Shown here: piece after piece, positions 1 to 25,267 of the stretch
Position numbering within the stretch: the first letter of the stretch is position 1
Layout of the letters: every line of letters starts with the position of its first letter
IMG/VR virus record: IMGVR_UViG_2684622620_000017
Coordinates: 1 to 25,267 of that record
Direction: 5' to 3' (one strand)
From: a virus
Taxonomy: Duplodnaviria > Heunggongvirae > Uroviricota > Caudoviricetes
DNA: 25,267 nucleotides
Position numbers and translations under genes: made by a program
The notes under the pieces: model-generated
Told to the model about the DNA's origin: nothing
The model's input: the letters and a program-made list of their open reading frames with translations, nothing else
Database searches by the model: none

Positions 1-1053
1 TTACGGGGTAATGCCAACCGCTGCCGCCACTTTGTCGCCACTTGGCAGCGTTGCCAGAGGGTTGAAACGGAGCGCCGTTTCCAGATGATCCGGTGCCAGA
101 TGAGCGTAACGCATAGTCATTTTTATATCGTGATGTCCGAGGATTTTTTGCAAAGCAAGGATATTTCCACCCGACATCATGAAATGCGCCGCAAACGTAT
201 GGCGCAGAACGTGTGTCAGTTGACCGCGAGGGAGGACGATAGACGTTTTTTCCATCACGGATAAAAATTGAAAATAGCAGTCTGTGAAGAAATTGAACCC
301 ATCAAGCGCCATGATCTCTTCGTAAAGCTCTTTACTGATAGGGATGCTTCTGTTTTTCTTCCCCTTCGTTCTTACAAAGGTAATTCGGTATTTGGTCACC
401 TGTGAACGAGTAAGATTTACGGCTTCTCGCCAGCGTGCGCCTGTGCTTAAGCATATCTTAACTACCAGTGCCAGAATTGGGTCATGACGTTTGCAATCAG
501 CCAGTAATTCAACAATCTGCTCATGGGTAAGCCATGCCATCTCTTTTTCTGCGATGGTGAATTTTCGCATGTTCTCCAGTGGGTTCGGATACGACCATTC
601 GCCCAGGCGGGATAGTTCGCTAAAAACACTACTTAGATAGCTTTGCTCCAGGTTAATGGTGACCGGGCTTGCTCCTTTCTTCCATTTCTCGCTGAAGTAG
701 ATCTCACCTGTCAGGCGTTTATCTCGATAGTGGGCAAACATTTTAGAGGTTAGATCGGTTGCAAGGGGATTGCCCAGAGCGTCAACCATCAGCAGCAATT
801 TGTCATAGACATGCTGCCCAGCTGTCAGTGATTTACCATGTAGTTTGAACCATAGCTCAACCACGTCTTTCAGTGTTCGACGATCCACTGATTCACCTAG
901 CCAGGGCTTTGCTTCGGTTTCTTCCATCGTGTGACGCTCAAAAGCCAGTGCTTCGCCTTTGGTGGCGAATTGTTTACGCACACGACGTCCACTACGTCCG
1001 GCGGGGTAACATTCGCAAAGCCATTTTCCTGTGGTGAGTTTTCGTACTGCCAT
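1..1053 (-). CDS. int: Phage integrase, tyrosine site-specific recombinase (P2/186 type)
   Basis: 350-aa ORF; C-terminal catalytic region with conserved R...HxxR...Y-type residues (e.g. LRHTFAAH, MRYAHL); GGAGGG RBS upstream of the ATG at 1053; position at the prophage end next to the immunity region. Confidence 0.9.
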   Translation of the reverse strand: MAVRKLTTGKWLCECYPAGRSGRRVRKQFATKGEALAFERHTMEETEAKPWLGESVDRRTLKDVVELWFKLHGKSLTAGQHVYDKLLLMVDALGNPLATDLTSKMFAHYRDKRLTGEIYFSEKWKKGASPVTINLEQSYLSSVFSELSRLGEWSYPNPLENMRKFTIAEKEMAWLTHEQIVELLADCKRHDPILALVVKICLSTGARWREAVNLTRSQVTKYRITFVRTKGKKNRSIPISKELYEEIMALDGFNFFTDCYFQFLSVMEKTSIVLPRGQLTHVLRHTFAAHFMMSGGNILALQKILGHHDIKMTMRYAHLAPDHLETALRFNPLATLPSGDKVAAAVGITP

Positions 1054-1082
1054 AAAAAATGCCCTCCAGTGGAGAGTATTTA

Positions 1083-1102
1083 TACTGTTTTTTTATACAG
1101 TG
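1083..1102. promoter_or_regulatory. LexA-box-like palindrome (TACTGT-N8-ACAGTG) immediately upstream of int
   Basis: Sequence tactgtttttttatacagtg matches the CTGT-N8-ACAG SOS-box core with an AT-rich spacer; lies in the 90-bp gap between the membrane-protein gene stop (1144) and the int start (1053). Confidence 0.35.
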
Positions 1103-1143
1103 TCAATGTATGATGATTGGATAACTATACATATGTTATGTGT

Positions 1144-1824
1144 TTAATGCATTTTAGTTACATCTATGTTTTTATTGATTGTCTCTTTGTTACTGGAAAG
1201 TCTTTGTTCTTTTCTTTTAATGTATAACTCCCAACGAATATTATTCATTATGATAGCGTAGATATTAAAAATAAAAGTCTTTACTACTAACACTAAGTAA
1301 ATAAGGCTAGTCCCTATAACACAGTATCCAAATTTAATAATTAATTCTTTTATCGATTTTGAATATGGAAATAAATCAATTATATTGCCAATTATTCCAT
1401 CTTTTTGACAAAAGAGAATTATTATTAGATAAATGAAAGTAAACGTAATAAATGAGATGAAAACTTTCATAAATGCCATAAAGTTATATTTTAACGTGGG
1501 CATCTGTGTTTTTTTATGTTGTATTGACATCATCTGAAGAAACATCTCGGGTTTGGATAGTGTTGCAAATATTGTGAAACCAGCAATGAGAAAACCTAAG
1601 GTTGTCACTGCAAAGTTAAAACCAATCAAAGCCCAGTTTCTAATGTCAGATACTAAATGAGACATATCCTTCTCAATAAAAAAAGAGTTTGTTAATAAAA
1701 AAATAGATGCTGTGAGCAAAATGCAAATATGGAATGTACTAATAGTAATCCGTTTGCAGAGCAAGTAAACATCCCAAAGGTTTTTCTCTTTGGTTATTTC
1801 TTTAGCATCTATTTTATTTATCAT
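1144..1824 (-). CDS. Hypothetical multi-pass inner-membrane protein (226 aa), distal gene of an AT-rich two-gene cassette; candidate membrane effector
   Basis: Translation shows 4-5 long hydrophobic segments (e.g. ITISTFHICILLTASIFLLTN, WALIGFNFAVTTLGFLIAGFTIFATL, FMAFMKVFISFITFTFIYLIIILF); AT-rich codon usage unlike flanking phage genes; start overlaps the stop of the upstream ORF (ATGA at 1821-1824). Confidence 0.7.
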   Translation of the reverse strand: MINKIDAKEITKEKNLWDVYLLCKRITISTFHICILLTASIFLLTNSFFIEKDMSHLVSDIRNWALIGFNFAVTTLGFLIAGFTIFATLSKPEMFLQMMSIQHKKTQMPTLKYNFMAFMKVFISFITFTFIYLIIILFCQKDGIIGNIIDLFPYSKSIKELIIKFGYCVIGTSLIYLVLVVKTFIFNIYAIIMNNIRWELYIKRKEQRLSSNKETINKNIDVTKMH

Positions 1825-2849
1825 CGACCAAACCTTTCATATATATTGCTAATAATTCTAATCGTCTTTTGTGAAAGAGAACGGGGTAGAGATATCTTAC
1901 CTTCTTCTACAAGATTTTCATACCGCTCATAACTTTCATTTGCAGCTACTACCGTATCCTTTGATAATTCATTCATCTCACTTAACAAAACAAAGTCATC
2001 ATTGCTACCTTTGATTATATCACCATTGTCATCATATCCTTTAATATTTATTCCTGAATTAGCCAATCTGGTTGCTGATGTGAGTTGTTCTAAAACAGCA
2101 CCATGATTCAAGCCTGAATCGGTGTTTGAAAAGCGAATAGATGTAGAAATACTTCCCATTTCGTCTCCGGCACTTTCAAGTGACTCCCAAAATTCGTCGT
2201 TATCAATTTCTTCTTGATTTGTAGGGAGAAGTTTTACTGAGACATTTTGGATTTTATTAAAATTATCAATAAATTGCTCTAGGCTTTGTTTGTCAGTTAA
2301 CGGCGTTATTCTTAGCTTCGGGCGTTTGATTTCGTTCCGTAAGCTTTTTTTAGTGACTCGAGGTAAGTCAGGGTTTTCTTTGCGTTCTTCTTGTGCGGTT
2401 TCGTATAAATGAGATATGTATTTTTCATATTCTATGTTTAAGAAACACTGACTTGTTGACTGAAAGTTTTGAATTGTGGGAGCACCACTAACTTCCTTGC
2501 AAAGAATTAATCTGTGAGTGTTTAATATTAGAAGAAAGAAAGAGCTCGGGGCTGTTTCAAGCTCTTTATGATCTTCAACCAAATCAGCACCATCAAATAC
2601 TTGTTCTCTGGTTAATAATGTATTCTTAATAATCCGACCTTTAATTCCGAGTACTGGGGGTGTTGCTTCTTCGTCAAGTATGACGCATTCAGTATCAATG
2701 AAAAAGAACTCTGATTTGTCAGATATTCTGCGGATGTTTGCCATCTCCAAAAAAGAGGGGAAAACAATTTCATCATAATAGTCTAGCAAAACATCATCAC
2801 CAAAACGGAGAGTATAATTTCCAAATTCGAGTTTTTTTATAAAATCCAT
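1821..2849 (-). CDS. Hypothetical soluble protein (342 aa), proximal gene of the AT-rich two-gene cassette; no family recognised
   Basis: Long AT-rich ORF; GAGG RBS about 8 nt upstream of the ATG at 2849; starts 15 nt downstream of the cI stop; no P-loop or other motif I can identify by eye. Confidence 0.7.
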   Translation of the reverse strand: MDFIKKLEFGNYTLRFGDDVLLDYYDEIVFPSFLEMANIRRISDKSEFFFIDTECVILDEEATPPVLGIKGRIIKNTLLTREQVFDGADLVEDHKELETAPSSFFLLILNTHRLILCKEVSGAPTIQNFQSTSQCFLNIEYEKYISHLYETAQEERKENPDLPRVTKKSLRNEIKRPKLRITPLTDKQSLEQFIDNFNKIQNVSVKLLPTNQEEIDNDEFWESLESAGDEMGSISTSIRFSNTDSGLNHGAVLEQLTSATRLANSGINIKGYDDNGDIIKGSNDDFVLLSEMNELSKDTVVAANESYERYENLVEEGKISLPRSLSQKTIRIISNIYERFGR

Positions 2850-2864
2850 TACTATGCCTCAAGA

Positions 2865-3743
2865 TTAAATAGTACGGTACTGTGAGAAAATTTTGGCAAC
2901 TAATTTTATATCTTCTTTTTCACAATCAAATGTTAAATCATCGTCTGTTACTCGAAGATTGCCTCCAGGTAATAGAAAAATTTGTTTTAACTTGAAATTA
3001 TTTTGGTATTGAACAATCCATCTTCCGTCTTCAACATTAGCTTTATTCATGTGTGCAATATTTATGCAATGTTCGTCTTCAATTGCGAGTAAATCATTAA
3101 AATGAGGAAGCAGGGACTTATCTATCAATAAATGACCAGCATCGAAAATTTGATTGTCAATAAGTTTTACTTTAGGAATTTCTAAAGCTTCACTTTCTTC
3201 GCTTCCAAGTTTTTGCCCGCGCCCAGTTGCTAACCATAAAAGAGAAGTTCTTGTTTCCAACGAGCATCTTATGATCCAGTCAGCTGGGAATGTGTCTCGC
3301 AAGTATCTATTCGCCATTGTGCTTTTAGACACATTCAAATGGTCGGCAAGTTCTTGTCTTGTTTTAAAGCCATACGCTTCCATTAGCCTGTTTATCGCAT
3401 TACGTCCACCTGAATCCAGATTTGGATGGTTCACAATTGGGTTCTCGTTGGTGGTGGCTTTGGGAACATATTGAACCAATGATGCTGGTTCCTCTAATTT
3501 AGCGGGAACTTCGGTATTCTTAGGAAATGGCACGCCTTTTCCGAATGAGAGCCACTCTATAGATGCTCCTGTTTCAATTGCACACTGAATTACCCAGTCA
3601 GCAGGAAATGCGTCACGCATCCAGCGCGTTCCCATAGTACTTGCAGATACATTGAACTGTTCACATAGGGCTTGCCGCGTCTTGAATCCATACGCTTCAA
3701 GCATGCGCGTTATGACTGCCTGTCCTCCGTTTTTGAAATTCAT
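2865..3743 (-). CDS. cI: 186-type CI immunity repressor with a tandem-duplicated N-terminal DNA-binding domain plus C-terminal domain; no LexA-like peptidase domain evident
   Basis: Two internally homologous segments (RMLEAYGFKTRQALCEQFNVSASTMGTRWMRDAFPADWVIQCAIETGASIEWL and RLMEAYGFKTRQELADHLNVSKSTMANRYLRDTFPADWIIRCSLETRTSLLWL) of the phage CI-repressor DNA-binding type. The maximal ORF begins at a GTG at 3776, but the first ATG (3743) has a better context and the GTG overlaps the putative rightward promoter, so 3743 is used. Confidence 0.8.
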   Translation of the reverse strand: MNFKNGGQAVITRMLEAYGFKTRQALCEQFNVSASTMGTRWMRDAFPADWVIQCAIETGASIEWLSFGKGVPFPKNTEVPAKLEEPASLVQYVPKATTNENPIVNHPNLDSGGRNAINRLMEAYGFKTRQELADHLNVSKSTMANRYLRDTFPADWIIRCSLETRTSLLWLATGRGQKLGSEESEALEIPKVKLIDNQIFDAGHLLIDKSLLPHFNDLLAIEDEHCINIAHMNKANVEDGRWIVQYQNNFKLKQIFLLPGGNLRVTDDDLTFDCEKEDIKLVAKIFSQYRTI

Positions 3744-3769
3744 CTGGTACGCCTTTGAGTAATATTGAG

Positions 3770-3798
3770 TTGACACTTCTCAAATGAAGAATTAATGT
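3770..3798 (+). promoter_or_regulatory. Candidate rightward early (lytic, pR-like) sigma70 promoter in the cI/apl switch region
   Basis: TTGACA at 3770-3775, 17-nt spacer, TAATGT at 3793-3798 (or ATTAAT with 15-nt spacer); repeated TTGAC motifs nearby could be operator half-sites; located between the divergent cI and apl-like genes. Confidence 0.4.
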
Positions 3799-3868
3799 GT
3801 GCGAAAGTGAACTTGACGGTGTTAATCACCAGTTACCACACATCATGTTAATCGAGGAATCTTGCATC

Positions 3869-4090
3869 ATGACTCCACATATTTCAATCACCTTAGCTGT
3901 TCCATCTGTTTCTATTGAGAAATACAGCGAACTGACTGGCTTATCTATCGACACCATCAATGACATGCTGGCTGATGGACGTCTTATTCGCCATCGTCTC
4001 CGGAAGGACAAAAAAAGAGAAAAGGTAATGATCAACCTTGCTGCTCTTACCGTTGATGCACTTACTGATTGCAATGTTGTATTCAACTAG
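3869..4090 (+). CDS. Apl/Cox-like small HTH protein (excisionase / lytic-promoter repressor type)
   Basis: 73-aa ORF directly downstream of the candidate pR and divergent from cI; sequence ([24 protein letters not shown]) looks like a helix-turn-helix; start could alternatively be the ATG at 3845. Confidence 0.55.
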
Positions 4091-4122
4091 TTCCATTTTG
4101 GGATATATCAGGGGTGTCGACT

Positions 4123-4632
4123 ATGTTTGATTACCAAGTTTCCAAACATCCACATTTTGATGAAGCCTGTCGTGCATTCGCGTTGCGCCACAACCTGGTG
4201 CAACTGGCAGAACGTGCAGGCATGAATGTGCAGATTCTGCGGAACAAGCTGAACCCAGCTCAACCTCATTTATTAACCGCACCAGACATCTGGCTGCTTA
4301 CCGATCTGACTGAGGATTCAACGCTGGTAGATGGTTTTCTGGCACAGATTCATTGTCTGCCATGTGTACCAATTAATGAGGTGGCAAAAGAGAAACTGCC
4401 ACATTACGTCATGAGTGCAACCGCAGAGATCGGGCGTGTTGCTGCAGGTGCGGTATCTGGCGATGTAAAAACCAGTGCAGGTCGTCGTGATGCTATCAGC
4501 AGCATTAACTCTGTAACACGACTGATGGCGCTGGCTGCTGTTTCATTGCAGGCCCGTTTACAGGCTAATCCTGCGATGGCGAGCGCAGTTGATACCGTGA
4601 CTGGCCTCGGTGCTTCATTCGGTTTGCTGTGA
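4123..4632 (+). CDS. cII: CII-like lysogeny-establishment transcription factor (186 CII type)
   Basis: 169-aa ORF, the same length as phage 186 CII as I recall it, in the position expected after apl; the homology itself is not verified here; start chosen at the ATG at 4123. Confidence 0.65.
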
Positions 4633-4639
4633 GGTGCTT

Positions 4640-4840
4640 ATGCTTACGAAAGAACCATCATTTGCATCGCTGCTGGTAAAGCAAAGCCCGGCAATGCACT
4701 ACGGTCACGGCTGGATCATGGGTGAGGATGGTAAACGCTGGCATCCATGCCGTTCACAAGATGAATTGCTGGCAGAACTATCTACGAAAAAACGGGGGAA
4801 CAAATGGCTATTAATGGCGCTGCAGCAACTGTTCCATTAA
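4640..4840 (+). CDS. Small hypothetical early protein (66 aa) in the position of 186 fil
   Basis: ORF with GAGGTG RBS upstream of the ATG at 4640; function not recognisable from sequence. Confidence 0.45.
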   Translation: MLTKEPSFASLLVKQSPAMHYGHGWIMGEDGKRWHPCRSQDELLAELSTKKRGNKWLLMALQQLFH

Positions 4841-5145
4841 GCCCCGGTGAACGCCTGAATGGACTTAATCACATTGCGGAGTTAAGGGCGAAAGTTTTTG
4901 GCCTGAATATTGAGTCAGAGCTTGAGCGGTTTATTAAAGATATGCGTGATCCACGGGATATCAATAATGAACAAAATAAACGGGCACTGGCTGCCATATT
5001 CTTTATGGCAAAAATTCCAGCTGAACGTCATAGCATCAGCATTAATGAGCTGACCACTGACGAAAAGCGGGAGCTGATTAAAGCAATGAATCATTTTCGT
5101 GCAGTGGTGAGCTTATTTCCCAGACGGCTAACCATGCCGAATTAA
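4804..5145 (+). CDS. Hypothetical early-region protein (113 aa)
   Basis: ORF with G-rich RBS upstream of the ATG at 4804; overlaps the end of the previous ORF; no motif recognised. Confidence 0.55.
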   Translation: MAINGAAATVPLSPGERLNGLNHIAELRAKVFGLNIESELERFIKDMRDPRDINNEQNKRALAAIFFMAKIPAERHSISINELTTDEKRELIKAMNHFRAVVSLFPRRLTMPN

Positions 5146-5212
5146 CCAACTAATGAAATTAATGGCGTAAACCCGCCGGGCATCCCTTTATCTAAATTCA
5201 GGAGAATTGATT

Positions 5213-5446
5213 ATGCGTAATATTGATACCCTCACGACTAAAACCGGACCGGATGACGCAGGGCTTAATATTTTACTGACAGAGGCTCGTCTGGAAGAAC
5301 GCCGGGCAAGGGCTGAAGCAATGGCAGCTCGCCTTGATCGCCTGGCGTGTCATATCACATCCCGCCAGTTAAACCACGTCGAAGCGGCAGAACTGCTGCG
5401 TGTGACTGCTGAAGCAATCCAGAACGAAGCGCAGGAGATCCACTGA
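5213..5446 (+). CDS. Hypothetical early-region protein (77 aa)
   Basis: GGAGA RBS 7 nt upstream of the ATG at 5213; stop overlaps the start of the downstream zinc-finger gene (TGATG). Confidence 0.55.
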   Translation: MRNIDTLTTKTGPDDAGLNILLTEARLEERRARAEAMAARLDRLACHITSRQLNHVEAAELLRVTAEAIQNEAQEIH

Positions 5447-5673
5447 TGGCTGATGCAATGGATCTCGTCCAGCAGCGCGTTGAAGAAGAACGCCAACGTC
5501 ATATCCGTGCTGCCCGTGCCAAAACGCCGGGCGTGTCCCGCGTGCTTTGCGTTGAGTGTGAAGCGCCAATTCCGCCAGCACGCCGTCGTGCCATTCCGGG
5601 TGTGCAGCTTTGCATTACCTGTCAGGAAATCGCAGAGCTGAAAGGCAAACATTACAACGGAGGTGCTGTATGA
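5446..5673 (+). CDS. TraR/DksA-family C4 zinc-finger protein
   Basis: 75-aa protein with CVEC-x17-CITC (C-x2-C...C-x2-C) arrangement typical of phage TraR/DksA-like zinc fingers; translationally coupled to neighbours. Confidence 0.75.
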   Translation: MADAMDLVQQRVEEERQRHIRAARAKTPGVSRVLCVECEAPIPPARRRAIPGVQLCITCQEIAELKGKHYNGGAV

Positions 5674-6527
5674 GCACCATCCTGAAATGGGCGGGAAATA
5701 AAACCGCCATAATGTCCGAACTGAAAAAGCATCTTCCTGCTGGCCCACGACTGGTTGAACCTTTCGCGGGTTCCTGTGCAGTGATGATGGAGACGGATTA
5801 CCCCAGCTATCTTGTTGCGGATATTAATCCTGATTTAATCAACCTCTATAAAAAGGTTGCTGCTGATTGTGAGGCGTTTATATCTCGTGCCAGAGCTTTA
5901 TTTGAGGAAGCAAACAGGGAGGTGGCTTATTACAACATAAGGCAGGAGTTTAATTACTCCACTGAAATTACTGATTTCATGAAAGCGGTATATTTTCTGT
6001 ATCTCAATCGTCATGGTTACCGTGGGTTATGTCGCTATAACAAGAGCGGGTATTTCAACATTCCCTACGGTAATTATAAAAATCCGTATTTCCCTGAAAA
6101 AGAAATTCGCGCATTTGCAGAGAAAGCCCAGCGGGCAACGTTTATCTGCGCCAGCTTTGATGAAACGCTGGCGATGTTGAAGGCGGGGGATGTGGTGTAT
6201 TGCGATCCGCCGTATGACGGTACGTTTTCCGGCTATCACACTGATGGTTTCACTGAAGATGACCAGTATCACCTGGCATCCGTTCTTGAACATCGGTCAT
6301 CAGAAGGACATCCGGTCATTGTTTCTAACAGTGACACATCCCTGATCCGTTCGCTGTATCGCAATTTTACTCACCACTACATCAAGGCAAAACGCAGCAT
6401 CGGTGTGGCAGCTGGTGATAGTAAATCTGCAACAGAAATCATTGCTGTTTCCGGGGCGCGCTGCTGGGTGGGATTTGATCCTTCGCGTGGCGTAGATAGT
6501 TCTGCTGTGTACGAGGTGCGTGTATGA
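5670..6527 (+). CDS. Dam-like N6-adenine DNA methyltransferase (orphan, no cognate endonuclease in window)
   Basis: N-terminal AdoMet-binding-like motif (LKWAGNK...VEPFAGS) and catalytic DPPY motif ([11 protein letters not shown]); GGAGGTG RBS upstream of the ATG at 5670, which overlaps the upstream stop. Confidence 0.8.
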
Positions 6528-8938
6528 GTCATGACGATATGAGCAACTCTAGCGGCTTTAACGAGGCCGCTGCATCATTTTCATGGAACGGCCCGAAAAA
6601 GGCCATTAACCCTTATCTGGACCCGGCGGAATTTGCGCCGGAGTCTGCACTTTCAAACCTGATCACTCTGTATGCTGCCGATAACGAGCAGGAACAACTG
6701 CGCCGCGAGGCACTGAGTGAGCAGGTCTGGGAGCGTTATTTCTTTAATGAATCCCGTGATCCTGTCCAGCGCGAAATGGAGCAGGATAAGCTCATTAGCC
6801 GGGCAAAGCTGGCGCATGAGCAGCAGCGTTTTAATCCAGACATGGTCATTCTGGCTGACGTCAACGCCCAGCCTTCCCATATCAGCAAGCCGCTGATGCA
6901 ACGTATTGAATACTTCAGCAGTCTGGGCAGGCCAAAGGCTTATTCCCGCTATTTGCGTGAGACGATTAAGCCATGTCTGGAACGACTGGAGCATGTACGC
7001 GACAGTCAGCTATCCACTTCTTTTCGCTTTATGGCAAGCCATGAAGGGCTGGACGGCCTGCTGATCCTGCCTGAAATGAGTCAGGATCAGGTGAAACGCC
7101 TGTCTACCCTTGTCGCTGCGCATATGAGCATGTGTCTTGATGCCGCTTGTGGTGATTTGTACGCCACCGATGATGTTAAGCCAGAAGAAATCCGCAAGAC
7201 ATGGGAAAAGGTGGCAGCGGAAACCCTACGTTTGGATGTCATCCCGCCTGCGTTTGAGCAACTCCGTCGGAAAAGAAACCGCCGTAAACCCGTGCCCTAT
7301 GAACTCATTCCGGGCTCGCTGGCGCGTATGCTGTGCGCCGACTGGTGGTATCGGAAATTGTGGAAGATGCGTTGCGAATGGCGGGAAGAGCAGTTGCGTG
7401 CTGTCTGCCTGGTCAGCAAAAAAGCATCTCCCTATGTCAGCTATGAAGCTGTGATGCATAAACGTGAGCAGTGCCGTAAGTCGCTGGAGTTTTTCCGTTC
7501 TCATGAACTGGTGAACGAAGACGGAGACGCGCTGGATATGGAAGATGTGGTAAACGCCAGCTGCAGCAACCCGGCGCATCGCCGCAATGAGATGATGGCC
7601 TGTGTTAAAGGTCTGGAGCTTATCGCGGAAATGCGCGGTGACTGCGCCGTTTTCTACACCATTACCTGTCCGTCACGTTTCCATTCCACGCTCAATAACG
7701 GCAGACCCAATCCGACCTGGAAAAACGCGACGGTAAGACAAAGCAGCGATTATCTGGTCGGTATGTTTGCTGCATTTCGTAAGGCGATGCACAAAGCCGG
7801 GTTGCGCTGGTATGGCGTGCGGGTGGCTGAGCCGCATCACGACGGCACAGTTCACTGGCACCTGTTGTGTTTCATGCGCAAAAAAGACCGCCGCGCCATT
7901 ACTGCATTGTTGCGTAAGTTTGCTATCCGTGAAGACCGCGAGGAGCTGGGCAATAACACGGGGCCGCGCTTTAAGTCTGAGCTGATTAACCCGCGCAAAG
8001 GAACGCCGACAAGCTACATAGCGAAATACATCAGTAAGAACATTGACGGGCGTGGTCTGGCTGGCGAGATCAGCAAGGAAACGGGTAAATCCCTGCGTGA
8101 TAACGCTGAATACGTGAATGCCTGGGCGTCTTTGCATCGTGTTCAGCAATTCCGCTTCTTTGGTATTCCGGGGCGTCAGGCTTACCGTGAACTGCGATTG
8201 CTGGCTGGTCAGGCGGCAAGGCAGCAGGGTGACAAAAAAGCAGGTGTGCCGGTACTGGATAACCCGCGCCTTGATGCCATTCTGGCTGCTGCTGATGCTG
8301 GTTGTTTTGCCACCTATATCATGAAGCAGGGAGGTGTACTGGTTCCCCGTAAATATCACCTCATCAGAACTGCTTATGAAATTAACGAAGAGCCGACCGC
8401 CTATGGCGATCACGGTATTCGTATTTATGGCATCTGGTCACCCATTGCAGAGGGCAAGATCTGCACTCATGCAGTGAAGTGGAAAATGGTTCGTAAGGCC
8501 GTTGACGTTCAGGAGGCGGTAGCCGACCAGAGCGCTTGCGCCCCTTGGACTCGTGGCAATAACTGTCCCCTTGCTGAAAATTTGAACCAACAAGGGAAAG
8601 ACAAATCAGCTGATGGGGACTCCAGAACGGATATTACCCGTATGAATGACAAGGAGTTGCACGATTACCTGCACAGTATGAGCAAAAAAGAGCGCCGGGA
8701 ACTGGCTGCAAGGTTACGCCAGGTGAAACCGAAACGGCGTAAAGACTACAAACAGCGAATTACAGACCATCAGCGACAGCAGCTCGTCTATGAACTGAAG
8801 TCCAGGGGATTTGATGGCAGCGAGAAAGAAGTCGATTTGCTCCTTCGCGGCGGCAGTATTCCGTCAGGAGCAGGCCTGCGTATCTTCTATCGGAACCAGC
8901 GTCTGAAGGAAGATGATAAGTGGCGGAACCTGTATTAA
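6524..8938 (+). CDS. A: Replication initiation protein A (rolling-circle nicking endonuclease, P2 gpA type)
   Basis: 804-aa ORF; HUH-like motif (TVHWHLL) and paired active-site tyrosines (YIAKYISK) typical of P2 A protein; position after the early operon. Confidence 0.9.
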
Positions 8939-9030
8939 TTACGCGGGTTAACAATTCGTGCTCTTAATAATACCAGGCATATCAGGCCGATGAACGTAAA
9001 AAAACGTTTTACATCAGTAAGATTATTATA

Positions 9031-9050
9031 TACTGTAAATATAAACAGTG
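9031..9050. promoter_or_regulatory. LexA (SOS) box within the promoter region of the small-ORF/DinI-like operon
   Basis: tactgtaaatataaacagtg matches the CTGT-N8-ACAG palindrome with an AT-rich spacer; located about 40 bp upstream of a strong RBS (AGGAGG) and the ATG at 9091. Confidence 0.55.
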
Positions 9051-9090
9051 GTTATGTATACAGTATTGTTTTGGTGTCATAGGAGGAAAG

Positions 9091-9279
9091 ATGCAGGACT
9101 ATTTTTTGGAGTCTTTGAAGCTCCAGCGCATTGATTTTTTTCTTAAGCTTGTAGCGGCTAGTGAGTGTAGTGATGAAGAGAAGGGGCTGGCTCTGCAGTG
9201 GGTTTCTGAATTGACAGATGAACTCATGGCAAAAATCAGAAGCCACGAATACAACCGCTCAATGGATGTCATCAGCTGA
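9091..9279 (+). CDS. Small protein (62 aa) in an SOS-controlled operon; candidate Tum-like antirepressor (by position only)
   Basis: AGGAGG RBS 5 nt upstream of the ATG; LexA box upstream; followed 10 nt later by the DinI-like gene. In phage 186 the LexA-controlled operon at this genomic position encodes the antirepressor Tum; homology not verified. Confidence 0.5.
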   Translation: MQDYFLESLKLQRIDFFLKLVAASECSDEEKGLALQWVSELTDELMAKIRSHEYNRSMDVIS

Positions 9280-9289
9280 GGTGACTTTT

Positions 9290-9523
9290 ATGCGCATTGA
9301 AATAATGATCGATAAAGAGCAGAAGATTAGCCAGTCTACCCTGGACGCCCTTGAATCCGAGCTTTACCGCAATCTGCGCCCCCTGTATCCCAAAACGGTA
9401 ATTCGCATTCGCAAAGGTAGCTCTAACGGTGTGGAACTAACCGGACTGCAACTGGATGAAGAAAGAAAACAAGTGATGAAAATTATGCAGAAGGTGTGGG
9501 AGGACGACAGCTGGCTGCATTAA
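9290..9523 (+). CDS. DinI-family protein (damage-inducible, RecA modulator type)
   Basis: 77-aa protein MRIEIMIDKEQKISQSTLDALESELYRNL...QKVWEDDSWL has the DinI family pattern (MRIE... start, acidic C-terminus ending in W); GAGGTG RBS; downstream of the LexA box. Confidence 0.75.
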   Translation: MRIEIMIDKEQKISQSTLDALESELYRNLRPLYPKTVIRIRKGSSNGVELTGLQLDEERKQVMKIMQKVWEDDSWLH

Positions 9524-9531
9524 GAAATGTT

Positions 9532-9566
9532 GCCCCCAGGAGGATTCATTCTGATGGGGGCTAGTT
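9532..9566 (+). terminator. Candidate intrinsic terminator after the DinI-like gene
   Basis: GC-rich inverted repeat GCCCCCA (9532-9538) / TGGGGGC (9555-9561) followed by TAGTTTG; the loop is long (16 nt), so this is a weak call. Confidence 0.3.
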
Positions 9567-9715
9567 TGGGCAATGAGTGAAATAAGGCGTAAGGTGGGCG
9601 GTTATTTTGATAAGTGATCGTCCGCTTTGTGTCAGAAGCAGAAGTGGGAGTGTCTGAGACTCTCTAAAAGTTGATGATTCACTTACAAAACCATTTTCCT
9701 GATGGATGCTTACAC

Positions 9716-10051
9716 TTACGAATGATCATTCTGTTTAGTCTTCATGAGAAAATCCCGAATCTTTGCCAAGTTTGAATTTTCGGGGATTGAATCCATGTAC
9801 GGATCACGCTCAAACACTAATTGCTCAGATTCAACGAAAGCCTGCCACTCTACTGGGTCTAGCTCAAATCCCATTGCTGTCATATCACTTTCATCTTCCC
9901 CCTCGATCCAGTGGACTAAATAAAACAATTCATCATCAGGAGAATCATCCTCACCATCAACAATATCAACATCGGTTACAGTGATACGTAGGGTGGGATC
10001 GATTTTTGAAACATAAATTCCTAACTGTGGTATAGGGGGAATATTGTTCAT
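9716..10051 (-). CDS. Small, strongly acidic hypothetical protein (111 aa)
   Basis: AGGAG RBS about 8 nt upstream of the ATG at 10051; translation is rich in Asp/Glu (e.g. DVDIVDGEDDSPDDELF, EGEDESD); lies in the accessory region between the DinI-like gene and the cos-like motif. Confidence 0.6.
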   Translation of the reverse strand: MNNIPPIPQLGIYVSKIDPTLRITVTDVDIVDGEDDSPDDELFYLVHWIEGEDESDMTAMGFELDPVEWQAFVESEQLVFERDPYMDSIPENSNLAKIRDFLMKTKQNDHS

Positions 10052-10299
10052 GGAAACTCCTTTTATTGGTGTTTGCTATTTGAATAAAAATACGCCAAAC
10101 AGAGTGTTAACTGTGAATATGGAAAGAATCGTTGTAAGTACCCCGCTTAGGTGTCCCATTCTATTTTAGAGGTTCTCGTGCATATGGATTATGTTATCTG
10201 AAAGTTAACTTCCGCTTCCCGTTCACAGCGAACATTCATCTTTGTAAACCCGTATGATCCGTTTTTCAAGTGGCCATTCAGATACGGATTTTCACTTCC

Positions 10300-10329
10300 T
10301 TGACAGTGCATGACTATGCTGCATGAAAT
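10300..10329 (+). promoter_or_regulatory. Candidate sigma70 promoter in the accessory intergenic region
   Basis: Perfect -35 TTGACA at 10300-10305, 17-18-nt spacer, weak -10 (ATGAAA/TGAAAT) at about 10323-10329. Confidence 0.3.
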
Positions 10330-10363
10330 CGCATGATCGATTGAGGATCGTCTTTGCTCAGAT

Positions 10364-10386
10364 CCGCCAGAACTGGCGGGCTTTTG
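10364..10386 (+). terminator. Candidate intrinsic terminator (hairpin plus T-run) about 35 nt downstream of the candidate promoter
   Basis: CCGCCAG aa CTGGCGG inverted repeat (10364-10379) followed by GCTTTTG (10380-10386). Confidence 0.35.
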
Positions 10387-10430
10387 CTCATGTTATGCAT
10401 GTGCATGAAAACCACTGCATAAAGCGGGCA

Positions 10431-10449
10431 GGCGTGGCGGGGATACGAG
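10431..10449. other. cos-like motif (possible cohesive-end site)
   Basis: GGCGTGGCGGGGA matches the first 13 nt of the 19-nt cohesive end of 186/P2 as I recall it (GGCGTGGCGGGGAAAGCAT / GGCGAGGCGGGGAAAGCAC), then diverges; lies between the A-side accessory genes and the portal gene, as cos does in P2. Confidence 0.3.
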
Positions 10450-10582
10450 CGCGCGTTATGACAAATAGATGATTAGCCTGATTTATTTACAGCTGTATAA
10501 ATGATCACCTTGTAATTAGGTAAGTAATGTCTTCTATTATCATTGATTTGATAGGATTAATCTGTTTTTTGAGGATTAGAGG

Positions 10583-12919
10583 ATGATTGAAGAGGTAGTT
10601 ATTGACAAGGTAGGCTCATATAATGGCCCTACGCAGCTTTTACATGGACTTTCTAAATTTAACTATTTATATGGAGCTAATGGTGCAGGTAAAACAACTA
10701 TAAGTAAAATTATTAATGACCCTGAACAATATCCAACATGTCCGATTAAATGGAAAAATAATATATCTTTAATAAGCTACGTATATAATAAAGATTTTGT
10801 TGAAAGAAATTTTAGTCAAGATAAAATTAAAGGTGTATTTACCCTTGGTAGCGATCTTAAGGAGGATGAAGAGAAACTAATATCTCTTAAAGAAGAAAAA
10901 AATAAGCTAATGGAATCTATTATAGCAAAGGAAAAGTTAATAGATGGTGGTGATAATGAATTAGGCGTTATTAAAAAAATCGAAGACCATGAAAAATCTT
11001 TTAAAGATTCATGTTGGAAGCAAAAAGTAAAACATGACAATGTGTTCTCAAAGGCTTTTGAGGGATTAAGGAATAGTAGTGAAAAATTTAAAGCCAGAGT
11101 GTTGGCTGAGTATGAAAATAATACATCAGAAGTTTGCTCAATAGCAGAGTTAATTGAGAAAGCAAAAATTGTTTTTTCTACTGAATTGACATCACATGTA
11201 TCAATTACAATTCCATCCTTCAATGGGATAGATGATATTTTGAGTAGGGAAATTTGGAGTGAGCGTATTCTAGGGAAAAAAGACGTTAGTGTTTCAGACT
11301 TAATTACAATGCTCAATAATAGTGATTGGGTTAAGGAGGGTTTAACATATTTCAGTAAATCTAATCCCAAGTGCCCATTCTGCCAGCAGGATGTAAATGA
11401 TAATGTATTTGATAATCTTTCATCATATTTTGATAAAACATATGAGTTAAAAAAAAGAGAAATCGATGCATTGGTTTTACAATATGAATATCAACTTAAT
11501 AATATCTTGAAGGCGATAGATGATATAAGGGCGATTAAATCTCCATTCATAAATTATGAAGTGTTTGAGGATAAGGCTAAGATAGTATTATCTGAATTAA
11601 ACAAGAATTTTGAATTGGCAAAAAATAAACGCAATTTTTTAAGTGAATCAGTTCATTTTAGTGACTTAAGTGAAGTTGTTGATGATTTTATTTCTTTTTT
11701 GAATGATTCAAATCTATTGATAGATAATAATAACAAAATACATAGTAATAGAAAGGTAGAGGCTAGTAATCTTTCTAAGCAGATATGGGCATATATCGTA
11801 AAGGTGGAGTTAAAGTCTGAAATAACTTCTTACCGTAGCAAATCTGATAAATTTAATAGGACGTTACAAGGACTTAAATCTGGGATAGAAGAAGACAAAA
11901 AGAAGTTAATGTTAAATACTTCGGCTATTGAGGCAATTGAGTCTAATAAAACCAGTACTCTTCCAACTATTACAAAAATTAACAAGATTCTGGACTCTTA
12001 TGGCTTCAAAAATTTTTACTTAAAACCCTCCGAAGATAAAAAGCATTATATGATAGTGAGAGATAGTGGAGATAATGCTCGTACAACCCTTAGTGAGGGA
12101 GAAAAGACATTTATCACTTTTTTGTACTTTTATAGCCTTGTTAGAGGGAGTGATAATGCATCAGGTGTTTTAGATGATCGTGTTGTAGTATTTGATGATC
12201 CAATTTCAAGTTTAGATAGTGATATTCTGTTTATTGTAAGTTCGTTGATTAAAGATTTAATGGAGGATGTTCGTAAGGATGAAGGAAATATTAAGCAAAT
12301 TATATTCCTTACTCATAATATTTATTTTCATAAAGAGTTGACTTTTAATACCAAAAGATCCGGTAATCAAGCAATGAAAGAGGAGACTTTTTGGATTGTA
12401 AGGAAAAAAGGGAAGGTTTCATATCTTGAAAAGTGCGAATCAAACCCAATAAAAACGTCTTATGATTTGCTCTGGTGCGAATTGAGAAGAACAGACATTA
12501 ATAATAATACTATACAAAATACAATGCGAAGGATTTTGGAGAATTACTTTAAGATATTAGGTGGGATGGATATTAGGAAGCTTGAGTGTCATTTTTATGG
12601 TGATGAAAAAATCATATTTAAATCTTTAGTGTCATGGATTAATGATGGTTCTCATTTTGCAGGTGATGATCTTTATATGAATTTAGATACGGAGTCTGTG
12701 CAAAAATATTTAATTGTTTTTCAGAAGATATTTGAATGTAGTGAGCATACTGCCCATTACAAAATGATGATGGGTGAGTTTTATAAACCGTTAAATGAGT
12801 CACTTCATCTACAAAATGAGTTTGATATAGATGATAGTGCGAATGATGAGTATGCTTCGTCAAAAATTGAGATAAAAGATGGAATAAACACATCTCTACA
12901 TAGCAACACATATTTGTAA
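10583..12919 (+). CDS. AT-rich 778-aa ABC-type (Rad50/SMC-like) ATPase with coiled-coil insertion and CxxC motif; RloC/PrrC-like candidate anticodon nuclease / abortive-infection protein
   Basis: Walker A GANGAGKTT near the N-terminus; ABC signature-like LSEGEKT, Walker B/D-loop VVVFDDPISSLD and H-loop FLTHN about 480-560 aa downstream; long Lys/Glu-rich, likely coiled-coil insertion with a central CPFC (zinc-hook-like); C-terminal region has RRILE (R-x3-E) followed by conserved His candidates, reminiscent of the PrrC Arg-Glu-His nuclease triad; strong RBS GAGGATTAGAGG. Confidence 0.6.
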   Translation: MIEEVVIDKVGSYNGPTQLLHGLSKFNYLYGANGAGKTTISKIINDPEQYPTCPIKWKNNISLISYVYNKDFVERNFSQDKIKGVFTLGSDLKEDEEKLISLKEEKNKLMESIIAKEKLIDGGDNELGVIKKIEDHEKSFKDSCWKQKVKHDNVFSKAFEGLRNSSEKFKARVLAEYENNTSEVCSIAELIEKAKIVFSTELTSHVSITIPSFNGIDDILSREIWSERILGKKDVSVSDLITMLNNSDWVKEGLTYFSKSNPKCPFCQQDVNDNVFDNLSSYFDKTYELKKREIDALVLQYEYQLNNILKAIDDIRAIKSPFINYEVFEDKAKIVLSELNKNFELAKNKRNFLSESVHFSDLSEVVDDFISFLNDSNLLIDNNNKIHSNRKVEASNLSKQIWAYIVKVELKSEITSYRSKSDKFNRTLQGLKSGIEEDKKKLMLNTSAIEAIESNKTSTLPTITKINKILDSYGFKNFYLKPSEDKKHYMIVRDSGDNARTTLSEGEKTFITFLYFYSLVRGSDNASGVLDDRVVVFDDPISSLDSDILFIVSSLIKDLMEDVRKDEGNIKQIIFLTHNIYFHKELTFNTKRSGNQAMKEETFWIVRKKGKVSYLEKCESNPIKTSYDLLWCELRRTDINNNTIQNTMRRILENYFKILGGMDIRKLECHFYGDEKIIFKSLVSWINDGSHFAGDDLYMNLDTESVQKYLIVFQKIFECSEHTAHYKMMMGEFYKPLNESLHLQNEFDIDDSANDEYASSKIEIKDGINTSLHSNTYL

Positions 12920-12930
12920 TTTTATTACAA

Positions 12931-12960
12931 TTGCCAGTAGCAACAATACGGTACTGGCAA
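12931..12960. terminator. Hairpin between convergent genes (ATPase gene and portal gene Q); possible bidirectional terminator
   Basis: 9-bp inverted repeat TTGCCAGTA (12931-12939) / TACTGGCAA (12952-12960) with a 12-nt loop in the 49-bp gap between the two stop codons; AT-rich flanks. Confidence 0.35.
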
Positions 12961-12968
12961 CTAATATT

Positions 12969-14000
12969 TTAGTTAAGCTCATATGGAGAAAATTCTATAA
13001 GTTTTTCCCCGAGCCATGCATTAATTTCTCTAAATCGTTTTTGCAAAGGAATTAATTCATTTATCACAAAAACCTTACTAGCCTTCTCCACATCCCCAAA
13101 CCCCCCGACATTATTAGGCATAATCCCCATCATTTGCGGTGGAACGCGGTGTGCCGCCATCATGTCATCGCGACTAACATTTTTGATATTCAGAAACTCA
13201 TCCTTCGCTGCGACTTCTGATAACGGGATAATCTGAAGCCCGTCCTTTTTGCCGTTAGGTGAGTACATAAACAGGTTGCGGAAGTTGCCCGGCCCTTTGG
13301 CGCTTTTCATCGCATTGCGGAGGTTGTTCACATCCTCCTGGTTTTGCGCGGCATCGGTCATGTACATGATAAAGCCCGCATGACTGCCGTTAATGTAATA
13401 CTTGCGACGGAACAGCGTGGCGGACTCGTTGAGCAGGGCTGACGGAATGGCAGAAAGATAACCGGGCAGGCCGTAGATCTCCTGATTAATATCCGGTTCC
13501 ATCAGATGAAAAATGCTGCCTTTCGTGAACTGATACGGCTGGGTTGTCATACCGTATTGCACAAACCAGTAGGTATCCAGGTCTAATCCGCGTCGGGTGT
13601 ATTTTGCCAGCGCAGGTTCAAGGGCGATCACTTCACCGAAGCGGTTCGTGCGTTTCTCCAGATAGGCGTTGCCAAATACCAGATAGTCCTGCACAAAACG
13701 CGAAAAAGCTTGCTGGCTGAGCAGAGGATGAGGGATATAGGTACTGGTCAGAATGTTGCACTTTACTGCAATCGGGGAACTGTGATGCACGGCAGCGCGG
13801 AAGGTGCGCGCCAGTCCGTCAAAGCTGACGGGCGGCTCATACCAACGGTCCATCTGTACGCATTCCACATAGTCCAGTAATTCTCGGCGGTCCAGAACAG
13901 GAACGGGATCGCCGAAGCTGAATGCTTCGGCTGAAGTTTGGTTTTTATGCTGGATCTGATTCGTCGCCGCAGTGCGGTTTTTCTTACTCTTTCCCATCAA
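12969..14000 (-). CDS. Q: Portal (capsid vertex) protein, P2 gpQ type
   Basis: 343-aa ORF, the first gene of the leftward Q-P packaging operon; size and position fit P2 Q; start overlaps the P stop. Confidence 0.85.
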   Translation of the reverse strand: MMGKSKKNRTAATNQIQHKNQTSAEAFSFGDPVPVLDRRELLDYVECVQMDRWYEPPVSFDGLARTFRAAVHHSSPIAVKCNILTSTYIPHPLLSQQAFSRFVQDYLVFGNAYLEKRTNRFGEVIALEPALAKYTRRGLDLDTYWFVQYGMTTQPYQFTKGSIFHLMEPDINQEIYGLPGYLSAIPSALLNESATLFRRKYYINGSHAGFIMYMTDAAQNQEDVNNLRNAMKSAKGPGNFRNLFMYSPNGKKDGLQIIPLSEVAAKDEFLNIKNVSRDDMMAAHRVPPQMMGIMPNNVGGFGDVEKASKVFVINELIPLQKRFREINAWLGEKLIEFSPYELN

Positions 14001-15763
14001 AAAATCTCCACAATATTGCTGGTATTGGCGGACTCGCCCTGCAGCGGTTCGTTAAACAGTGCGTGCATCGTTGCCCAGGCCAGATCGGCGTGGCTGGCTT
14101 CTTCGCTGCGGCTGGCTTCATAGGTTGGGCGGTTGCCACTGGCGGTGGTTGCGCGACGGATTGCCATGAATGACTGCGCAATGTCGGTGTGCCCGGCGTC
14201 AAACTCCAGACGGCGGTGGCTGATAATGTCGTAGGCCTTGAGTACCAGGGCGTTTTTAACGTTGGGGTTGTAGACAAACTCCCGGACGGCAGGAAAGAAC
14301 GCTTTCACGTTCTCGTAAACCCCGTGACCAACGCCGGTTGAGTCGATACCGATATAAGTCACGTTGTACTGCTCGGTAAGTTTTTTGATGGCGTCAGCCT
14401 GGGCGCGGAAGTCCATCCCGCGCCACTGGTGACGCTCAAGAATGCGGAACTTACCGCCCGGCACGGCTGGCGGTGCCACCACCACGCACCCGGCGCTGTC
14501 GCCGTTTTGCGTACCTTTTGCCGGGTCATAACCGATCCACACTTCGCGCCAGCCAAACGGGCGCAGCGCCAGTGCATGAAAGTCGGTCCAGACTTCCCAG
14601 CTGTCCACCATGCACGCCTGCAGCTCGCTGAGCGGAAACACGGACGCGAGATCGTCCACAAACTCGCACATCAGCAGGTTCTGGTATTCGTCCGGGCTGT
14701 ACTCCATGCGCAACTGGTCGAGATCGAACAGGTTACATCCGCCGCGCACAGCATCTTCCACGGTGACTATCTGGCGGTATTGCCCGTCTGCGCACAGCAG
14801 GCCGGGGGCCAGATTGCTGTGGGACAGGTCGATGTCCACCTTATCGGCTTTGTTGCGCCCACGGTTGAACAGCGCACCGGACCAGAACGGATAAGCACTG
14901 TGTGTCAGGCTGGATGGTGTGGAAAAATAGGTTTGTCGCCATTTTTTGTGAATAGCCATACCGGAAGCCACTTTGCGCAGCTCCTGGAATTTCGGTATCC
15001 AGAAATATTCATCCAGATACAGGTTGCCGTGGTAACTCTGGGCCGTGCGGGCATTGGTGCCGAGGAAGTAAAGCGTAGCCCCGTTAGGAAGCACCATCGG
15101 ATCGCCTTTCAGCTCCACTTCCACTTCTTTGGCGAAGTCGATGATGTACTGTTTAAAGACGTGGGCCTGTGCCTTACTGGCGGAAAGGAAAATCTGGTTA
15201 CGTCCGGTAAGCAGGGCGTCAATCAGGGCTTCACGGGCAAAGTAAAAGGTCGCGCCGATCTGGCGTGACTTCAGCAGGTTGCGGATGCGGTTGGTTTTTC
15301 CGGCTTCCCACCAGTGGCGCTGGTAGTTGAACATGGAGGAATGGAAGATTTCTTCCAGCTTCTCAATCTGTTCATCGGTGAAAACGTTCTTTTCCGGCTG
15401 ACGACGCGGGCCTTTGTTGCGGTTGGCGACGTTAGGGTTTAAGTCGGCTTCGTTGCCGCCATTGTTAAACTTGCCGATCCGCGCGTGGCGCTCCGACTGG
15501 CGCGCCAGCAGGTCAATCTCTTTGAAATCTTTCCTTTCTTTGTGCTCCTTCATGATGAGCTGGCAGTAGCGTGCGGCGGTGGTGAGCTGCATCTGATCCA
15601 GCGGCCCATAGTCACCCCACTTGTCGCGTTTCTTCCAGCTGTGAACGGTTGCAACTTTCTCGCCCAGCATTTCAGCAATGCGGGCTACGCGATATCCCTG
15701 AAAGTACAGCAGCATGGCCTGCCGACGGGGATCGAGATCTGCGGGTGTCAGTGTGGTGTTCAT
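13997..15763 (-). CDS. P: Terminase large (ATPase) subunit, P2 gpP type
   Basis: 588-aa ORF (P2 gpP is about 590 aa); divergent from the O-N-M operon as in P2. Confidence 0.9.
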   Translation of the reverse strand: MNTTLTPADLDPRRQAMLLYFQGYRVARIAEMLGEKVATVHSWKKRDKWGDYGPLDQMQLTTAARYCQLIMKEHKERKDFKEIDLLARQSERHARIGKFNNGGNEADLNPNVANRNKGPRRQPEKNVFTDEQIEKLEEIFHSSMFNYQRHWWEAGKTNRIRNLLKSRQIGATFYFAREALIDALLTGRNQIFLSASKAQAHVFKQYIIDFAKEVEVELKGDPMVLPNGATLYFLGTNARTAQSYHGNLYLDEYFWIPKFQELRKVASGMAIHKKWRQTYFSTPSSLTHSAYPFWSGALFNRGRNKADKVDIDLSHSNLAPGLLCADGQYRQIVTVEDAVRGGCNLFDLDQLRMEYSPDEYQNLLMCEFVDDLASVFPLSELQACMVDSWEVWTDFHALALRPFGWREVWIGYDPAKGTQNGDSAGCVVVAPPAVPGGKFRILERHQWRGMDFRAQADAIKKLTEQYNVTYIGIDSTGVGHGVYENVKAFFPAVREFVYNPNVKNALVLKAYDIISHRRLEFDAGHTDIAQSFMAIRRATTASGNRPTYEASRSEEASHADLAWATMHALFNEPLQGESANTSNIVEIF

Positions 15764-15809
15764 GGCACAAACCTACAGCCTTGAATGACGGCTTTCCCCG
15801 CCTGCGGTT

Positions 15810-15827
15810 TGTGTGGTTGTCGGTACA
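15810..15827. promoter_or_regulatory. TGT-N12-ACA dyad: candidate late-activator (Ogr/B-type) binding site of a late promoter in the P/O divergent region
   Basis: tgtgtggttgtcggtaca; P2-family late promoters carry a TGT-N12-ACA element centred near -55; the centre is about 88 bp upstream of the O start codon. Confidence 0.4.
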
Positions 15828-15905
15828 AATACCGCGCATTGTTTCACTGCCCCCATCACCGCAACCATAAGGCTCCAGTAAGTTTTTTCTAACGGAGCAC
15901 GGCTC

Positions 15906-16739
15906 ATGACAGTGAAAGCAAAGCGTTTTCGCATCGGGGTGGAAGGTGCCACCACCGACGGACGTGAAATCCAGCGTGAATGGCTGGAACAGATGGCAGC
16001 CAGCTACAACCCGGCGGTGTATACCGCGCTGATTAACCTTGAGCACATCAAGTCTTATCTGCCGGACAGCACCTTTAACCGCTACGGCAAGGTGACGGCG
16101 CTGTTTGCTGAAGAAATCACGGAAGGTCCGCTGGCAGGCAAGATGGCGCTGTATGCCGACGTTGAGCCAACGGAGTCCCTGGTGGAACTGGTGAAAAAAG
16201 GCCAGAAATTATTCACCTCTATGGAAGTCAGCCCGAAGTTCGCTGATACGGGCAAAGCCTACCTGGTCGGCCTGGCTGCCACTGATGACCCTGCCAGTCT
16301 GGGTACGGAAATGCTGACATTCAGCGCCAGTGCAGCCCATAACCCGCTGGCAAACCGCAAGCAGAATCCTGCCAATCTTTTTACCGCTGCAGAGGAAACG
16401 GTGATCGAACTGGAAGAAATCCAGGACGACAAACCGTCCCTGTTTGCCCGCGTCACGGCGCTGTTTACCAAAAAAGAGCAGTCCGATGACGCCCGGTTCT
16501 CTGATGTGCATAAGGCCGTGGAGCTGGTCGCCACTGAGCAGCAGAACCTGAGCGCACGCACCGAAAAATCCCTGTCTGAGCAGGAAGAACGTCTGTCTGA
16601 GCTGGAGACTGCCCTGCAGGCACAGCAGACCGCCTTTAACGAACTGGTGAATAAGCTGAGTCATGAAGACAGCCGCCAGGACTACCGCCAGCGTGCAACA
16701 GGCGGTAACGCCCCCGCTGACACTCTGACCAATTGCTGA
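15906..16739 (+). CDS. O: Capsid scaffolding protein, P2 gpO type
   Basis: 277-aa ORF with GGAG RBS; position between P and the capsid gene; acidic, coiled-coil-like C-terminal half typical of scaffolds. Confidence 0.8.
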   Translation: MTVKAKRFRIGVEGATTDGREIQREWLEQMAASYNPAVYTALINLEHIKSYLPDSTFNRYGKVTALFAEEITEGPLAGKMALYADVEPTESLVELVKKGQKLFTSMEVSPKFADTGKAYLVGLAATDDPASLGTEMLTFSASAAHNPLANRKQNPANLFTAAEETVIELEEIQDDKPSLFARVTALFTKKEQSDDARFSDVHKAVELVATEQQNLSARTEKSLSEQEERLSELETALQAQQTAFNELVNKLSHEDSRQDYRQRATGGNAPADTLTNC

Positions 16740-16755
16740 TGGAGCACAAAACCTG

Positions 16756-17814
16756 ATGAAGAAGAATACCCGCTTTGCTTTTAACGCTTACCTGCAGCAG
16801 CTGGCGCGTCTGAACGGTGTGGCAGTTGAAGAACTGTCCAGCAAGTTCACCGTGGAGCCGTCTGTGCAGCAGACGCTGGAAGACCAGATCCAGCAATCCG
16901 CCGCTTTCCTGACGCTGATTAACGTCACGCCAGTGACCGAGCAGTCTGGTCAGCTGCTGGGGCTGGGTGTTGGCAGCACCATTGCCGGAACCACTGATAC
17001 CACCGCAAAAGAGCGTGAGCCTGTCGATCCGACGCTGATGGTCGATGTGGAATACAAATGCGAGCAGACCAACTTTGACACGGTGCTGACCTACGCGAAG
17101 CTGGACCTGTGGGCGAAGTTTCAGAATTTCCAGGTGCGTATTCGTGACGCGATCGCGAAACGTCAGGCACTGGACCGCATCATGATCGGCTTTAACGGCG
17201 TGAAGCGTGCGAAAACCTCAAACCGTAGCGAAAACCCGCTGCTGCAGGATGTGAATAAAGGCTGGCTGCAGAAAATCCGTGAGGATGCACCGGATCACGT
17301 CATGGGCAGCACCACCACGGGCGGTGAAACCACACCGGGTGCGGTGAAAGTCGGGAAAGGTGGCGAATATGCCAACCTGGACGCCGTGGTGATGGATGCC
17401 GTCAATGAGCTTATCGACGTGGTCTACTAGGACGATGACGATCTGGTGGTGATTTGCGGTCGTGAACTGTTGTCTGACAAGTATTTCCCACTGGTCAACA
17501 AAGAGCAGGAAAACAGTGAAAAACTGGCTGCCGATATGATCATCAGTCAGAAACGCATGGGTGGCCTGCAGGCCGTGCGTGCGCCGTTCTTCCCGCCGAA
17601 TGCACTGCTGATCACCCGTCTGGATAACCTGTCCATCTACTGGCAGGAAGACACCCGCCGCCGTTCAGTTATCGACAACCCGAAACGTGACCGGATTGAA
17701 AACTTTGAATCCGTTAATGAAGCCTATGTGGTTGAGGACTACCGCTGCGCCGCACTGGTGGAAAACATCCAGATTGGTGATTTCAGCGCCGCCGCAGCCG
17801 AAACCGGAGCGTAA
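16756..17814 (+). pseudogene. N: Major capsid protein gene (P2 gpN type) interrupted by an in-frame TAG at 17428-17430
   Basis: ORFs 16756-17430 and 17446-17814 are in the same frame, separated only by TAG (...NELIDVVY*DDDDLVVICGRELL...); combined length of about 352 codons matches the P2 major capsid protein (about 357 aa). Confidence 0.7.
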
Positions 17815-17817
17815 TCC

Positions 17818-18468
17818 ATGAGCCTGAGTCCCGCACGGCAGCATCGCCTGCGCGTTCAGGCTGAACAGGCCGCCCGCGAGGGCGGCAGTGTTCGCCACGC
17901 ATCGGGCTATGACCTGATGCTGCTGCAACTGGCGGAAGACCGCCGCCGTCTCAAGGGCGTTCAGTCCACGGTCAAAAAAGCGGAAATCAAGGTGGAGCTG
18001 CTGCCGAAGTACGCCGCCTGGGCAGAGGGTGTCCTGGCTGCCGGAGGCGCTCAACAGGATGACGTGCTGATGTACGTGATGCTGTGGCGCATTGATGCCG
18101 GAGATTATGCCGGGGCGCTGGAGATCGGGCGTCATGCCCTGCGTCATGGCTGGGTGATGCCGCTGGGTAACCGCAACGTGCAGACCGTGCTGGCAGAGGA
18201 AATGGCAGACGCCGCGCAGAGCGCAATGCTTGCCGCCACCGGCTTTGATGCCGATCTGTTGCTGCAGACGCTGGAGCTGACAGACGGTCTGGATATGCCG
18301 GACCAGTCACGGGCGCGTCTGCATAAAGCGATTGGCGCTGTCCTGAGTGAAAGCAATCCGGCTTCCGCCCTTAATCATCTCAACCATGCGTTACAGCTTG
18401 ATCCCCGCTGTGGCGTGAAAAAAGACAAACAGCAGCTGGAGCGCAGACTGCGCAATGACAGCCGCTGA
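17818..18468 (+). CDS. M: Terminase small (endonuclease) subunit, P2 gpM type
   Basis: 216-aa ORF directly after the capsid gene, as in P2 (O-N-M). Confidence 0.8.
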   Translation: MSLSPARQHRLRVQAEQAAREGGSVRHASGYDLMLLQLAEDRRRLKGVQSTVKKAEIKVELLPKYAAWAEGVLAAGGAQQDDVLMYVMLWRIDAGDYAGALEIGRHALRHGWVMPLGNRNVQTVLAEEMADAAQSAMLAATGFDADLLLQTLELTDGLDMPDQSRARLHKAIGAVLSESNPASALNHLNHALQLDPRCGVKKDKQQLERRLRNDSR

Positions 18469-18563
18469 CAGAACGTGCCCCCGCGCACGGGCGGCACGGG
18501 GTGGCGAAAGGCACTGCCACATCAAAACCCCGTCCACCGCCCTCTATTTCAGGAGAAAGCAGC

Positions 18564-19028
18564 ATGAAGTTTGTTGCGCCAGAACAGGCACCGGAACAGG
18601 CGGAAATCATCAGAAATACGCCGTTCTGGCCTGATGTGGACCTGTCGGAGTTTCGCAGTGTCATGCGCACTGACGGCACGGTGACGCAGCCGCGTTTAAA
18701 GCAGGTTGCGCTGTCGGCAATTTCGGAGGTCAACGCAGAGCTGTATGAGTTTCGCAGACGCCAGCAGATGCTGGGGTATGCCTCGCTGGCAGAGGTTCCG
18801 GCGGAACAGCTGGACGGCAAAAGTGAGCGCATTCATCACTATTTCAACGCGGTTTACTGCTGGGCACGCGCCATGCTCAACGAGCGTTATCAGGACTATG
18901 ACGCCACGGCATCCGGTGTGAAGCGGGGCGAGGAACTGGCGGAAGCAAGCGGTGATTTGTGGCGTGACGCCCGCTGGGCCATCAGCCGGGTGCAGGATGC
19001 GCCGCACTGCACAGTGGAGCTTATCTGA
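18564..19028 (+). CDS. L: Head completion/stabilisation protein, P2 gpL type
   Basis: Start placed at the ATG at 18564, preceded by AGGAG (the longer ORF from 18501 lacks an RBS); stop overlaps the X start. Confidence 0.75.
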   Translation: MKFVAPEQAPEQAEIIRNTPFWPDVDLSEFRSVMRTDGTVTQPRLKQVALSAISEVNAELYEFRRRQQMLGYASLAEVPAEQLDGKSERIHHYFNAVYCWARAMLNERYQDYDATASGVKRGEELAEASGDLWRDARWAISRVQDAPHCTVELI

Positions 19029-19231
19029 TGAAAGTGCGTGCGTATCAGTATGACACGGTGGACGCGCTTTGCTGGCGTCATTACGGGCGCACACAGGGTG
19101 TCACGGAGCAGGTACTGAAGGCAAATCCGGGGCTTGCCGAATACGGCCCCTTTTTACCTCACGGGCTGCAGGTGGAGCTGCCGGACATACCGACAACCAC
19201 CACCGTGCAGACCGTCCAGCTATGGGACTGA
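19028..19231 (+). CDS. X: Tail protein X (P2 gpX type)
   Basis: 67-aa ORF, the same length and position as P2 gpX. Confidence 0.75.
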   Translation: MKVRAYQYDTVDALCWRHYGRTQGVTEQVLKANPGLAEYGPFLPHGLQVELPDIPTTTTVQTVQLWD

Positions 19232-19234
19232 ATT

Positions 19235-19450
19235 ATGACGCTTGAGCGAATCAGCGCCTTTATCACGTATTGCATCGCCGTCGTGCTGGCCTGGCTGGGC
19301 GATTTGTCCATCAAGGATGCCTCAACGCTGGGCGGCCTGATGATTGGTGTGCTGATGCTGGCTATCAACTGGTACTACAAACACAAAGCTTACCAGCTTC
19401 TGCGCGACGGGCAGATCTCGCGGGAGGACTATGAATCCATCAATCGTTAA
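19235..19450 (+). CDS. Holin (small membrane protein)
   Basis: 71-aa protein with hydrophobic helices (ISAFITYCIAVVLAWL, LGGLMIGVLMLAINWYY) and a charged C-terminus, immediately upstream of the lysozyme gene. Confidence 0.7.
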   Translation: MTLERISAFITYCIAVVLAWLGDLSIKDASTLGGLMIGVLMLAINWYYKHKAYQLLRDGQISREDYESINR

Positions 19451-19943
19451 ACGCTGCCTTGTCGGGACCGTGCTGGCTATTGCTGCCACGCTGCCGGGTT
19501 TTCAGCAGCTTCACACCTCCGTGGAGGGGCTGAAACTGATTGCTGATTACGAAGGCTGTCGTCTGCAGCCGTATCAGTGCAGCGCGGGTGTATGGACTGA
19601 CGGCATTGGTAATACATCGGGCGTCATTCCCGGCAAAACAATCACGGAACGACAGGCAGCAGAAGGGCTTATCTCCAACGTGCTGCGTGTGGAGCGGTCA
19701 CTGGAAAGGTGTGTGAAGCAACAGCCACCGCAGAAAGTGTATGACGCGGTGGTGTCATTTGCCTTCAACGTGGGGACAGGTAATGCCTGCAGCTCCACGC
19801 TGGTGAAATTGCTCAATCAGCGGCGCTGGGCGGATGCGTGCCGACAGTTGCCGCGCTGGGTTTATGTAAAAGGTGTGTTTAATCAGGGGCTGGATAACCG
19901 CCGTGCGCGGGAGATGGCCTGGTGTTTACAGGGAGCAAACTGA
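19431..19943 (+). CDS. Endolysin (phage lysozyme, T4-lysozyme-like fold) with hydrophobic N-terminal segment (possible signal-arrest-release domain)
   Basis: 170-aa ORF with GGGAGG RBS; E-x8-C/D...T-type catalytic region (ADYEGCRLQPYQCSAGVWTDGIGNT); N-terminus LVGTVLAIAATLPGF is hydrophobic. Confidence 0.8.
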   Translation: MNPSIVKRCLVGTVLAIAATLPGFQQLHTSVEGLKLIADYEGCRLQPYQCSAGVWTDGIGNTSGVIPGKTITERQAAEGLISNVLRVERSLERCVKQQPPQKVYDAVVSFAFNVGTGNACSSTLVKLLNQRRWADACRQLPRWVYVKGVFNQGLDNRRAREMAWCLQGAN

Positions 19944-19944
19944 A

Positions 19945-20322
19945 ATGAAAAAGAAATTAATCAGCGGGCTGTTTCTGATGTTATGGATGGCGCTGTTAAT
20001 CGCAGCAATGGTGTATCCGCAGGGGATTTTTCCGGTACTGGCAGCGTCCGGCGTTTGGGTTGCCTGTTTGCTGACATGGGCGGTAATTCCGGTAGCACTG
20101 GCTGCGTTAATTAAGAATGGCCCGCTCTGGCAGGAGTTGAGGGCATCTTTGCTGAAGACAATTACCCGAAAAGAAAACGTATTTATCAGCTGGGTGATGC
20201 GATTGCTGATTGTCGTCAGTCTCGCCTGGACGGGGTGGGCTATTACCCTGGTCTTTTATCTACTGACCGTTATTGCCTTCTGGATCACCCGTAATCAGAT
20301 GGCGCAACAGGTAGCAGCATGA
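19945..20322 (+). CDS. lysA: LysA-like membrane protein (lysis timing accessory)
   Basis: Start placed at the ATG at 19945 just after the lysozyme stop; several hydrophobic helices; position as P2 lysA. Confidence 0.65.
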   Translation: MKKKLISGLFLMLWMALLIAAMVYPQGIFPVLAASGVWVACLLTWAVIPVALAALIKNGPLWQELRASLLKTITRKENVFISWVMRLLIVVSLAWTGWAITLVFYLLTVIAFWITRNQMAQQVAA

Positions 20323-20747
20323 ACCGGTTGCTGCTGGTTGTGCTGGCGTTATTACTGGCGGCGCTGGGCTGGCAGACGTGGCGGCTGGCTGATGCCAGCC
20401 AGACCATCAGCACGCAGGCAGACGAGCTGCAGAGCAAAAGCCAGGCACTGGCAAAGAGCAACAGCCAGCTTATCAGCCTGTCCATTCTGACTGAAACCAA
20501 TAACCGGGAGCAGGCGCGGCTCTATGCCGAAGCAGAACAGACCAGCGCACTGCTGAGTCAACGACAACACCGGATCGAGGAACTGAAACGTGAGAACGAG
20601 GATTTACGCCGCTGGGCTGATACTCCTTTGCCTGCTGACATTATCCGGCTGCGGGAACGTCCGACACTCACCGGAGGTGCAGCTTACCGTCAGTGGTTGT
20701 CCGCGAGTGACGCCGTGTCGGCTGGATCAGGCAGCGCCGCGCACTAA
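20319..20747 (+). CDS. lysB: LysB, Rz-like inner-membrane spanin
   Basis: 142-aa protein with N-terminal transmembrane anchor (LLLVVLALLLAALGW) and coiled-coil periplasmic part; ATGA overlap with lysA. Confidence 0.75.
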   Translation: MNRLLLVVLALLLAALGWQTWRLADASQTISTQADELQSKSQALAKSNSQLISLSILTETNNREQARLYAEAEQTSALLSQRQHRIEELKRENEDLRRWADTPLPADIIRLRERPTLTGGAAYRQWLSASDAVSAGSGSAAH

Positions 20748-20880
20748 CGGTGATCTGAACGCGTTGCTGGATGAAACGGAGGCCGCCTGGGCGGTCTGTG
20801 CAGACAAAGTGGACATGATTATTGCGTGTCAGGAGCGAAACAGTGAACAAACCACAATCCCTGCGCCACTCCCTCAATAA
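20590..20880 (+). CDS. lysC: LysC, Rz1-like outer-membrane lipoprotein spanin, encoded in an alternative frame overlapping lysB
   Basis: Signal peptide with lipobox (LLTLSGC), GTG start; embedded in/overlapping the 3' part of lysB as in P2. Confidence 0.65.
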   Translation: MRTRIYAAGLILLCLLTLSGCGNVRHSPEVQLTVSGCPRVTPCRLDQAAPRTNGDLNALLDETEAAWAVCADKVDMIIACQERNSEQTTIPAPLPQ

Positions 20881-21274
20881 AGCAGTGCCTTATGTCCGTA
20901 ATAACCCGGACAAACTGCATCTGTTTGTGGATAACGGTTCGCTGGTTGCCACGGGGGCTAGCTCCATGTCATGGGAGTACCGTTACACCCTCAACGTGGT
21001 GATTGAGGATTTCAGCGGCGACCAGAATCTGCTGATGGCCCCGGTTTTGCTGTGGCTGATGGATAACCAGCCCGATGCCATCAATAACCCGGCGTTACGG
21101 GAAAAGCTATTCACCTTTGAGGTGGATATTCTGCGCAACGATGTCTGTGATATCAGCCTGAACCTGCAACTGACGGAGCGTGTGCTGGTCAGCACTGACG
21201 GCAGTGTGTCGAGTGTTGAAGCGGTAGCGGAACCTGATGCACCTGAAGAAATGTGGACGGTGAAACGTGGCTGA
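20843..21274 (+). CDS. R: Tail completion protein R (P2 gpR type)
   Basis: Start placed at the GTG at 20843, preceded by AGGAG at 20831-20835 (the maximal ORF starts at a TTG at 20822); position between lysis genes and S. Confidence 0.7.
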   Translation: MNKPQSLRHSLNKAVPYVRNNPDKLHLFVDNGSLVATGASSMSWEYRYTLNVVIEDFSGDQNLLMAPVLLWLMDNQPDAINNPALREKLFTFEVDILRNDVCDISLNLQLTERVLVSTDGSVSSVEAVAEPDAPEEMWTVKRG

Positions 21275-21713
21275 ACTGCAGAAGGTGGACGACTGGCTGA
21301 GTGCCTTGCTGGCGAATCTGGAACCAGCCACGAGAAGCCGCATGATGCGTCAGCTGGCGCAGGAACTGCGCCGGACACAGCAGCAGAATATCAGGATGCA
21401 GCGCAATCCAGATGGCAGCAGTTATGAACCGCGCAGGGTAACAGCACGCAGCAAGAAGGGGCGCATCAAACGTCAGATGTTTGCAAAGCTGCGCACCACA
21501 AAATACCTGAAAACTGCCGCCAGCGCCGACTCTGCCAGCGTACAGTTTGAAGGCAAGGTGCAGCGTATTGCCCGTGTTCACCATTACGGCCTGCGTGATC
21601 GCGTCAGTCGCAAAGGACCGGAGGTCCGTTACGCAGAGCGCCGCCTGCTGGGTGTAAATGATGATGTTGAGGCAATGACCCGCGACATGATTCTGCAATG
21701 GCTGGCGGGGTGA
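21267..21713 (+). CDS. S: Tail completion protein S (P2 gpS type)
   Basis: 148-aa ORF with GTG start overlapping the R stop; position before V. Confidence 0.75.
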   Translation: MAELQKVDDWLSALLANLEPATRSRMMRQLAQELRRTQQQNIRMQRNPDGSSYEPRRVTARSKKGRIKRQMFAKLRTTKYLKTAASADSASVQFEGKVQRIARVHHYGLRDRVSRKGPEVRYAERRLLGVNDDVEAMTRDMILQWLAG

Positions 21714-21717
21714 TCTT

Positions 21718-21735
21718 TGTATCAGCACTGATACA
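21718..21735. promoter_or_regulatory. Near-perfect palindrome TTGTATCAGCACTGATACAA containing TGT-N12-ACA; candidate late-activator site for the V-W-J-I-H operon (or a hairpin terminator after S)
   Basis: TGT (21718-21720) - 12 nt - ACA (21733-21735) with 9-bp perfect arms; lies in the S-V intergenic region, but its centre is only about 55 bp from the V ATG, so the promoter geometry is uncertain. Confidence 0.35.
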
Positions 21736-21781
21736 AGTTGCAGCACTGCCGCCTTTCTTCCCCTGATGGCAACCTTTCCCT

Positions 21782-22360
21782 ATGAACGCACAATTAACCG
21801 AAATCATGCGCCTTATCACCAACCTGATCCGCACAGGGGTAGTCACCGAAGTGGACAGGACAAACTGGCTTTGCCGGGTGAAAACGGGCGACCTTGAAAC
21901 TAACTGGATTAACTGGCTGACGCTGCGCGCGGGTAATGCCCGCACATGGTGGAAACCATCAGAAGGTGAGCAGGTGGTGCTGCTGAGTCTGGGCGGCAAT
22001 CTGGAGACTGCCTTTGCGCTGCCCGCTGTCTATTCGAATCAGTTCGCACCACCGTCGACGTCGGCGGACGCCTGCGTGACAGAACATCCTGACGGTGGCT
22101 GGTTTGAATATGAACCCGCCACCGGGCGCTGGTATGTCAGGGGCATCAAATCAATGGTCATTGAGGCCGCTGACAACATCACCATGAAAACCAGTGAGTT
22201 TGTACTGGAGGCTGACCGCACGCGCATTAACAGCGAAGTGGTGATCAATGGTGGCGTTACCCAGGGCGGCGGAGCGATGAGTTCTAACGGGATCGTGGTT
22301 GATGCGCATCAGCATACTGGCGTCCTGAAAGGCGGCGACACAACCGGAGGCCCGGTATGA
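21782..22360 (+). CDS. V: Baseplate central spike protein V (P2 gpV type)
   Basis: 192-aa ORF; Gly-rich C-terminal region (INGGVTQGGGAMSSNGIVVDAHQHTGVLKGGDTTGGP) typical of gpV spikes; first gene of the baseplate block. Confidence 0.8.
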   Translation: MNAQLTEIMRLITNLIRTGVVTEVDRTNWLCRVKTGDLETNWINWLTLRAGNARTWWKPSEGEQVVLLSLGGNLETAFALPAVYSNQFAPPSTSADACVTEHPDGGWFEYEPATGRWYVRGIKSMVIEAADNITMKTSEFVLEADRTRINSEVVINGGVTQGGGAMSSNGIVVDAHQHTGVLKGGDTTGGPV

Positions 22361-22716
22361 CGCTTTATAGCGGGATGAACAATACCAGCGGTAAAGCCAT
22401 TACTGATATTGACCATCTGCGCCAGTCGGTGCGGGACATTTTGCTGACGCCGCAGGGTAGCCGCATTGCCCGTCGGGAATATGGTTCCCTGCTGTCGGCA
22501 CTGATAGACCAGCCACAAAATCCGGCATTACGCCTGCAGGTCATGTCGGCAGTGTATGTGGCGCTGAGTCGCTGGGAGCCACGGATGACGCTGGATTCCA
22601 TCACCATCAACAGCAATTTTGACGGTTCAATGGTGGTGGCGCTGAGCGGGCGGCGTAATAACGGTGTGCCTGTTTCCCTTTCCGTATCAACAGGAGCAGA
22701 GAATGGCAGTGATTGA
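22357..22716 (+). CDS. W: Baseplate wedge protein W (P2 gpW type)
   Basis: 119-aa ORF, ATGA overlap with V; size and position as P2 gpW. Confidence 0.8.
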   Translation: MTLYSGMNNTSGKAITDIDHLRQSVRDILLTPQGSRIARREYGSLLSALIDQPQNPALRLQVMSAVYVALSRWEPRMTLDSITINSNFDGSMVVALSGRRNNGVPVSLSVSTGAENGSD

Positions 22717-23611
22717 CCTTTCGCAGTTGCCTGCGCCGCAGATTGTGGATGTGCCGGACTTTGAGACGCTGCTTGCCGAACGCAAGGCCGAATTTGTTGC
22801 GCTTCATCCGAAAGATGAGCAGGAAGCAGTGATCCGCACGCTGGAACTGGAATCTGAACCCGTCACCAAATTGCTGCAGGAGAACGCTTACCGTGAGTTG
22901 CTTCTGCGCCAGCGCATTAACGAAGCCGCGCAGGCTGTGATGGTGGCTTACGCGATGGGCAGCGATCTTGACCAGCTCGCTGCCAACTACAACGTGAAAC
23001 GCCTGACGGTGACGCCTGCTGATAATGACGCTGTGCCGCCCGTTGCAGCTGTGATGGAAAGCGATGAAGCGTTACGCCTGCGTGTGCCTGCAGCCTTTGA
23101 AGGGCTTTCAGTTGCGGGGCCAACTGCAGCTTATGAATTTCATGCCCGAAGCGCCGACGGTCGGGTGGCGGATGCCAGTGCAACCAGCCCGGCACCTGCA
23201 GAGGTGGTGCTGACTGTCCTTAGCCGCGAAGGCGATGGAACTGCAGAAAAAGACCTGCTGGACGTGGTGGAAAAAGCTCTGAACAGTGAGAACGTCCGCC
23301 CGGTGGCTGACCGTCTTACGGTTCGCAGCGCAGAAATCATCCCGTATCGCGTGGAAGCCACCATTTTTCTCTATCCGGGACCGGAAGCAGAGCCGGTAAT
23401 GGCAGCGGCAAAAGCCAGCCTGCAGAAGTACATTGCCAGTCAGACGCGTCTTGGTCGGGATATTCGCCGTAGCGCCATCTTTGCCGCCCTGCATGTTGAG
23501 GGTGTGCAGCGTGTGGAGCTGGCTTCTCCTCTGGCGGATGTGGTCCTGAACAAAACACAGGCGGCATCATGTACGCAGTGGAGCGTAACCAACGGAGGAA
23601 CGGATGAATAG
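22703..23611 (+). CDS. J: Baseplate assembly protein J (P2 gpJ type)
   Basis: Start at the ATG at 22703, preceded by AGGAG; about 302 aa, the size of P2 gpJ. Confidence 0.8.
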   Translation: MAVIDLSQLPAPQIVDVPDFETLLAERKAEFVALHPKDEQEAVIRTLELESEPVTKLLQENAYRELLLRQRINEAAQAVMVAYAMGSDLDQLAANYNVKRLTVTPADNDAVPPVAAVMESDEALRLRVPAAFEGLSVAGPTAAYEFHARSADGRVADASATSPAPAEVVLTVLSREGDGTAEKDLLDVVEKALNSENVRPVADRLTVRSAEIIPYRVEATIFLYPGPEAEPVMAAAKASLQKYIASQTRLGRDIRRSAIFAALHVEGVQRVELASPLADVVLNKTQAASCTQWSVTNGGTDE

Positions 23612-24209
23612 TCTGCTGCCACCGGGTTCAACTTCACTGGAGCGCCGACTGGCGCAAACCTGTAGCGGGATTTCTGATCTGCAGGTGCCGCTGCGTGACT
23701 TGTGGAATCCGGCTACCTGTCCGGTCAGCTTCCTGCCTTATCTCGCCTGGGCGTTCTCTGTGGATCGCTGGGACGAGGGCTGGACAGAAAGCGTCAAACG
23801 CCAGGTAGTGAAGGATGCTTTTTATATTCATCAGCATAAAGGAACCACCAGTGCCGTGCGGCGGGTGGTGGAACCGTTCGGATTCCTGATCCGCATTATT
23901 GAGTGGTGGCAGACCGGAGAAACACCGGGCACGTTTCGCCTGGATATCGGCGTGCAGGACCAGGGCATCACTGAAAATACCTATCTGGAACTTGAGCGGC
24001 TGATAAGCGATGCCAAACCATGTAGCCGTCACATGATCGGCATGTCCATCAATCTGCAGACCAGCGGTCCGCATTGGGTGGGGGCCGCCAGCTATCTTGG
24101 CGAAGAAATCACGATCTATCCGTATATCAACGAAACAATTATTTCTGGCGGCACCGCGCATGAAGGCGGGGCGGTCCATGTTATTGACACAATGAGAGTG
24201 AATCCATGA
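23604..24209 (+). CDS. I: Baseplate/tail protein I (P2 gpI type)
   Basis: 201-aa ORF with GGAGG RBS, overlapping the J stop; followed by the tail-fibre gene. Confidence 0.8.
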   Translation: MNSLLPPGSTSLERRLAQTCSGISDLQVPLRDLWNPATCPVSFLPYLAWAFSVDRWDEGWTESVKRQVVKDAFYIHQHKGTTSAVRRVVEPFGFLIRIIEWWQTGETPGTFRLDIGVQDQGITENTYLELERLISDAKPCSRHMIGMSINLQTSGPHWVGAASYLGEEITIYPYINETIISGGTAHEGGAVHVIDTMRVNP

Positions 24210-25267
24210 GCACAAAATTTTATACCCTGCTGACGGATATTGGCGCGGCGAAACTTGCCAGCGCCGCCGCGCTCGGTGTGCCGCTAAAAATTACCCATAT
24301 GGCGGTCGGCGATGGCGGCGGAGTATTGCCAACGCCAGACTCAAAGCAGACTGCACTGGTAAATGAGAAACGCCGGGCTGCGCTGAATATGCTCTATATC
24401 GACCCGCAGAACAGCAGCCAGATTATTGCCGAACAGGTGATCCCTGAAAACGAGGGCGGTTGGTGGATACGTGAAGTGGGCTTGTTTGATGAGTCCGGGG
24501 CATTGATTGCCGTGGGCAACTGCCCGGAAAGCTATAAGCCGCAACTGGCTGAAGGTAGCGGGCGCACTCAGACCGTGCGCATGGTGCTGATTACCAGCAG
24601 CACGGACAATATCACCCTGAAAATCGACCCTGCCGTAGTGCTGGCAACCCGCAAGTATGTGGATGACAAGGCACTGGAGCTGAAGGTGTACGCGGATGAT
24701 CAGATGGCAAAACATCTTGCCGCACCGGACCCGCATTCACAGTATGCACCCAAAGAAAGTCCGACGTTTACCGGGACACCCAAAGCGCCAACGCCAGCCG
24801 CAGGGAATAACACCACGCAGATTGCGACCACCGCGTTTGTTCAGGCGGCTCTGACGGCTCTTATTAATGGTGCGCCAGCCACGCTGGACACGCTGAAAGA
24901 AATAGCCGCAGCCATTAACAATGATCCGAAATTCAGTACCACCATTAACAATGCGCTGGCACTGAAAGCGCCGCTGTCGAGTCCGGCACTCACCGGAACG
25001 CCAACCGCACCTACTGCGGCACAGTCGGTCAACAATACACAGATTGCCACCACGGCATTTGTGAAATCGGCGATTGCGGCAATGGTGGGTTCTGCACCTG
25101 CGGCACTGGATACACTGAATGAACTGGCTGCGGCGCTGGGGAATGACCCGAACTTTGCCACGACAATGCTTAATGCGCTGGCAGGTAAACAACCGCTGGA
25201 CAATACGCTGACTAATTTGAGTGGAAAGGATGTAGCTGGTCTTCTCGCATACCTTGGTTTGGGAGAA
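24206..25267 (+). CDS. H: Tail fibre protein H (P2 gpH type), 5' part only; ORF runs off the right edge of the window
   Basis: Open frame from the ATG at 24206 (overlapping the I stop) to the window end (354 codons, no stop); Ala/Thr-rich with repeated TQIATTAFV collar-like motifs typical of P2-family tail fibres. Confidence 0.8.
   Translation, partial: MSTKFYTLLTDIGAAKLASAAALGVPLKITHMAVGDGGGVLPTPDSKQTALVNEKRRAALNMLYIDPQNSSQIIAEQVIPENEGGWWIREVGLFDESGALIAVGNCPESYKPQLAEGSGRTQTVRMVLITSSTDNITLKIDPAVVLATRKYVDDKALELKVYADDQMAKHLAAPDPHSQYAPKESPTFTGTPKAPTPAAGNNTTQIATTAFVQAALTALINGAPATLDTLKEIAAAINNDPKFSTTINNALALKAPLSSPALTGTPTAPTAAQSVNNTQIATTAFVKSAIAAMVGSAPAALDTLNELAAALGNDPNFATTMLNALAGKQPLDNTLTNLSGKDVAGLLAYLGLGE
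24814..25200 (+). repeat. Intragenic tandem duplication (about 74 codons apart) within tail-fibre gene H
   Basis: Protein segments NNTTQIATTAFVQAALTALINGAPATLDTLKEIAAAINNDPKFSTTINNALALKAPL and NNTQIATTAFVKSAIAAMVGSAPAALDTLNELAAALGNDPNFATTMLNALAGKQPL are clearly homologous. Confidence 0.7.

Follow-up and report, generated by a model that had tools for sequence, protein, structure and literature searches.

We propose that the palindrome lying just upstream of the integrase gene in a 186-like member of the P2 family (Peduoviridae) is probably the LexA operator of a sigma-70 promoter, hereafter Pint, that is dedicated to the integrase of this prophage. The proposal is drawn from the sequence of one stretch of DNA of 25,267 nucleotides (the window) and from its comparison with related integrase loci. 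In the textbook picture of 186 and P2, int has no promoter of its own and is carried on the repressor transcript, whereas here int is apparently cut off from that transcript and directly controlled by the SOS response. Because a strong and deeply conserved predicted LexA site fills the spacer of the int promoter, DNA damage probably turns int on directly. The original prediction had raised a LexA box that ties int to the SOS response, and in silico this finds support in the score of the box, in its position within a promoter, in its near-complete conservation among related loci and in the presence of a tum promoter at 9031 of the same window. The literature searched, which included few subscription papers, contained no account of an int promoter under LexA control in P2/186-like phages. 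The elements around the int start are as follows.

Positions 1 to 1053, minus strand: int, a tyrosine integrase of 350 residues (Pfam Int_N and Phage_integrase; PHROG integrase).
Positions 1054 to 1076, minus strand: hairpin CTCTCC-ACT-GGAGGG followed by a T-run (1054-1059); the 3' arm of the hairpin is the int Shine-Dalgarno sequence (1062-1067).
Positions 1079 to 1084, minus strand: predicted -10 hexamer of Pint, TATAAA, 16 nt after the -35 and agreeing with the consensus at five of six positions.
Positions 1083 to 1102, minus strand: predicted LexA operator (SOS box), CACTGTATAAAAAAACAGTA, filling the promoter spacer; heterology index 2.87.
Positions 1101 to 1106, minus strand: predicted -35 hexamer of Pint, TTGACA, read from the sequence.
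Positions 1106 to 1132, no strand assigned: inverted repeat ATGTATA-N13-CATACAT, similar to the CII operator of 186 and directly adjoining the -35 on its upstream side; half-site centres predicted at -37 and -57.

The palindrome reads tactgtttttttatacagtg at window positions 1083-1102 and lies, as had been claimed, in the short gap between cassette and int, a 90-nt interval that runs from the last cassette ORF (1144-1824, minus strand) to the int start codon (1053). Its core, CTGT-N8-ACAG, occurs twice in the 25,267-nt window (1085-1100 and 9033-9048), both times between genes. The earlier chance estimate of about 0.4 such cores was of the right order, given that dinucleotide-preserving shuffles yield a mean of 0.21 and that none of 100 shuffles reached two copies. 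On the int strand the 20-mer is CACTGTATAAAAAAACAGTA, the CTGT-N8-ACAG of which falls within the SOS-box consensus TACTGTATATATATACAGTA. The proposed scoring against a LexA weight matrix was carried out with a heterology-index matrix of 27 E. coli LexA boxes; as this is not the published matrix, absolute values are approximate, but the ranking is still unambiguous. With its index of 2.87 on this matrix, CACTGTATAAAAAAACAGTA is the best 20-mer in the window and lies within the range of genuine SOS boxes, most of which it surpasses (the 27 known E. coli boxes score 0.85-9.4 on the same matrix). The other window sites follow at 4.25 (9031) and 8.06 (9046-9065), the next best 20-mer at 11.9, and the best 20-mer of 40 shuffled windows averages 11.5. 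From the umuDC/sbmC box the int-strand sequence differs by only one to two bases.

The int strand reads TTGACA-CTGTATAAAAAAACAG-TATAAA, and the box is located 30 nt upstream of the int ATG. In full, the order on this strand is ATGTATA-N13-CATACAT, TGACA (giving TTGACA), CTGTATAAAAAAACAG, TATAAA, TA, CTCTCC ACT GGAGGG, CATTTTTT and ATG, with transcription predicted to start near 1072. Pint is absent from a consensus promoter scan of the window, because that scan demands T as the last base of the -10 and TATAAA is without this usually conserved final T. Among the relatives, TTGAC(A/C) or TTTACA directly adjoins the box at the -35 position, and TAAAAT, TAAATT or AAAAAT is found at the -10 position. 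In every lineage the box is flanked by a consensus -35 and a -10-like hexamer spaced 16-18 nt apart. Two further roles for the palindrome were considered and rejected: part of an RNA hairpin, as its interior is not self-complementary, and an attP or Int arm site, as attP lies on the other side of int.

How well is this arrangement kept among related phages? The comparison covered one genome per species together with viral contigs and comprised 150 usable loci from about 20 enterobacterial genera, with int identities of 54-100%. The promoter signature that was scored, a -35/half-site located 50-75 nt upstream of the ATG, is present in 121 of the 150 loci (67 distinct sequences). Adjoining it, CTG-N10-CAG is found in 120 of the 121 loci, or 66 of the 67 distinct sequences, and because the compared sequences are related, the 121-locus counts overstate the number of independent events. 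Over 56 distinct boxes the heterology index ranges from 0.85 to 9.6 with a median of 3.3. The interior and the flanks of the box vary, but both outer triplets are conserved, as are the A that precedes CTG, the ATA that precedes CAG and the T that follows CAG. The hosts include Escherichia, Klebsiella, Enterobacter, Raoultella, Citrobacter, Kluyvera and Serratia as well as Yersinia, Pectobacterium, Rahnella, Ewingella, Pantoea, Mixta and Brenneria. The sole module without a box, L017:3930-4003 from Dryocola clanedunensis, reads GTGG for CTGG, a single C-to-G change. In this locus the -35 is also degraded to TTAAAA, the hairpin is damaged and no cII turned up in the flank, and the prophage appears to be decaying.

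Two individual loci illustrate how the module varies. In Pectobacterium brasiliense (L027:3940-4003) the int box, CTGTTTTTTTATACAG, is the exact reverse complement of the int-strand box of the window and is followed by TATAAAT, as in the window, and the int protein is only 57% identical; either convergence or an inversion of the palindrome interior might account for it. In the laboratory strain E. coli B REL606 (L163, NC_012967 881132-882300) the module is found upstream of the P2-like prophage integrase ECB_RS26130 and reads TTGACA-CTGGTTATACATACAG-TAAAAAT, with a 63-aa ORF between cI and int. The REL606 int gene is thereby a predicted member of the SOS regulon that is absent from K-12. Across complete E. 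coli genomes, the int 5' end together with the module was matched in 1206 of 5426 (about one fifth), and 963 of the matches span the box.

The short leader between Pint and int contains the hairpin listed above, which also appeared as a terminator-like match in a terminator scan, with CATTTTTT as its T-run. In the window it is weak (6 bp, minimum free energy -7.7 kcal/mol, z -3.2), and its 5' arm contains the predicted start site near 1072. Of 46 distinct leaders, 43 have a hairpin at or below -7 kcal/mol, with -12 to -19 kcal/mol in most relatives, and its arms are wholly different from lineage to lineage (among others, GCTCTCC/GGAGGGC, AGCCCTC/GAGGGCT, CCCCCTT/AAGGGGG, CACATTCTC/GAGAATGTG and TCCTCCATT/AATGGAGGA). 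Since hairpin arms and loops cannot be aligned between distant lineages, MAFFT and RNAalifold on 40 leaders returned a consensus of four pairs only; folds of single sequences against shuffles were used instead, and these give z-scores of -2.9 to -6.5 in nine of ten lineages tested. The 5' arm ends 13-16 nt past the box in 43 of 43 hairpins, where the start site is expected, and the Shine-Dalgarno sequence lies within the 3' arm in 38 of the 43. An Rfam search of the region gave a chance-level match to a Phe leader only (E = 0.91).

In most lineages the hairpin is followed by a T-run and has the shape of an intrinsic terminator. No leader combines a T-run ahead of the ATG with an intrinsic terminator upstream of the module: the 12 lineages with an upstream intrinsic terminator are all without the T-run, and the three leaders that have no hairpin all have an upstream terminator. 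In the 12 lineages with a terminator just upstream of the module, int must have its own promoter. More generally, the complementary distribution of terminators suggests that int would always be shielded from transcription arriving from cI and cargo, and we lean, if only slightly, towards such an insulation mechanism.

The remaining features that bear on the argument lie further along the window.

Positions 1144 to 2849, minus strand: AT-rich cargo of two genes (ORFs 1821-2849 and 1144-1824), downstream of cI and ending 90 nt before int.
Positions 2865 to 3776, minus strand: cI, a 186-type repressor of 303 aa (two matches to Pfam Phage_CI_repr and a match to Phage_CI_C).
Positions 3797 to 4090, rightward: apl/cox.
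Positions 4123 to 4632, rightward: cII.
Positions 4123 to 4149, no strand assigned: canonical pE CII operator ATGTTTG-N13-CAAACAT, the first 27 nt of cII.
Positions 6524 to 8938, rightward: replication gene.
Positions 9031 to 9065, plus strand: a pair of LexA boxes, 9031-9050 and 9046-9065, that overlap each other; downstream of them are a 62-aa ORF and a DinI/Tum-like gene (9218-9523).

The gene at 9218-9523 encodes a DinI domain, and 9031-9065 is the homologue of the 186 p95-tum promoter, for which the 186 record annotates a LexA box at p95. Because the box at 9031 corresponds to this LexA-controlled promoter, the phage already relies on the LexA protein of its host. The LexA-like site at 9046-9065 (CAGTGGTTATGTATACAGTA, index 8.06), the third in the window, overlaps the box at 9031-9050 by five bases, so the tum-type promoter of the window has tandem boxes against the single box annotated at 186 p95. 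The cI protein has helix-turn-helix domains at residues ~20-90 and 127-188, ahead of the CI C-terminal domain; this two-headed form is shared by Klebsiella phage 4LV2017 (313 aa) and numerous related loci, unlike 186 CI with its single domain of this kind. Among phage records, the nearest to the window are Klebsiella phages 4LV2017 and KP12 and Escherichia phage vB_EcoM-813R9; over the 196 bases tested (window 950-1145), the chromosome of E. coli 8GC is 100% identical.

Might the inverted repeat at the upstream edge of Pint represent a second input? The pattern ATGTWTR-N10-16-YAWACAT has two copies in the window where 0.01 are expected, one at 1106-1132 and the other at 4123-4149, the position of the CII site annotated in the 186 record. 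The int repeat agrees with the pE consensus at five to six of seven positions per half-site (one to two mismatches), and the proximal half-site is separated from the -10 by 21 nt both at Pint and at 186 pE. Among 62 distinct modules, a spacer of exactly 12 nt (30 modules) or 13 nt (20 modules) separates the distal WTGTWTR half-site from the proximal YAWACAT in 50; two have N8, and none has any other spacing between 6 and 21. The pE sites of related phages invariably have N13, whereas the Pint spacer is 12 nt in most relatives, and a change of 1 bp in this spacing reportedly weakens CII binding according to earlier work on 186. At 186 pE, a promoter with a repeat of the ATGTTTG/CAAACAT type, the CII half-sites are centred at -38/-58 (PMC6593788); the values of -37/-57 for Pint rest on the predicted start at 1072, so the pE geometry is reproduced here by prediction. 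186 pE has a poor -35 and negligible basal activity, in contrast to the consensus -35 and LexA box of Pint. Because its -35 is the consensus TTGACA and not the weak hexamer typical of the pE class, we do not place Pint in that class, though modulation by CII may still occur. A CII input at Pint, as suggested by the sequence, strikes us as a fair candidate that falls somewhat short of being probable. 186 itself is said to have one CII-activated promoter only (PMC7708051), and a second, int-proximal CII site would, if true, be new for the 186-like family.

The module appears to be a property of int and not of its neighbours. It is found with many unrelated upstream gene sets, the distance from the end of cI to the int ATG varying from ~420 to ~3300 nt, and is absent where int abuts cI, as in phage 186 and Salmonella phage RE-2010. 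Since 120 of the 121 modules keep the box whatever genes lie upstream, the box belongs to the int promoter and not to the cassette. The suggested comparison with relatives lacking the cassette gave the same picture: the module is kept, and among the 121 modules no relative with the same int was seen without a box save the decayed Dryocola locus. The exact allele TTGACACTGTATAAAAAAACAGTATAAA is nevertheless confined to loci with this cassette sequence upstream, and in 4LV2017 the int gene is 98% identical, yet the box interior differs at about half of its positions. Together these two observations suggest that recombination during cargo exchange takes place inside the conserved module or close to it. 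Co-acquisition with the cassette, which the original prediction had offered as an option, therefore finds no support for the module as a whole, given the many unrelated upstream sets and gaps down to 420 nt, and survives in the narrower sense that the allele of the box interior travels with the cassette.

Could the palindrome be read differently? One alternative retains LexA but dispenses with a separate int promoter, making the protein a roadblock or attenuator on readthrough from the cI-cargo operon. Such a role would suit a locus in which cI, cargo and int share one strand and are separated by short gaps, and in 186 and P2 the repressor transcript includes int (PMC7708051). It is unlikely, however, in view of the consensus -35 and -10-like hexamer that flank the box at 16-18 nt spacing in every lineage, the intrinsic terminator just upstream of the module in 12 lineages and the terminator-like hairpin between box and ATG in the remaining ones. 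The earlier idea that LexA acts on cI-operon readthrough likewise finds no support: the box sits inside a local promoter, and a hairpin that would terminate transcription or mask the ribosome-binding site separates int from upstream transcription. Nor does the site have to be bound by LexA at all, as conservation alone does not name the binder and the module holds a second conserved inverted repeat for a different protein; an operator for another dimeric protein, of phage or host, with the same CTG-N10-CAG spacing is conceivable. The conserved LexA-specific flanks and AT-rich interior, heterology indices as low as those of genuine SOS boxes, a window allele that is nearly the umuDC box and the LexA box at the tum promoter of the same phage make this option still harder to sustain than the roadblock.

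A genuine LexA box might also have arrived with the AT-rich cassette and have no role in int control. The restriction of TTGACACTGTATAAAAAAACAGTATAAA to loci with the same cassette sequence and the divergence of the interior from 4LV2017 would be expected in that case; the box is nonetheless found at the same position with unrelated upstream gene sets in distant genera, and homology with phages carrying other cargo continues through the box to ~1116, which renders a cassette origin improbable in the extreme. Finally, a short palindrome in an AT-rich region could be a product of chance or a mere part of an RNA or DNA secondary structure. Against this stand the two matches where 0.21 are expected, outer triplets that are near-universal around a variable interior incapable of pairing with itself, and the absence of any Rfam family matching the region, and among all readings we give this one the least credence. 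The reading that we prefer remains that of a LexA operator within Pint.

As judged by analogy, Pint would work like an SOS promoter of the recA/umuDC type and like 186 p95. The recA promoter, TTGATA-CTGTATGAGCATACAG-TATAAT, has its LexA box in the spacer, and the layout of recA-type SOS promoters is identical to that of Pint, TTGACA-CTGT..ACAG-TATAAA. Unlike these promoters, Pint is borne by a prophage, drives a site-specific recombinase and adds an activator-like repeat and a leader hairpin. The 186 p95-tum promoter belongs to the same phage family and answers to the same host repressor, and given that the window contains its homologue in addition to the Pint box, both promoters would fire on the same signal. 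The 186 p95 box overlaps the -10 and controls an antirepressor, whereas the Pint box fills the spacer. The int gene of phage 186, which adjoins cI and is read from pL and pE, has no such box.

Beyond the P2 family, lambda pI is comparable in that int has a promoter to itself, located downstream of the repressor region, which an establishment activator could switch on. It differs from Pint in having an unrelated activator, no LexA control and sib retroregulation in place of a promoter-embedded hairpin; the activation of the lambda integrase gene by CII is described in PMC7708051. The promoters of integron integrases are repressed by LexA (PMC3108266) and thus resemble Pint in placing a tyrosine recombinase of a mobile element under a LexA box, a likeness that is functional only. 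Integrons belong to another element with another recombinase clade, and their integrase promoters are without a CII-like site or leader hairpin. The window Int is a P2/186-type phage integrase and not an integron integrase, scoring 55 bits with the IntI models against a cut-off of 265 bits (NCBIfam).

How might these elements act together? We envision that in the lysogen pL would transcribe cI and the cargo into an RNA bearing the full hairpin, which would terminate, or have its ribosome-binding site masked, just before int. LexA bound between -35 and -10 would meanwhile hold Pint closed, so that no Int would be made. Upon DNA damage, LexA cleavage would open the tum promoter at 9031, Tum would inactivate CI, and Apl would be made from pR; the same damage signal would open Pint. 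Transcripts from Pint, which start near 1072, would be without the 5' arm of the hairpin and hence would escape termination and keep the ribosome-binding site free. Int and Apl might then excise the prophage. After infection, CII bound at the upstream repeat may aid RNA polymerase at Pint and so provide Int for integration, comparable to lambda CII at pI. If LexA occupies the spacer in undamaged cells, this would count against the model, which has to supply Int for integration after infection.

Taken to its full extent, this scheme would mean that a large lineage of 186-like prophages has turned int into a self-contained unit with three inputs, namely a promoter nested in a terminator, a LexA operator and a CII operator at pE geometry, such that Int is made only upon damage or at high CII and never from the lysogenic transcript. 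We put this combined reading forward tentatively and with considerable doubt. If true, the insulation would let the cI-int interval take up foreign, probably defensive, genes, and int would represent a widespread and unrecognised member of the SOS regulon in E. coli B and about one fifth of E. coli genomes. A corollary is that induction would be two-pronged, since cleavage of LexA would release the Tum antirepressor as well as Int, and Pint would represent a naturally occurring terminator-embedded promoter. Such control would bear on prophage stability, on SOS-triggered gene transfer after antibiotics and on the annotation of SOS regulons outside K-12.

An int gene that is insulated and has its own promoter would leave the cI-int interval able to accept foreign genes, and this would explain the variable cargo found there. 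In the window, the cargo has a GC content of 32% against ~50% in the rest of the phage and is apparently in one operon with cI. It encodes a soluble protein of 342 aa and a protein of 226 aa with about four hydrophobic or transmembrane segments, neither of which has a match in Pfam, PHROGs, PADLOC or NCBIfam; the pair could be an unrecognised defence or exclusion pair. A similarly arranged gene pair is located at the same place in 4LV2017, without DNA similarity to the window cargo. Across the related loci L004-L160 the length of the interval varies between 5 nt and ~3.3 kb, and its genes are unrelated from phage to phage; KP12 and 813R9, for instance, have a 558-aa 'chromosome segregation ATPase' there, and REL606 has its 63-aa ORF. 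The interval behaves like a hotspot for cargo, with the conserved int promoter module at its border. A 2026 survey counts the integrase-primase region of P2-like phages among the minor defence hotspots (PMC13586616). Elsewhere in the window, positions 10583-12919 (plus strand) encode a 778-aa AAA_13 ATPase that matches the PADLOC candidate defence family PDC-S06 (E = 1.6e-266), at a site, between the replication gene and the portal gene, that is a known P2 hotspot.

What the first reader, a model, noticed from the sequence alone, without database searches (positions are those of the whole stretch)
1144..2849. Unclassified AT-rich two-gene cassette (soluble 342-aa protein plus 226-aa multi-pass membrane protein) embedded in the cI-int lysogenic operon: candidate novel exclusion/abortive-infection system
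Seen in sequence: two minus-strand genes fill the space between the CI repressor stop (2865) and int (start 1053). They are visibly far more AT-rich than flanking phage genes, the first starts 15 nt after the cI stop with its own RBS, and the second overlaps the first by ATGA (translational coupling). The distal protein has 4-5 hydrophobic helices; the proximal protein has no motif I can recognise. In 186-like phages cI and int are co-transcribed from the lysogenic promoter, so by inference this cassette would be expressed constitutively in lysogens, the classic context for prophage superinfection-exclusion modules (compare lambda cI-rexA-rexB, where a soluble sensor partners a membrane effector). 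Architecture alone (soluble sensor plus membrane effector) resembles RexAB or Kiwi-like systems, but I cannot assert homology to any named family.
Basis: partly seen in the sequence, partly recalled or inferred. Interest (0 to 1): 0.85.

Follow-up and report, generated by a model that had tools for sequence, protein, structure and literature searches.

The report
RexAB-like defence pair behind prophage repressor
Two unannotated genes wedged between the repressor and integrase genes of a 186-like E. coli prophage encode a protein with the fold of phage lambda's RexA plus a four-helix membrane partner, so they are most likely an uncatalogued relative of the classic RexAB system that kills or arrests infected cells to stop other phages.

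The parts
1821..2849 (-). Gene A: 342-aa soluble, acidic (pI 4.7) protein with the RexA fold; proposed sensor/activator
1144..1824 (-). Gene B: 226-aa basic inner-membrane protein with four TM helices (N-in/C-in); proposed effector
   Evidence: ORF. Hydropathy and positive-inside distribution. AF2 model has pLDDT 84.9 with helices 30-50, 54-89, 110-138 and 155-225. TM2 and the central cytoplasmic loop are highly conserved. No family hits and no BFVD structural match.
1821..1824 (-). ATGA overlap of the A stop and B start (translational coupling)
   Evidence: Sequence read. Abutting or overlapping A-B junctions occur in all related loci.
2850..2864 (-). 15-nt cI-A spacer with a GAGG ribosome-binding site; no promoter or terminator predicted
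2865..3743 (-). cI repressor (RefSeq start; the ORF could extend to 3776), with two tandem PF07022 HTH domains and a PF16452 C-terminal domain; first gene of the presumed cI-A-B transcript
2865..3221 (-). The 3' third of cI, encoding the CI C-terminal domain; AT-rich and part of the variable segment that travels with A and B
   Evidence: GC is 0.28-0.33 here. Backbone homology to prophages with other cargo resumes only at 3221-3223. The CTD is 26-27% identical to those prophages, against 83-84% for the N-terminal part. CTD identity tracks A/B identity across 8 loci.
1113..1143 (-). Right-hand junction of the cassette; conserved backbone begins at about 1112-1116
   Evidence: blastn end points against L002, L003, L011 and L027 and against 1134 E. 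coli genomes.
1054..1112 (-). Conserved int-upstream backbone element, not part of the cassette: TTGACA-16 nt-TATAAA with a LexA-box-like CTGT-N8-ACAG (1085-1100), then a hairpin plus T-run (1062-1076) that includes the int Shine-Dalgarno sequence
1..1053 (-). P2/186-type tyrosine integrase, the downstream neighbour that defines the slot

Best explanation
The cassette is a RexAB-type two-component anti-phage module carried as cargo in the cI-int hotspot of a 186-like prophage. Shown: A has the two-domain RexA/RdgC-like fold. B is a conserved four-TM inner-membrane protein encoded immediately downstream and translationally coupled. The pair is strictly conserved as a unit and is found in prophage defence hotspots and chromosomal defence islands. 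A starts 15 nt after cI with no intervening promoter or terminator signal. Inferred: in the lysogen cI-A-B are co-transcribed from the lysogenic promoter, as lambda cI-rexA-rexB are from PRM. A, probably a dimer, senses an early product of a superinfecting phage, either a nucleoprotein or replication intermediate or a phage protein. A then activates B through B's conserved cytoplasmic N-terminal segment and central loop. B oligomerises or opens and depolarises or permeabilises the inner membrane. That lowers ATP, arrests growth and aborts the infection, which protects sister lysogens and the prophage.
Against: No phenotype has been tested. Sequence-level homology to RexA is not established. 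The Pfam RexA and PADLOC RexA/RexB models hit the lambda proteins but not A or B. BLASTP is non-significant. HMM-versus-sequence scores are no better than shuffled controls. hhalign probability is only about 3%. The global TM-score to RexA is low (0.31-0.36), so similarity is domain-wise and the relative domain orientation differs or is flexible. A is strongly acidic (pI 4.7, net -20) whereas lambda RexA is basic (pI 8.6), so non-specific DNA binding cannot simply be assumed. B is 60% longer than RexB and has no detectable sequence or structural relation to it. Co-transcription with cI is inferred from spacing only.
Confidence: 0.6

Rival explanations
1. The pair mainly tunes the prophage's own lysis-lysogeny switch. 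A (and perhaps B) would bind the CI C-terminal domain and bias induction, as lambda RexA does, with phage exclusion secondary or absent.
For: Lambda RexA binds CI, apparently through the C-terminal domains, and promotes the lytic state (bioRxiv 10.1101/2021.04.19.439022; PMC11077077). Here the CI C-terminal domain lies inside the variable AT-rich segment. Its identity tracks that of A/B across 8 loci while the HTH part does not.
Against: The A-B pair occurs without any CI or prophage context beside Druantia, R-M and GmrSD, and alone in Pseudomonas. Four of 15 viral contigs lack this CI/int. Co-divergence of adjacent DNA can be plain linkage. L002 and L003 share a 74%-identical CTD but carry unrelated cargo.
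Confidence: 0.12
2. The pair is a toxin-antitoxin-like addiction or stress module. B would be a membrane toxin held in check by A, stabilising the mobile element without sensing phages.
For: It is a small two-gene, translationally coupled, horizontally mobile module with a membrane protein. It lies near HigB in Pseudomonas. In mycobacteriophage Butters the Rex-like pair behaves partly like a toxic protein and its modulator (PMC7542560).
Against: The soluble protein is large (342 aa) with a RexA/RdgC-type fold rather than an antitoxin fold. In RexABpp the soluble protein activates the membrane protein rather than neutralising it. The pair is enriched in defence hotspots.
Confidence: 0.1
3. The pair is a non-abortive superinfection-exclusion system. 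The membrane protein would block DNA injection or receptor function (Sie/Imm-like) with A as an accessory factor.
For: It is a prophage-encoded inner-membrane protein expressed in lysogeny, which is the classic context for Sie-type proteins (own knowledge).
Against: Sie-type systems do not need a 342-aa cytoplasmic RexA-fold partner. The strict A-B coupling and the RexA fold point to intracellular sensing.
Confidence: 0.08
4. The pair is a Kiwa-like system (KwaA membrane protein plus KwaB DUF4868).
For: Only the general architecture supports this: a roughly 200-aa four-TM protein plus a roughly 320-aa soluble protein.
Against: There are no PADLOC or Pfam hits to KwaA, KwaB or DUF4868. The gene order is reversed, with the soluble gene first. 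No Kiwa entry appears among the top PDB hits, whereas RexA is first.
Confidence: 0.02

Closest known systems
Lambda RexA/RexB (Pfam PF15969/PF15968; PDB 8TWQ)
   Same: A has the RexA fold. A four-TM N-in/C-in membrane partner is encoded immediately downstream. The order is sensor then membrane gene, placed directly after the immunity repressor gene on the same strand with no signal in between. It is accessory prophage cargo.
   Different: There is no detectable sequence similarity for either protein. A is 342 aa and acidic (pI 4.7), against 279 aa and basic (pI 8.6) for RexA. B is 226 aa against 144 aa for RexB and is unrelated by sequence and by Foldseek. The host phage is 186/P2-like rather than lambdoid. 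The family is far larger and taxonomically broader, with 695 clusters at 50% identity against 36 clusters at 90% for RexA.
P. putida prophage P1 RexABpp (PP_5643/PP_5644; PMC12894663)
   Different: It is probably a separate lineage. The termini deduced from its published primers (MHRTATFV....SITALMV; MLIGQLAKPL....LGYKLQE) were not found in any of the 425 retrieved proteins. RexApp appears to lack the family's invariant Asn11. The full sequence could not be fetched, so the relationship is not settled.
Actinobacteriophage Rex-like systems (Sbash gp30/31, CarolAnn gp44/43, Butters gp30/31, Toast gp42)
   Same: Each has a soluble protein of 337-372 aa with a weak DUF4747 signal plus a small four-TM protein. 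They are lysogenically expressed, in CarolAnn with the repressor. A conserved central cytoplasmic loop of the membrane protein is needed for defence. [quoted passage not shown]
   Different: Their defence is experimentally shown, whereas this pair's is not.
RdgC and the kinetochore proteins Iml3/Chl4 (CENP-L/CENP-N)
   Different: They have unrelated biology (recombination control, centromere binding), no membrane partner and no prophage context.

Membership tests
Lambda RexAB (RexA PF15969 / PADLOC RexA) | Soluble component matches the RexA sequence profile | tested here: not met
   No Pfam or PADLOC hit for A or for 10 divergent relatives. The same models hit lambda RexA at 1e-97 and 9e-110. 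BLASTP E is 0.55. HMM-versus-sequence scores equal shuffled controls. hhalign gives P 0.015-0.018 at probability about 3%.
Lambda RexAB | Soluble component has the RexA three-dimensional fold (split globular domain plus dimerisation domain, RdgC/Iml3-like) | tested here: met
Lambda RexAB (RexB PF15968 / PADLOC RexB) | Membrane component is homologous to RexB | tested here: not met
   No Pfam or PADLOC hit, BLASTP not significant, and Foldseek against BFVD gives a best E of 1.2.
RexAB-type systems (functional class) | Four-TM inner-membrane partner with cytoplasmic termini, encoded directly downstream of the sensor gene | tested here: met
   Searches give the topology. Searches show A followed by B in 32/32 loci.
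RexAB-type systems (functional class) | Expressed in the lysogen together with the immunity repressor | tested here: inconclusive
   The gene arrangement fits: a 15-nt gap, the same strand, and no promoter or terminator motif between cI and A. No transcript data are available.
RexAB-type systems (functional class) | Sensor is a dimer that binds DNA non-specifically | not testable with these tools
   This needs SEC-MALS and EMSA. As a caution, A is acidic (pI 4.73) although five basic positions are conserved (R40, R72, K75, R81, R113).
RexAB-type systems (functional class) | Confers phage exclusion with membrane depolarisation or permeabilisation | not testable with these tools
   This needs plaque assays and membrane-potential or PI assays.
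DUF4747 (PF15931) | Score above the Pfam gathering threshold (27 bits) | tested here: not met
   The window protein has no hit. Four of 58 close homologs hit at E>=1.2e-4 and about 21 bits, below the cut-off. None of 10 divergent relatives hit.
Kiwa (KwaA/KwaB, DUF4868) | KwaA and KwaB profile matches, with the membrane gene first | tested here: not met
   No PADLOC or Pfam hits. The gene order is soluble then membrane. No Kiwa entry is among the top structural hits. Whether Kiwa structures are in the library copy was not checked.
P. putida RexABpp lineage | Sequence relationship to PP_5643/PP_5644 | tested here: inconclusive
   The sequence was not retrievable. Primer-derived termini are absent from all retrieved proteins, and the N-terminus lacks the invariant Asn.

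The most novel reading that the evidence does not exclude
The CI C-terminal domain, A and B may form a co-evolving three-part unit. The RexA-fold protein would dock on its cognate repressor C-terminal domain, as lambda RexA does on CI. One module would then both guard the lysogen by abortive infection and feed repressor status into the lysis-lysogeny decision. This would also mean that a roughly 700-cluster, uncatalogued, acidic RexA-fold family senses something other than bulk DNA.
Probability: 0.15. Interest if true: 0.75.

Novelty: new variant of a known kind. Interest (0 to 1): 0.55.

Why it matters
RexAB is the oldest known phage-exclusion system, yet its mechanism is still unresolved and its recognised family is tiny: 36 clusters, all Enterobacterales. 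This cassette belongs to a much larger RexA-fold family, with 695 representatives at 50% identity across Gamma- and Betaproteobacteria. The Pfam, NCBIfam, PHROG and PADLOC v2.0.0 models used here miss that family entirely. If it defends, it would add a widespread system to defence catalogues. It would also show that the 'repressor, then RexA-like gene, then membrane gene' layout arose or spread in 186/P2-like phages as well as in lambdoid phages and actinophages. The natural variants differ in sensor charge, membrane partner and linked CI C-terminal domain, and comparing them could help work out how Rex-type sensors trigger their membrane effectors. It also documents the cI-int interval of E. 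coli 186-like prophages as a rich defence hotspot.

Tried and rejected
Several searches gave nothing.
- Direct family scans of A and B against Pfam, PADLOC, PHROGs and NCBIfam found nothing. Ten divergent relatives also found nothing.
- Sequence-profile searches of the PDB with two alignments gave only chance hits.
- BLASTP against lambda RexA and RexB was not significant. HMM-versus-sequence searches in both directions scored no better than shuffled controls.
- Foldseek of the B model against BFVD was not significant.
- hhalign of the A family against the PDC-M18A protein found at the same slot in other prophages showed no relation.
- Rfam found nothing in the window.

The attempt to fetch the P. 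putida rexABpp locus failed. A primer-derived 20-mer found nothing in the genome collection. The search for related loci with the broad alignment A4 failed for lack of a conserved stretch. The primer-derived termini matched none of the retrieved proteins. A literature search for the two RefSeq accessions found nothing.

Two readings were rejected. Kiwa was rejected for lack of profile hits and reversed gene order. A core-phage-gene role was rejected because the cassette is in 13 of 5426 genomes whereas 1134 have the integrase backbone, and the common state of the slot is cI, a 63-aa ORF, then int.

Full report
OBSERVATION. The window is a 186/P2-like prophage integrated next to rcdA/ybjJ. It is identical to E. 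coli 20A24 (NZ_CP147044). On the minus strand the order is cI (2865-3743, or 3776 by ORF), A (1821-2849, 342 aa), B (1144-1824, 226 aa), then int (1-1053). The cI stop is followed by 15 nt containing GAGG and then the ATG of A. The A stop and B start overlap as ATGA. GC is 0.353 for A and 0.279 for B, against 0.482 for int and 0.506 for the rest of the window. No promoter-like or terminator-like motif lies between cI and A. A has no hydrophobic segment. B has four, which form four long helices in the AlphaFold model.

The genes are real and accessory. A has 167 and B has 280 homolog clusters at 90% identity, nearly all full length, in Enterobacterales, Vibrio, Shewanella, Pseudoalteromonas, Aeromonas, Pseudomonas and others. 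Only 13 of 5426 complete E. coli genomes carry the cassette, whereas 1134 carry the integrase backbone. The common state of the slot is cI (189 aa), a 63-aa ORF, then int.

WHAT THE PROTEINS ARE. Neither protein matches any model in Pfam, PADLOC 2.0, PHROGs or NCBIfam. A profile search of 1.84 billion representatives shows that A belongs to a large, length-conserved (about 320-350 aa) family. It has 695 representatives at E<=1e-3 and 354 at E<=1e-30. Ten divergent members also match nothing in Pfam or PADLOC.

At sequence level the link is not established.
- BLASTP is non-significant.
- HMM-versus-sequence scores equal shuffled controls.
- PDB profile searches are empty.
- The RexA models of Pfam and PADLOC recognise lambda RexA but not A.
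- Profile-profile alignment gives a collinear, nearly full-length alignment (A 15-316 with RexA 15-265), but only P 0.015 and probability about 3%.
- Four of 58 close homologs give sub-threshold DUF4747 hits, best E 1.2e-4. Published HHpred analyses report that domain in RexA, Sbash gp30 and CarolAnn gp44.

B is a basic (pI 9.5) protein with four TM helices. The positive-inside rule gives N-in/C-in topology. It has a nearly invariant TM2 (GFLIAGFTIFATLSKP), a conserved cytoplasmic N-terminal motif (ELTxEKxLW), a conserved central cytoplasmic loop, and conserved polar residues inside the helices. It shows no relation to RexB by BLASTP, Pfam, PADLOC or Foldseek against BFVD.

THE PAIR AND ITS CONTEXTS. 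In every locus where DNA downstream of A could be read, a B homolog follows on the same strand, abutting or overlapping. That covers 17 distinct genomic loci including Betaproteobacteria and 15 viral contigs.

The cI-A-B-int layout recurs widely.
- Serratia prophages.
- Klebsiella phage 4LV2017, where A' is 42-43% identical and B' is an unannotated ORF at 1244-1849.
- Eleven of 15 IMG/VR contigs.

Outside prophages the pair also sits among defence genes.
- It lies next to a Druantia-type locus (DruA through a DEAD/MZB helicase) in Vibrio harveyi.
- It lies between an Eco57I-type methylase gene with a DEAD/MZB helicase gene and GmrSD in Cobetia.
- It lies near type I R-M, ResIII helicases and WYL regulators in some of 10 further genomes.
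- It stands alone near HigB in a Pseudomonas.

In other E. coli prophages with the same int, the slot carries other cargo. Those with the same cI HTH region hold PADLOC candidate systems PDC-M18 (A+B) and HEC-01 (AAA ATPase + DUF4276). Others hold DUF4041/SNIPE-associated, KAP/P-loop NTPase and Panacea-domain genes. A cI-integrase hotspot in P2-related Vibrio phages is described in PMC9122126. [quoted passage not shown]

MECHANISM. The best-supported reading is a RexAB-type abortive-infection or exclusion module. Shown: the RexA fold of A, the four-TM partner, strict pairing, translational coupling, placement directly behind cI, and association with a defence hotspot and defence islands. Inferred by analogy: constitutive co-transcription with cI in the lysogen, sensing of an infection cue by a dimeric A, activation of B through its cytoplasmic loop or N-terminus, membrane depolarisation or permeabilisation, and growth arrest. 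The analogies are lambda RexAB, the actinophage systems and P. putida RexABpp, where overexpressing the soluble protein causes RexB-dependent membrane damage.

One real difference tempers the analogy. A is strongly acidic (pI 4.73, net -20) whereas lambda RexA has pI 8.61. Only a cluster of five conserved basic positions in the N-terminal domain could serve nucleic-acid binding. The trigger may therefore be a protein rather than DNA. I put 0.6 on the overall explanation.

RIVALS.
- A switch-modulating role, as for lambda RexA binding CI. It is suggested by an unexpected finding described below, but it is weakened because the pair occurs without CI in many genomes.
- An addiction or TA-like module.
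- A non-abortive Sie-like block.
- Kiwa.
The last three are less likely for the reasons given in the rival entries.

BOUNDARIES AND THE CI LINKAGE. Backbone homology to prophages with other cargo ends at window 1112-1116 on the int side. It resumes only at 3221-3223, inside cI. The window's CI is 83-84% identical to those prophages in its N-terminal (double HTH) part but only 26-27% identical in the C-terminal domain. That part of cI is AT-rich like the cassette (GC 0.28-0.33). Across eight A-B-carrying loci the CI C-terminal-domain identity to the window tracks cassette identity. It is 88% and 86% at A 95% and 92%, 46% and 45% at A 76%, 34-35% at A 59-60%, and 28% at A 43%. The HTH part stays at 66-79% throughout. 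This may be simple linkage, since L002 and L003 share a 74%-identical CTD but carry unrelated cargo. It also parallels the reported contact between lambda RexA and CI, which appears to involve their C-terminal domains.

COMPARISON AND NOVELTY. The cassette works like RexAB as far as anatomy can tell, but it fails the sequence definitions of both RexA and RexB. It is therefore not a member of that family in the database sense. It is a distant structural relative of RexA paired with an unrelated four-TM partner. The P. putida RexABpp system was assigned on the same kind of evidence and shown experimentally to defend. The deduced termini of its proteins do not occur among the retrieved family members, and RexApp appears to lack the family's invariant Asn11. 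It is therefore probably another lineage, although I could not fetch its sequence. No paper mentions the two RefSeq accessions. I rate this a new variant of a known kind. The interest (0.55) lies in the size and breadth of an uncatalogued RexA-fold family, its occurrence in the repressor-proximal slot of a second, unrelated temperate-phage lineage, and the CI-domain linkage. The defence phenotype itself remains untested.

Noticed in passing
window 1054-1116 (minus strand); LexA-like box 1085-1100; hairpin 1062-1076: Directly upstream of int lies a strong promoter-like site, TTGACA-16 nt-TATAAA. Its spacer is a perfect CTGT-N8-ACAG LexA-box core (2 in the window against 0.21 expected). It is followed by a GC-rich hairpin plus T-run that contains the int Shine-Dalgarno sequence. 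The TTGAC/CTG(T/G)-N8-ACAG element and the hairpin, which shows compensatory stem changes, are conserved in all related backbones whatever the cargo, including Serratia. int may therefore be SOS-controlled, or the cI-cargo transcript may stop here. A conserved inverted repeat, ATGTATG...CATACAT, sits just upstream.
   Followed up: partly
window 2865-3221 (3' third of cI): There is a mosaic breakpoint inside cI. The CI C-terminal (oligomerisation) domain is AT-rich and only 26-27% identical to that of prophages sharing an 83-84% identical HTH part. Its identity co-varies with that of the A-B cassette across eight loci.
   Followed up: partly
window 2865-3743: CI is 292-303 aa and has two tandem PF07022 HTH domains (residues about 20-80 and 127-188). 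Phage 186-like relatives in Serratia and many E. coli have a single-HTH CI of 189 aa. Klebsiella phage 4LV2017 also has the duplicated form at 313 aa.
   Followed up: partly
window 10524-12572 (plus strand): A retron St85 family effector gene (10524-11447) and its reverse transcriptase (11685-12572) lie in the classical P2 gpA-portal hotspot of the same prophage. The element therefore carries at least two defence-type cargos. Rfam found no retron ncRNA at gathering threshold.
   Followed up: no
window 20897-21703 (minus strand): A DUF6216 family gene lies on the opposite strand between the virion-morphogenesis and baseplate gene V genes. It may be another moron in the tail-gene hotspot.
   Followed up: no
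window 9033-9048: A second perfect CTGT-N8-ACAG box lies about 43 nt upstream of a 62-aa ORF (9091-9279) followed by a DinI-like gene (9290-9523). This is probably the counterpart of the LexA-controlled tum region of phage 186 (the tum comparison is from my own knowledge).
   Followed up: no
L011 (Klebsiella phage 4LV2017, NC_047818) 1244-1849, minus strand: This sequenced phage record leaves the 201-aa B homolog unannotated. It sits in the gap between gp02 (the A homolog) and int.
   Followed up: yes
L002 2634-4359 (E. coli strain 64): The PDC-M18 candidate system at the same slot also consists of a roughly 400-aa soluble protein followed by a small (173-aa) protein with a faint membrane-protein (DUF4271) hit. 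hhalign shows no relation between PDC-M18A and the A family.
   Followed up: partly
protein P0180 (285 aa, B-family homolog): One B homolog carries a C-terminal HTH_73 domain (PF24718, E 2.7e-11) fused after the four-TM part. This is an odd membrane-anchored HTH variant.
   Followed up: no

Follow-up and report, generated by a model that had tools for sequence, protein, structure and literature searches.

A 186-type CI repressor with two HTH domains of different classes in a P2/186-like prophage of Escherichia coli

The repressor gene and its surroundings

The stretch of DNA analysed here (25,267 nucleotides, positions 1 to 25,267 of IMG/VR record IMGVR_UViG_2684622620_000017; hereafter the window) belongs to a P2/186-like (Peduoviridae) prophage of E. 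coli inserted beside rcdA/ybjJ, and a near-identical copy of this prophage is annotated in strain SF-173. Its cI gene stands where the repressor gene of a 186-type switch is found, in a leftward cI(-int) operon that faces apl-cII, with an inverted-repeat candidate operator lying over the putative pR (Table 1). The maximal open reading frame (2865..3776, minus strand) begins with GTG and would encode 303 aa; we favour the ATG at 3743 because RefSeq uses it (WP_001009712.1) and because the same methionine starts the single-domain relatives discussed below. Gene products of this type are annotated merely as 'phage repressor protein CI'.

The original prediction allowed that the gene might be an assembly artefact, a collapsed duplicate. 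This can be excluded, as the gene is at least 99.7% identical in 13 complete E. coli chromosomes and 100% identical on five IMG/VR contigs, and its two domain copies are too diverged to have collapsed.

Table 1. Coordinates of the genes, protein domains, promoters and candidate operators considered in the text (window numbering; classes a and b are introduced under Ancestry of the domains).
Feature	Position	Strand	Basis and remarks
cI gene	2865..3743	-	292 aa from ATG at 3743; ORF list, RefSeq annotation of identical gene, Pfam PF07022 x2 + PF16452
186-type C-terminal (oligomerisation) domain, residues 186-290	2874..3188	-	PF16452; aligns to 2fjr/2fkd; Foldseek
HTH domain 2, b-class, residues 112-177	3213..3410	-	Pfam, domain HMM, pLDDT ~90; 186-like recognition helix KSTMANRYLRD
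Inter-domain linker, residues 72-111	3411..3530	-	Predicted disordered, fast-evolving; pLDDT <50 for residues 76-105
b-class palindrome GTTCACAATTGGGTTC, candidate distal FL-like site for domain 2	3429..3444	.	Inside cI, in the linker-coding part; register equivalent to +22
HTH domain 1, a-class, residues 6-71	3531..3728	-	Domain HMM, pLDDT ~90, tree, identities; recognition helix ASTMGTRWMRD
Putative pR	-35 TTGACA 3770-3775; -10 TAATGT 3793-3798		17-nt spacer
a-class palindrome ACTTCTCAAATGAAGAAT, candidate operator	3775..3792	.	Fills the 17-nt spacer of the putative pR; sequence and comparison
b-like half-site AAGTGAAC, weak candidate	3806..3813	+	Conserved where a-class single phages have an a-class half-site
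Putative pL, TTGAAA-17-CAAGAT	3859..3887	-	Faces pR; as in 186, 5 nt between the end of the -10 and the apl ATG; analogy with annotated 186 pL
apl/cox-like gene, 73 aa	3869..4090	+	ORF; annotated in identical prophage; weak Phage_Cox match on homologues; first gene of the rightward lytic operon
cII (Phage_CP76)	4123..4632	+	Pfam E 1.3e-41
SOS module	9033..9523	+	LexA-box pattern, sequence, DinI Pfam match, translations
LexA box	9033-9048		Part of SOS module
tumA-like antirepressor ORF, 62 aa	9091-9279		Part of SOS module
dinI-like ORF	9290-9523		Part of SOS module; DinI Pfam match

Two HTH domains, a linker and one C-terminal domain

Two consecutive segments of the repressor, encoded at 3534-3716 and 3216-3398, had been described in the original prediction as more than half identical to each other, each of them a CI-type DNA-binding domain, with a single C-terminal domain behind them, and this description holds throughout. 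The two segments fall inside domains 1 and 2, which over 66 residues (6-71 against 112-177) are 56% identical in protein and 59% in DNA, the longest identical DNA run in register being 11 nt, and BLASTP of the N-terminal 107 residues against the remainder of the protein returned 45 identities in 104 positions (E 2e-31). The Pfam search matched two stretches to PF07022 (Phage_CI_repr; protein E 4.1e-59) and, behind them, residues 188-285 to PF16452 (Phage_CI_C; E 2.2e-16), with no Peptidase_S24 match in the protein. The N-terminal domain of 186 CI is 36-38% identical to domain 1 and to domain 2 alike. As the prediction had stated, 186 CI is 192 aa long with one HTH domain; its structure (PDB 2fjr) aligns to residues 115-290 only (E 1.3e-23). 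The canonical 186-type layout comprises one HTH in about 190-205 aa, and the window CI departs from it with two HTH domains in 292 aa.

An AlphaFold2 model of the monomer, run with an alignment of 43 homologues, predicts two five-helix domains (residues 7-67 and 113-173, pLDDT ~90), joined by a disordered linker (76-105, pLDDT <50) and followed by a beta-rich C-terminal domain. Foldseek superimposes this predicted C-terminal domain on 2fkd with a TM score of 0.90 and an rmsd of 1.5 A.

Both HTH domains are under purifying selection. When the window cI is compared with its 293- and 297-aa relatives (dS 0.2-0.6 in the domains and 0.2-1.0 across domains and linker), domain 1 has a dN/dS of 0.02-0.06 and domain 2 one of 0.12-0.16, against 0.33-0.51 in the linker. 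Across 43 aligned repressors with two HTH domains (doubles), each domain shows little or no variation at its HTH signature and recognition-helix positions, and recognition-helix residues S139, S141, T142, R146 and Y147 of domain 2 are the same in all 43. Given the low dN/dS and the near-invariant HTH residues, neither domain behaves as a passenger.

Ancestry of the domains

A neighbour-joining tree of 152 distinct domain sequences, together with pairwise identities, assigns the two domains to different classes. Domain 1 nests among the N-terminal domains of single-domain repressors of 206 aa (85-88% identity), here called a-class, and domain 2 falls with single repressors of 197-199 aa and with all the second domains of the other doubles (77-80% identity), here called b-class. 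The first domain of most other doubles falls in a clade confined to doubles, and we refer to those repressors as classic doubles. Copies produced by a recent duplication in situ would be each other's closest relatives, but here each domain is nearer to domains of other proteins than to its partner (56%). The tandem duplication proposed in the original prediction is thus contradicted, and the DNA itself, being a mosaic, speaks against it as well.

The first part of the mosaic, window positions 1-3445, takes in int, the two genes of 226 and 342 aa and, within cI, the DNA for the C-terminal domain, for domain 2 and for the last ~14 codons of the linker. It matches a K. aerogenes prophage (L008) at 85% DNA identity, and there the same 342- and 226-aa genes come after a single-domain CI of 197 aa. 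The second, positions 3535-4198 (domain 1, the switch and apl), matches a phage with a 206-aa single CI (L005) at 71%. Outside 1067-3854 and 9534-13037, the backbone is 96-97% identical to that of a b-class single-CI prophage of strain L73, which occupies the same att site. Sister doubles of 297 and 293 aa have both HTH domains in common with the window CI, with 87% DNA identity over the first 556 nt, and carry an L73-type C-terminal domain instead (70-79% identity). From the domain tree and the mosaic DNA we infer that the repressor consists of exchangeable modules, namely the operators with domain 1, domain 2, and the C-terminal domain. An a-class prophage present in E. coli LR-51 is a remnant without its ogr end.

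Over its last ~14 codons the linker is homologous to the leader found at the N-terminus of single b-class repressors. A first local alignment suggested that the linker might be the translated former 5' region and operator of a b-class gene, and this origin was then rejected: with the 14 homologous codons left out, the linker of no type of double scored above shuffles against b-class upstream DNA (z -1.4 to 2.1).

Switch DNA and candidate operators

Intergenic regions of many loci were put in one orientation and compared. A sigma-70 consensus scan of 3600-4150 reported no promoter because the -10 elements are weak, and the positions given here for pR and pL follow from comparison with 186. The palindrome in the pR spacer, ACTTCTCAAATGAAGAAT, is unique in the window at up to three mismatches. 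Its position and half-site family are the same as in four single-domain a-class phages, and its left half is identical in one a-class single phage; in general, a-class singles and doubles of the window type share TTGACA, a CTTyNCAwwTGnrrAG palindrome in the 17-nt spacer, and then the -10. Loose scans of the window for further a-class palindromes or half-sites returned noise only. The original prediction called for operators to be mapped in 3744-3868, with repeats spaced to suit tandem domains. That region did yield a candidate operator in the a-class palindrome, but a composite a+b site was not found.

In b-class single phages, GTNCCCAATTGGGNAC lies at -37 from the cI start, with a weaker copy at +22; one b-class pR operator reads GTACCCAATTGGGAAC. 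A 35.8-kb stretch that includes the L73 prophage has only the -37 and +22 sites of the GTNCCCAATTGGGNAC type at up to three mismatches. GTNCCCAATTGGGNAC resembles the core of the 186 pR operator, and the b-class recognition helix is likewise 186-like. At the window pR no b-class site was found (up to three mismatches to GTNCCCAATTGGGNAC). The only match in the window at that threshold is the palindrome GTTCACAATTGGGTTC inside cI, some 347 bp away from the middle of the pR palindrome, and it is also the sole match in a 38.8-kb stretch that combines the window with adjoining SF-173 DNA and so takes in the prophage and flanking host genes. By chance, about one match is expected in the window at up to three mismatches and an estimated 0.08 or so at up to two, for which shuffles of the 35.8-kb L73 sequence gave 0.

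In the register equivalent to +22, the mismatches to the b-class consensus number 0, 0, 0, 2 and 2 in five window-type variants, which count as roughly one evolutionary event because of their common ancestry; nearly all b-class single genes have 3 (one has 5), and the classic doubles have 3-7. The intragenic palindrome descends from the 3-mismatch site already present in single-domain genes. Its conservation may partly be coding constraint, since it encodes a loosely conserved P-I/N-E/G-N peptide; among the window-type variants that peptide varies (PIVN or PIGN).

Beside pR, some 26 bp separate the half-site AAGTGAAC from the centre of the a-class palindrome. Three window-type variants have kept this half-site, and its GTGAAC recurs as the right half of the palindrome inside cI. 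This offers only a hint of a possible domain-2 contact next to the promoter.

Two further places were considered. TAGTTCCATTTTGGGATA, at the apl-cII junction (4088-4105), was tried as a distal FR-like site for domain 2 and rejected: it is conserved in phages of every repressor class, including those with a-class domains only, so that nothing ties it to domain 2 in particular; it may be part of pE. At the ogr/pB promoter no clear a- or b-class palindrome was found, that region holding only a b-like palindrome with 4-5 mismatches and one TTGTGAAT half-site; it differs at 1 of 116 nt between the window-type prophage of SF-173 and a b-class single-CI prophage.

A proposed division of labour between the domains

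We give a probability of about one half to the reading that cI encodes a working 186-type immunity repressor, in which two paralogous HTH domains of different specificities are joined to one oligomerising C-terminal domain. The operator assignments within it draw on sequence and co-inheritance. Domain 1 would set immunity by binding the palindrome in the pR spacer, as suggested by its co-inheritance with that DNA and by the operator class that it shares with its single-domain relatives. Domain 2, held on a flexible tether of roughly 40 residues, would bind b-class sites, although we hold this assignment less firmly than that of domain 1. The only good b-class site available to it would be the palindrome at 3429-3444, and because the position of this palindrome resembles that of 186 FL, we propose that the C-terminal oligomer could bridge pR and the distal intragenic site. 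The GTGAAC half-site adjoining pR may contribute.

The tasks that fall to the one HTH of 186 CI, at the pR operators and at distal sites, would in this way be split between two domains, with cross-immunity to phages that have b-class operators as a possible side effect. Induction would proceed through the LexA-controlled TumA-like antirepressor and not through RecA cleavage. The layout most likely arises and spreads by recombination, when a foreign module of operators and N-terminal domain is set before an existing repressor gene. Effects on immunity specificity and cooperativity, which the original prediction anticipated, are plausible, as is an effect on looping.

The antirepressor and other possible roles of the domains

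The SOS module of the window carries a 62-aa tumA-like ORF. A split tumA/tumB is annotated in PSP3, and the split form of tum is known from PSP3 and Fels-2 (PMC3121763). Between the window and the L73 prophage, with its b-class single CI, the antirepressor is 97% identical, and the two CIs are 77% identical in the b-class domain and 26% in the C-terminal domain. The same antirepressor allele occurs in b-class singles, window-type doubles and classic doubles, in company with at least seven types of C-terminal domain, and always together with a b-class domain. That one allele goes with so many C-terminal domain types points to an N-terminal domain as the target of the antirepressor. The pairing of allele and domain class is loose, since similar b-class singles also occur with a much more divergent antirepressor allele, and the antirepressor may recognise the domain family in general, since an a-class phage has a 41%-identical homologue. 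The covariation of antirepressor allele and domain class is weak evidence. Recognition by the antirepressor would be a possible second reason for the phage to keep domain 2, one that we rate lower than DNA binding.

Taken further, the covariation suggests that domain 2 might not read DNA at all, and might serve instead as a spacer in the oligomer or as a docking surface for the TumA-like protein, keeping a phage with swapped immunity SOS-inducible. The b-class domain is, after all, what the window CI has in common with the L73 CI, and the antirepressor allele goes with such a domain where C-terminal domains change. The loose pairing of alleles weakens the case, and the near-invariant recognition helix of domain 2 and the retained palindrome that matches it fit DNA binding; nor did we find, in the literature searched, a description of the part of 186 CI that Tum contacts. 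We consider this role unlikely as the sole one.

A different arrangement was put forward in the original prediction, in which the two HTH domains of one chain read two half-sites of one operator, or two adjacent operators, and so alter cooperativity. In the AlphaFold2 model, two intact HTH domains on a long flexible linker could reach neighbouring major grooves, and AAGTGAAC does place a conserved b-like half-site near the a-class palindrome. The two recognition helices differ, however (Table 1), and the pR palindrome is symmetric, a-class throughout and common to single-domain phages, which implies two copies of domain 1 supplied by a dimer. The 186-type C-terminal domain already provides such dimers, and no composite a+b operator was found. 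That a single chain reads the whole operator now seems quite improbable.

Still harder to sustain is the converse assignment, with domain 2 as the true operator reader and domain 1 as an add-on that confers immunity to a second phage type or acts as a decoy. Domain 2 and the C-terminal domain would by themselves make a complete 186-like repressor, and the recognition helix of domain 2 is more 186-like than that of domain 1. Yet pR is without a b-class palindrome, the palindrome in its spacer is a-class and arrived with domain 1, and the lowest dN/dS belongs to domain 1.

How widespread the tandem layout is

The original prediction had called for a survey of related repressors, and such a survey shows that the layout is not peculiar to this gene. 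Two N-terminal domains are present in about 46 of the 120 best 90%-identity protein clusters, with tandem members from Escherichia, Klebsiella, Salmonella, Citrobacter, Enterobacter, Edwardsiella and Kosakonia. Among the best 150 matches to domain 2 at the level of 50%-identity representatives, about 35 have at least two matched stretches, and the tandem representatives at this level include Pantoea, Hafnia and Shewanella proteins. Deposited Klebsiella phages, e.g. 4LV2017, encode a tandem CI, and the 286-aa CI of the reference phage PSP3 has the same layout of PF07022 twice and PF16452. A scan of one genome per species gave mostly single-domain genes, with two doubles in 80 loci.

In the Shewanella tandem CIs, the two copies are 68-73% identical and each other's closest relatives, so that tandem arrangements must have arisen more than once, and this recurrence argues for function. 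An artefact, a pseudogene or a recent neutral fusion with a functionless extra domain is highly improbable: the recombinant origin is evident, but the same intact gene is found in the 13 complete genomes and five viral contigs, diverged variants (domain dS 0.2-0.6) keep both domains at a dN/dS of 0.16 or less, and there are dozens of independent tandem lineages.

A 2011 comparative study noticed that PSP3 CI is long and ascribed this to a 'longer C-terminal domain' (PMC3448106), and our literature search found no paper that recognises or studies a second HTH in a 186-type CI. Tandem 186-type CI repressors thus appear to be widespread, and to have been present in PSP3 for decades, yet uncharacterised in the literature searched.

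More tentatively, tandem CIs in general may be dual-specificity oligomers, in which immunity is set by the outer domain, swapped along with the pR operators, while the inner, conserved domain keeps contacts with the backbone (the intragenic site and possibly the antirepressor). The dual-specificity model may not generalise in this way, as the classic doubles mostly have no good intragenic site.

Implications

The 186 switch is a reference system for the way an oligomeric repressor wraps and loops DNA, and for transcriptional interference. The window CI would be a natural version of it with 28, not 14, DNA-binding domains per putative wheel and with two specificity classes among them, and tandem CIs would be a test of how operator choice, looping and immunity are shared out. 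If the dual-specificity reading is right, a phage could acquire a new immunity type in one recombination step without losing looping, autoregulation or SOS inducibility, and its lysogens may be immune to two phage types at once; new immunity specificities could evolve by the addition of modules, without a non-functional intermediate. Prediction of immunity groups among P2/186-like prophages of E. coli, Klebsiella and Salmonella would then err if it used one domain, as the plain annotation of these proteins invites.

Comparison with known systems

The closest characterised system is phage 186. The CI of 186 and that of the window share the same two Pfam families and folds, cI comes first in a leftward operon that faces apl-cII and has int downstream, and pR and pL, putative in the window, face each other. 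The spacer of pR is taken up by the central operator in 186 and by a palindromic candidate operator in the window. FL lies inside cI of 186, about 306 bp from pR by the GenBank annotation, and the candidate site in the window lies inside cI at about 347 bp. In 186 the CI wheel, a 14-mer, wraps and loops DNA, and FL serves looping to the wheel (PMC3675496). Phage 186 is induced through a LexA-controlled Tum-type antirepressor, and the window carries a LexA box with a tumA-like gene. The window CI differs from 186 CI in having two HTH domains of different classes and a 40-residue linker predicted to be disordered; overall the two proteins are only about 30% identical, each HTH domain reaching 36-38%, and the operator sequences differ.

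The CI of Salmonella phage PSP3 (NP_958086, 286 aa) is like the window CI in its PF07022 x2 + PF16452 layout, and that phage likewise has a split tumA/tumB, but the two proteins are 28% identical and both positions hold domains of different classes. The classic doubles of P2-like prophages in Klebsiella, E. coli and Salmonella (e.g. 4LV2017, ARB15674; about 308-318 aa) come nearer, with the same layout, a b-class second domain and an apl-cII backbone 92-97% identical to that of the window. They depart from it in their first domain, which comes from the clade confined to doubles and bears a 20-residue N-terminal extension, and in their switch DNA, with GTGAA-type repeats at pR in place of the a-class palindrome and a degenerate intragenic b-class site.

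Among single-domain repressors, the 206-aa a-class group (P0054 and others) is closely related to the window in domain 1 and in the switch DNA, and the b-class CIs of 197-199 aa (P0007; WP_000107902 in L73) are close relatives of domain 2, P0007 being close also to the C-terminal domain and downstream genes of the window. These single-domain relatives and the window share the att site beside rcdA; the relatives differ in having one HTH each, and only one operator class was found per switch region.

Further afield, the double TetR protein Mce3R (PMC11667970) and a two-domain mycobacteriophage repressor (PMC9283540) also place two DNA-reading modules in one chain, an arrangement that permits asymmetric or composite recognition. 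They belong to families and folds unrelated to that of CI and act as monomers or pseudo-dimers without an oligomerising domain of the 186 type, so the likeness to the window CI is one of analogy only.

Variable segments and their gene content

Between cI and int, the prophage carries an ORF pair (226 and 342 aa) for which no match was found in Pfam or PADLOC, and which is also present downstream of the single-domain cI of the K. aerogenes prophage. Sister prophages hold at this slot an AAA ATPase and DUF4276 pair (which we take to be PARIS-like), a DUF4041 gene or GmrSD, so that the slot looks like a defence-gene hotspot; the ORF pair itself may be an undescribed defence system. The block at 9534-13037, with its AAA_13 gene, is the second segment unlike the prophage of L73, a strain with a single-domain CI at the same att site, the remainder being 96-97% identical. 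The AAA_13 protein matched PDC-S06, one of the candidate systems in PADLOC (E 1.6e-266), and less strongly PrrC, LmuB and AriA. The Dam-type methylase (5610-6527) is an intact 305-aa ORF, unlike the copy in E. coli SF-173 (L001 2702-3558), which is annotated as frameshifted.

Locations of features in the window and in compared phages
Feature	Location	Strand	Remarks
CTGT-N8-ACAG match, CTGTTTTTTTATACAG	window 1085-1100		second exact match; just upstream of int start
ORF pair, 226 and 342 aa	window 1144-2849	minus	between cI and int
TAGTTCCATTTTGGGATA element	window 4088-4105		immediately 3' of apl stop
Split Tum module	window 9033-9523	plus	LexA box, TumA-like and DinI-like ORFs
TumA-like antirepressor ORF, 62 aa	window 9091-9279	plus	part of Tum module
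DinI-like ORF	window 9290-9523	plus	separate from TumA-like ORF
AAA_13 protein, 778 aa	window 10583-12919	plus	within variable block
GTACCCAAATGAGATC-type copy	L176 31692-31707; L008 (K. aerogenes prophage) 3015-3030		examples, single b-class CI
PSP3 (L253) CI gene, 286 aa	4219-5079	minus	two PF07022, PF16452

Regulatory elements

The Tum module opens with a canonical LexA box, CTGTAAATATAAACAG, and its antirepressor allele recurs in phages whose CI proteins carry a wide variety of C-terminal domains. The match near int could be a LexA box controlling that gene or could have arisen by chance, though no more than 0.21 exact matches are expected across the whole window. The TAGTTCCATTTTGGGATA element stands where coliphage 186 has FR, its distal CI site, and pE; because it is kept in phages of all CI classes, it probably acts as a promoter or in connection with CII, and not as a class-specific CI site. 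Single-domain cI genes of the b class (that of the second domain of the tandem repressor) repeat their own operator in half-palindromic form, GTACCCAAATGAGATC, at codons 5-10. This copy is conserved, lies 59 bp away from the operator at pR and may act as a further site of autoregulation.

Tandem N-terminal domains in other CI-type proteins

In each of four CI homologues (P0225 and P0294 from Shewanella, P0267 and P0268), the two N-terminal domains show 68-73% identity, which points to independent recent duplications. Two metagenomic proteins, P0184 and P0231 (340 and 460 aa), contain 4-5 matched stretches of the N-terminal domain. Among reference phages, PSP3 shares both the split antirepressor layout, annotated there as tumA/tumB, and the CI architecture of the window protein, with two Phage_CI_repr domains before Phage_CI_C; its CI has been described as having a longer C-terminal domain (2011 comparative paper, PMC3448106).

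Follow-up and report, generated by a model that had tools for sequence, protein, structure and literature searches.

Phage 186 is induced through SOS derepression of its LexA-regulated promoter p95, which leads to production of Tum and sequestration of CI (PMC7708051); binding by Tum reversibly prevents CI from holding its DNA and is needed for induction by UV or mitomycin, and the same is reported for PSP3 TumA. Lemire et al. 2011 (PMC3121763, citing Bunny et al. 2002 / G. Christie personal communication) note that the second half of Tum is DinI-like, that the tum reading frame of Fels-2 and PSP3 is divided by a stop codon, and that the antirepressor activity in PSP3 sits in the upstream gene. 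The DNA analyzed here, a stretch of 25,267 nucleotides referred to throughout as the window, represents a P2/186-like prophage of E. coli and over its first 4.1 kb shows 100% identity to one adjoining rcdA in E. coli 20A24. It contains a small operon that is very probably the tumA-tumB SOS operon of an integrated E. coli prophage, a Fels-2-type phage within the P2/186 group. This arrangement has already been described for 186, PSP3 and Fels-2, and finding it here is a rediscovery of the published split-tum SOS operon. Induction of the prophage most likely proceeds through a LexA-controlled antirepressor, not through repressor cleavage, and the label 'hypothetical protein' on a very common gene of enterobacterial prophages hides a known function. 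The parts that are worth experiment are the double, colicin-type LexA operator, a putative LexA-gated cassette in front of int, and the finding that a single TumA accompanies many different CI repressors.

The segment from 8900 to 9530 has 96–97.5% identity to Fels-2 and to related P2-like phages of Escherichia, Klebsiella and Salmonella (~97% in a DNA comparison with the STM2728–STM2726.1 region of Fels-2), and Fels-2 and these relatives have in common a set of three genes, gpA, a gene for a 62-aa protein, and a DinI-like gene. The operon lies directly after gpA in this P2/186-type genome, with a gap of 152 nt between the end of gpA (8938) and the 62-aa ORF, and continues into the DinI-like module; the order gpA, tumA, DinI-like is identical in Fels-2 and PSP3, and 186 has a fused equivalent at the same site. 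The first-pass annotation of this DNA had described a LexA-box-controlled operon encoding a small protein and a DinI-like protein, and had proposed that it provides SOS induction via an antirepressor. Every particular that it reported as observed is correct on re-reading the sequence: the CTGT-N8-ACAG palindrome at 9031–9050, the core of which we place at 9033–9048 within the 20-mer; the strongly initiated 62-aa ORF, with its AGGAGG 4 nt 5′ of the ATG, which codon variation shows to be a real gene; and the DinI-family ORF, whose ATG at 9290 follows the TGA of the 62-aa ORF after exactly 10 nt (9280–9289). The proposed induction route draws support from synteny, promoter layout, profile homology, the domains of CI, and the precedents of 186 and PSP3. 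The operon was read correctly, and the inference drawn from it is probably right; what had been overlooked is that the arrangement is a published one and that the operator is double. The coordinates of the features are collected in Table 1.

Table 1. Features of the SOS operon and of the associated repressor and int regions, in window coordinates.
Feature	Coordinates	Strand	Basis or remark
Promoter-like site before int	1106-1079	-	-35 TTGACA 1106-1101; -10 TATAAA 1084-1079
cI repressor, 303 aa, two DBDs + CTD, presumed TumA target	2865-3776	-	Pfam
gpA replication gene	6524-8938		Position directly 5′ of SOS operon
-35 hexamer TTTACA, proposed tum-operon promoter (p95 equivalent)	9008-9013	+	Direct reading; 186 p95 layout
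LexA box 1, TACTGTAAATATAAACAGTG	9031-9050	+	CTGT-N8-ACAG core 9033-9048
Putative LexA box 2, CAGTGGTTATGTATACAGTA	9046-9065	+	5-nt overlap (CAGTG) with box 1; colicin-type proximal box
Shine-Dalgarno AGGAGG of 62-aa gene	9081-9086	+	4 nt before ATG; invariant in promoter variants
tumA-like gene, candidate antirepressor, 62 aa	9091-9279	+	phrog_698; predicted helical hairpin
Shine-Dalgarno GAGGTG of DinI-like gene	9278-9283	+	Sequence reading
tumB / DinI-like gene, 77 aa	9290-9523	+	Pfam DinI PF06183

The 77-aa product of the downstream gene is a member of the DinI family, matching Pfam PF06183 over its full length (profile positions 1–63 of 63) with E=6.6e-23 and a score of 81.3 bits, above the gathering cut-off of 24.2. 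It also aligns to positions 71–148 of the 151 in phrog_189, which correspond to the C-terminal half of a Tum-length profile, and it is 100% identical to Fels-2 STM2726.1 (annotated as DinI family, 'similar to PsP3 TumB'), 78% identical to PSP3 TumB, and 41% identical to the C-terminal half of 186 Tum. From its family, and from the note 'modulates SOS induction' attached to 186, we infer that it may bind RecA filaments and modulate the SOS response. The program-made list of open reading frames gives a 101-aa ORF from 9218 at this location, and we have moved the start to 9290 on the basis of homology and of the Fels-2 and RefSeq annotation. A hairpin 3′ of the gene (9532–9561, plus strand) was considered as a terminator and rejected, as it has a 7-bp GC stem, no T-run, and a z-score of -0.99 in a fold of 9518–9600; homology to nearly all relatives stops at this hairpin, and the site is therefore a mosaic boundary.

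The presumed partner of the 62-aa protein is the CI repressor, in which Pfam identifies two Phage_CI_repr stretches and one Phage_CI_C, as in a 186-type repressor; there is no Pfam match in CI to an S24 peptidase (self-cleavage) domain. Because CI is without an S24 domain, RecA-dependent self-cleavage is not expected, and an antirepressor route to induction is. The CI of PSP3 also has two DBDs, and since PSP3 pairs TumA with this double-DBD CI there is a precedent for TumA working with a repressor of such construction.

The repressors that accompany the 62-aa protein were compared across the best 80 IMG/VR loci of its 592 relatives, all with a TumA at least 97–98% identical to that of the window. 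Clustering of the CI proteins from these best 80 loci yields 18 groups at 90% identity and 15 at 70%; representatives of different clusters are 33–87% identical to one another, and the near-invariant TumA occurs both with single-DBD forms of 189–223 aa and with double-DBD forms of 303–318 aa. That a single TumA accompanies so many kinds of CI goes beyond the published picture. The DNA from about 3750, in the switch region, to 9530 forms one block that is ~92–95% identical in nearly all of the 80 loci, whereas almost none of them aligns over 1054–3500, where the cargo and the greater part of cI lie; this is what might be seen if the immunity region (the C-terminal part of cI plus the cargo) had been exchanged by recombination, leaving a genuine LexA-controlled tum operon mismatched with the resident CI in a prophage that is poorly or not at all inducible by SOS. 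It also fits such an exchange that the window CI reaches at most 45% identity with the CI of any of the best 80 loci, and that, where this TumA is present, the C-terminal domains of CI average 34% identity, with a minimum of 19%. However, with near-identical TumA proteins beside so many CI clusters, mismatch would have to be the rule, and yet tumA is under strong purifying selection in all of these contexts; moreover, the DBD next to the C-terminal domain is 55–97% identical (mean 72%) among the CIs that accompany a window-type TumA, such that a conserved target is at hand, and in PSP3 a TumA needed for UV induction is found together with a double-DBD CI. A mismatch between operon and repressor thus seems unlikely to us, and we prefer the reading in which the 62-aa protein acts on the resident CI.

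We note that the CI clusters at 70% identity sort almost perfectly by Tum family, with 31 of 32 clusters being pure. The much higher conservation of the DBD than of the C-terminal domain (72% against 34% on average) would also suit a TumA that binds the DBD. This association of TumA with CI type is explained by linkage, because the DNA from about 3750 to 9530 is a single conserved block and the loci vary only in the rest of cI and in the cargo, and we have dropped covariation as independent evidence for targeting of the DBD by TumA, as linkage together with operator matching accounts for the pattern.

The 62-aa protein matches its own family, phrog_698, with E=5.9e-38 in a PHROG profile search, and residues 1–70 of 186 Tum match the same family with E=5.9e-6 and in register (6–44 to 6–44). 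Both proteins also match a bridging family, phrog_8554 (1.1e-8 for the 186 Tum N-terminus and 3.4e-12 for the 62-aa protein), and the 62-aa protein matches phrog_1993, the PSP3 TumA family, at 0.002. With small family alignments, hhalign pairs 14–42 with 16–44 (P=0.005) and lines up a single shared Cys and the motif [LI]A[LI]-x-[LW][IV][AS][ED][LI], at a probability of only 7% because the family alignments are shallow. Pairwise BLASTP gave no alignment of the 62-aa protein with either PSP3 TumA or the N-terminal half of 186 Tum, and because of this and the 7% hhalign probability the homology to Tum rests on profile searches and synteny. At the profile level, then, these comparisons support homology of the 62-aa protein to PSP3 TumA and to the N-terminal half of 186 Tum, which is not DinI-like and carries the antirepressor function. 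The first-pass annotation had proposed alignment of both proteins of the operon, and here the outcomes differ: the 77-aa protein is related to both DinI and the C-terminal half of Tum, as described above, whereas the similarity of the 62-aa protein to 186 Tum is found in profiles and not by pairwise BLASTP. Its suggestion that the 62-aa protein is a candidate antirepressor acting on the double-DBD CI gains from the profile homology, from the upstream gene of PSP3, and from the two Phage_CI_repr stretches that we find in CI, and we consider this the probable partnership.

The 62-aa protein is 96.8% identical to Fels-2 STM2728, which is annotated as hypothetical, and it and its relatives are otherwise listed as 'hypothetical protein' or as 'levan regulatory protein'; there are 592 relatives in IMG/VR and 484 protein-database clusters, with hosts that include Escherichia, Salmonella, Klebsiella, Enterobacter, Citrobacter, Raoultella, Kosakonia, Pectobacterium and Lonsdalea. 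A Pfam search with the 62-aa protein returned nothing meaningful. An AlphaFold2 model (pLDDT 89.8) predicts a two-helix hairpin, with helices at 2–23 and 28–61 and the conserved core surrounding the turn, and Foldseek searches of BFVD and the PDB with this model recovered generic helical hairpins only, all with E above 0.5. These unspecific fold matches, the weak pairwise similarity to Tum, and the constant linkage of the gene to the DinI-like gene in related loci would each be compatible with an accessory SOS protein, for example a partner or modulator of the DinI-like protein, of RecA or of LexA, in place of a CI antirepressor, in which case induction would have some other basis. We regard this as very unlikely: the profile homology falls on exactly the non-DinI half of Tum, both the PSP3 literature (PMC3121763) and GenBank notes give the upstream small gene an antirepressor/UV-induction function, and a CI that has no self-cleavage domain leaves an antirepressor needed.

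The 62-aa ORF is a real gene under purifying selection. It begins at the first start codon past an in-frame stop and ends at its own TGA (9277–9279), and across 81 related loci 15 of its 18 variable sites are at codon position 3, with 14 variable codons showing synonymous changes only and a single one changing an amino acid; read in the other two frames, the same DNA in the same 81 loci gives synonymous to non-synonymous ratios of 2:12 and 0:15.

Upstream of the gene, the TTTACA hexamer is separated by 17 nt from TACTGT, the presumed -10, which is also the first six bases of LexA box 1; the promoter p95 of 186 has the same layout, being annotated with TTCACA, 18 nt and TACTGT. The TTTACA is invariant across 66 unique promoter variants of related loci. 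TACTGT matches the -10 consensus at three of six positions and fails the -10 rules of a consensus promoter scan, which lists no promoter in 8800–9800; both the tum-operon promoter and the int promoter discussed below are proposed from direct reading and the 186 annotation, not from the scan. The consensus for a LexA box is TACTGTATATATATACAGTA, and box 1 agrees with it at 17 of 20 positions. Across the 66 variants, conservation reaches at least 98% in the CTG and CAG triplets of box 1, and 79 of the 81 loci with a window-type TumA (family A) have a LexA box here. As judged from sequence, the tum-operon promoter has a LexA box over its -10, as anticipated for a LexA-repressed promoter of Tum/TumA. 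The motif CTGT-N8-ACAG occurs twice in the window, compared to 0.21 occurrences expected. Of 239 related loci, representing three Tum families, 234 have it at the tum promoter, while elsewhere there are only 21 examples in 3.9 Mb. Although the intergenic DNA is AT-rich and the consensus scan empty, the notion of a chance palindrome next to a small ORF that is not a gene is already refuted by conservation, in that none of 100 shuffles has two motifs, related loci keep the palindrome, variation in the ORF is almost entirely synonymous, and the protein has hundreds of relatives.

Box 1 is not the only candidate LexA site in the operator, as a second, putative box overlaps it. The left half of box 2 has GTG in place of CTG, and the box taken alone would for this reason be weak. 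Base contacts by LexA are few in the center of its box, and the most variable positions of the operator in the 66 variants are those at the center of box 2 (the major base accounts for 55% at 9056, 62% at 9057 and 88% at 9058), whereas its TACAG (9059–9063) is 97–100% conserved. Along all of its 46 nt, the operator with both boxes is 85–87% identical to operators on small colicin plasmids, among them that of pColR directly upstream of cra, the colicin R gene, and to the operator on pPCP1 directly upstream of pst, which encodes pesticin. The operator thus has both of the traits by which the colicin type may be recognized, two overlapping 20-nt boxes and likeness to characterized operators. Colicin-type double operators bind two LexA dimers and are very tightly repressed (PMC2994835). 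No box 2 is present in the 186 and PSP3 tum promoters, and the double overlapping operator goes beyond the published picture. By comparison with the colicin operators, we infer that the double site may provide tighter repression and later induction.

The second CTGT-N8-ACAG of the window is at 1085–1100, within a putative LexA box at 1083–1102, and stands 31 nt ahead of the int start codon (minus strand). Here the 16-nt spacer (1100–1085) between the two hexamers of a near-consensus, promoter-like site is exactly a LexA core, CTGTATAAAAAAACAG; the consensus promoter scan missed this site because of its -10 rules. Beyond the TATAAA, the minus strand has a hairpin, CTCTCC-ACT-GGAGGG, which holds the ribosome-binding site, then T6, and then the ATG; the predicted start of int transcription coincides with the end of the 5′ arm of this hairpin-T6 terminator. 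A read-through RNA folds over the hairpin at -7.7 kcal/mol (z=-2.85), while an RNA starting at 1071 is without the fold, and a compensatory variant of the stem is found (GCCCTC/GAGGGC vs GTCCTC/GAGGAC).

Among loci with a window-type TumA, 46 of 69 have 363–2621 nt of differing cargo between cI and int. The cassette, with CTG-N10-CAG at -47 to -50, is present in 45 of the 46 cargo-bearing loci and in none of the 23 in which cI abuts int, and no box was found at the int position in the PSP3-type or 186-type loci surveyed. These features suggest that transcripts arriving from cI and the cargo genes would terminate at the hairpin, and that int would be made only from the LexA-repressed promoter. 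A search of the searchable literature found no description of a LexA-gated int cassette, which also goes beyond the published picture.

A plausible course of events can be outlined, in which LexA binding, TumA–CI binding and the role of the DinI-like protein are taken from the 186, PSP3 and Fels-2 literature or inferred. In a lysogen, LexA on the two overlapping boxes would cover the -10 and the transcription start of the p95-like promoter and keep the operon silent. Upon DNA damage, RecA-stimulated cleavage of LexA would free the promoter, although a double site occupied by two LexA dimers, as in the colicin genes, would be expected to open late, after strong or sustained damage. The 62-aa helical-hairpin protein would then bind the 186-type CI, which does not cleave itself, such that the lytic promoter is no longer held shut, and the 77-aa DinI-like protein may alter the SOS signal by modulating RecA filaments.

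More tentatively, and as a possibility that we would not yet favor, the Fels-2-type prophages may possess an undescribed SOS regulon with two promoters. This would combine the double-operator antirepressor operon with a portable cassette having LexA in its promoter spacer, placed before int where cargo separates cI from int such that only SOS-derepressed transcripts reach int, and with a single TumA that serves at least 15 CI types, implying recognition of a conserved DBD over a hypervariable oligomerisation domain. If true, the double operator, the int cassette and the TumA–CI pairing would bear on how tightly and how late commitment to induction occurs, and also on whether co-resident P2-like prophages of different immunity are induced jointly by one antirepressor.

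Of the described systems, Fels-2 is the nearest, having ~97% DNA identity over 8900–9521, the same place after gpA, and the same double LexA operator. It differs in its CI, which has 210 aa, one DBD, and ~36–37% identity to the window CI; in having cI abutting int, where the window has cargo genes and a LexA-box promoter between the two; and in the cargo 3′ of the DinI-like gene. PSP3 resembles the window in its split genes, with a 60-aa TumA followed by a 77-aa TumB (78% identical), and in a CI with two DBDs, and its record describes tumA as 'similar to 5′ end 186 tum; UV induction of prophage' and tumB as 'similar to dinI and 3′ end of 186 tum'. However, PSP3 TumA belongs to phrog_1993 and that of the window to phrog_698, and the intergenic gap in PSP3 is 3 nt. 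In 186 there is likewise a LexA-repressed promoter after gene A, with the -10 TACTGT within the LexA box, and Tum joins an antirepressor N-terminal half to a DinI-like C-terminal half, with CI being sequestered and not cleaved; the 186 record lists a tum of 146 aa that 'inhibits CI DNA binding', a LexA site beginning at the p95 -10, and shorter in-frame DinI-like products. The 186 SOS operon is p95-tum-orf97, with orf97 after tum, unlike the window, and the N-terminal half of 186 Tum is related to the 62-aa protein at the profile level only.

When compared across loci, these three types are distinguished by gene structure and operator. In the 186 type the two halves are fused into 146 aa in 77 of 80 loci, with a single LexA box at -36 from the start codon; in the PSP3 type they are split, with a TumA of 60–61 aa and a single box at -37 to -40 from the start codon; and in the window type they are split with a TumA of 62 aa in all 81 loci, box 1 being at about -59 (79 of 81) and accompanied by box 2.

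Two further systems share parts of this design. The dinI-antirepressor operons of Gifsy-1/2/3 (GfoA, GftA) are also under LexA control and combine a DinI homologue with a small antirepressor that acts on a non-cleavable repressor (PMC3121763), but their dinI precedes the antirepressor gene, neither antirepressors nor repressors are related in sequence, and these are lambdoid phages. The colicin and pesticin operators (pColR cra, pPCP1 pst, ColE1-type) have, as does the window, two 20-nt boxes sharing CAGTG; in pColR the boxes begin after a separate -10, whereas box 1 of the window overlaps the -10, and the plasmid operators control a bacteriocin, whereas that of the window would control the genes for an antirepressor and a DinI homologue.

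Among the 80 best IMG/VR loci carrying the candidate antirepressor TumA in the form found in the window (L006-L085), one and the same 62-aa protein, at least 98% identical throughout, is paired with CI repressors that fall into 18 clusters at 90% identity and 15 at 70%, and these partners include repressors with a single DNA-binding domain (DBD) as well as those with two. Within the CI proteins that share this TumA, the C-terminal domain is hypervariable, with a mean identity of 34%, and the DBD adjacent to it is conserved, with a mean identity of 72%. Any inference from these values as to which CI domain is the target of TumA is confounded by linkage, because nearly all these loci share with the window a single block of 92-95% identity that spans the early operon (about 3750 to 9530).

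The two genes of the tum operon do not vary to the same extent in this set; with tumA near-identical, the DinI-like gene (9290-9523 in the window) is far more variable (84-100% amino-acid identity), a difference suggesting that a recombination boundary separates them. We note also that in one locus (L006, IMGVR_UViG_2634166506_000002) unrelated GC-rich DNA replaces the sequence upstream of LexA box 2, so that tumA is intact, yet its promoter and LexA box 1 are missing.

Convergent with the tum operon is an acidic 111-aa ORF, which the annotation of E. coli 20A24 likewise lists as hypothetical. The region separating the DinI-like gene from the portal gene is variable; in the window it contains a 778-aa ATPase that also matches PDC-S06, a PADLOC candidate defence family (E=1.6e-266), and in 20A24 it is occupied by a retron St85 effector and reverse transcriptase.

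Features flanking cI and the tum operon in the window
Feature	Coordinates	Strand	Match
int gene	1-1053	minus	
int upstream cassette (promoter, hairpin, T6)	1054-1106	minus	
Two overlapping cargo ORFs (342 aa and 226 aa)	1144-2849	minus	
Acidic ORF, 111 aa	9716-10051	minus	phrog_17127, E=2e-70
AAA_13 ATPase, 778 aa	10583-12919	plus	Pfam, E=1.5e-163

A second LexA-type element lies in front of int, where a near-consensus promoter on the minus strand (a -35-like TTGACA at 1106-1101 and TATAAA at 1084-1079) has a 16-nt spacer that is an exact LexA core, CTGTATAAAAAAACAG; it is followed in order by a hairpin containing the Shine-Dalgarno sequence, a T6 run and the int ATG. Such a cassette suggests that int expression is SOS-gated and that read-through is terminated. 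We find it in 45 of the 46 related loci that have cargo genes between cI and int and in none of the 23 in which cI abuts int; the PSP3-type and 186-type loci lack it.

The cargo itself differs, as the slot between cI and int holds other genes in related loci, and a survey of 5426 complete E. coli genomes found the same int-cargo-cI arrangement in 13. Pfam and PADLOC searches gave no match for either the 342-aa or the 226-aa ORF; the product of the latter is hydrophobic and thus possibly a membrane protein.

The window prophage is not alone in having a CI with two DBDs (2865-3776, minus strand), since most CI proteins of the PSP3-type phages (L088-L167) also have two Phage_CI_repr DBDs; the 286-aa CI of PSP3 itself (positions 1219-2079 of locus L249) likewise contains two.

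Follow-up and report, generated by a model that had tools for sequence, protein, structure and literature searches.

What is the function of a small, extremely acidic protein that is encoded on the edge of a phage defence hotspot, opposite a large ATPase gene? This question is raised by an open reading frame in a stretch of viral DNA of 25,267 nucleotides (IMG/VR record IMGVR_UViG_2684622620_000017, positions 1 to 25,267; hereafter the window), for which a first-pass annotation, made from the sequence alone, had proposed two possible roles: that of a DNA mimic directed against host defence, or that of a factor neutralizing the neighbouring ATPase/nuclease candidate. The gene and its ribosome binding site are located as follows:

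9716..10051, minus strand: coding sequence of 111 aa plus stop, with an ATG start (ORF list, phrog_17127 match, RefSeq identity)
10057..10062, minus strand: Shine-Dalgarno sequence AAGGAG, 5 nt upstream of the ATG (read from the sequence)

The descriptive part of that annotation holds: the protein is small and strongly acidic and belongs to a phage accessory region, its gene is preceded by a good ribosome binding site, and it diverges from the gene of the 778-aa AAA_13 ATPase (10583-12919, plus strand), with a start-to-start gap of 531 bp. Calculation of charge and pI gives 26 acidic residues (15 Asp and 11 Glu, 23%) against seven basic ones (four Lys, three Arg), a net charge of about -19 at pH 7 and a pI of about 3.6 by our own titration, the Biopython value of 4.05 being the floor of that algorithm. 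The acidic residues form clusters at residues 27-41 (DVDIVDGEDDSPDDE) and 50-56 (EGEDESD). Since relatives with only 30–40% identity are still acidic (net charge -7 to -19, median -16; pI no higher than 4.7, with a single miscalled protein as the exception), the charge itself is under selection.

The ORF is a genuine gene under purifying selection. Pairwise dN/dS values between the window copy and those of Serratia, Symbiopectobacterium, Lonsdalea, Proteus and Buttiauxella range from 0.07 to 0.22, and the start codon and ribosome binding site are conserved across genera, with AAAGGA or AAGGAG kept upstream of the gene in five others. Of 5426 complete E. coli genomes, 214 carry the gene, among them those of the laboratory strains B, BL21(DE3), C41 and C43, and the blocks of the assembly collection that list the exact protein sequence number 19,248. 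In BL21(DE3), whose prophage is defective, the locus is ECD_RS04420. A handful of copies (P0039, P0043, P0054) are frameshifted or truncated, which is what would be expected of a spurious or decaying ORF without function, but set against the selection, conservation and distribution just described, this explanation is highly improbable. Domain fusions within the family were also considered and rejected, as the longer members are miscalled starts or frameshifted copies. Regarding expression, no sigma-70 promoter site matching at least 9 of 12 consensus positions was found within 9000-10700, no LexA box upstream of the ORF, and no Rfam family in or around it. Control by the SOS response was dismissed as well, the only LexA boxes of the window lying at 9033-9048 and 1085-1100, neither of them upstream of the ORF.

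The protein is identical to RefSeq WP_001059831.1, which is called “DUF8087 domain-containing protein” in newer annotation, and matches phrog_17127 over positions 1-111 of 111 (E 2e-70), a PHROG annotated as of unknown function. PF26332 is assigned to all homologues, including the cluster with 98–100% identity and the gene itself in 10 loci; this assignment is a precomputed annotation, as the local Pfam copy was without the model and hence gave no direct hmmscan match. By these matches, the window protein is a full-length member of an already catalogued, uncharacterised family. Its Enterobacterales homologues form 61 clusters at 90% identity, and the relatives recovered when 1.84 billion representatives were searched exhaustively by HMM number only 34, counted at 50% identity. 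The homology expected for a known anti-restriction protein was not found: there was no match at E up to 1 in Pfam, including the models of Ocr and ArdA, in PHROG besides phrog_17127, or among the defence models of PADLOC-DB 2.0 (0 families), no match in NCBIfam, and none in a PDB sequence search at E up to 10. Profile and PDB sequence searches likewise detected no enzymatic or DNA-binding domain. A tblastn search of the phage GenBank collection (50,697 deposited phage records) returned no copy of DUF8087, and the gene was seen only in prophages and IMG/VR contigs. The literature search found no paper mentioning DUF8087, WP_001059831 or phrog_17127.

On sequence grounds, the window is a 186/P2-like (Peduoviridae) E. 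coli prophage, whose features around the gene are, in order:

1-1053, minus strand: integrase
1144-2849, minus strand: two ORFs that separate the integrase from the CI repressor (226 aa, 342 aa), with no Pfam or PADLOC match
2865-3776, minus strand: 186-type CI repressor
between the CI repressor and gpA: CII, then Dam methylase
6524-8938, plus strand: gpA replication endonuclease
9033-9048: LexA box, upstream of tumA
9091-9523, plus strand: 62-aa ORF and DinI-like protein (TumB-like by the Fels-2 annotation)
10301-10306: TTGACA by the ~150-nt element
10305-10458: conserved ~150-nt element, the left boundary of cargo swapping
10323-10472, plus strand: 49-aa ORF (MKSHDRLRIVFAQIRQNWRAFAHVMHVHENHCIKRAGVAGIRARA...) in the ~150-nt element, whose C-terminus switches exactly at the cargo junction
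10363-10380: terminator-like hairpin in the ~150-nt element
10583-12919, plus strand: AAA_13 (PF13166) ATPase of 778 aa, 30% GC, PADLOC candidate PDC-S06 (E 1.6e-266)
downstream of the ATPase in gene order: portal gpQ and terminase

The interval between gpA and gpQ is a published P2 defence hotspot (PMC9122126; PMC13586616), which in E. coli is the site of old, tin and retrons (PMC9122126). DUF8087 occupies its left flank, in a slot between the SOS-controlled TumA/TumB(DinI) genes, to whose transcript it is convergent, and the conserved 150-nt element. The interval from DinI/TumB to this element (9524-10304) is a small variable slot of its own: its counterpart is empty in Yersinia phage MLG42, is filled by STM2726, a protein of 243 aa, in Fels-2, and, in the variant lineage L051 of E. 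coli, by DUF8087 together with a fragment of an integrase, a transmembrane (TM) protein of 127 aa and a further protein of 139 aa. The ~150-nt element is found at 80–95% identity in 1303 of 5426 E. coli genomes, as well as in Fels-2, SopEPhi, Yersinia MLG42 and many Klebsiella P2-like phages; it has no Rfam match, and may act in transcription, as a terminator or promoter, or else anchor recombination at the hotspot. The window contains two perfect LexA-type palindromes (CTGT-N8-ACAG), compared with 0.2 expected by chance. The one at 9033-9048 precedes the pair of 62-aa ORF and DinI-like gene, in the manner of the p95/tum SOS control of 186, and the one at 1085-1100 lies between the integrase start and the 226-aa ORF. 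In other P2-like phages, the int-cI interval is where DUF8087 has its ancestral place; according to the literature, it is also a minor P2 defence hotspot. The AAA_13 ATPase is a predicted defence protein, modelled in PADLOC as the single-gene candidate system PDC-S06, and its C-terminus has weak similarities to PrrC and LmuB.

Is the acidic protein the cognate inhibitor, antitoxin or immunity partner of this ATPase, as had been suggested as an alternative to DNA mimicry? The distribution of the gene refutes the idea. The identical protein WP_001059831.1 adjoins at least 17 unrelated cargos, plus one locus without cargo, and in many prophages that have it in the same place, gpA is at least 95% identical but the cargo between DUF8087 and gpQ differs. 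The cargos comprise the retron St85/Ec86 effector with its reverse transcriptase (RT; in BL21(DE3) and other E. coli B derivatives), retron Ec67, two further RT genes, RT with AAA and a 222-aa protein, two versions of GmrSD, AAA_21/AAA_15, AAA_13, SieB, DUF4145, PIN_12, Schlafen/AlbA_2 with HATPase_c_4, TIR/SEFIR, DprA with a 191-aa protein (a domain content that resembles the published DprA-PRTase system), an ORC/AAA_16 ATPase, SIR2_2 with two more genes, and two small ORFs without domain matches; in one locus (L044) the interval is almost empty (584 bp). Close DUF8087 homologues also occur with no AAA_13 gene nearby, so that the conserved co-occurrence typical of a toxin-antitoxin or immunity pair is missing. 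Moreover, the homology common to most E. coli copies stops at the ~150-nt element, i.e., between the DUF8087 gene and the cargo, the GC content of the ATPase gene is 30% compared with 40% for the DUF8087 ORF, and PADLOC treats PDC-S06 as a system of a single gene. A dedicated partnership with the ATPase has hardly any probability left, and the proposal can be dropped whichever function holds for DUF8087.

The unit that is inherited together is instead delimited by comparison with other genera:

9680..10229: mobile cassette of ~550 bp, consisting of upstream region, ORF and integrase scar (blastn)
10052..10229, minus strand: conserved upstream region of ~180 nt, with 85–88% nucleotide identity to the Serratia, Symbiopectobacterium, Lonsdalea and Proteus loci
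9679..9729, minus strand: 5' remnant of a P2-type integrase, its first 16 codons (MIIRKCKHPSGKWFCK*), overlapping the last 14 nt of the DUF8087 ORF (translation)

When positions 9300-10700 are compared by blastn with these four loci (L024-L027), the alignment runs from 9680 to 10173-10229 at 84.5–88% identity, with unrelated flanks on either side. The cassette thus delimited consists of 180 nt upstream, the ORF and 36 nt downstream, and the upstream region presumably serves as its own promoter and leader. A longer integrase remnant of 71 codons, 62 of which align to int, is retained in other copies (L051/L053, L024, L026). P2-like phages of other Enterobacterales (L028, identical to L060, from Buttiauxella, and L059 and L061-L063) carry in succession an HTH_3-type C repressor, a 209–211-aa protein with a C-terminal TM segment, DUF8087 and an intact integrase, whose start overlaps the DUF8087 stop by 11–14 nt in four of the five (L059, L061, L062, L063) and lies about 620 nt further downstream in L060. 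Because of this gene order, the ancestral site is placed between repressor and integrase; we read the arrangement as a lysogeny operon, and the integrase remnant as the scar of an ancestral position directly upstream of int. The E. coli 186-like lineage carries a translocated copy, which brought the first codons of int along. In the Buttiauxella-type P2-like phages (L062, 4932-5979), the C-terminus of the C repressor (GQGNRVAGRDYSENKK) and the N-terminus of the next ORF (GKENRTAGRDFHESN) have a short motif in common. The product of that next ORF, a 209-aa protein with a TM segment at its C-terminus, matches no family and is a candidate exclusion protein encoded upstream of DUF8087.

The ancestral gene order raises the possibility that DUF8087 modulates the lysogeny of its own element, as a mimic of operator or arm-site DNA that would bind the integrase or the immunity repressor and thereby tune integration, excision or induction. 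The overlap of the DUF8087 stop with the int start in the four phages named above suggests translational coupling, a fragment of int still travels with the cassette, and in small gpA-replicon islands DUF8087 adjoins the integrase, divergent from an operon of AlpA-like protein and gpA. A precedent for an acidic SH3-fold antirepressor is provided by CarS. Against this role, copies that have been separated from an intact int or C repressor (in the window, Serratia, Symbiopectobacterium, Lonsdalea, Proteus, and a class with ~90% identity in 81 E. coli genomes) are still intact, with dN/dS of 0.07–0.20; the gene is also carried by an inovirus-like element and by ICE-like islands whose recombinases are unrelated; and the window integrase is only about 50% identical to the integrases that were originally coupled with DUF8087. 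Since so many copies persist without that integrase, modulation of lysogeny is weakened to the third-ranked explanation, and we regard it as improbable.

The settings of the gene elsewhere are diverse. Copies were found on ICE-like islands with AlpA, DUF2857 and type IV secretion genes, in a non-P2 tailed prophage adjoining the trypsin-like gene of PDC-S45, on an inovirus-like element of Xenorhabdus, and on a Proteus island adjoining PD-T7-1. The ~90% identical copy in 81 E. coli genomes lies beside a 127-aa TM protein and a 1589-aa DEAD helicase, and one copy in Pantoea is a chromosomal orphan. Distant, shorter relatives (Nitrosospira and metagenomes) reside on small islands of integrase, AlpA-like protein and gpA-family replicase, with a TIR-STAND protein, SRA-HNH plus Hachiman, or BglII R-M plus Gabija as cargo. 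These islands (L014 and L017-L021, from Nitrosospira and metagenomic contigs), in which the AlpA-like protein is of the HTH_17 type and the replicase belongs to the Phage_GPA family, resemble a beta-proteobacterial counterpart of defence-carrying satellites and islands. They had prompted the idea of a functional link to gpA, which was down-weighted on account of close copies that have no gpA within 6–8 kb, their backgrounds being ICE-like, inovirus-like or those of other prophages.

Two further observations concern sequences that accompany the family. The 127-aa protein (MDTLSI(K/N)GIFEVFVNNWVPGIFTFFLG...), with its TM segment at the N-terminus, repeatedly follows DUF8087 and the integrase fragment, namely at:

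8538-8921 of L026 (Lonsdalea)
8538-8921 of L027 (Proteus, where PD-T7-1 comes next)
6538-6921 of L051 (the E. coli prophage variant)
6416-6799 of L066 (an example of the ~90% identity E. coli island class, where the 1589-aa DEAD/DEAH helicase comes next)

This protein, for which Pfam gave no match, is possibly an optional partner; the window lacks it. The beta-proteobacterial members of the family carry a basic N-terminal motif, MGQAK(L/N)RG(S/T)xEERIAQ, ahead of the domain. The same motif forms the N-terminus of unrelated small proteins, e.g., zinc-ribbon-like CxxC proteins of 104–115 aa (L069-L101, metagenome contigs), which points to a conserved segment at the 5' end of the gene, to which different C-terminal modules can be joined. 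A metagenome scan with the beta-proteobacterial subgroup was set aside, as it returned mostly unrelated small proteins that match only via the N-terminal MGQAKxRG..RIAQ.

These neighbourhoods, together with the ancestral gene order, bring up another role, in which the protein is produced constitutively in the lysogen as an exclusion or defence factor and sequesters one of the DNA- or RNA-binding proteins that a superinfecting phage or satellite brings in (for instance a repressor, an antirepressor, a Cox/Apl-like protein, SSB or the small terminase subunit), so that the lysogen is protected or competitors are harmed. The ancestral place, after the C repressor and the 209–211-aa TM protein and directly before int, is a classic one for lysogenic-conversion and exclusion genes. 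The gene is usually surrounded by defence genes, and its neighbours elsewhere include PD-T7-1, PDC-S45, SRA-HNH, Hachiman, Gabija, the TIR-STAND protein and the 1589-aa DEAD helicase. The E. coli copy lies in the very hotspot that holds old, tin and retrons (PMC9122126). On the other hand, DUF8087 matches no PADLOC model and occurs with and without any given partner. We know of no single-gene defence protein of 111 aa that lacks both an enzymatic and a membrane domain. Exclusion takes second rank, on the strength of the gene order between repressor and integrase and of the defence islands around the gene, and seems unlikely overall; to these two lines of evidence, gene order and defence neighbours, it fits about as well as anti-defence does.

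Does the structure of the protein point to a mechanism? Two AlphaFold runs agree with each other, one with 35 sequences (pLDDT 67.6) and one with 43 more diverse sequences (pLDDT 78.4, pTM 0.63). They predict an SH3/Tudor-like beta-barrel that bears acidic loops and has a helix at its C-terminus. In the models, strands span residues 11-15, 22-31, 43-50, 61-64 and 78-81, helices span 66-76 (packed on the barrel), 84-87 (short) and 94-108 (C-terminal), and the acidic loops comprise 32-42 and 51-60. The barrel core is predicted with confidence (84–94), and the most acidic loop, 32-42, scores low (59). This loop is probably flexible, and may be a floppy acidic tail instead of a rigid array that mimics phosphates. 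The top structural neighbours of the models are VapX (of VapXD), the Tudor-like RNAP-interacting domains of CarD, Mfd and UvrD, FeoA, and DUF1653, and it is to such small SH3-like antitoxins and adaptors that the DUF8087 models are closest in fold. Ocr and ArdA are both absent from the fold-search lists, and neither by sequence nor by fold was there a match to either of them or to any characterised protein. The prediction is thus an SH3-like beta-barrel that is not Ocr- or ArdA-like, and the resemblance to known anti-restriction proteins that DNA mimicry had brought to mind is not borne out at the level of fold.

The likeness to Ocr (T7 gp0.3) and ArdA is confined to the size class, the extreme negative charge and the occurrence as single genes on mobile elements. 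The structures of Ocr and ArdA are elongated, Ocr being an elongated helical dimer that mimics bent B-DNA, whereas DUF8087 is predicted to be a beta-barrel monomer; profile searches with Pfam and PHROG link it to neither protein at E up to 1, and for ArdA in particular both a Pfam match and a fold match are lacking. A closer comparison is offered by CarS of Myxococcus xanthus, an acidic (pI 4.1–4.8) mimic of operator DNA with SH3 topology, which sequesters the recognition helix of the CarA repressor (PMC2926617). Like CarS (PDB 2KSS), the DUF8087 protein is small and very acidic and has no DNA-binding motif of its own, and to judge by the models it may also share the five-stranded SH3-like beta fold; by analogy, it might plausibly sequester a basic DNA-recognition surface as well. 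The pI values of known DNA mimics lie between 3.8 and 5.5, and their targets are restriction and repair enzymes, gyrase and histone-like proteins (PMC2926617). With a pI of 3.6, a net charge of -19 and the conservation of acidity across the family, DUF8087 shows the acidity that characterizes this class.

We therefore return to the first of the two roles proposed for the protein, with which its charge, size and location on mobile elements are compatible. Our preferred reading, to which we assign a probability of roughly 35%, is that DUF8087 is a stoichiometric acidic decoy, i.e., a nucleic-acid mimic that blocks a DNA-binding protein, most likely for counter-defence. Having no catalytic motifs, the protein would probably act stoichiometrically: a negatively charged, nucleic-acid-like surface would be presented on a rigid beta-barrel, which might dock onto the basic DNA-binding surface of its target and sequester it. 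The cassette serves many element types, namely P2-like phages, another tailed prophage, an inovirus-like element, ICE-like islands and small gpA-replicon islands, and the target is therefore expected to be a host or competitor protein that is common in Enterobacterales and not the product of a neighbouring gene. Most likely, a restriction or DNA-sensing immune protein would be inhibited during establishment or maintenance of the element. Among the small, highly acidic proteins that mobile elements carry as single-gene cassettes and whose function is known, most inhibit host DNA-binding defence or repair proteins; examples are Ocr, ArdA, Arn, Gam, Ugi and several Acrs. Counter-defence is ranked first because the cassette serves unrelated elements and because known proteins of like size and charge are mostly inhibitors. 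Acidity alone is weak support for a decoy, as antitoxins, chaperones and immunity proteins are acidic, too. Among 1511 P2-like prophages surveyed, the anti-defence genes recognised were confined to Anti_RM and Anti_CRISPR, in 28 elements (PMC13586616), and DUF8087 is accordingly not among the recognised ones.

A more far-reaching form of the acidic decoy, which we put forward quite tentatively, is that DUF8087 represents an unrecognised SH3-fold decoy family that is swapped as a plug-in cassette and disables a DNA-binding immune or regulatory protein. Such a family would operate on the mobile elements of Enterobacterales, with a shorter form in beta-proteobacteria. Candidate targets would be a restriction or other DNA-sensing defence complex, or the repressor of a rival prophage; in the latter case, DUF8087 would be a weapon of inter-prophage warfare.

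New here are the autonomous 550-bp cassette with its integrase scar, the invariance of DUF8087 beside at least 17 alternative defence cargos, including that of BL21(DE3), and the predicted SH3-like fold. The gpA-gpQ hotspot of P2/186 is a model for the rapid swapping of defence systems, and in one widespread E. coli prophage lineage DUF8087 is the constant companion on its flank, while as a 550-bp cassette it has moved among phages, ICE-like and other islands of several genera. If it should turn out to have no phenotype, DUF8087 would be an ordinary uncharacterised accessory gene. Should it act as an inhibitor of a defence or regulatory protein, the few inhibitors of the DNA-mimic type would gain a new fold, distinct from those of Ocr and ArdA, and the gene could help explain how elements that carry defence cargo become established. 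In E. coli B, BL21(DE3) and C41/C43 the gene adjoins retron Ec86, and if the protein is indeed an acidic decoy, its influence on phage and plasmid biology in these standard laboratory strains would so far have gone unnoticed.

Follow-up and report, generated by a model that had tools for sequence, protein, structure and literature searches.

We find that a 778-aa protein encoded in a 25,267-nucleotide stretch of viral DNA (the whole stretch analysed, here called the window) is probably an RloC-family abortive-infection device made of a single polypeptide, carried as cargo in the gpA-gpQ hotspot of its prophage and equipped with a proposed anticodon nuclease under the control of a hook and an ATPase. 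The host element is a P2-family (186/Fels-2-like) prophage of E. coli. Phage-defence genes of this kind have been catalogued before and are fairly ordinary, and this one adds no new type of system. P2-prophage AAA_13 proteins were listed among the RloC orthologues in 2008 (Davidov & Kaufmann, PMC2610378), and RloC-like P2-prophage proteins were discussed as prophage ABC-HEPN proteins in 2013. The gpA-gpQ interval has been described as a variable defence hotspot of P2-like phages (Rousset et al. 2022, PMC9122126), and Table S5A of that study contains WP_106509408 itself; AAA_13 cargo is there termed 'RloC-like' and, with 420 occurrences, forms system 5, fifth in frequency among P2-hotspot cargos (PMC9122126). 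Our literature search found no paper linking AAA_13 with phage defence and no experimental paper on a P2-borne RloC, and returned census mentions only for PDC-S06, which PADLOC still classes as a candidate system.

The AT-rich open reading frame described in the first-pass annotation is intact, and every motif quoted for it lies in the protein where it had been placed (Table 1). The GC content of this frame is 0.304, compared with 0.488 in the window as a whole and about 0.55 in the structural genes of the phage, and the low value marks the gene as a foreign moron. Pfam AAA_13 (PF13166) matched aa 10-718 of the 778-aa protein with E=1.5e-163 and 546.7 bits, where the cut-off is 36, and all but the first of its 713 profile positions (2-713) were aligned; this score is far beyond chance. 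The PADLOC PDC-S06 model PDLC04890 matched aa 1-734 (E=1.6e-266; 884.6 bits; profile 1-726 of 732), and the PADLOC PrrC model gave a weaker match to aa 460-704 (E=6e-11) that reaches into the C-terminal domain; NCBIfam held no matching entry for a PrrC model. The profile comparison that had been proposed with the AAA_13/PrrC/RloC families therefore placed the protein within them at full length, and the best match was not to another ATPase family with a non-nuclease C-terminus. The RefSeq entry for the protein, WP_106509408.1, is labelled 'AAA family ATPase', and several homologues carry the JGI label 'wobble nucleotide-excising tRNase'. The published rule for RloC proteins calls for PrrC-like ABC motifs, a coiled-coil/CXXC insert, an R-x3-E-x36-52-His motif with the His often after Ser, and a length of 658-897 aa (PMC2610378). 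All of these sequence features of Davidov & Kaufmann (2008) are present in the protein, and its 778 aa fall within the size range.

Table 1. Positions of the RloC-family gene, its motifs and domains, and the flanking features of the prophage in the window.
Feature	Coordinates	Strand	Details
Gene A	6524..8938		replication gene, left side of hotspot
Conserved cos-region block	10305..10455		cos-like core GGCGTGGCGGGGA at 10431-10443
AT-rich cargo-specific leader	10456..10582	+	ribosome-binding site GAGGA, 10571-10575, 7 nt upstream of ATG
RloC-family gene	10583..12919	+	778 aa; ATG at 10583, stop ends at 12919
Walker A / P-loop	10673..10699	+	GANGAGKTT, aa 31-39
Helical insert splitting the ATPase head	10859..11992	+	about aa 93-470, roughly 380 residues (DSSP of model)
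Zinc-hook-type motif	11372..11383	+	CPFC, C264-x-x-C267, aa 264-267
ABC signature motif	12089..12109	+	LSEGEKT, aa 503-509
Walker B and D-loop	12182..12217	+	VVVFDDPISSLD, aa 534-545
H-loop / switch	12305..12319	+	FLTHN, aa 575-579, H578
C-terminal domain	12368..12796	+	aa 596-738, beta-hairpin then six-helix bundle
Candidate catalytic R649	12527..12529	+	within RRILENYF, aa 649-656
Candidate catalytic E653	12539..12541	+	within RRILENYF
Candidate catalytic S690-H691	12650..12655	+	within NDGSH, aa 687-691
Acidic Ser/Asn-rich tail	12797..12916	+	aa 739-778, predicted disordered
Hairpin	12931..12960		9-bp perfect stem TTGCCAGTA/TACTGGCAA, within the 49 nt that separate the RloC-like gene from the convergent gene Q
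Portal gene Q	12969..14000	-	right boundary of hotspot

Conservation was scored in 146 representatives of 50%-identity clusters spanning many phyla. Walker A residues G31, G36 and K37 were present in all 144 representatives that are ungapped at these columns (146 aligned), and S504, G506 and E507 of the signature, D538, D539 and D545 of the Walker B/D-loop, and H578 of the H-loop (146/146) were invariant across the 146 aligned. These motifs fall in an ABC head made up of aa 1-92 and about aa 471-590. In the AlphaFold2 model of the protein (mean pLDDT 81.8), this head resembles the Rad50/SMC type; Foldseek comparison with solved structures ranked Rad50 heads best, followed by SMC, LmuB, retron PtuA and AriA, and the best of the top matches, all Rad50 chains, aligned over about 650-860 columns. 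Searching PDB sequences with the single sequence and with a profile turned up no solved relatives, the only hints being non-significant Rad50 zinc-hook fragments, and the PDB copy searched held no solved structure for any AAA_13/PrrC/RloC family member. The earlier description of the protein as an ABC ATPase split in the manner of Rad50 and bearing a CxxC motif is thus borne out by the profiles, the homology to RloC orthologues and the Rad50/SMC-like predicted head alike.

The insert that splits the head has arms of about 170-190 aa each, and its helices in the model (DSSP) include 93-121, 129-151, 285-318, 325-351, 363-388, 390-409 and 411-456. Its Lys/Glu-rich character, reported earlier, holds at 12.7% Lys and 9.8% Glu; the accompanying statement that CPFC sits at its midpoint holds roughly, since the midpoint is aa 281 and the motif lies near the middle. 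C264, P265 and C267 were found in 146/146 representatives, and CPFC is aligned to CAFC, the hook of G. kaustophilus RloC (E=0.002, using fragments from the 2008 supplement). Against 1L8D, a structure of the Rad50 zinc hook, the profile match was weak and not significant (E=0.16). In the AlphaFold2 model, the ascending arm consists of short helices interrupted by conserved motifs that are not coiled coil; the conserved motifs of the insert are C144-W145, G161-x-R163, G231-K-x-D and N246-S-D-W. The pLDDT around the hook is just 65-71. Both features tell against the RloC reading to some degree, though it is plausible that CPFC caps an antiparallel coiled coil as the hook of Rad50 does.

Beyond the H-loop there are 199 residues, fewer than the roughly 220 first counted, and most of them belong to a C-terminal domain that was modelled with a pLDDT of 83.1 and a pTM of 0.81. 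Searched alone, this domain still matches Pfam AAA_13 (E=4.8e-31). The arrangement R649-x3-E653-x37-S690-H691 fits the published RloC rule R-x3-E-x36-52-(S)H exactly, and its residues are kept in nearly all of the representatives (R649 in 146/146, E653 in 143/146, S690 in 144/146 and H691 in 145/146) and are invariant in a set of 118 homologues. N646, W631 and H725 are likewise invariant in the domain. The PrrC/RloC-type Arg-Glu-His domain that had been proposed thus agrees with the published motif, is near-invariant in the 146 representatives and lies where the PrrC profile extends, and none of the outcomes that had been named as contradicting the reading was observed. [quoted passage not shown] No Arg is present 4-6 residues before H691 (W-I-N-D-G-S-H), so the canonical HEPN R-x4-6-H spacing is not there, and the domain gave no match to a Pfam HEPN family. 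Position 654 (R649+5) is Asn here and His in 28/146 relatives, and varies between N, Y and H across the family. Our comparison with solved structures found none resembling the fold of this domain. The tail that follows has a pLDDT below 50 for aa 740-778 and occurs mainly in the enterobacterial clade, in which the closest homologues are 755-782 aa long against about 735-747 aa for most others.

Among named RloC orthologues, YP_852004, a 738-aa P2-prophage protein of E. coli APEC O1 that is entry 51 of the 2008 orthologue table (Davidov & Kaufmann), aligns with the protein along its entire length at 28% identity (E=1e-45), and the protein matches Q369M3, a member of the Davidov & Kaufmann alignment, at E=3e-18. 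Comparison with a Geobacillus RloC fragment, derived by OCR from Fig. S1 and covering the hook region only, gave 26% identity over 129 aa. The PDLC04890 subfamily keeps an identity of about 40% between Enterobacteria on the one hand and Acidobacteria, Planctomycetes and a methanogen on the other; there are 1122 cluster representatives within E<=1e-30 and 3652 when the limit is relaxed to E<=0.001. Relatives were confirmed by tblastn in at least 586 species genomes, and a tblastn search of plasmids with the C-terminal half recovered long RloC-type genes only. The proposal that the gene stands alone agrees with its neighbourhoods, as 80 loci from many phyla showed no conserved partner gene and no neighbour cluster occurred in more than 12 of them.

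In the window the gene order is A, a DinI-like gene, the cos block, the RloC-like gene and Q, and the prophage neighbours include a hypothetical gene at 9716..10051. We considered the latter as a partner of the RloC-like gene and rejected it, as it accompanies many different cargos; it belongs to the prophage backbone. The placement reported by the first-pass annotation, between a cos-like motif and the stop codon of Q, is correct, with the conserved block on the left and Q on the right. Of 5426 complete E. coli genomes, about 1260 have this block at 84-100% identity, and it recurs in Fels-2, SopEPhi and P2-like phages of Yersinia and Klebsiella; its alignments end at query position 256-259 (about 10456 in the window), where the variable cargo begins. 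A search for the P2 cos 19-mer gave no match within 3 mismatches, and phage records are not opened at cos, so we regard the block as a putative cos site. The leader and the RloC-like gene co-occur in just 12 genomes, and a consensus scan upstream of the gene found no promoter-like site above background. Downstream, the hairpin folds as RNA at -16 kcal/mol (z = -4.8; 0/200 shuffles fold as well) and is likely a terminator. The site itself had been called unusual, which is not supported, since the cos-to-Q interval is the published P2-like defence hotspot and held other cargo in 3/3 sampled relatives (DprA, KAP NTPase or TIGR02391 genes). Among about 1250 E. coli genomes with the corresponding prophage backbone region, just 21 carry the RloC-like gene and others have unrelated cargo in its place; the gene is therefore dispensable for the phage.

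From homology alone we infer tRNA cleavage, toxicity and defence, and the steps proposed here are drawn from experiments on the RloC proteins of G. kaustophilus and A. baylyi. The protein would dimerise via its ATPase heads, with the zinc-hook joints holding the nuclease silent. DNA termini, arising from phage-induced breakdown of host DNA or from DNA damage, would then bind, and one round of ATP hydrolysis would switch on the nuclease, which would cleave a small number of tRNAs in the anticodon loop, to either side of the wobble base. Such a lesion would withstand T4-type tRNA repair and halt translation, so that the superinfecting phage would fail and the lysogen population would be protected together with its prophage. 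The device would work without a partner gene. Characterised RloC proteins show DNA- and ATP-dependent activation, are activated by inducers of double-strand breaks and become constitutively active when the hook is mutated (PMC3458546, PMC3874168), and mutation of R692, E696 or H737 in Geobacillus RloC abolishes both nuclease activity and toxicity (PMC2610378). RloC is known to target tRNA-Glu, tRNA-Gln and tRNA-Lys.

The target is one point on which another reading might be preferred. We think it unlikely that the same architecture and abortive logic act on something other than the tRNA anticodon loop, such as mRNA, rRNA, another region of tRNA or even DNA. It is true that the catalytic triad alone is shared with the characterised enzymes, that the tRNA-recognition region described for PrrC has no known counterpart in RloC (PMC2610378), that the PDLC04890 subfamily is distinct from the APEC O1-type model PDLC04886, and that the C-terminal domain has no structural neighbour and a variable position 654. 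However, the two characterised RloC proteins, which are 33% identical, both cleave tRNA anticodon loops (PMC3874168), the triad and its Ser-His signature are invariant in the RloC-like family, and the match to the PrrC profile continues through the nuclease domain. A related reading, which we rate as improbable though somewhat less so, is that the PDLC04890 subfamily is not a simple copy of Geobacillus RloC but, among the ABC-ATPase toxins, a sensor-effector variant of a new kind. The module on the ascending arm by the hook (C144-W145, G161-x-R163, G231-K-x-D and N-S-D-W 246-249) could then sense a cue other than DNA ends, and the C-terminal domain, which is unlike any solved fold, could have a different RNA target.

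The protein might instead be non-autonomous in the manner of PrrC, silenced by a type I restriction-modification (R-M) enzyme of the host and firing when a phage anti-restriction factor disables that enzyme. Kaufmann's group raised R-M regulation in trans (PMC2610378, PMC3874168), and in our set of 80 homologues 7-12 lie directly after hsdS of a type I R-M operon at a spacing of -3 to +10 nt, while ArdC anti-restriction genes adjoin three homologues and others adjoin RhuM or integrases, as described for rloC. Against this, 70 of the 80 have no R-M neighbour, hsd genes are absent from both the window and the sister prophage, and a prophage that hops between hosts cannot depend on a specific host R-M enzyme; moreover, G. 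kaustophilus RloC is regulated internally by hook, DNA and ATP (PMC3458546), and A. baylyi RloC is activated in an R-M-deficient host too (PMC3874168), so that we give this arrangement little chance. The Rad50- and SMC-like head, the CxxC insert and the adjoining cos would also suit a Rad50/SbcC/SMC-like ATPase serving the prophage in repair, recombination or DNA tethering, for example of cos ends, and having no role as a nuclease toxin. This is highly improbable, as the gene has no Mre11/SbcD-type partner among its neighbours, the arms are much shorter than those of Rad50, the extra and strongly conserved C-terminal domain bears the anticodon-nuclease triad, and the gene is dispensable and, at 30% GC, a foreign moron.

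The value of the RloC-family device is practical, as its subfamily is extremely widespread and still ranks as a PADLOC "candidate". A compact, single-gene representative that is native to E. coli and sits in a well-understood prophage would be a convenient model, which could reveal how a Rad50-like hook and an ATPase control a tRNA nuclease and which phages are stopped. If the variant-sensor reading were true, a structure of the P2-hotspot protein would be the first for any member of AAA_13.

The protein is closest in design to the RloC proteins of Geobacillus kaustophilus HTA426 and Acinetobacter baylyi ADP1. Like them, it is a single polypeptide with ABC motifs shared with PrrC, a helical insert whose central C-x-F-C follows a W-V-x-x-G motif, and a C-proximal R-x3-E-x36-52-S-H; its homologues, too, mostly stand alone and are at times found in type I R-M loci or by ArdC/RhuM. 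Unlike the characterised RloC proteins, it has an extra disordered acidic tail, is borne by a prophage rather than a transposon or chromosome, and belongs to a separate and very widespread subfamily (PDLC04890) of low identity to them, the Geobacillus comparison being one of a hook-region fragment. APEC O1 YP_852004 / WP_000423308 (the APECO1_4465 group) occupies the same gpA/cos-gpQ slot of a P2-like prophage and shares the domain order, the CPFCQ hook and the M-R-x-I-L-E and G-S-H motifs. It differs in its low identity (28%), in having PDLC04886 and not PDLC04890 as its best PADLOC model, and in lying on the opposite strand relative to Q.

Judged from the PADLOC PrrC profile and the published motif rule, on which the relation of its triad to R320/E324/H356 of PrrC rests, the protein appears to share with E. 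coli PrrC (prr locus) an ABC ATPase N-domain, a C-terminal Arg-Glu-His nuclease and an abortive-infection logic. PrrC, however, is 341-416 aa long and has no coiled-coil/zinc-hook insert, where the RloC-like protein has 778 aa and an insert of roughly 380 aa. Further, PrrC is always found within a type Ic hsd locus whose enzyme silences it, whereas the RloC-like gene lies among prophage genes, and PrrC makes one repairable cut 5' to the wobble base (PMC2610378, PMC3458546). P2 Old sits in this very hotspot in P2 itself and likewise couples an ABC-ATPase sensor to a nuclease, and according to a 2026 preprint it cleaves host tRNAs and aborts infection. The effector of Old, of the class of PARIS AriA/AriB, Gabija and Septu, is a TOPRIM domain, unlike the helical domain of the PrrC/RloC type, and is not accompanied by a CxxC hook, and the likeness is confined to the ATPase; no TOPRIM match was found in the RloC-like protein with Pfam or PADLOC, and similarity to the AriA ATPase was weak (E=4.8e-8). 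With Rad50/SbcC/SMC and Lamassu LmuB the protein shares a head fold split by helical arms, along with the CxxC hook motif in the case of Rad50, and weak sequence matches (SMC_N, E=2e-4; LmuB, E=3e-13). Unlike these, it has no Mre11/SbcD or LmuA partner, its arms are far shorter, and a nuclease-type C-terminal domain has been added.

Davidov & Kaufmann described RloC proteins as distant PrrC homologs of 658-897 aa with three defining features: ABC motifs in common with PrrC, a helical insert with a central CXXC that splits the ATPase, and an Arg-X3-Glu-X36-52-His motif in which a Ser often precedes the His (PMC2610378). Alanine at R692, E696 or H737 of the Geobacillus RloC led to loss of nuclease activity and toxicity, and hook mutants of RloC were hyperactive (PMC2610378). 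The window protein (RefSeq WP_106509408) has the hook C264-P-F-C267 and the motif R649-x3-E653, with 37 residues between E653 and the His of S690-H691. The triad, S690 and CPFC showed no variation in an alignment of 118 homologs. Among 146 full-length sequences, each standing for one 50%-identity cluster, C264, P265, C267, R649, H725, N646 and W631 were kept in all 146, H691 in 145, S690 in 144 and E653 in 143 (Asp in the other 3).

Homology to previously listed RloC proteins was also found. The APEC O1 protein (YP_852004 / WP_000423308), RloC orthologue 51 in the 2008 supplement of Davidov & Kaufmann, is encoded in the slot between genes A and Q of the APEC O1 P2 prophage. Its full-length alignment with the window protein (28% identity, E = 1e-45) takes in CPFCQ, M-R-x-I-L-E and G-S-H. 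For the Geobacillus RloC, the query consisted only of insert fragments obtained by OCR from Fig. S1 of the paper; here the hook aligned with the window protein (26% identity over 129 aa, E = 0.002) in the pattern ...NNxD..WV+EGL...C-x-F-C... and Q369M3, from the same figure, was a clear member of the subfamily to which the window protein itself belongs (E = 3e-18). Because it combines the published motifs with homology to members listed in 2008, the window protein is, as judged from its sequence, an RloC in every sequence feature by which the group was defined. The RloC-like reading of the first-pass annotation is thus supported, with enzymatic activity as a prediction, and the observation as a whole is confirmed: the ORF is intact and direct reading of the sequence placed each quoted motif where that annotation had it.

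Profile searches placed the protein in a very large family, for which a full-library search gave 3652 cluster representatives with E<=0.001 and, at the stricter limit of E<=1e-30, 1122. Pfam AAA_13 covers residues 10 to 718 over the whole 713-position model (E = 1.5e-163), and the PADLOC candidate single-gene system PDC-S06 (model PDLC04890) matches end to end (E = 1.6e-266). Residues 460-704 match the PrrC model of PADLOC (E = 6e-11), the LmuB, MADS3 and AriA models match weakly, and a search of NCBIfam with the window protein found no model. Some homologs carry the JGI label "wobble nucleotide-excising tRNase". The gene is a new member of an already catalogued kind, and its value rests mainly on the size of the subfamily and the lack of a solved structure for the family, as sequence and profile searches of one PDB copy found no AAA_13, PrrC or RloC protein.

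In a full-length AlphaFold2 model built from 118 sequences (mean pLDDT 81.8), an ABC head and an insert made up of several long helices are accompanied by a beta-hairpin at residues 601-618, a C-domain of helices and, at residues 740-778, a disordered tail. The CPFC motif is in the short loop that connects helix 247-260 to helix 273-282, where pLDDT is 65-71. Foldseek searches of the PDB with this model ranked Rad50 heads at the top (E ~1e-6), followed by cohesin/condensin SMC heads, Lamassu LmuB, retron PtuA-type ATPases and AriA. The C-domain modeled alone reached pLDDT 83 and pTM 0.81. A HEPN assignment has been proposed for PrrC/RloC-type C-domains (Anantharaman et al., PMC3710099). The canonical HEPN R-x4-6-H spacing is absent around H691 of the window protein. 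At position 654 (R649+5) the window protein has Asn, whereas 28 of the 146 representatives have His and 40 have Tyr; a subset of the family has the canonical HEPN-like R-x4-H because of His at this position, and H691 stays invariant. The acidic, Ser/Asn-rich tail (aa 739-778) is found in the closest enterobacterial homologs (755-782 aa) and is absent from most family members (~735-747 aa).

Features of the window, a P2-family (186/Fels-2-like) prophage of E. coli
Feature	Position	Strand	Remark
Integrase	1..1053	-	
Two AT-rich ORFs	between integrase and CI		no assignment
CI, CII, Fil and Dam genes	after the two AT-rich ORFs, before gene A		
Replication gene A	6524..8938		
Small hypothetical gene and DinI-like gene	between gene A and 9716..10051		
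Hypothetical gene	9716..10051	-	WP_001059831, phrog_17127; 111-aa acidic protein; just before cos block
Putative cos block	10305-10455		150 bp
RloC-like ORF	10583..12919	+	778 aa
Codon of position 654	12542..12544		
Acidic tail	12797..12916		
Hairpin	12931..12960		
Portal gene Q	12969..14000	-	convergent to RloC-like ORF
Terminase gene P	after Q		
Head, lysis and tail genes	beyond P		

The RloC-like ORF, with a GC content of 0.304, is poorer in GC than the window as a whole (0.488) and the structural genes (~0.55). Its site had been considered unusual in the first-pass annotation. However, Rousset et al. (PMC9122126) described the cos-proximal gpA-gpQ region as a defense hotspot with 1650 gene arrangements, and "AAA_13" stands fifth in their Table S5B, where it is counted 420 times and marked "RloC-like". 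WP_106509408 itself is an entry of their Table S5A. The cos block, with GGCGTGGCGGGGA, is common to ~1260 of 5426 complete E. coli genomes and is also present in Fels-2, SopEPhi and other P2-like phages. Homology with other prophages ends at ~10456, and all three prophages sampled carry other genes between the cos block and the portal stop codon (a TIGR02391 protein, DprA and a KAP-type P-loop NTPase). The varied cargo and the published hotspot therefore make the site a typical one. This particular gene is present in 21 of the 5426 genomes, each time adjoining the portal gene. The 49-nt gap between the two convergent genes holds a perfect 9-bp hairpin (TTGCCAGTA / TACTGGCAA, 12-nt loop; -16 kcal/mol, z -4.8), which is probably a terminator shielding the moron from late transcription. 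The gene for WP_001059831 recurs beside many unrelated hotspot cargos (RVT_1, PIN_12, DprA) and, because it is found with so many of them, appears to be conserved prophage backbone.

We also surveyed the neighbors of homologs at 80 loci in species genomes of many phyla and one archaeon. Neighbor clustering found no gene common to more than 12 loci, and the recurrent neighbors (type I R-M genes, DUF2130, RhuM, ArdC, large helicases, integrases) agree with the mix reported for rloC (PMC2610378, PMC3710099). No such partner is present in the window, in keeping with the earlier proposal of a stand-alone effector. At least 7 of the 80 loci have hsdS directly upstream of the homolog (spacing -3 to +10 nt), the homolog following the hsdS stop in a type I R-M operon (loci L019, L027, L032, L047, L054, L060 and L083). 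This arrangement is shared with prrC and the original Campylobacter rloC, whereas the window copy is without an R-M neighbor. In 6-8 of the 80 genomes a same-strand gene for a DUF2130 protein (~430-450 aa) lies 0-58 nt upstream or downstream of the RloC-like gene (L008, L017, L048, L059, L080 and L085), suggesting a possible recurrent partner; we found no mention of this pairing in the published RloC accounts examined. Within the tra operon of a conjugative Yersinia enterocolitica plasmid, the gene for a 982-aa 'AAA family ATPase' with an RloC-like C-terminal half (L086, 2718..5666) overlaps a TraG N-terminal-domain gene at the end of the latter. Genes of this type may be the reason why Pfam counts many conjugative-transfer proteins among the members of AAA_13.

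Domain anatomy, motif conservation and hotspot location were established directly for the window protein, and we infer the steps of its mechanism from the RloC proteins of G. kaustophilus and A. baylyi (PMC3458546, PMC3874168). By this analogy, joined hooks would keep the nuclease silent, DNA (preferably linear) and ATP hydrolysis would activate it, and activity would last while the nuclease sits on DNA ends. It would cleave the anticodon loop of tRNAs both 5' and 3' of the wobble base. Double-strand-break inducers, and probably also phage-induced degradation of host DNA, would be the trigger, and in a lysogen superinfecting lytic phages would be aborted. For Old, the cargo that P2 itself carries at this locus, a 2026 preprint reports tRNase activity under the control of an ABC ATPase, with TOPRIM as the effector. 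The window gene would thus be a functional analog of Old with another effector domain.

Follow-up and report, generated by a model that had tools for sequence, protein, structure and literature searches.

The window, i.e. the whole stretch of 25,267 nt that was analysed, holds two open reading frames, 16756-17430 (224 aa) and 17446-17814 (122 aa), which lie in one common frame and are parted by a TAG codon at the place where a P2-like prophage carries its major capsid gene N. This locus raises the question of whether a capsid gene has really been broken here, which codon the TAG replaced and by what route, and whether the prophage could still produce particles.

Evidence for a single, interrupted capsid gene

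The window corresponds to the left two-thirds of a P2/186-like prophage. Its early and cargo genes comprise the integrase, two unknown genes, CI, CII, Fil, the Dam methylase, gpA (the replication endonuclease), DinI and a cargo ATPase, and its late genes the portal, large terminase, gpO, gpN, gpM, gpL, lysis and baseplate genes. The prophage also carries a candidate defence gene, PDC-S06. In relatives and in one carrier genome it adjoins rcdA-ybjJ-ybjI of the E. coli chromosome, and these flanking genes identify the host as E. coli; the part to the right of position 25267 is known from a single carrier locus (L005), up to the invertase gene. The order of the head block is that of the P2 family, with the portal and large terminase genes on the other strand, followed by O, N, M and L, and gene N is the sole major capsid gene of the prophage. 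The features of the gene N transcription unit are:

15906..16739, + strand: gpO scaffold/protease gene, upstream partner in the unit, intact (relatives)
16756..17814, + strand: major capsid gene N, P2 family, HK97 fold, 352 codons, broken at codon 225 (7jw1, PF05125, CDS of relatives)
16756..17427, + strand: predicted 224-aa truncated product, with the N-arm, E-loop, spine helix and the A-domain to the end of the sir-loop region (PF05125 1-213)
17428..17430, + strand: amber TAG in the place of CAG, Q225 (P2 gpN Q227), C>T at 17428 (homologues, L027)
17431..17814, + strand: C-terminal third of gpN, predicted to be untranslated, covering the remaining A-domain and the C-terminal portion of the fold (PF05125 221-327)
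17446-17814, + strand: mechanical ORF with a GTG start, 122 aa, within the C-terminal third (ORF list)
17818-18468, + strand: gpM small terminase gene, downstream in the unit, intact (mapping to relatives)
18564-19028, + strand: gpL head completion gene, downstream in the unit, intact (mapping to relatives)

The TAG at 17428-17430 is in frame with the ATG at 16756, the codons at 17422-17451 being GTC TAC TAG GAC GAT GAC GAT CTG GTG GTG, and translation of 16756-17814 through the stop gives 352 codons with one internal stop and a TAA end at 17812-17814. The Pfam family PF05125 (Phage_cap_P2) matches the 224-aa piece at model positions 1-213 of 327 (E-value 1.4e-89) and the 122-aa piece at positions 221-327 of 327 (E-value 5.5e-52), and residues 1-350 of the read-through product, with Q for the stop, align with the solved structure of P2 gpN (7jw1, E-value 4.6e-135). 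At the same place annotated relatives possess a single 1059-nt CDS, termed 'phage major capsid protein, P2 family', which is flanked by the genes for the gpO scaffold and the small terminase. Because the two PF05125 pieces are contiguous, the alignment with 7jw1 is colinear and the relatives have one CDS, the two ORFs are to be read as one gene and not as a chance pair. This bears out the initial annotation, which took them jointly for a P2-type major capsid protein. Of its second ORF, the frame stands and the start at 17446 as a gene boundary does not: the homologous frame resumes at 17431, and 17446 is merely the first in-frame start codon past the TAG, as called mechanically. Nor does the capsid protein naturally end at the TAG with a separate gene behind it, a possibility which the same annotation had raised, as the homologues are single proteins of 350-365 aa. 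The unbroken frame of ~350 aa by which members of PF05125 are recognised is interrupted in the window by the TAG at codon 225, so that gene N, as judged from its sequence, is a pseudogene of this family and not a functional member.

The remainder of the window is in good order. When every annotated CDS of two relatives was mapped onto it, 34 of 34 other genes were found to be full-length and ungapped, with no internal stops, and neither deletions nor IS insertions were found in the window; the amber codon is its only visible lesion. This lesion leaves an essential lytic gene, the sole capsid gene, broken in a prophage integrated next to rcdA, which is what characterises a defective prophage. 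TAG also serves as the ordinary terminator of the apl-like gene and of gpJ, both of the same lengths as in relatives, and the genetic code is therefore ordinary; a recoded TAG was rejected on these grounds. An element-encoded suppressor tRNA was likewise rejected, since no tRNA genes were found in the window or in six carrier and related loci.

The replaced codon and the probable mutation route

The equivalent of codon 225 encodes Gln in 21 of 21 aligned homologues (59-99% identity), among them P2 gpN, in which it corresponds to Q227. All intact relatives read TAC CAG GAC here, and in the closest intact sister prophage (L027) gpN differs from that of the window at 17428 alone, where the codon is CAG. 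Since Gln is present in all 21 homologues and CAG in the closest intact sister, the lesion is identified by alignment as CAG>TAG (Q225*), a single C>T transition at 17428. The expectation of the initial annotation, that a one-base change from a sense codon would be seen against intact homologues, is thereby confirmed, and among the options that it listed an inactivating nonsense mutation is the best supported.

The ancestral TAC CAG GAC contains CCAGG, a Dcm site, of which 17428 is the inner cytosine: TACCAGGAC of the intact relatives corresponds to TACTAGGAC in the window, the second C being the altered base. Three CCWGG sites are present in gpN, and of the 27 transitions in the gene that would create a stop only two, at codons 126 and 225, fall on methylated positions:

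17130..17134, + strand: second Dcm site able to give an amber by C>T, TTC CAG GTG, codon 126; CCAGG intact in the window (enumeration)
17427..17431, + strand: CTAGG, from the ancestral Dcm site CCAGG, with 17428 at the position of the inner (5-methyl) C (relatives read TACCAGGAC)

E. coli usually carries dcm-vsr, and Vsr repair converts T to C at T:G mismatches in CTWGG. In this species CCWGG is a hotspot of G:C>A:T mutation via deamination of 5-methylcytosine, to which Vsr repair is only a partial counterweight (PMC13250602, PMC3527292, PMC9520237). As far as the summary of Cherry 2018 in PMC9520237 tells, the inner C of CCWGG mutates by C>T ~8-fold more frequently than other cytosines do in natural E. 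coli and Salmonella. Codon 225 shows three marks of this hotspot, namely an ancestral CCWGG, a mutated inner C and a C>T (G:C>A:T) transition. In the proposed route, the 5-methylcytosine at 17428 would have been deaminated to thymine and would have escaped very-short-patch (Vsr) repair (CCAGG>CTAGG). Methylation of this site followed by deamination is the most likely cause, on evidence that is circumstantial.

Distribution of the allele

The exact 224-aa product was found in 21 contigs in one reading and in 13 in another count, the sources being GCA_002016545.1, GCA_002016455.1, a 5.17-Mb contig of GCA_036872155.1 and several unrelated SRA runs. Over 14-18.5 kb the carrier contigs share 99.96-100% identity with the window; the locus in SRR6154944 is identical to it, and the contig of GCA_036872155.1 shows 3 mismatches to its left arm in 11 kb. 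As a few sites vary among the carriers, these represent separate isolates of one small clade. The presence of the same base in independent assemblies at this level of identity refutes the sequencing error which had initially been considered as a source of the TAG.

The Q225* allele is rare. With a 51-mer query it was found in 0 of ~900 complete E. coli genomes carrying the gene, it is present in 0 of 42 phage records, and exact-pattern scans of GTDB species representatives, IMG/VR and JGI metagenomes gave no matches.

Intact sisters and the age of the stop

A look-up with the exact gpI of the window revealed four intact sister prophages (L027-L030), which differ from the window by 6-7 bases in 11,664 and all read CAG at codon 225; GCA_030759775.1 is an example of an intact sister lysogen. 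With intact sisters only 6-7 bases away in 11.7 kb, the stop is judged to be recent. Fixed changes that set all the carriers apart from all the sisters number only two, namely the stop and a synonymous substitution in gpS.

Compared with its best relatives among complete genomes, gpN of the window has three differences, all non-synonymous (D124N, V134A and Q225*), and in the homologue alignment (n=21) D124 is invariant and position 134 holds either V or I throughout. The reading of D124N and V134A as decay that followed the stop was rejected, because L027-L029 have both N124 and A134 together with CAG (L030 has N124 and V134); the two replacements are therefore older than the stop. Relaxed selection in the amber lineage was rejected as well: the Fisher test of recent changes (7 non-synonymous:3 synonymous) against the deep divergence among intact phages (169:797) gave p = 4e-4, a confounded comparison, as the polymorphisms among the intact sisters themselves (6:4) are similar to those of the carriers. 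Substitutions private to the window versus three relatives (58 synonymous and 17 non-synonymous) are uninformative given the mosaic ancestry. No follow-on decay was seen, which is expected for a recent stop and equally fits a gene used through suppression. Two indels are found only in carriers, a loss of 3 bp in gpL of L007 and of 1 bp in the portal gene of L008; both come from short-read Logan assemblies and may be errors.

Recurrence of the stop and a census of gpN nonsense alleles

The exact 122-aa downstream product is present on 60 contigs, compared with 13 for the N-terminal fragment of the window, and its contexts revealed the same TAG on two further gpN backgrounds, which makes three in all:

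TAG allele of the window clade: intact partner L027, 1 nt apart in gpN
TAG allele L024 (14 of the 24 contigs read): intact partner L001 (E. coli NZ_CP062853), separated by the TAG base and one other in 5.4 kb
TAG allele L026: intact partner phage 500465-1, 3 nt apart in gpN

Within gpN, L024 and L001 are 1 nt apart. The window and L024 alleles differ from each other only at 17125 and 17156, and L026 differs from both by 24-26 nt, with allele-diagnostic bases at 17418 (10 nt upstream of the stop) and 17470 (42 nt downstream). Source names attached to Q225* products include E. coli and Salmonella Paratyphi B. Since the TAG is found on three backgrounds, each with its own intact partner 1-3 nt away, comparison of these alleles argues for at least two independent C>T events at 17428, and probably three; the window and L024 alleles could be linked by a single crossover, and two origins are therefore firm.

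To see this recurrence against the other stops which the gene can acquire, we counted contigs with the exact predicted truncated products for 15 sites at which a stop can arise, with the commonest allele as the background, and for five control lengths, which end before codons unable to become a stop in one step. The counts were:

Q225* (Dcm): 48, with 13 window-type contigs in addition, i.e. 61
Q126* (Dcm): 23
W119* (non-Dcm): 143
Q104* (non-Dcm): 17, all short
W296* (non-Dcm): 16
Q297* (non-Dcm): 16
Q137* (non-Dcm): 14
Q251* (non-Dcm): 14
Q172* (non-Dcm): 13
Q123* (non-Dcm): 9
Q164* (non-Dcm): 9
Q265* (non-Dcm): 3
Q66* (non-Dcm): 1
Q272* (non-Dcm): 0
Q339* (non-Dcm): 0
Controls, five lengths: 0, 0, 1, 3 and 1

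Nonsense alleles of gpN were thus seen at 13 of the 15 sites, on 339 contigs in total, while one intact gpN allele alone accounts for at least 1000 contigs. Capsid-gene nonsense alleles are a regular, low-frequency natural state in this prophage family, and as they occur at most of the possible sites, no special mechanism has to be invoked for the one at codon 225. The two Dcm sites, Q225* and Q126*, rank 2nd and 3rd of the 15 (the chance of both being in the top three is 0.029, with contigs that are not independent events); W119*, with 143 contigs, exceeds Q225*, and the other non-Dcm sites (n=12) range from 0 to 17. Contig counts reflect clonal sampling, and the ranking therefore agrees with a mutational hotspot without being a proof of it.

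Predicted consequences for the prophage

In the P2 procapsid, pentamers and hexamers of gpN form a T=7 lattice, and gpO and the portal are further constituents (PMC7552001). P2 gpN has the HK97 fold, modelled to residue 346, with the sir loop of the A-domain at residues 183-224 (PMC7552001). The TAG, at the position of P2 Q227, is located just past this loop, so that the remainder of the A-domain is lost, as is the C-terminal portion of the fold. Translation would end after residue 224, and the last third of the HK97-fold protein would be missing; without it, capsomers and procapsids should not form. The 224-aa fragment should thus be unable to assemble, and head assembly should be lost. Separate expression of the C-terminal part from a functional second ORF at 17446 was rejected, as the ribosome-binding site is weak: the Shine-Dalgarno pairing before 17446 amounts to -3.9 kcal/mol, compared with a median of -6.7 for 34 real genes, and is no better than that of 20% of arbitrary gpN positions.

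Polar amber mutants of P2 exist and are suppressed by Psu of P4 (PMC7552001), and no promoter-like site was found on the plus strand between the stop and gpM. Given that P2 ambers can be polar and that no such site was seen ahead of gpM, the expression of gpM and gpL may be lowered by amber polarity. Within the window, the genes for tail, lysis, replication and immunity functions and the cargo genes are all intact, and the repressor, integrase and cargo genes are unaffected by the stop. Upon induction the prophage would still excise, replicate, make tails and lyse the cell; it would release no infectious particles, nor would it help P4-type satellites.

Alternative explanations

We consider it very probable that the window carries a genuine, recent Q225* mutation, which arose by C>T at the inner cytosine of a Dcm site and left a head-defective P2/186-like prophage next to rcdA. 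A misread base in a genome that really has CAG would fit with the single base which separates the TAG gpN from its otherwise near-identical intact sisters; it can practically be dismissed, as the same base recurs in two NCBI assemblies and in unrelated, independently assembled SRA runs, with small real differences among them, and two more sequence backgrounds carry the TAG. A naturally split capsid gene, whose two polypeptides would assemble together, might be suspected from the gene callers, which give two ORFs that both match PF05125, and it is just as close to negligible: all homologues are single proteins, the intact sisters are one base away and the second ORF has no credible ribosome-binding site. 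A prophage that remains productive, with gene N used via an amber suppressor tRNA of the host or via appreciable read-through, would explain the lack of secondary decay and the synonymous nature of the sole other fixed difference between carriers and sisters. This conditional use of the allele is very improbable nonetheless, since neither the window nor the carrier loci contain tRNA genes, two genes of the prophage use TAG as a normal terminator, and the allele, found in 0 of ~900 complete genomes and 0 of 42 phage records, is a rare and young one that is not being maintained. Furthermore, a T=7 head needs several hundred copies of gpN, and unsuppressed read-through of UAG in E. coli is far below 1%, which also speaks against such use. 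Programmed read-through or recoding was rejected because the stop is not conserved, CAG being found in 21 of 21 homologues and in all intact sisters.

The recurrence of the genuine Q225* mutation could be explained otherwise in two ways. The TAG may have arisen once and spread between prophage backgrounds by homologous recombination, as these prophages are mosaic (~16467-18750 of the window is near-identical to the L001 type, with flanks 2-3% divergent) and the window and L024 alleles differ at two sites only, 272-303 nt upstream of the stop. We regard a single origin as unlikely, because moving the stop into the L026 allele, which is of the 500465-1 type, requires a tract of <52 bp, and because of the intact partner 1-3 nt away from every TAG allele. 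Somewhat less likely still is that selection drives the recurrence, with hosts that gain by dropping the capsid while keeping immunity, defence cargo and perhaps tails. The spread of nonsense alleles over 13 of 15 sites and 339 contigs and the presence of PDC-S06 are in its favour; against it, the lysis genes are intact and induction still kills the cell, so that a capsid knock-out gives the carrier no protection, each allele is rare, complete genomes show no excess, and mutation bias at the Dcm site is enough to explain the recurrence at codon 225. Or perhaps CCAGG/CTAGG could act as a biased, partly reversible capsid switch, turned off by deamination and back on by Vsr repair? This is a speculation to which we give very little credence, slightly less than to the conditional use of the allele. 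If it were true, lysogens would keep generating, and sometimes rescuing, head-less variants with immunity, defence cargo, lysis and free contractile tails, and such variants, if favoured, would be a first step to a tailocin-like or domesticated element.

Implications and relation to known systems

On the reading of Q225* as a genuine and recent mutation, the prophage of this strain should be scored as head-defective, probably with no virion spread, transduction or help to P4-like satellites; it would still express its repressor, integrase and cargo and would probably still be able to lyse the cell on induction. It offers a clean natural case of the first step of a prophage towards defectiveness, taken by a single base change at a hotspot that can be predicted, with near-identical intact sisters as controls. 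For annotation pipelines, two adjacent calls of a 'P2 family major capsid protein' denote one broken gene. The mutational mechanism and point-inactivated prophages are both already well known, and the understanding of phage biology and mutagenesis is unchanged; what the analysis adds is mechanistic, a stop at a Dcm hotspot that has arisen repeatedly.

Amber mutants in gene N of P2 are known from classical laboratory genetics. They share with the allele of the window a nonsense codon in the capsid gene and the expectation of no heads, of tails being made and of possible polarity on M and L; they were selected on a suppressor host, whereas the allele described here is natural and its phenotype is predicted from the sequence. 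In lacI, Coulondre, Miller, Farabaugh and Gilbert reportedly found in 1978 that CAG>TAG amber hotspots at C-CAG-G are hit repeatedly. The likeness lies in the conversion of C-CAG-G to TAG by C>T at the inner cytosine of a Dcm site and in the repeated hits, and the difference in the setting: the lacI mutants were laboratory-selected in a chromosomal repressor gene, whereas here natural isolates carry the change in a prophage structural gene, known from sequence alone. Natural hypermutation (Cherry 2018) concerns the same C>T change, that of the inner C of CCWGG, in natural populations of E. coli and Salmonella, yet it is a matter of genome-wide statistics, whereas our case is one loss-of-function site with a much weaker basis for enrichment (contig counts and three backgrounds). 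Finally, like cryptic prophages that arose by point inactivation, the prophage in the window is complete and integrated and has lost one essential morphogenesis gene; compared with cryptic prophages in general, it represents the earliest stage, with a single lesion and 6-7 differences in 11.7 kb from its intact sisters.

Additional changes in prophages with broken and intact capsid genes

The prophages that share the TAG at codon 225 of gpN, the major capsid protein (the amber clade), differ from one another at several further positions. Codon 77 of terL (window 15535, minus strand) is AGG (Arg) in the window and in one other carrier, L006. It is GGG (Gly) in all other carriers, in all intact sisters with CAG at gpN codon 225, and in the three more distant relatives compared. 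The large terminase thus acquired this Gly to Arg missense mutation within the amber clade. Two carrier assemblies exhibit deletions: L008 lacks 1 bp close to the 3' end of the portal gene (window equivalent 13002), and L007 lacks 3 bp of gpL (window equivalent 18632–18634), with the reading frame preserved. These deletions could represent either further decay or errors of short-read assembly.

Two relatives, L011 (NZ_CP062853.1) and L012 (NZ_CP189734.1), possess an intact capsid gene, yet have defects elsewhere: in one of them the replication endonuclease is frameshifted and the tail-fibre assembly gene is partial, and in the other the tail-fibre gene is truncated. Another stop allele of gpN, W119* (codon 119, window equivalent 17110–17112), is found in other genomes, where the 118-aa product occurs on 143 contigs, the highest count among the gpN stop alleles examined. 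Its codon lies outside any Dcm site, and its abundance probably reflects one successful clone.

Tail-fibre inversion

Comparison of near-identical prophages revealed opposite orientations of a segment comprising the C-terminus of the tail fibre and the assembly chaperone (L005:17451–20675 vs L009:13449–16673), and the segment is likewise flipped between the intact sisters L028 and L029. It adjoins a Resolvase-family invertase gene, just past the end of the window (25267). One orientation yields a fibre of 500 aa with a TAP of 147, the other a fibre of 519 aa with a TAP of 200. Since both orientations occur in near-identical prophages, an invertible host-range switch appears to be active in this lineage, including the amber carriers.

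Annotation and limits of the window

20632–20880, plus strand, LysC (Rz1-like), start aligned to annotated relatives

The annotated start of LysC aligns to a CTG codon, both in the two annotated relatives and in the window; RefSeq has either a non-canonical or a misplaced start here. Positions 1–3 of the window are the integrase stop codon, thus attL and the host junction fall outside it; in the carrier locus L020, rcdA lies ~100 bp past the point matching the window start.

Cargo gene and a possible defence pair

10583–12919, plus strand, 778-aa AAA_13 ATPase, between DinI and the portal gene
1144–2849, minus strand, two overlapping genes (226 aa and 342 aa), between integrase and CI

The interval 9716–10051 (minus strand) is listed together with the ATPase gene. 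Among the PADLOC families, the ATPase hits PDC-S06, a candidate defence family (E-value 1.6e-266), and shows weaker similarity to PrrC and LmuB; in relatives this slot holds other genes, e.g. DUF262, DUF4062 and STM3845. Searches of Pfam and PADLOC gave no match for the 226-aa and 342-aa proteins, which may constitute an undescribed defence pair. The same slot in relatives is occupied by an AAA ATPase and a DUF4276 protein, a pair known as the PARIS defence system.
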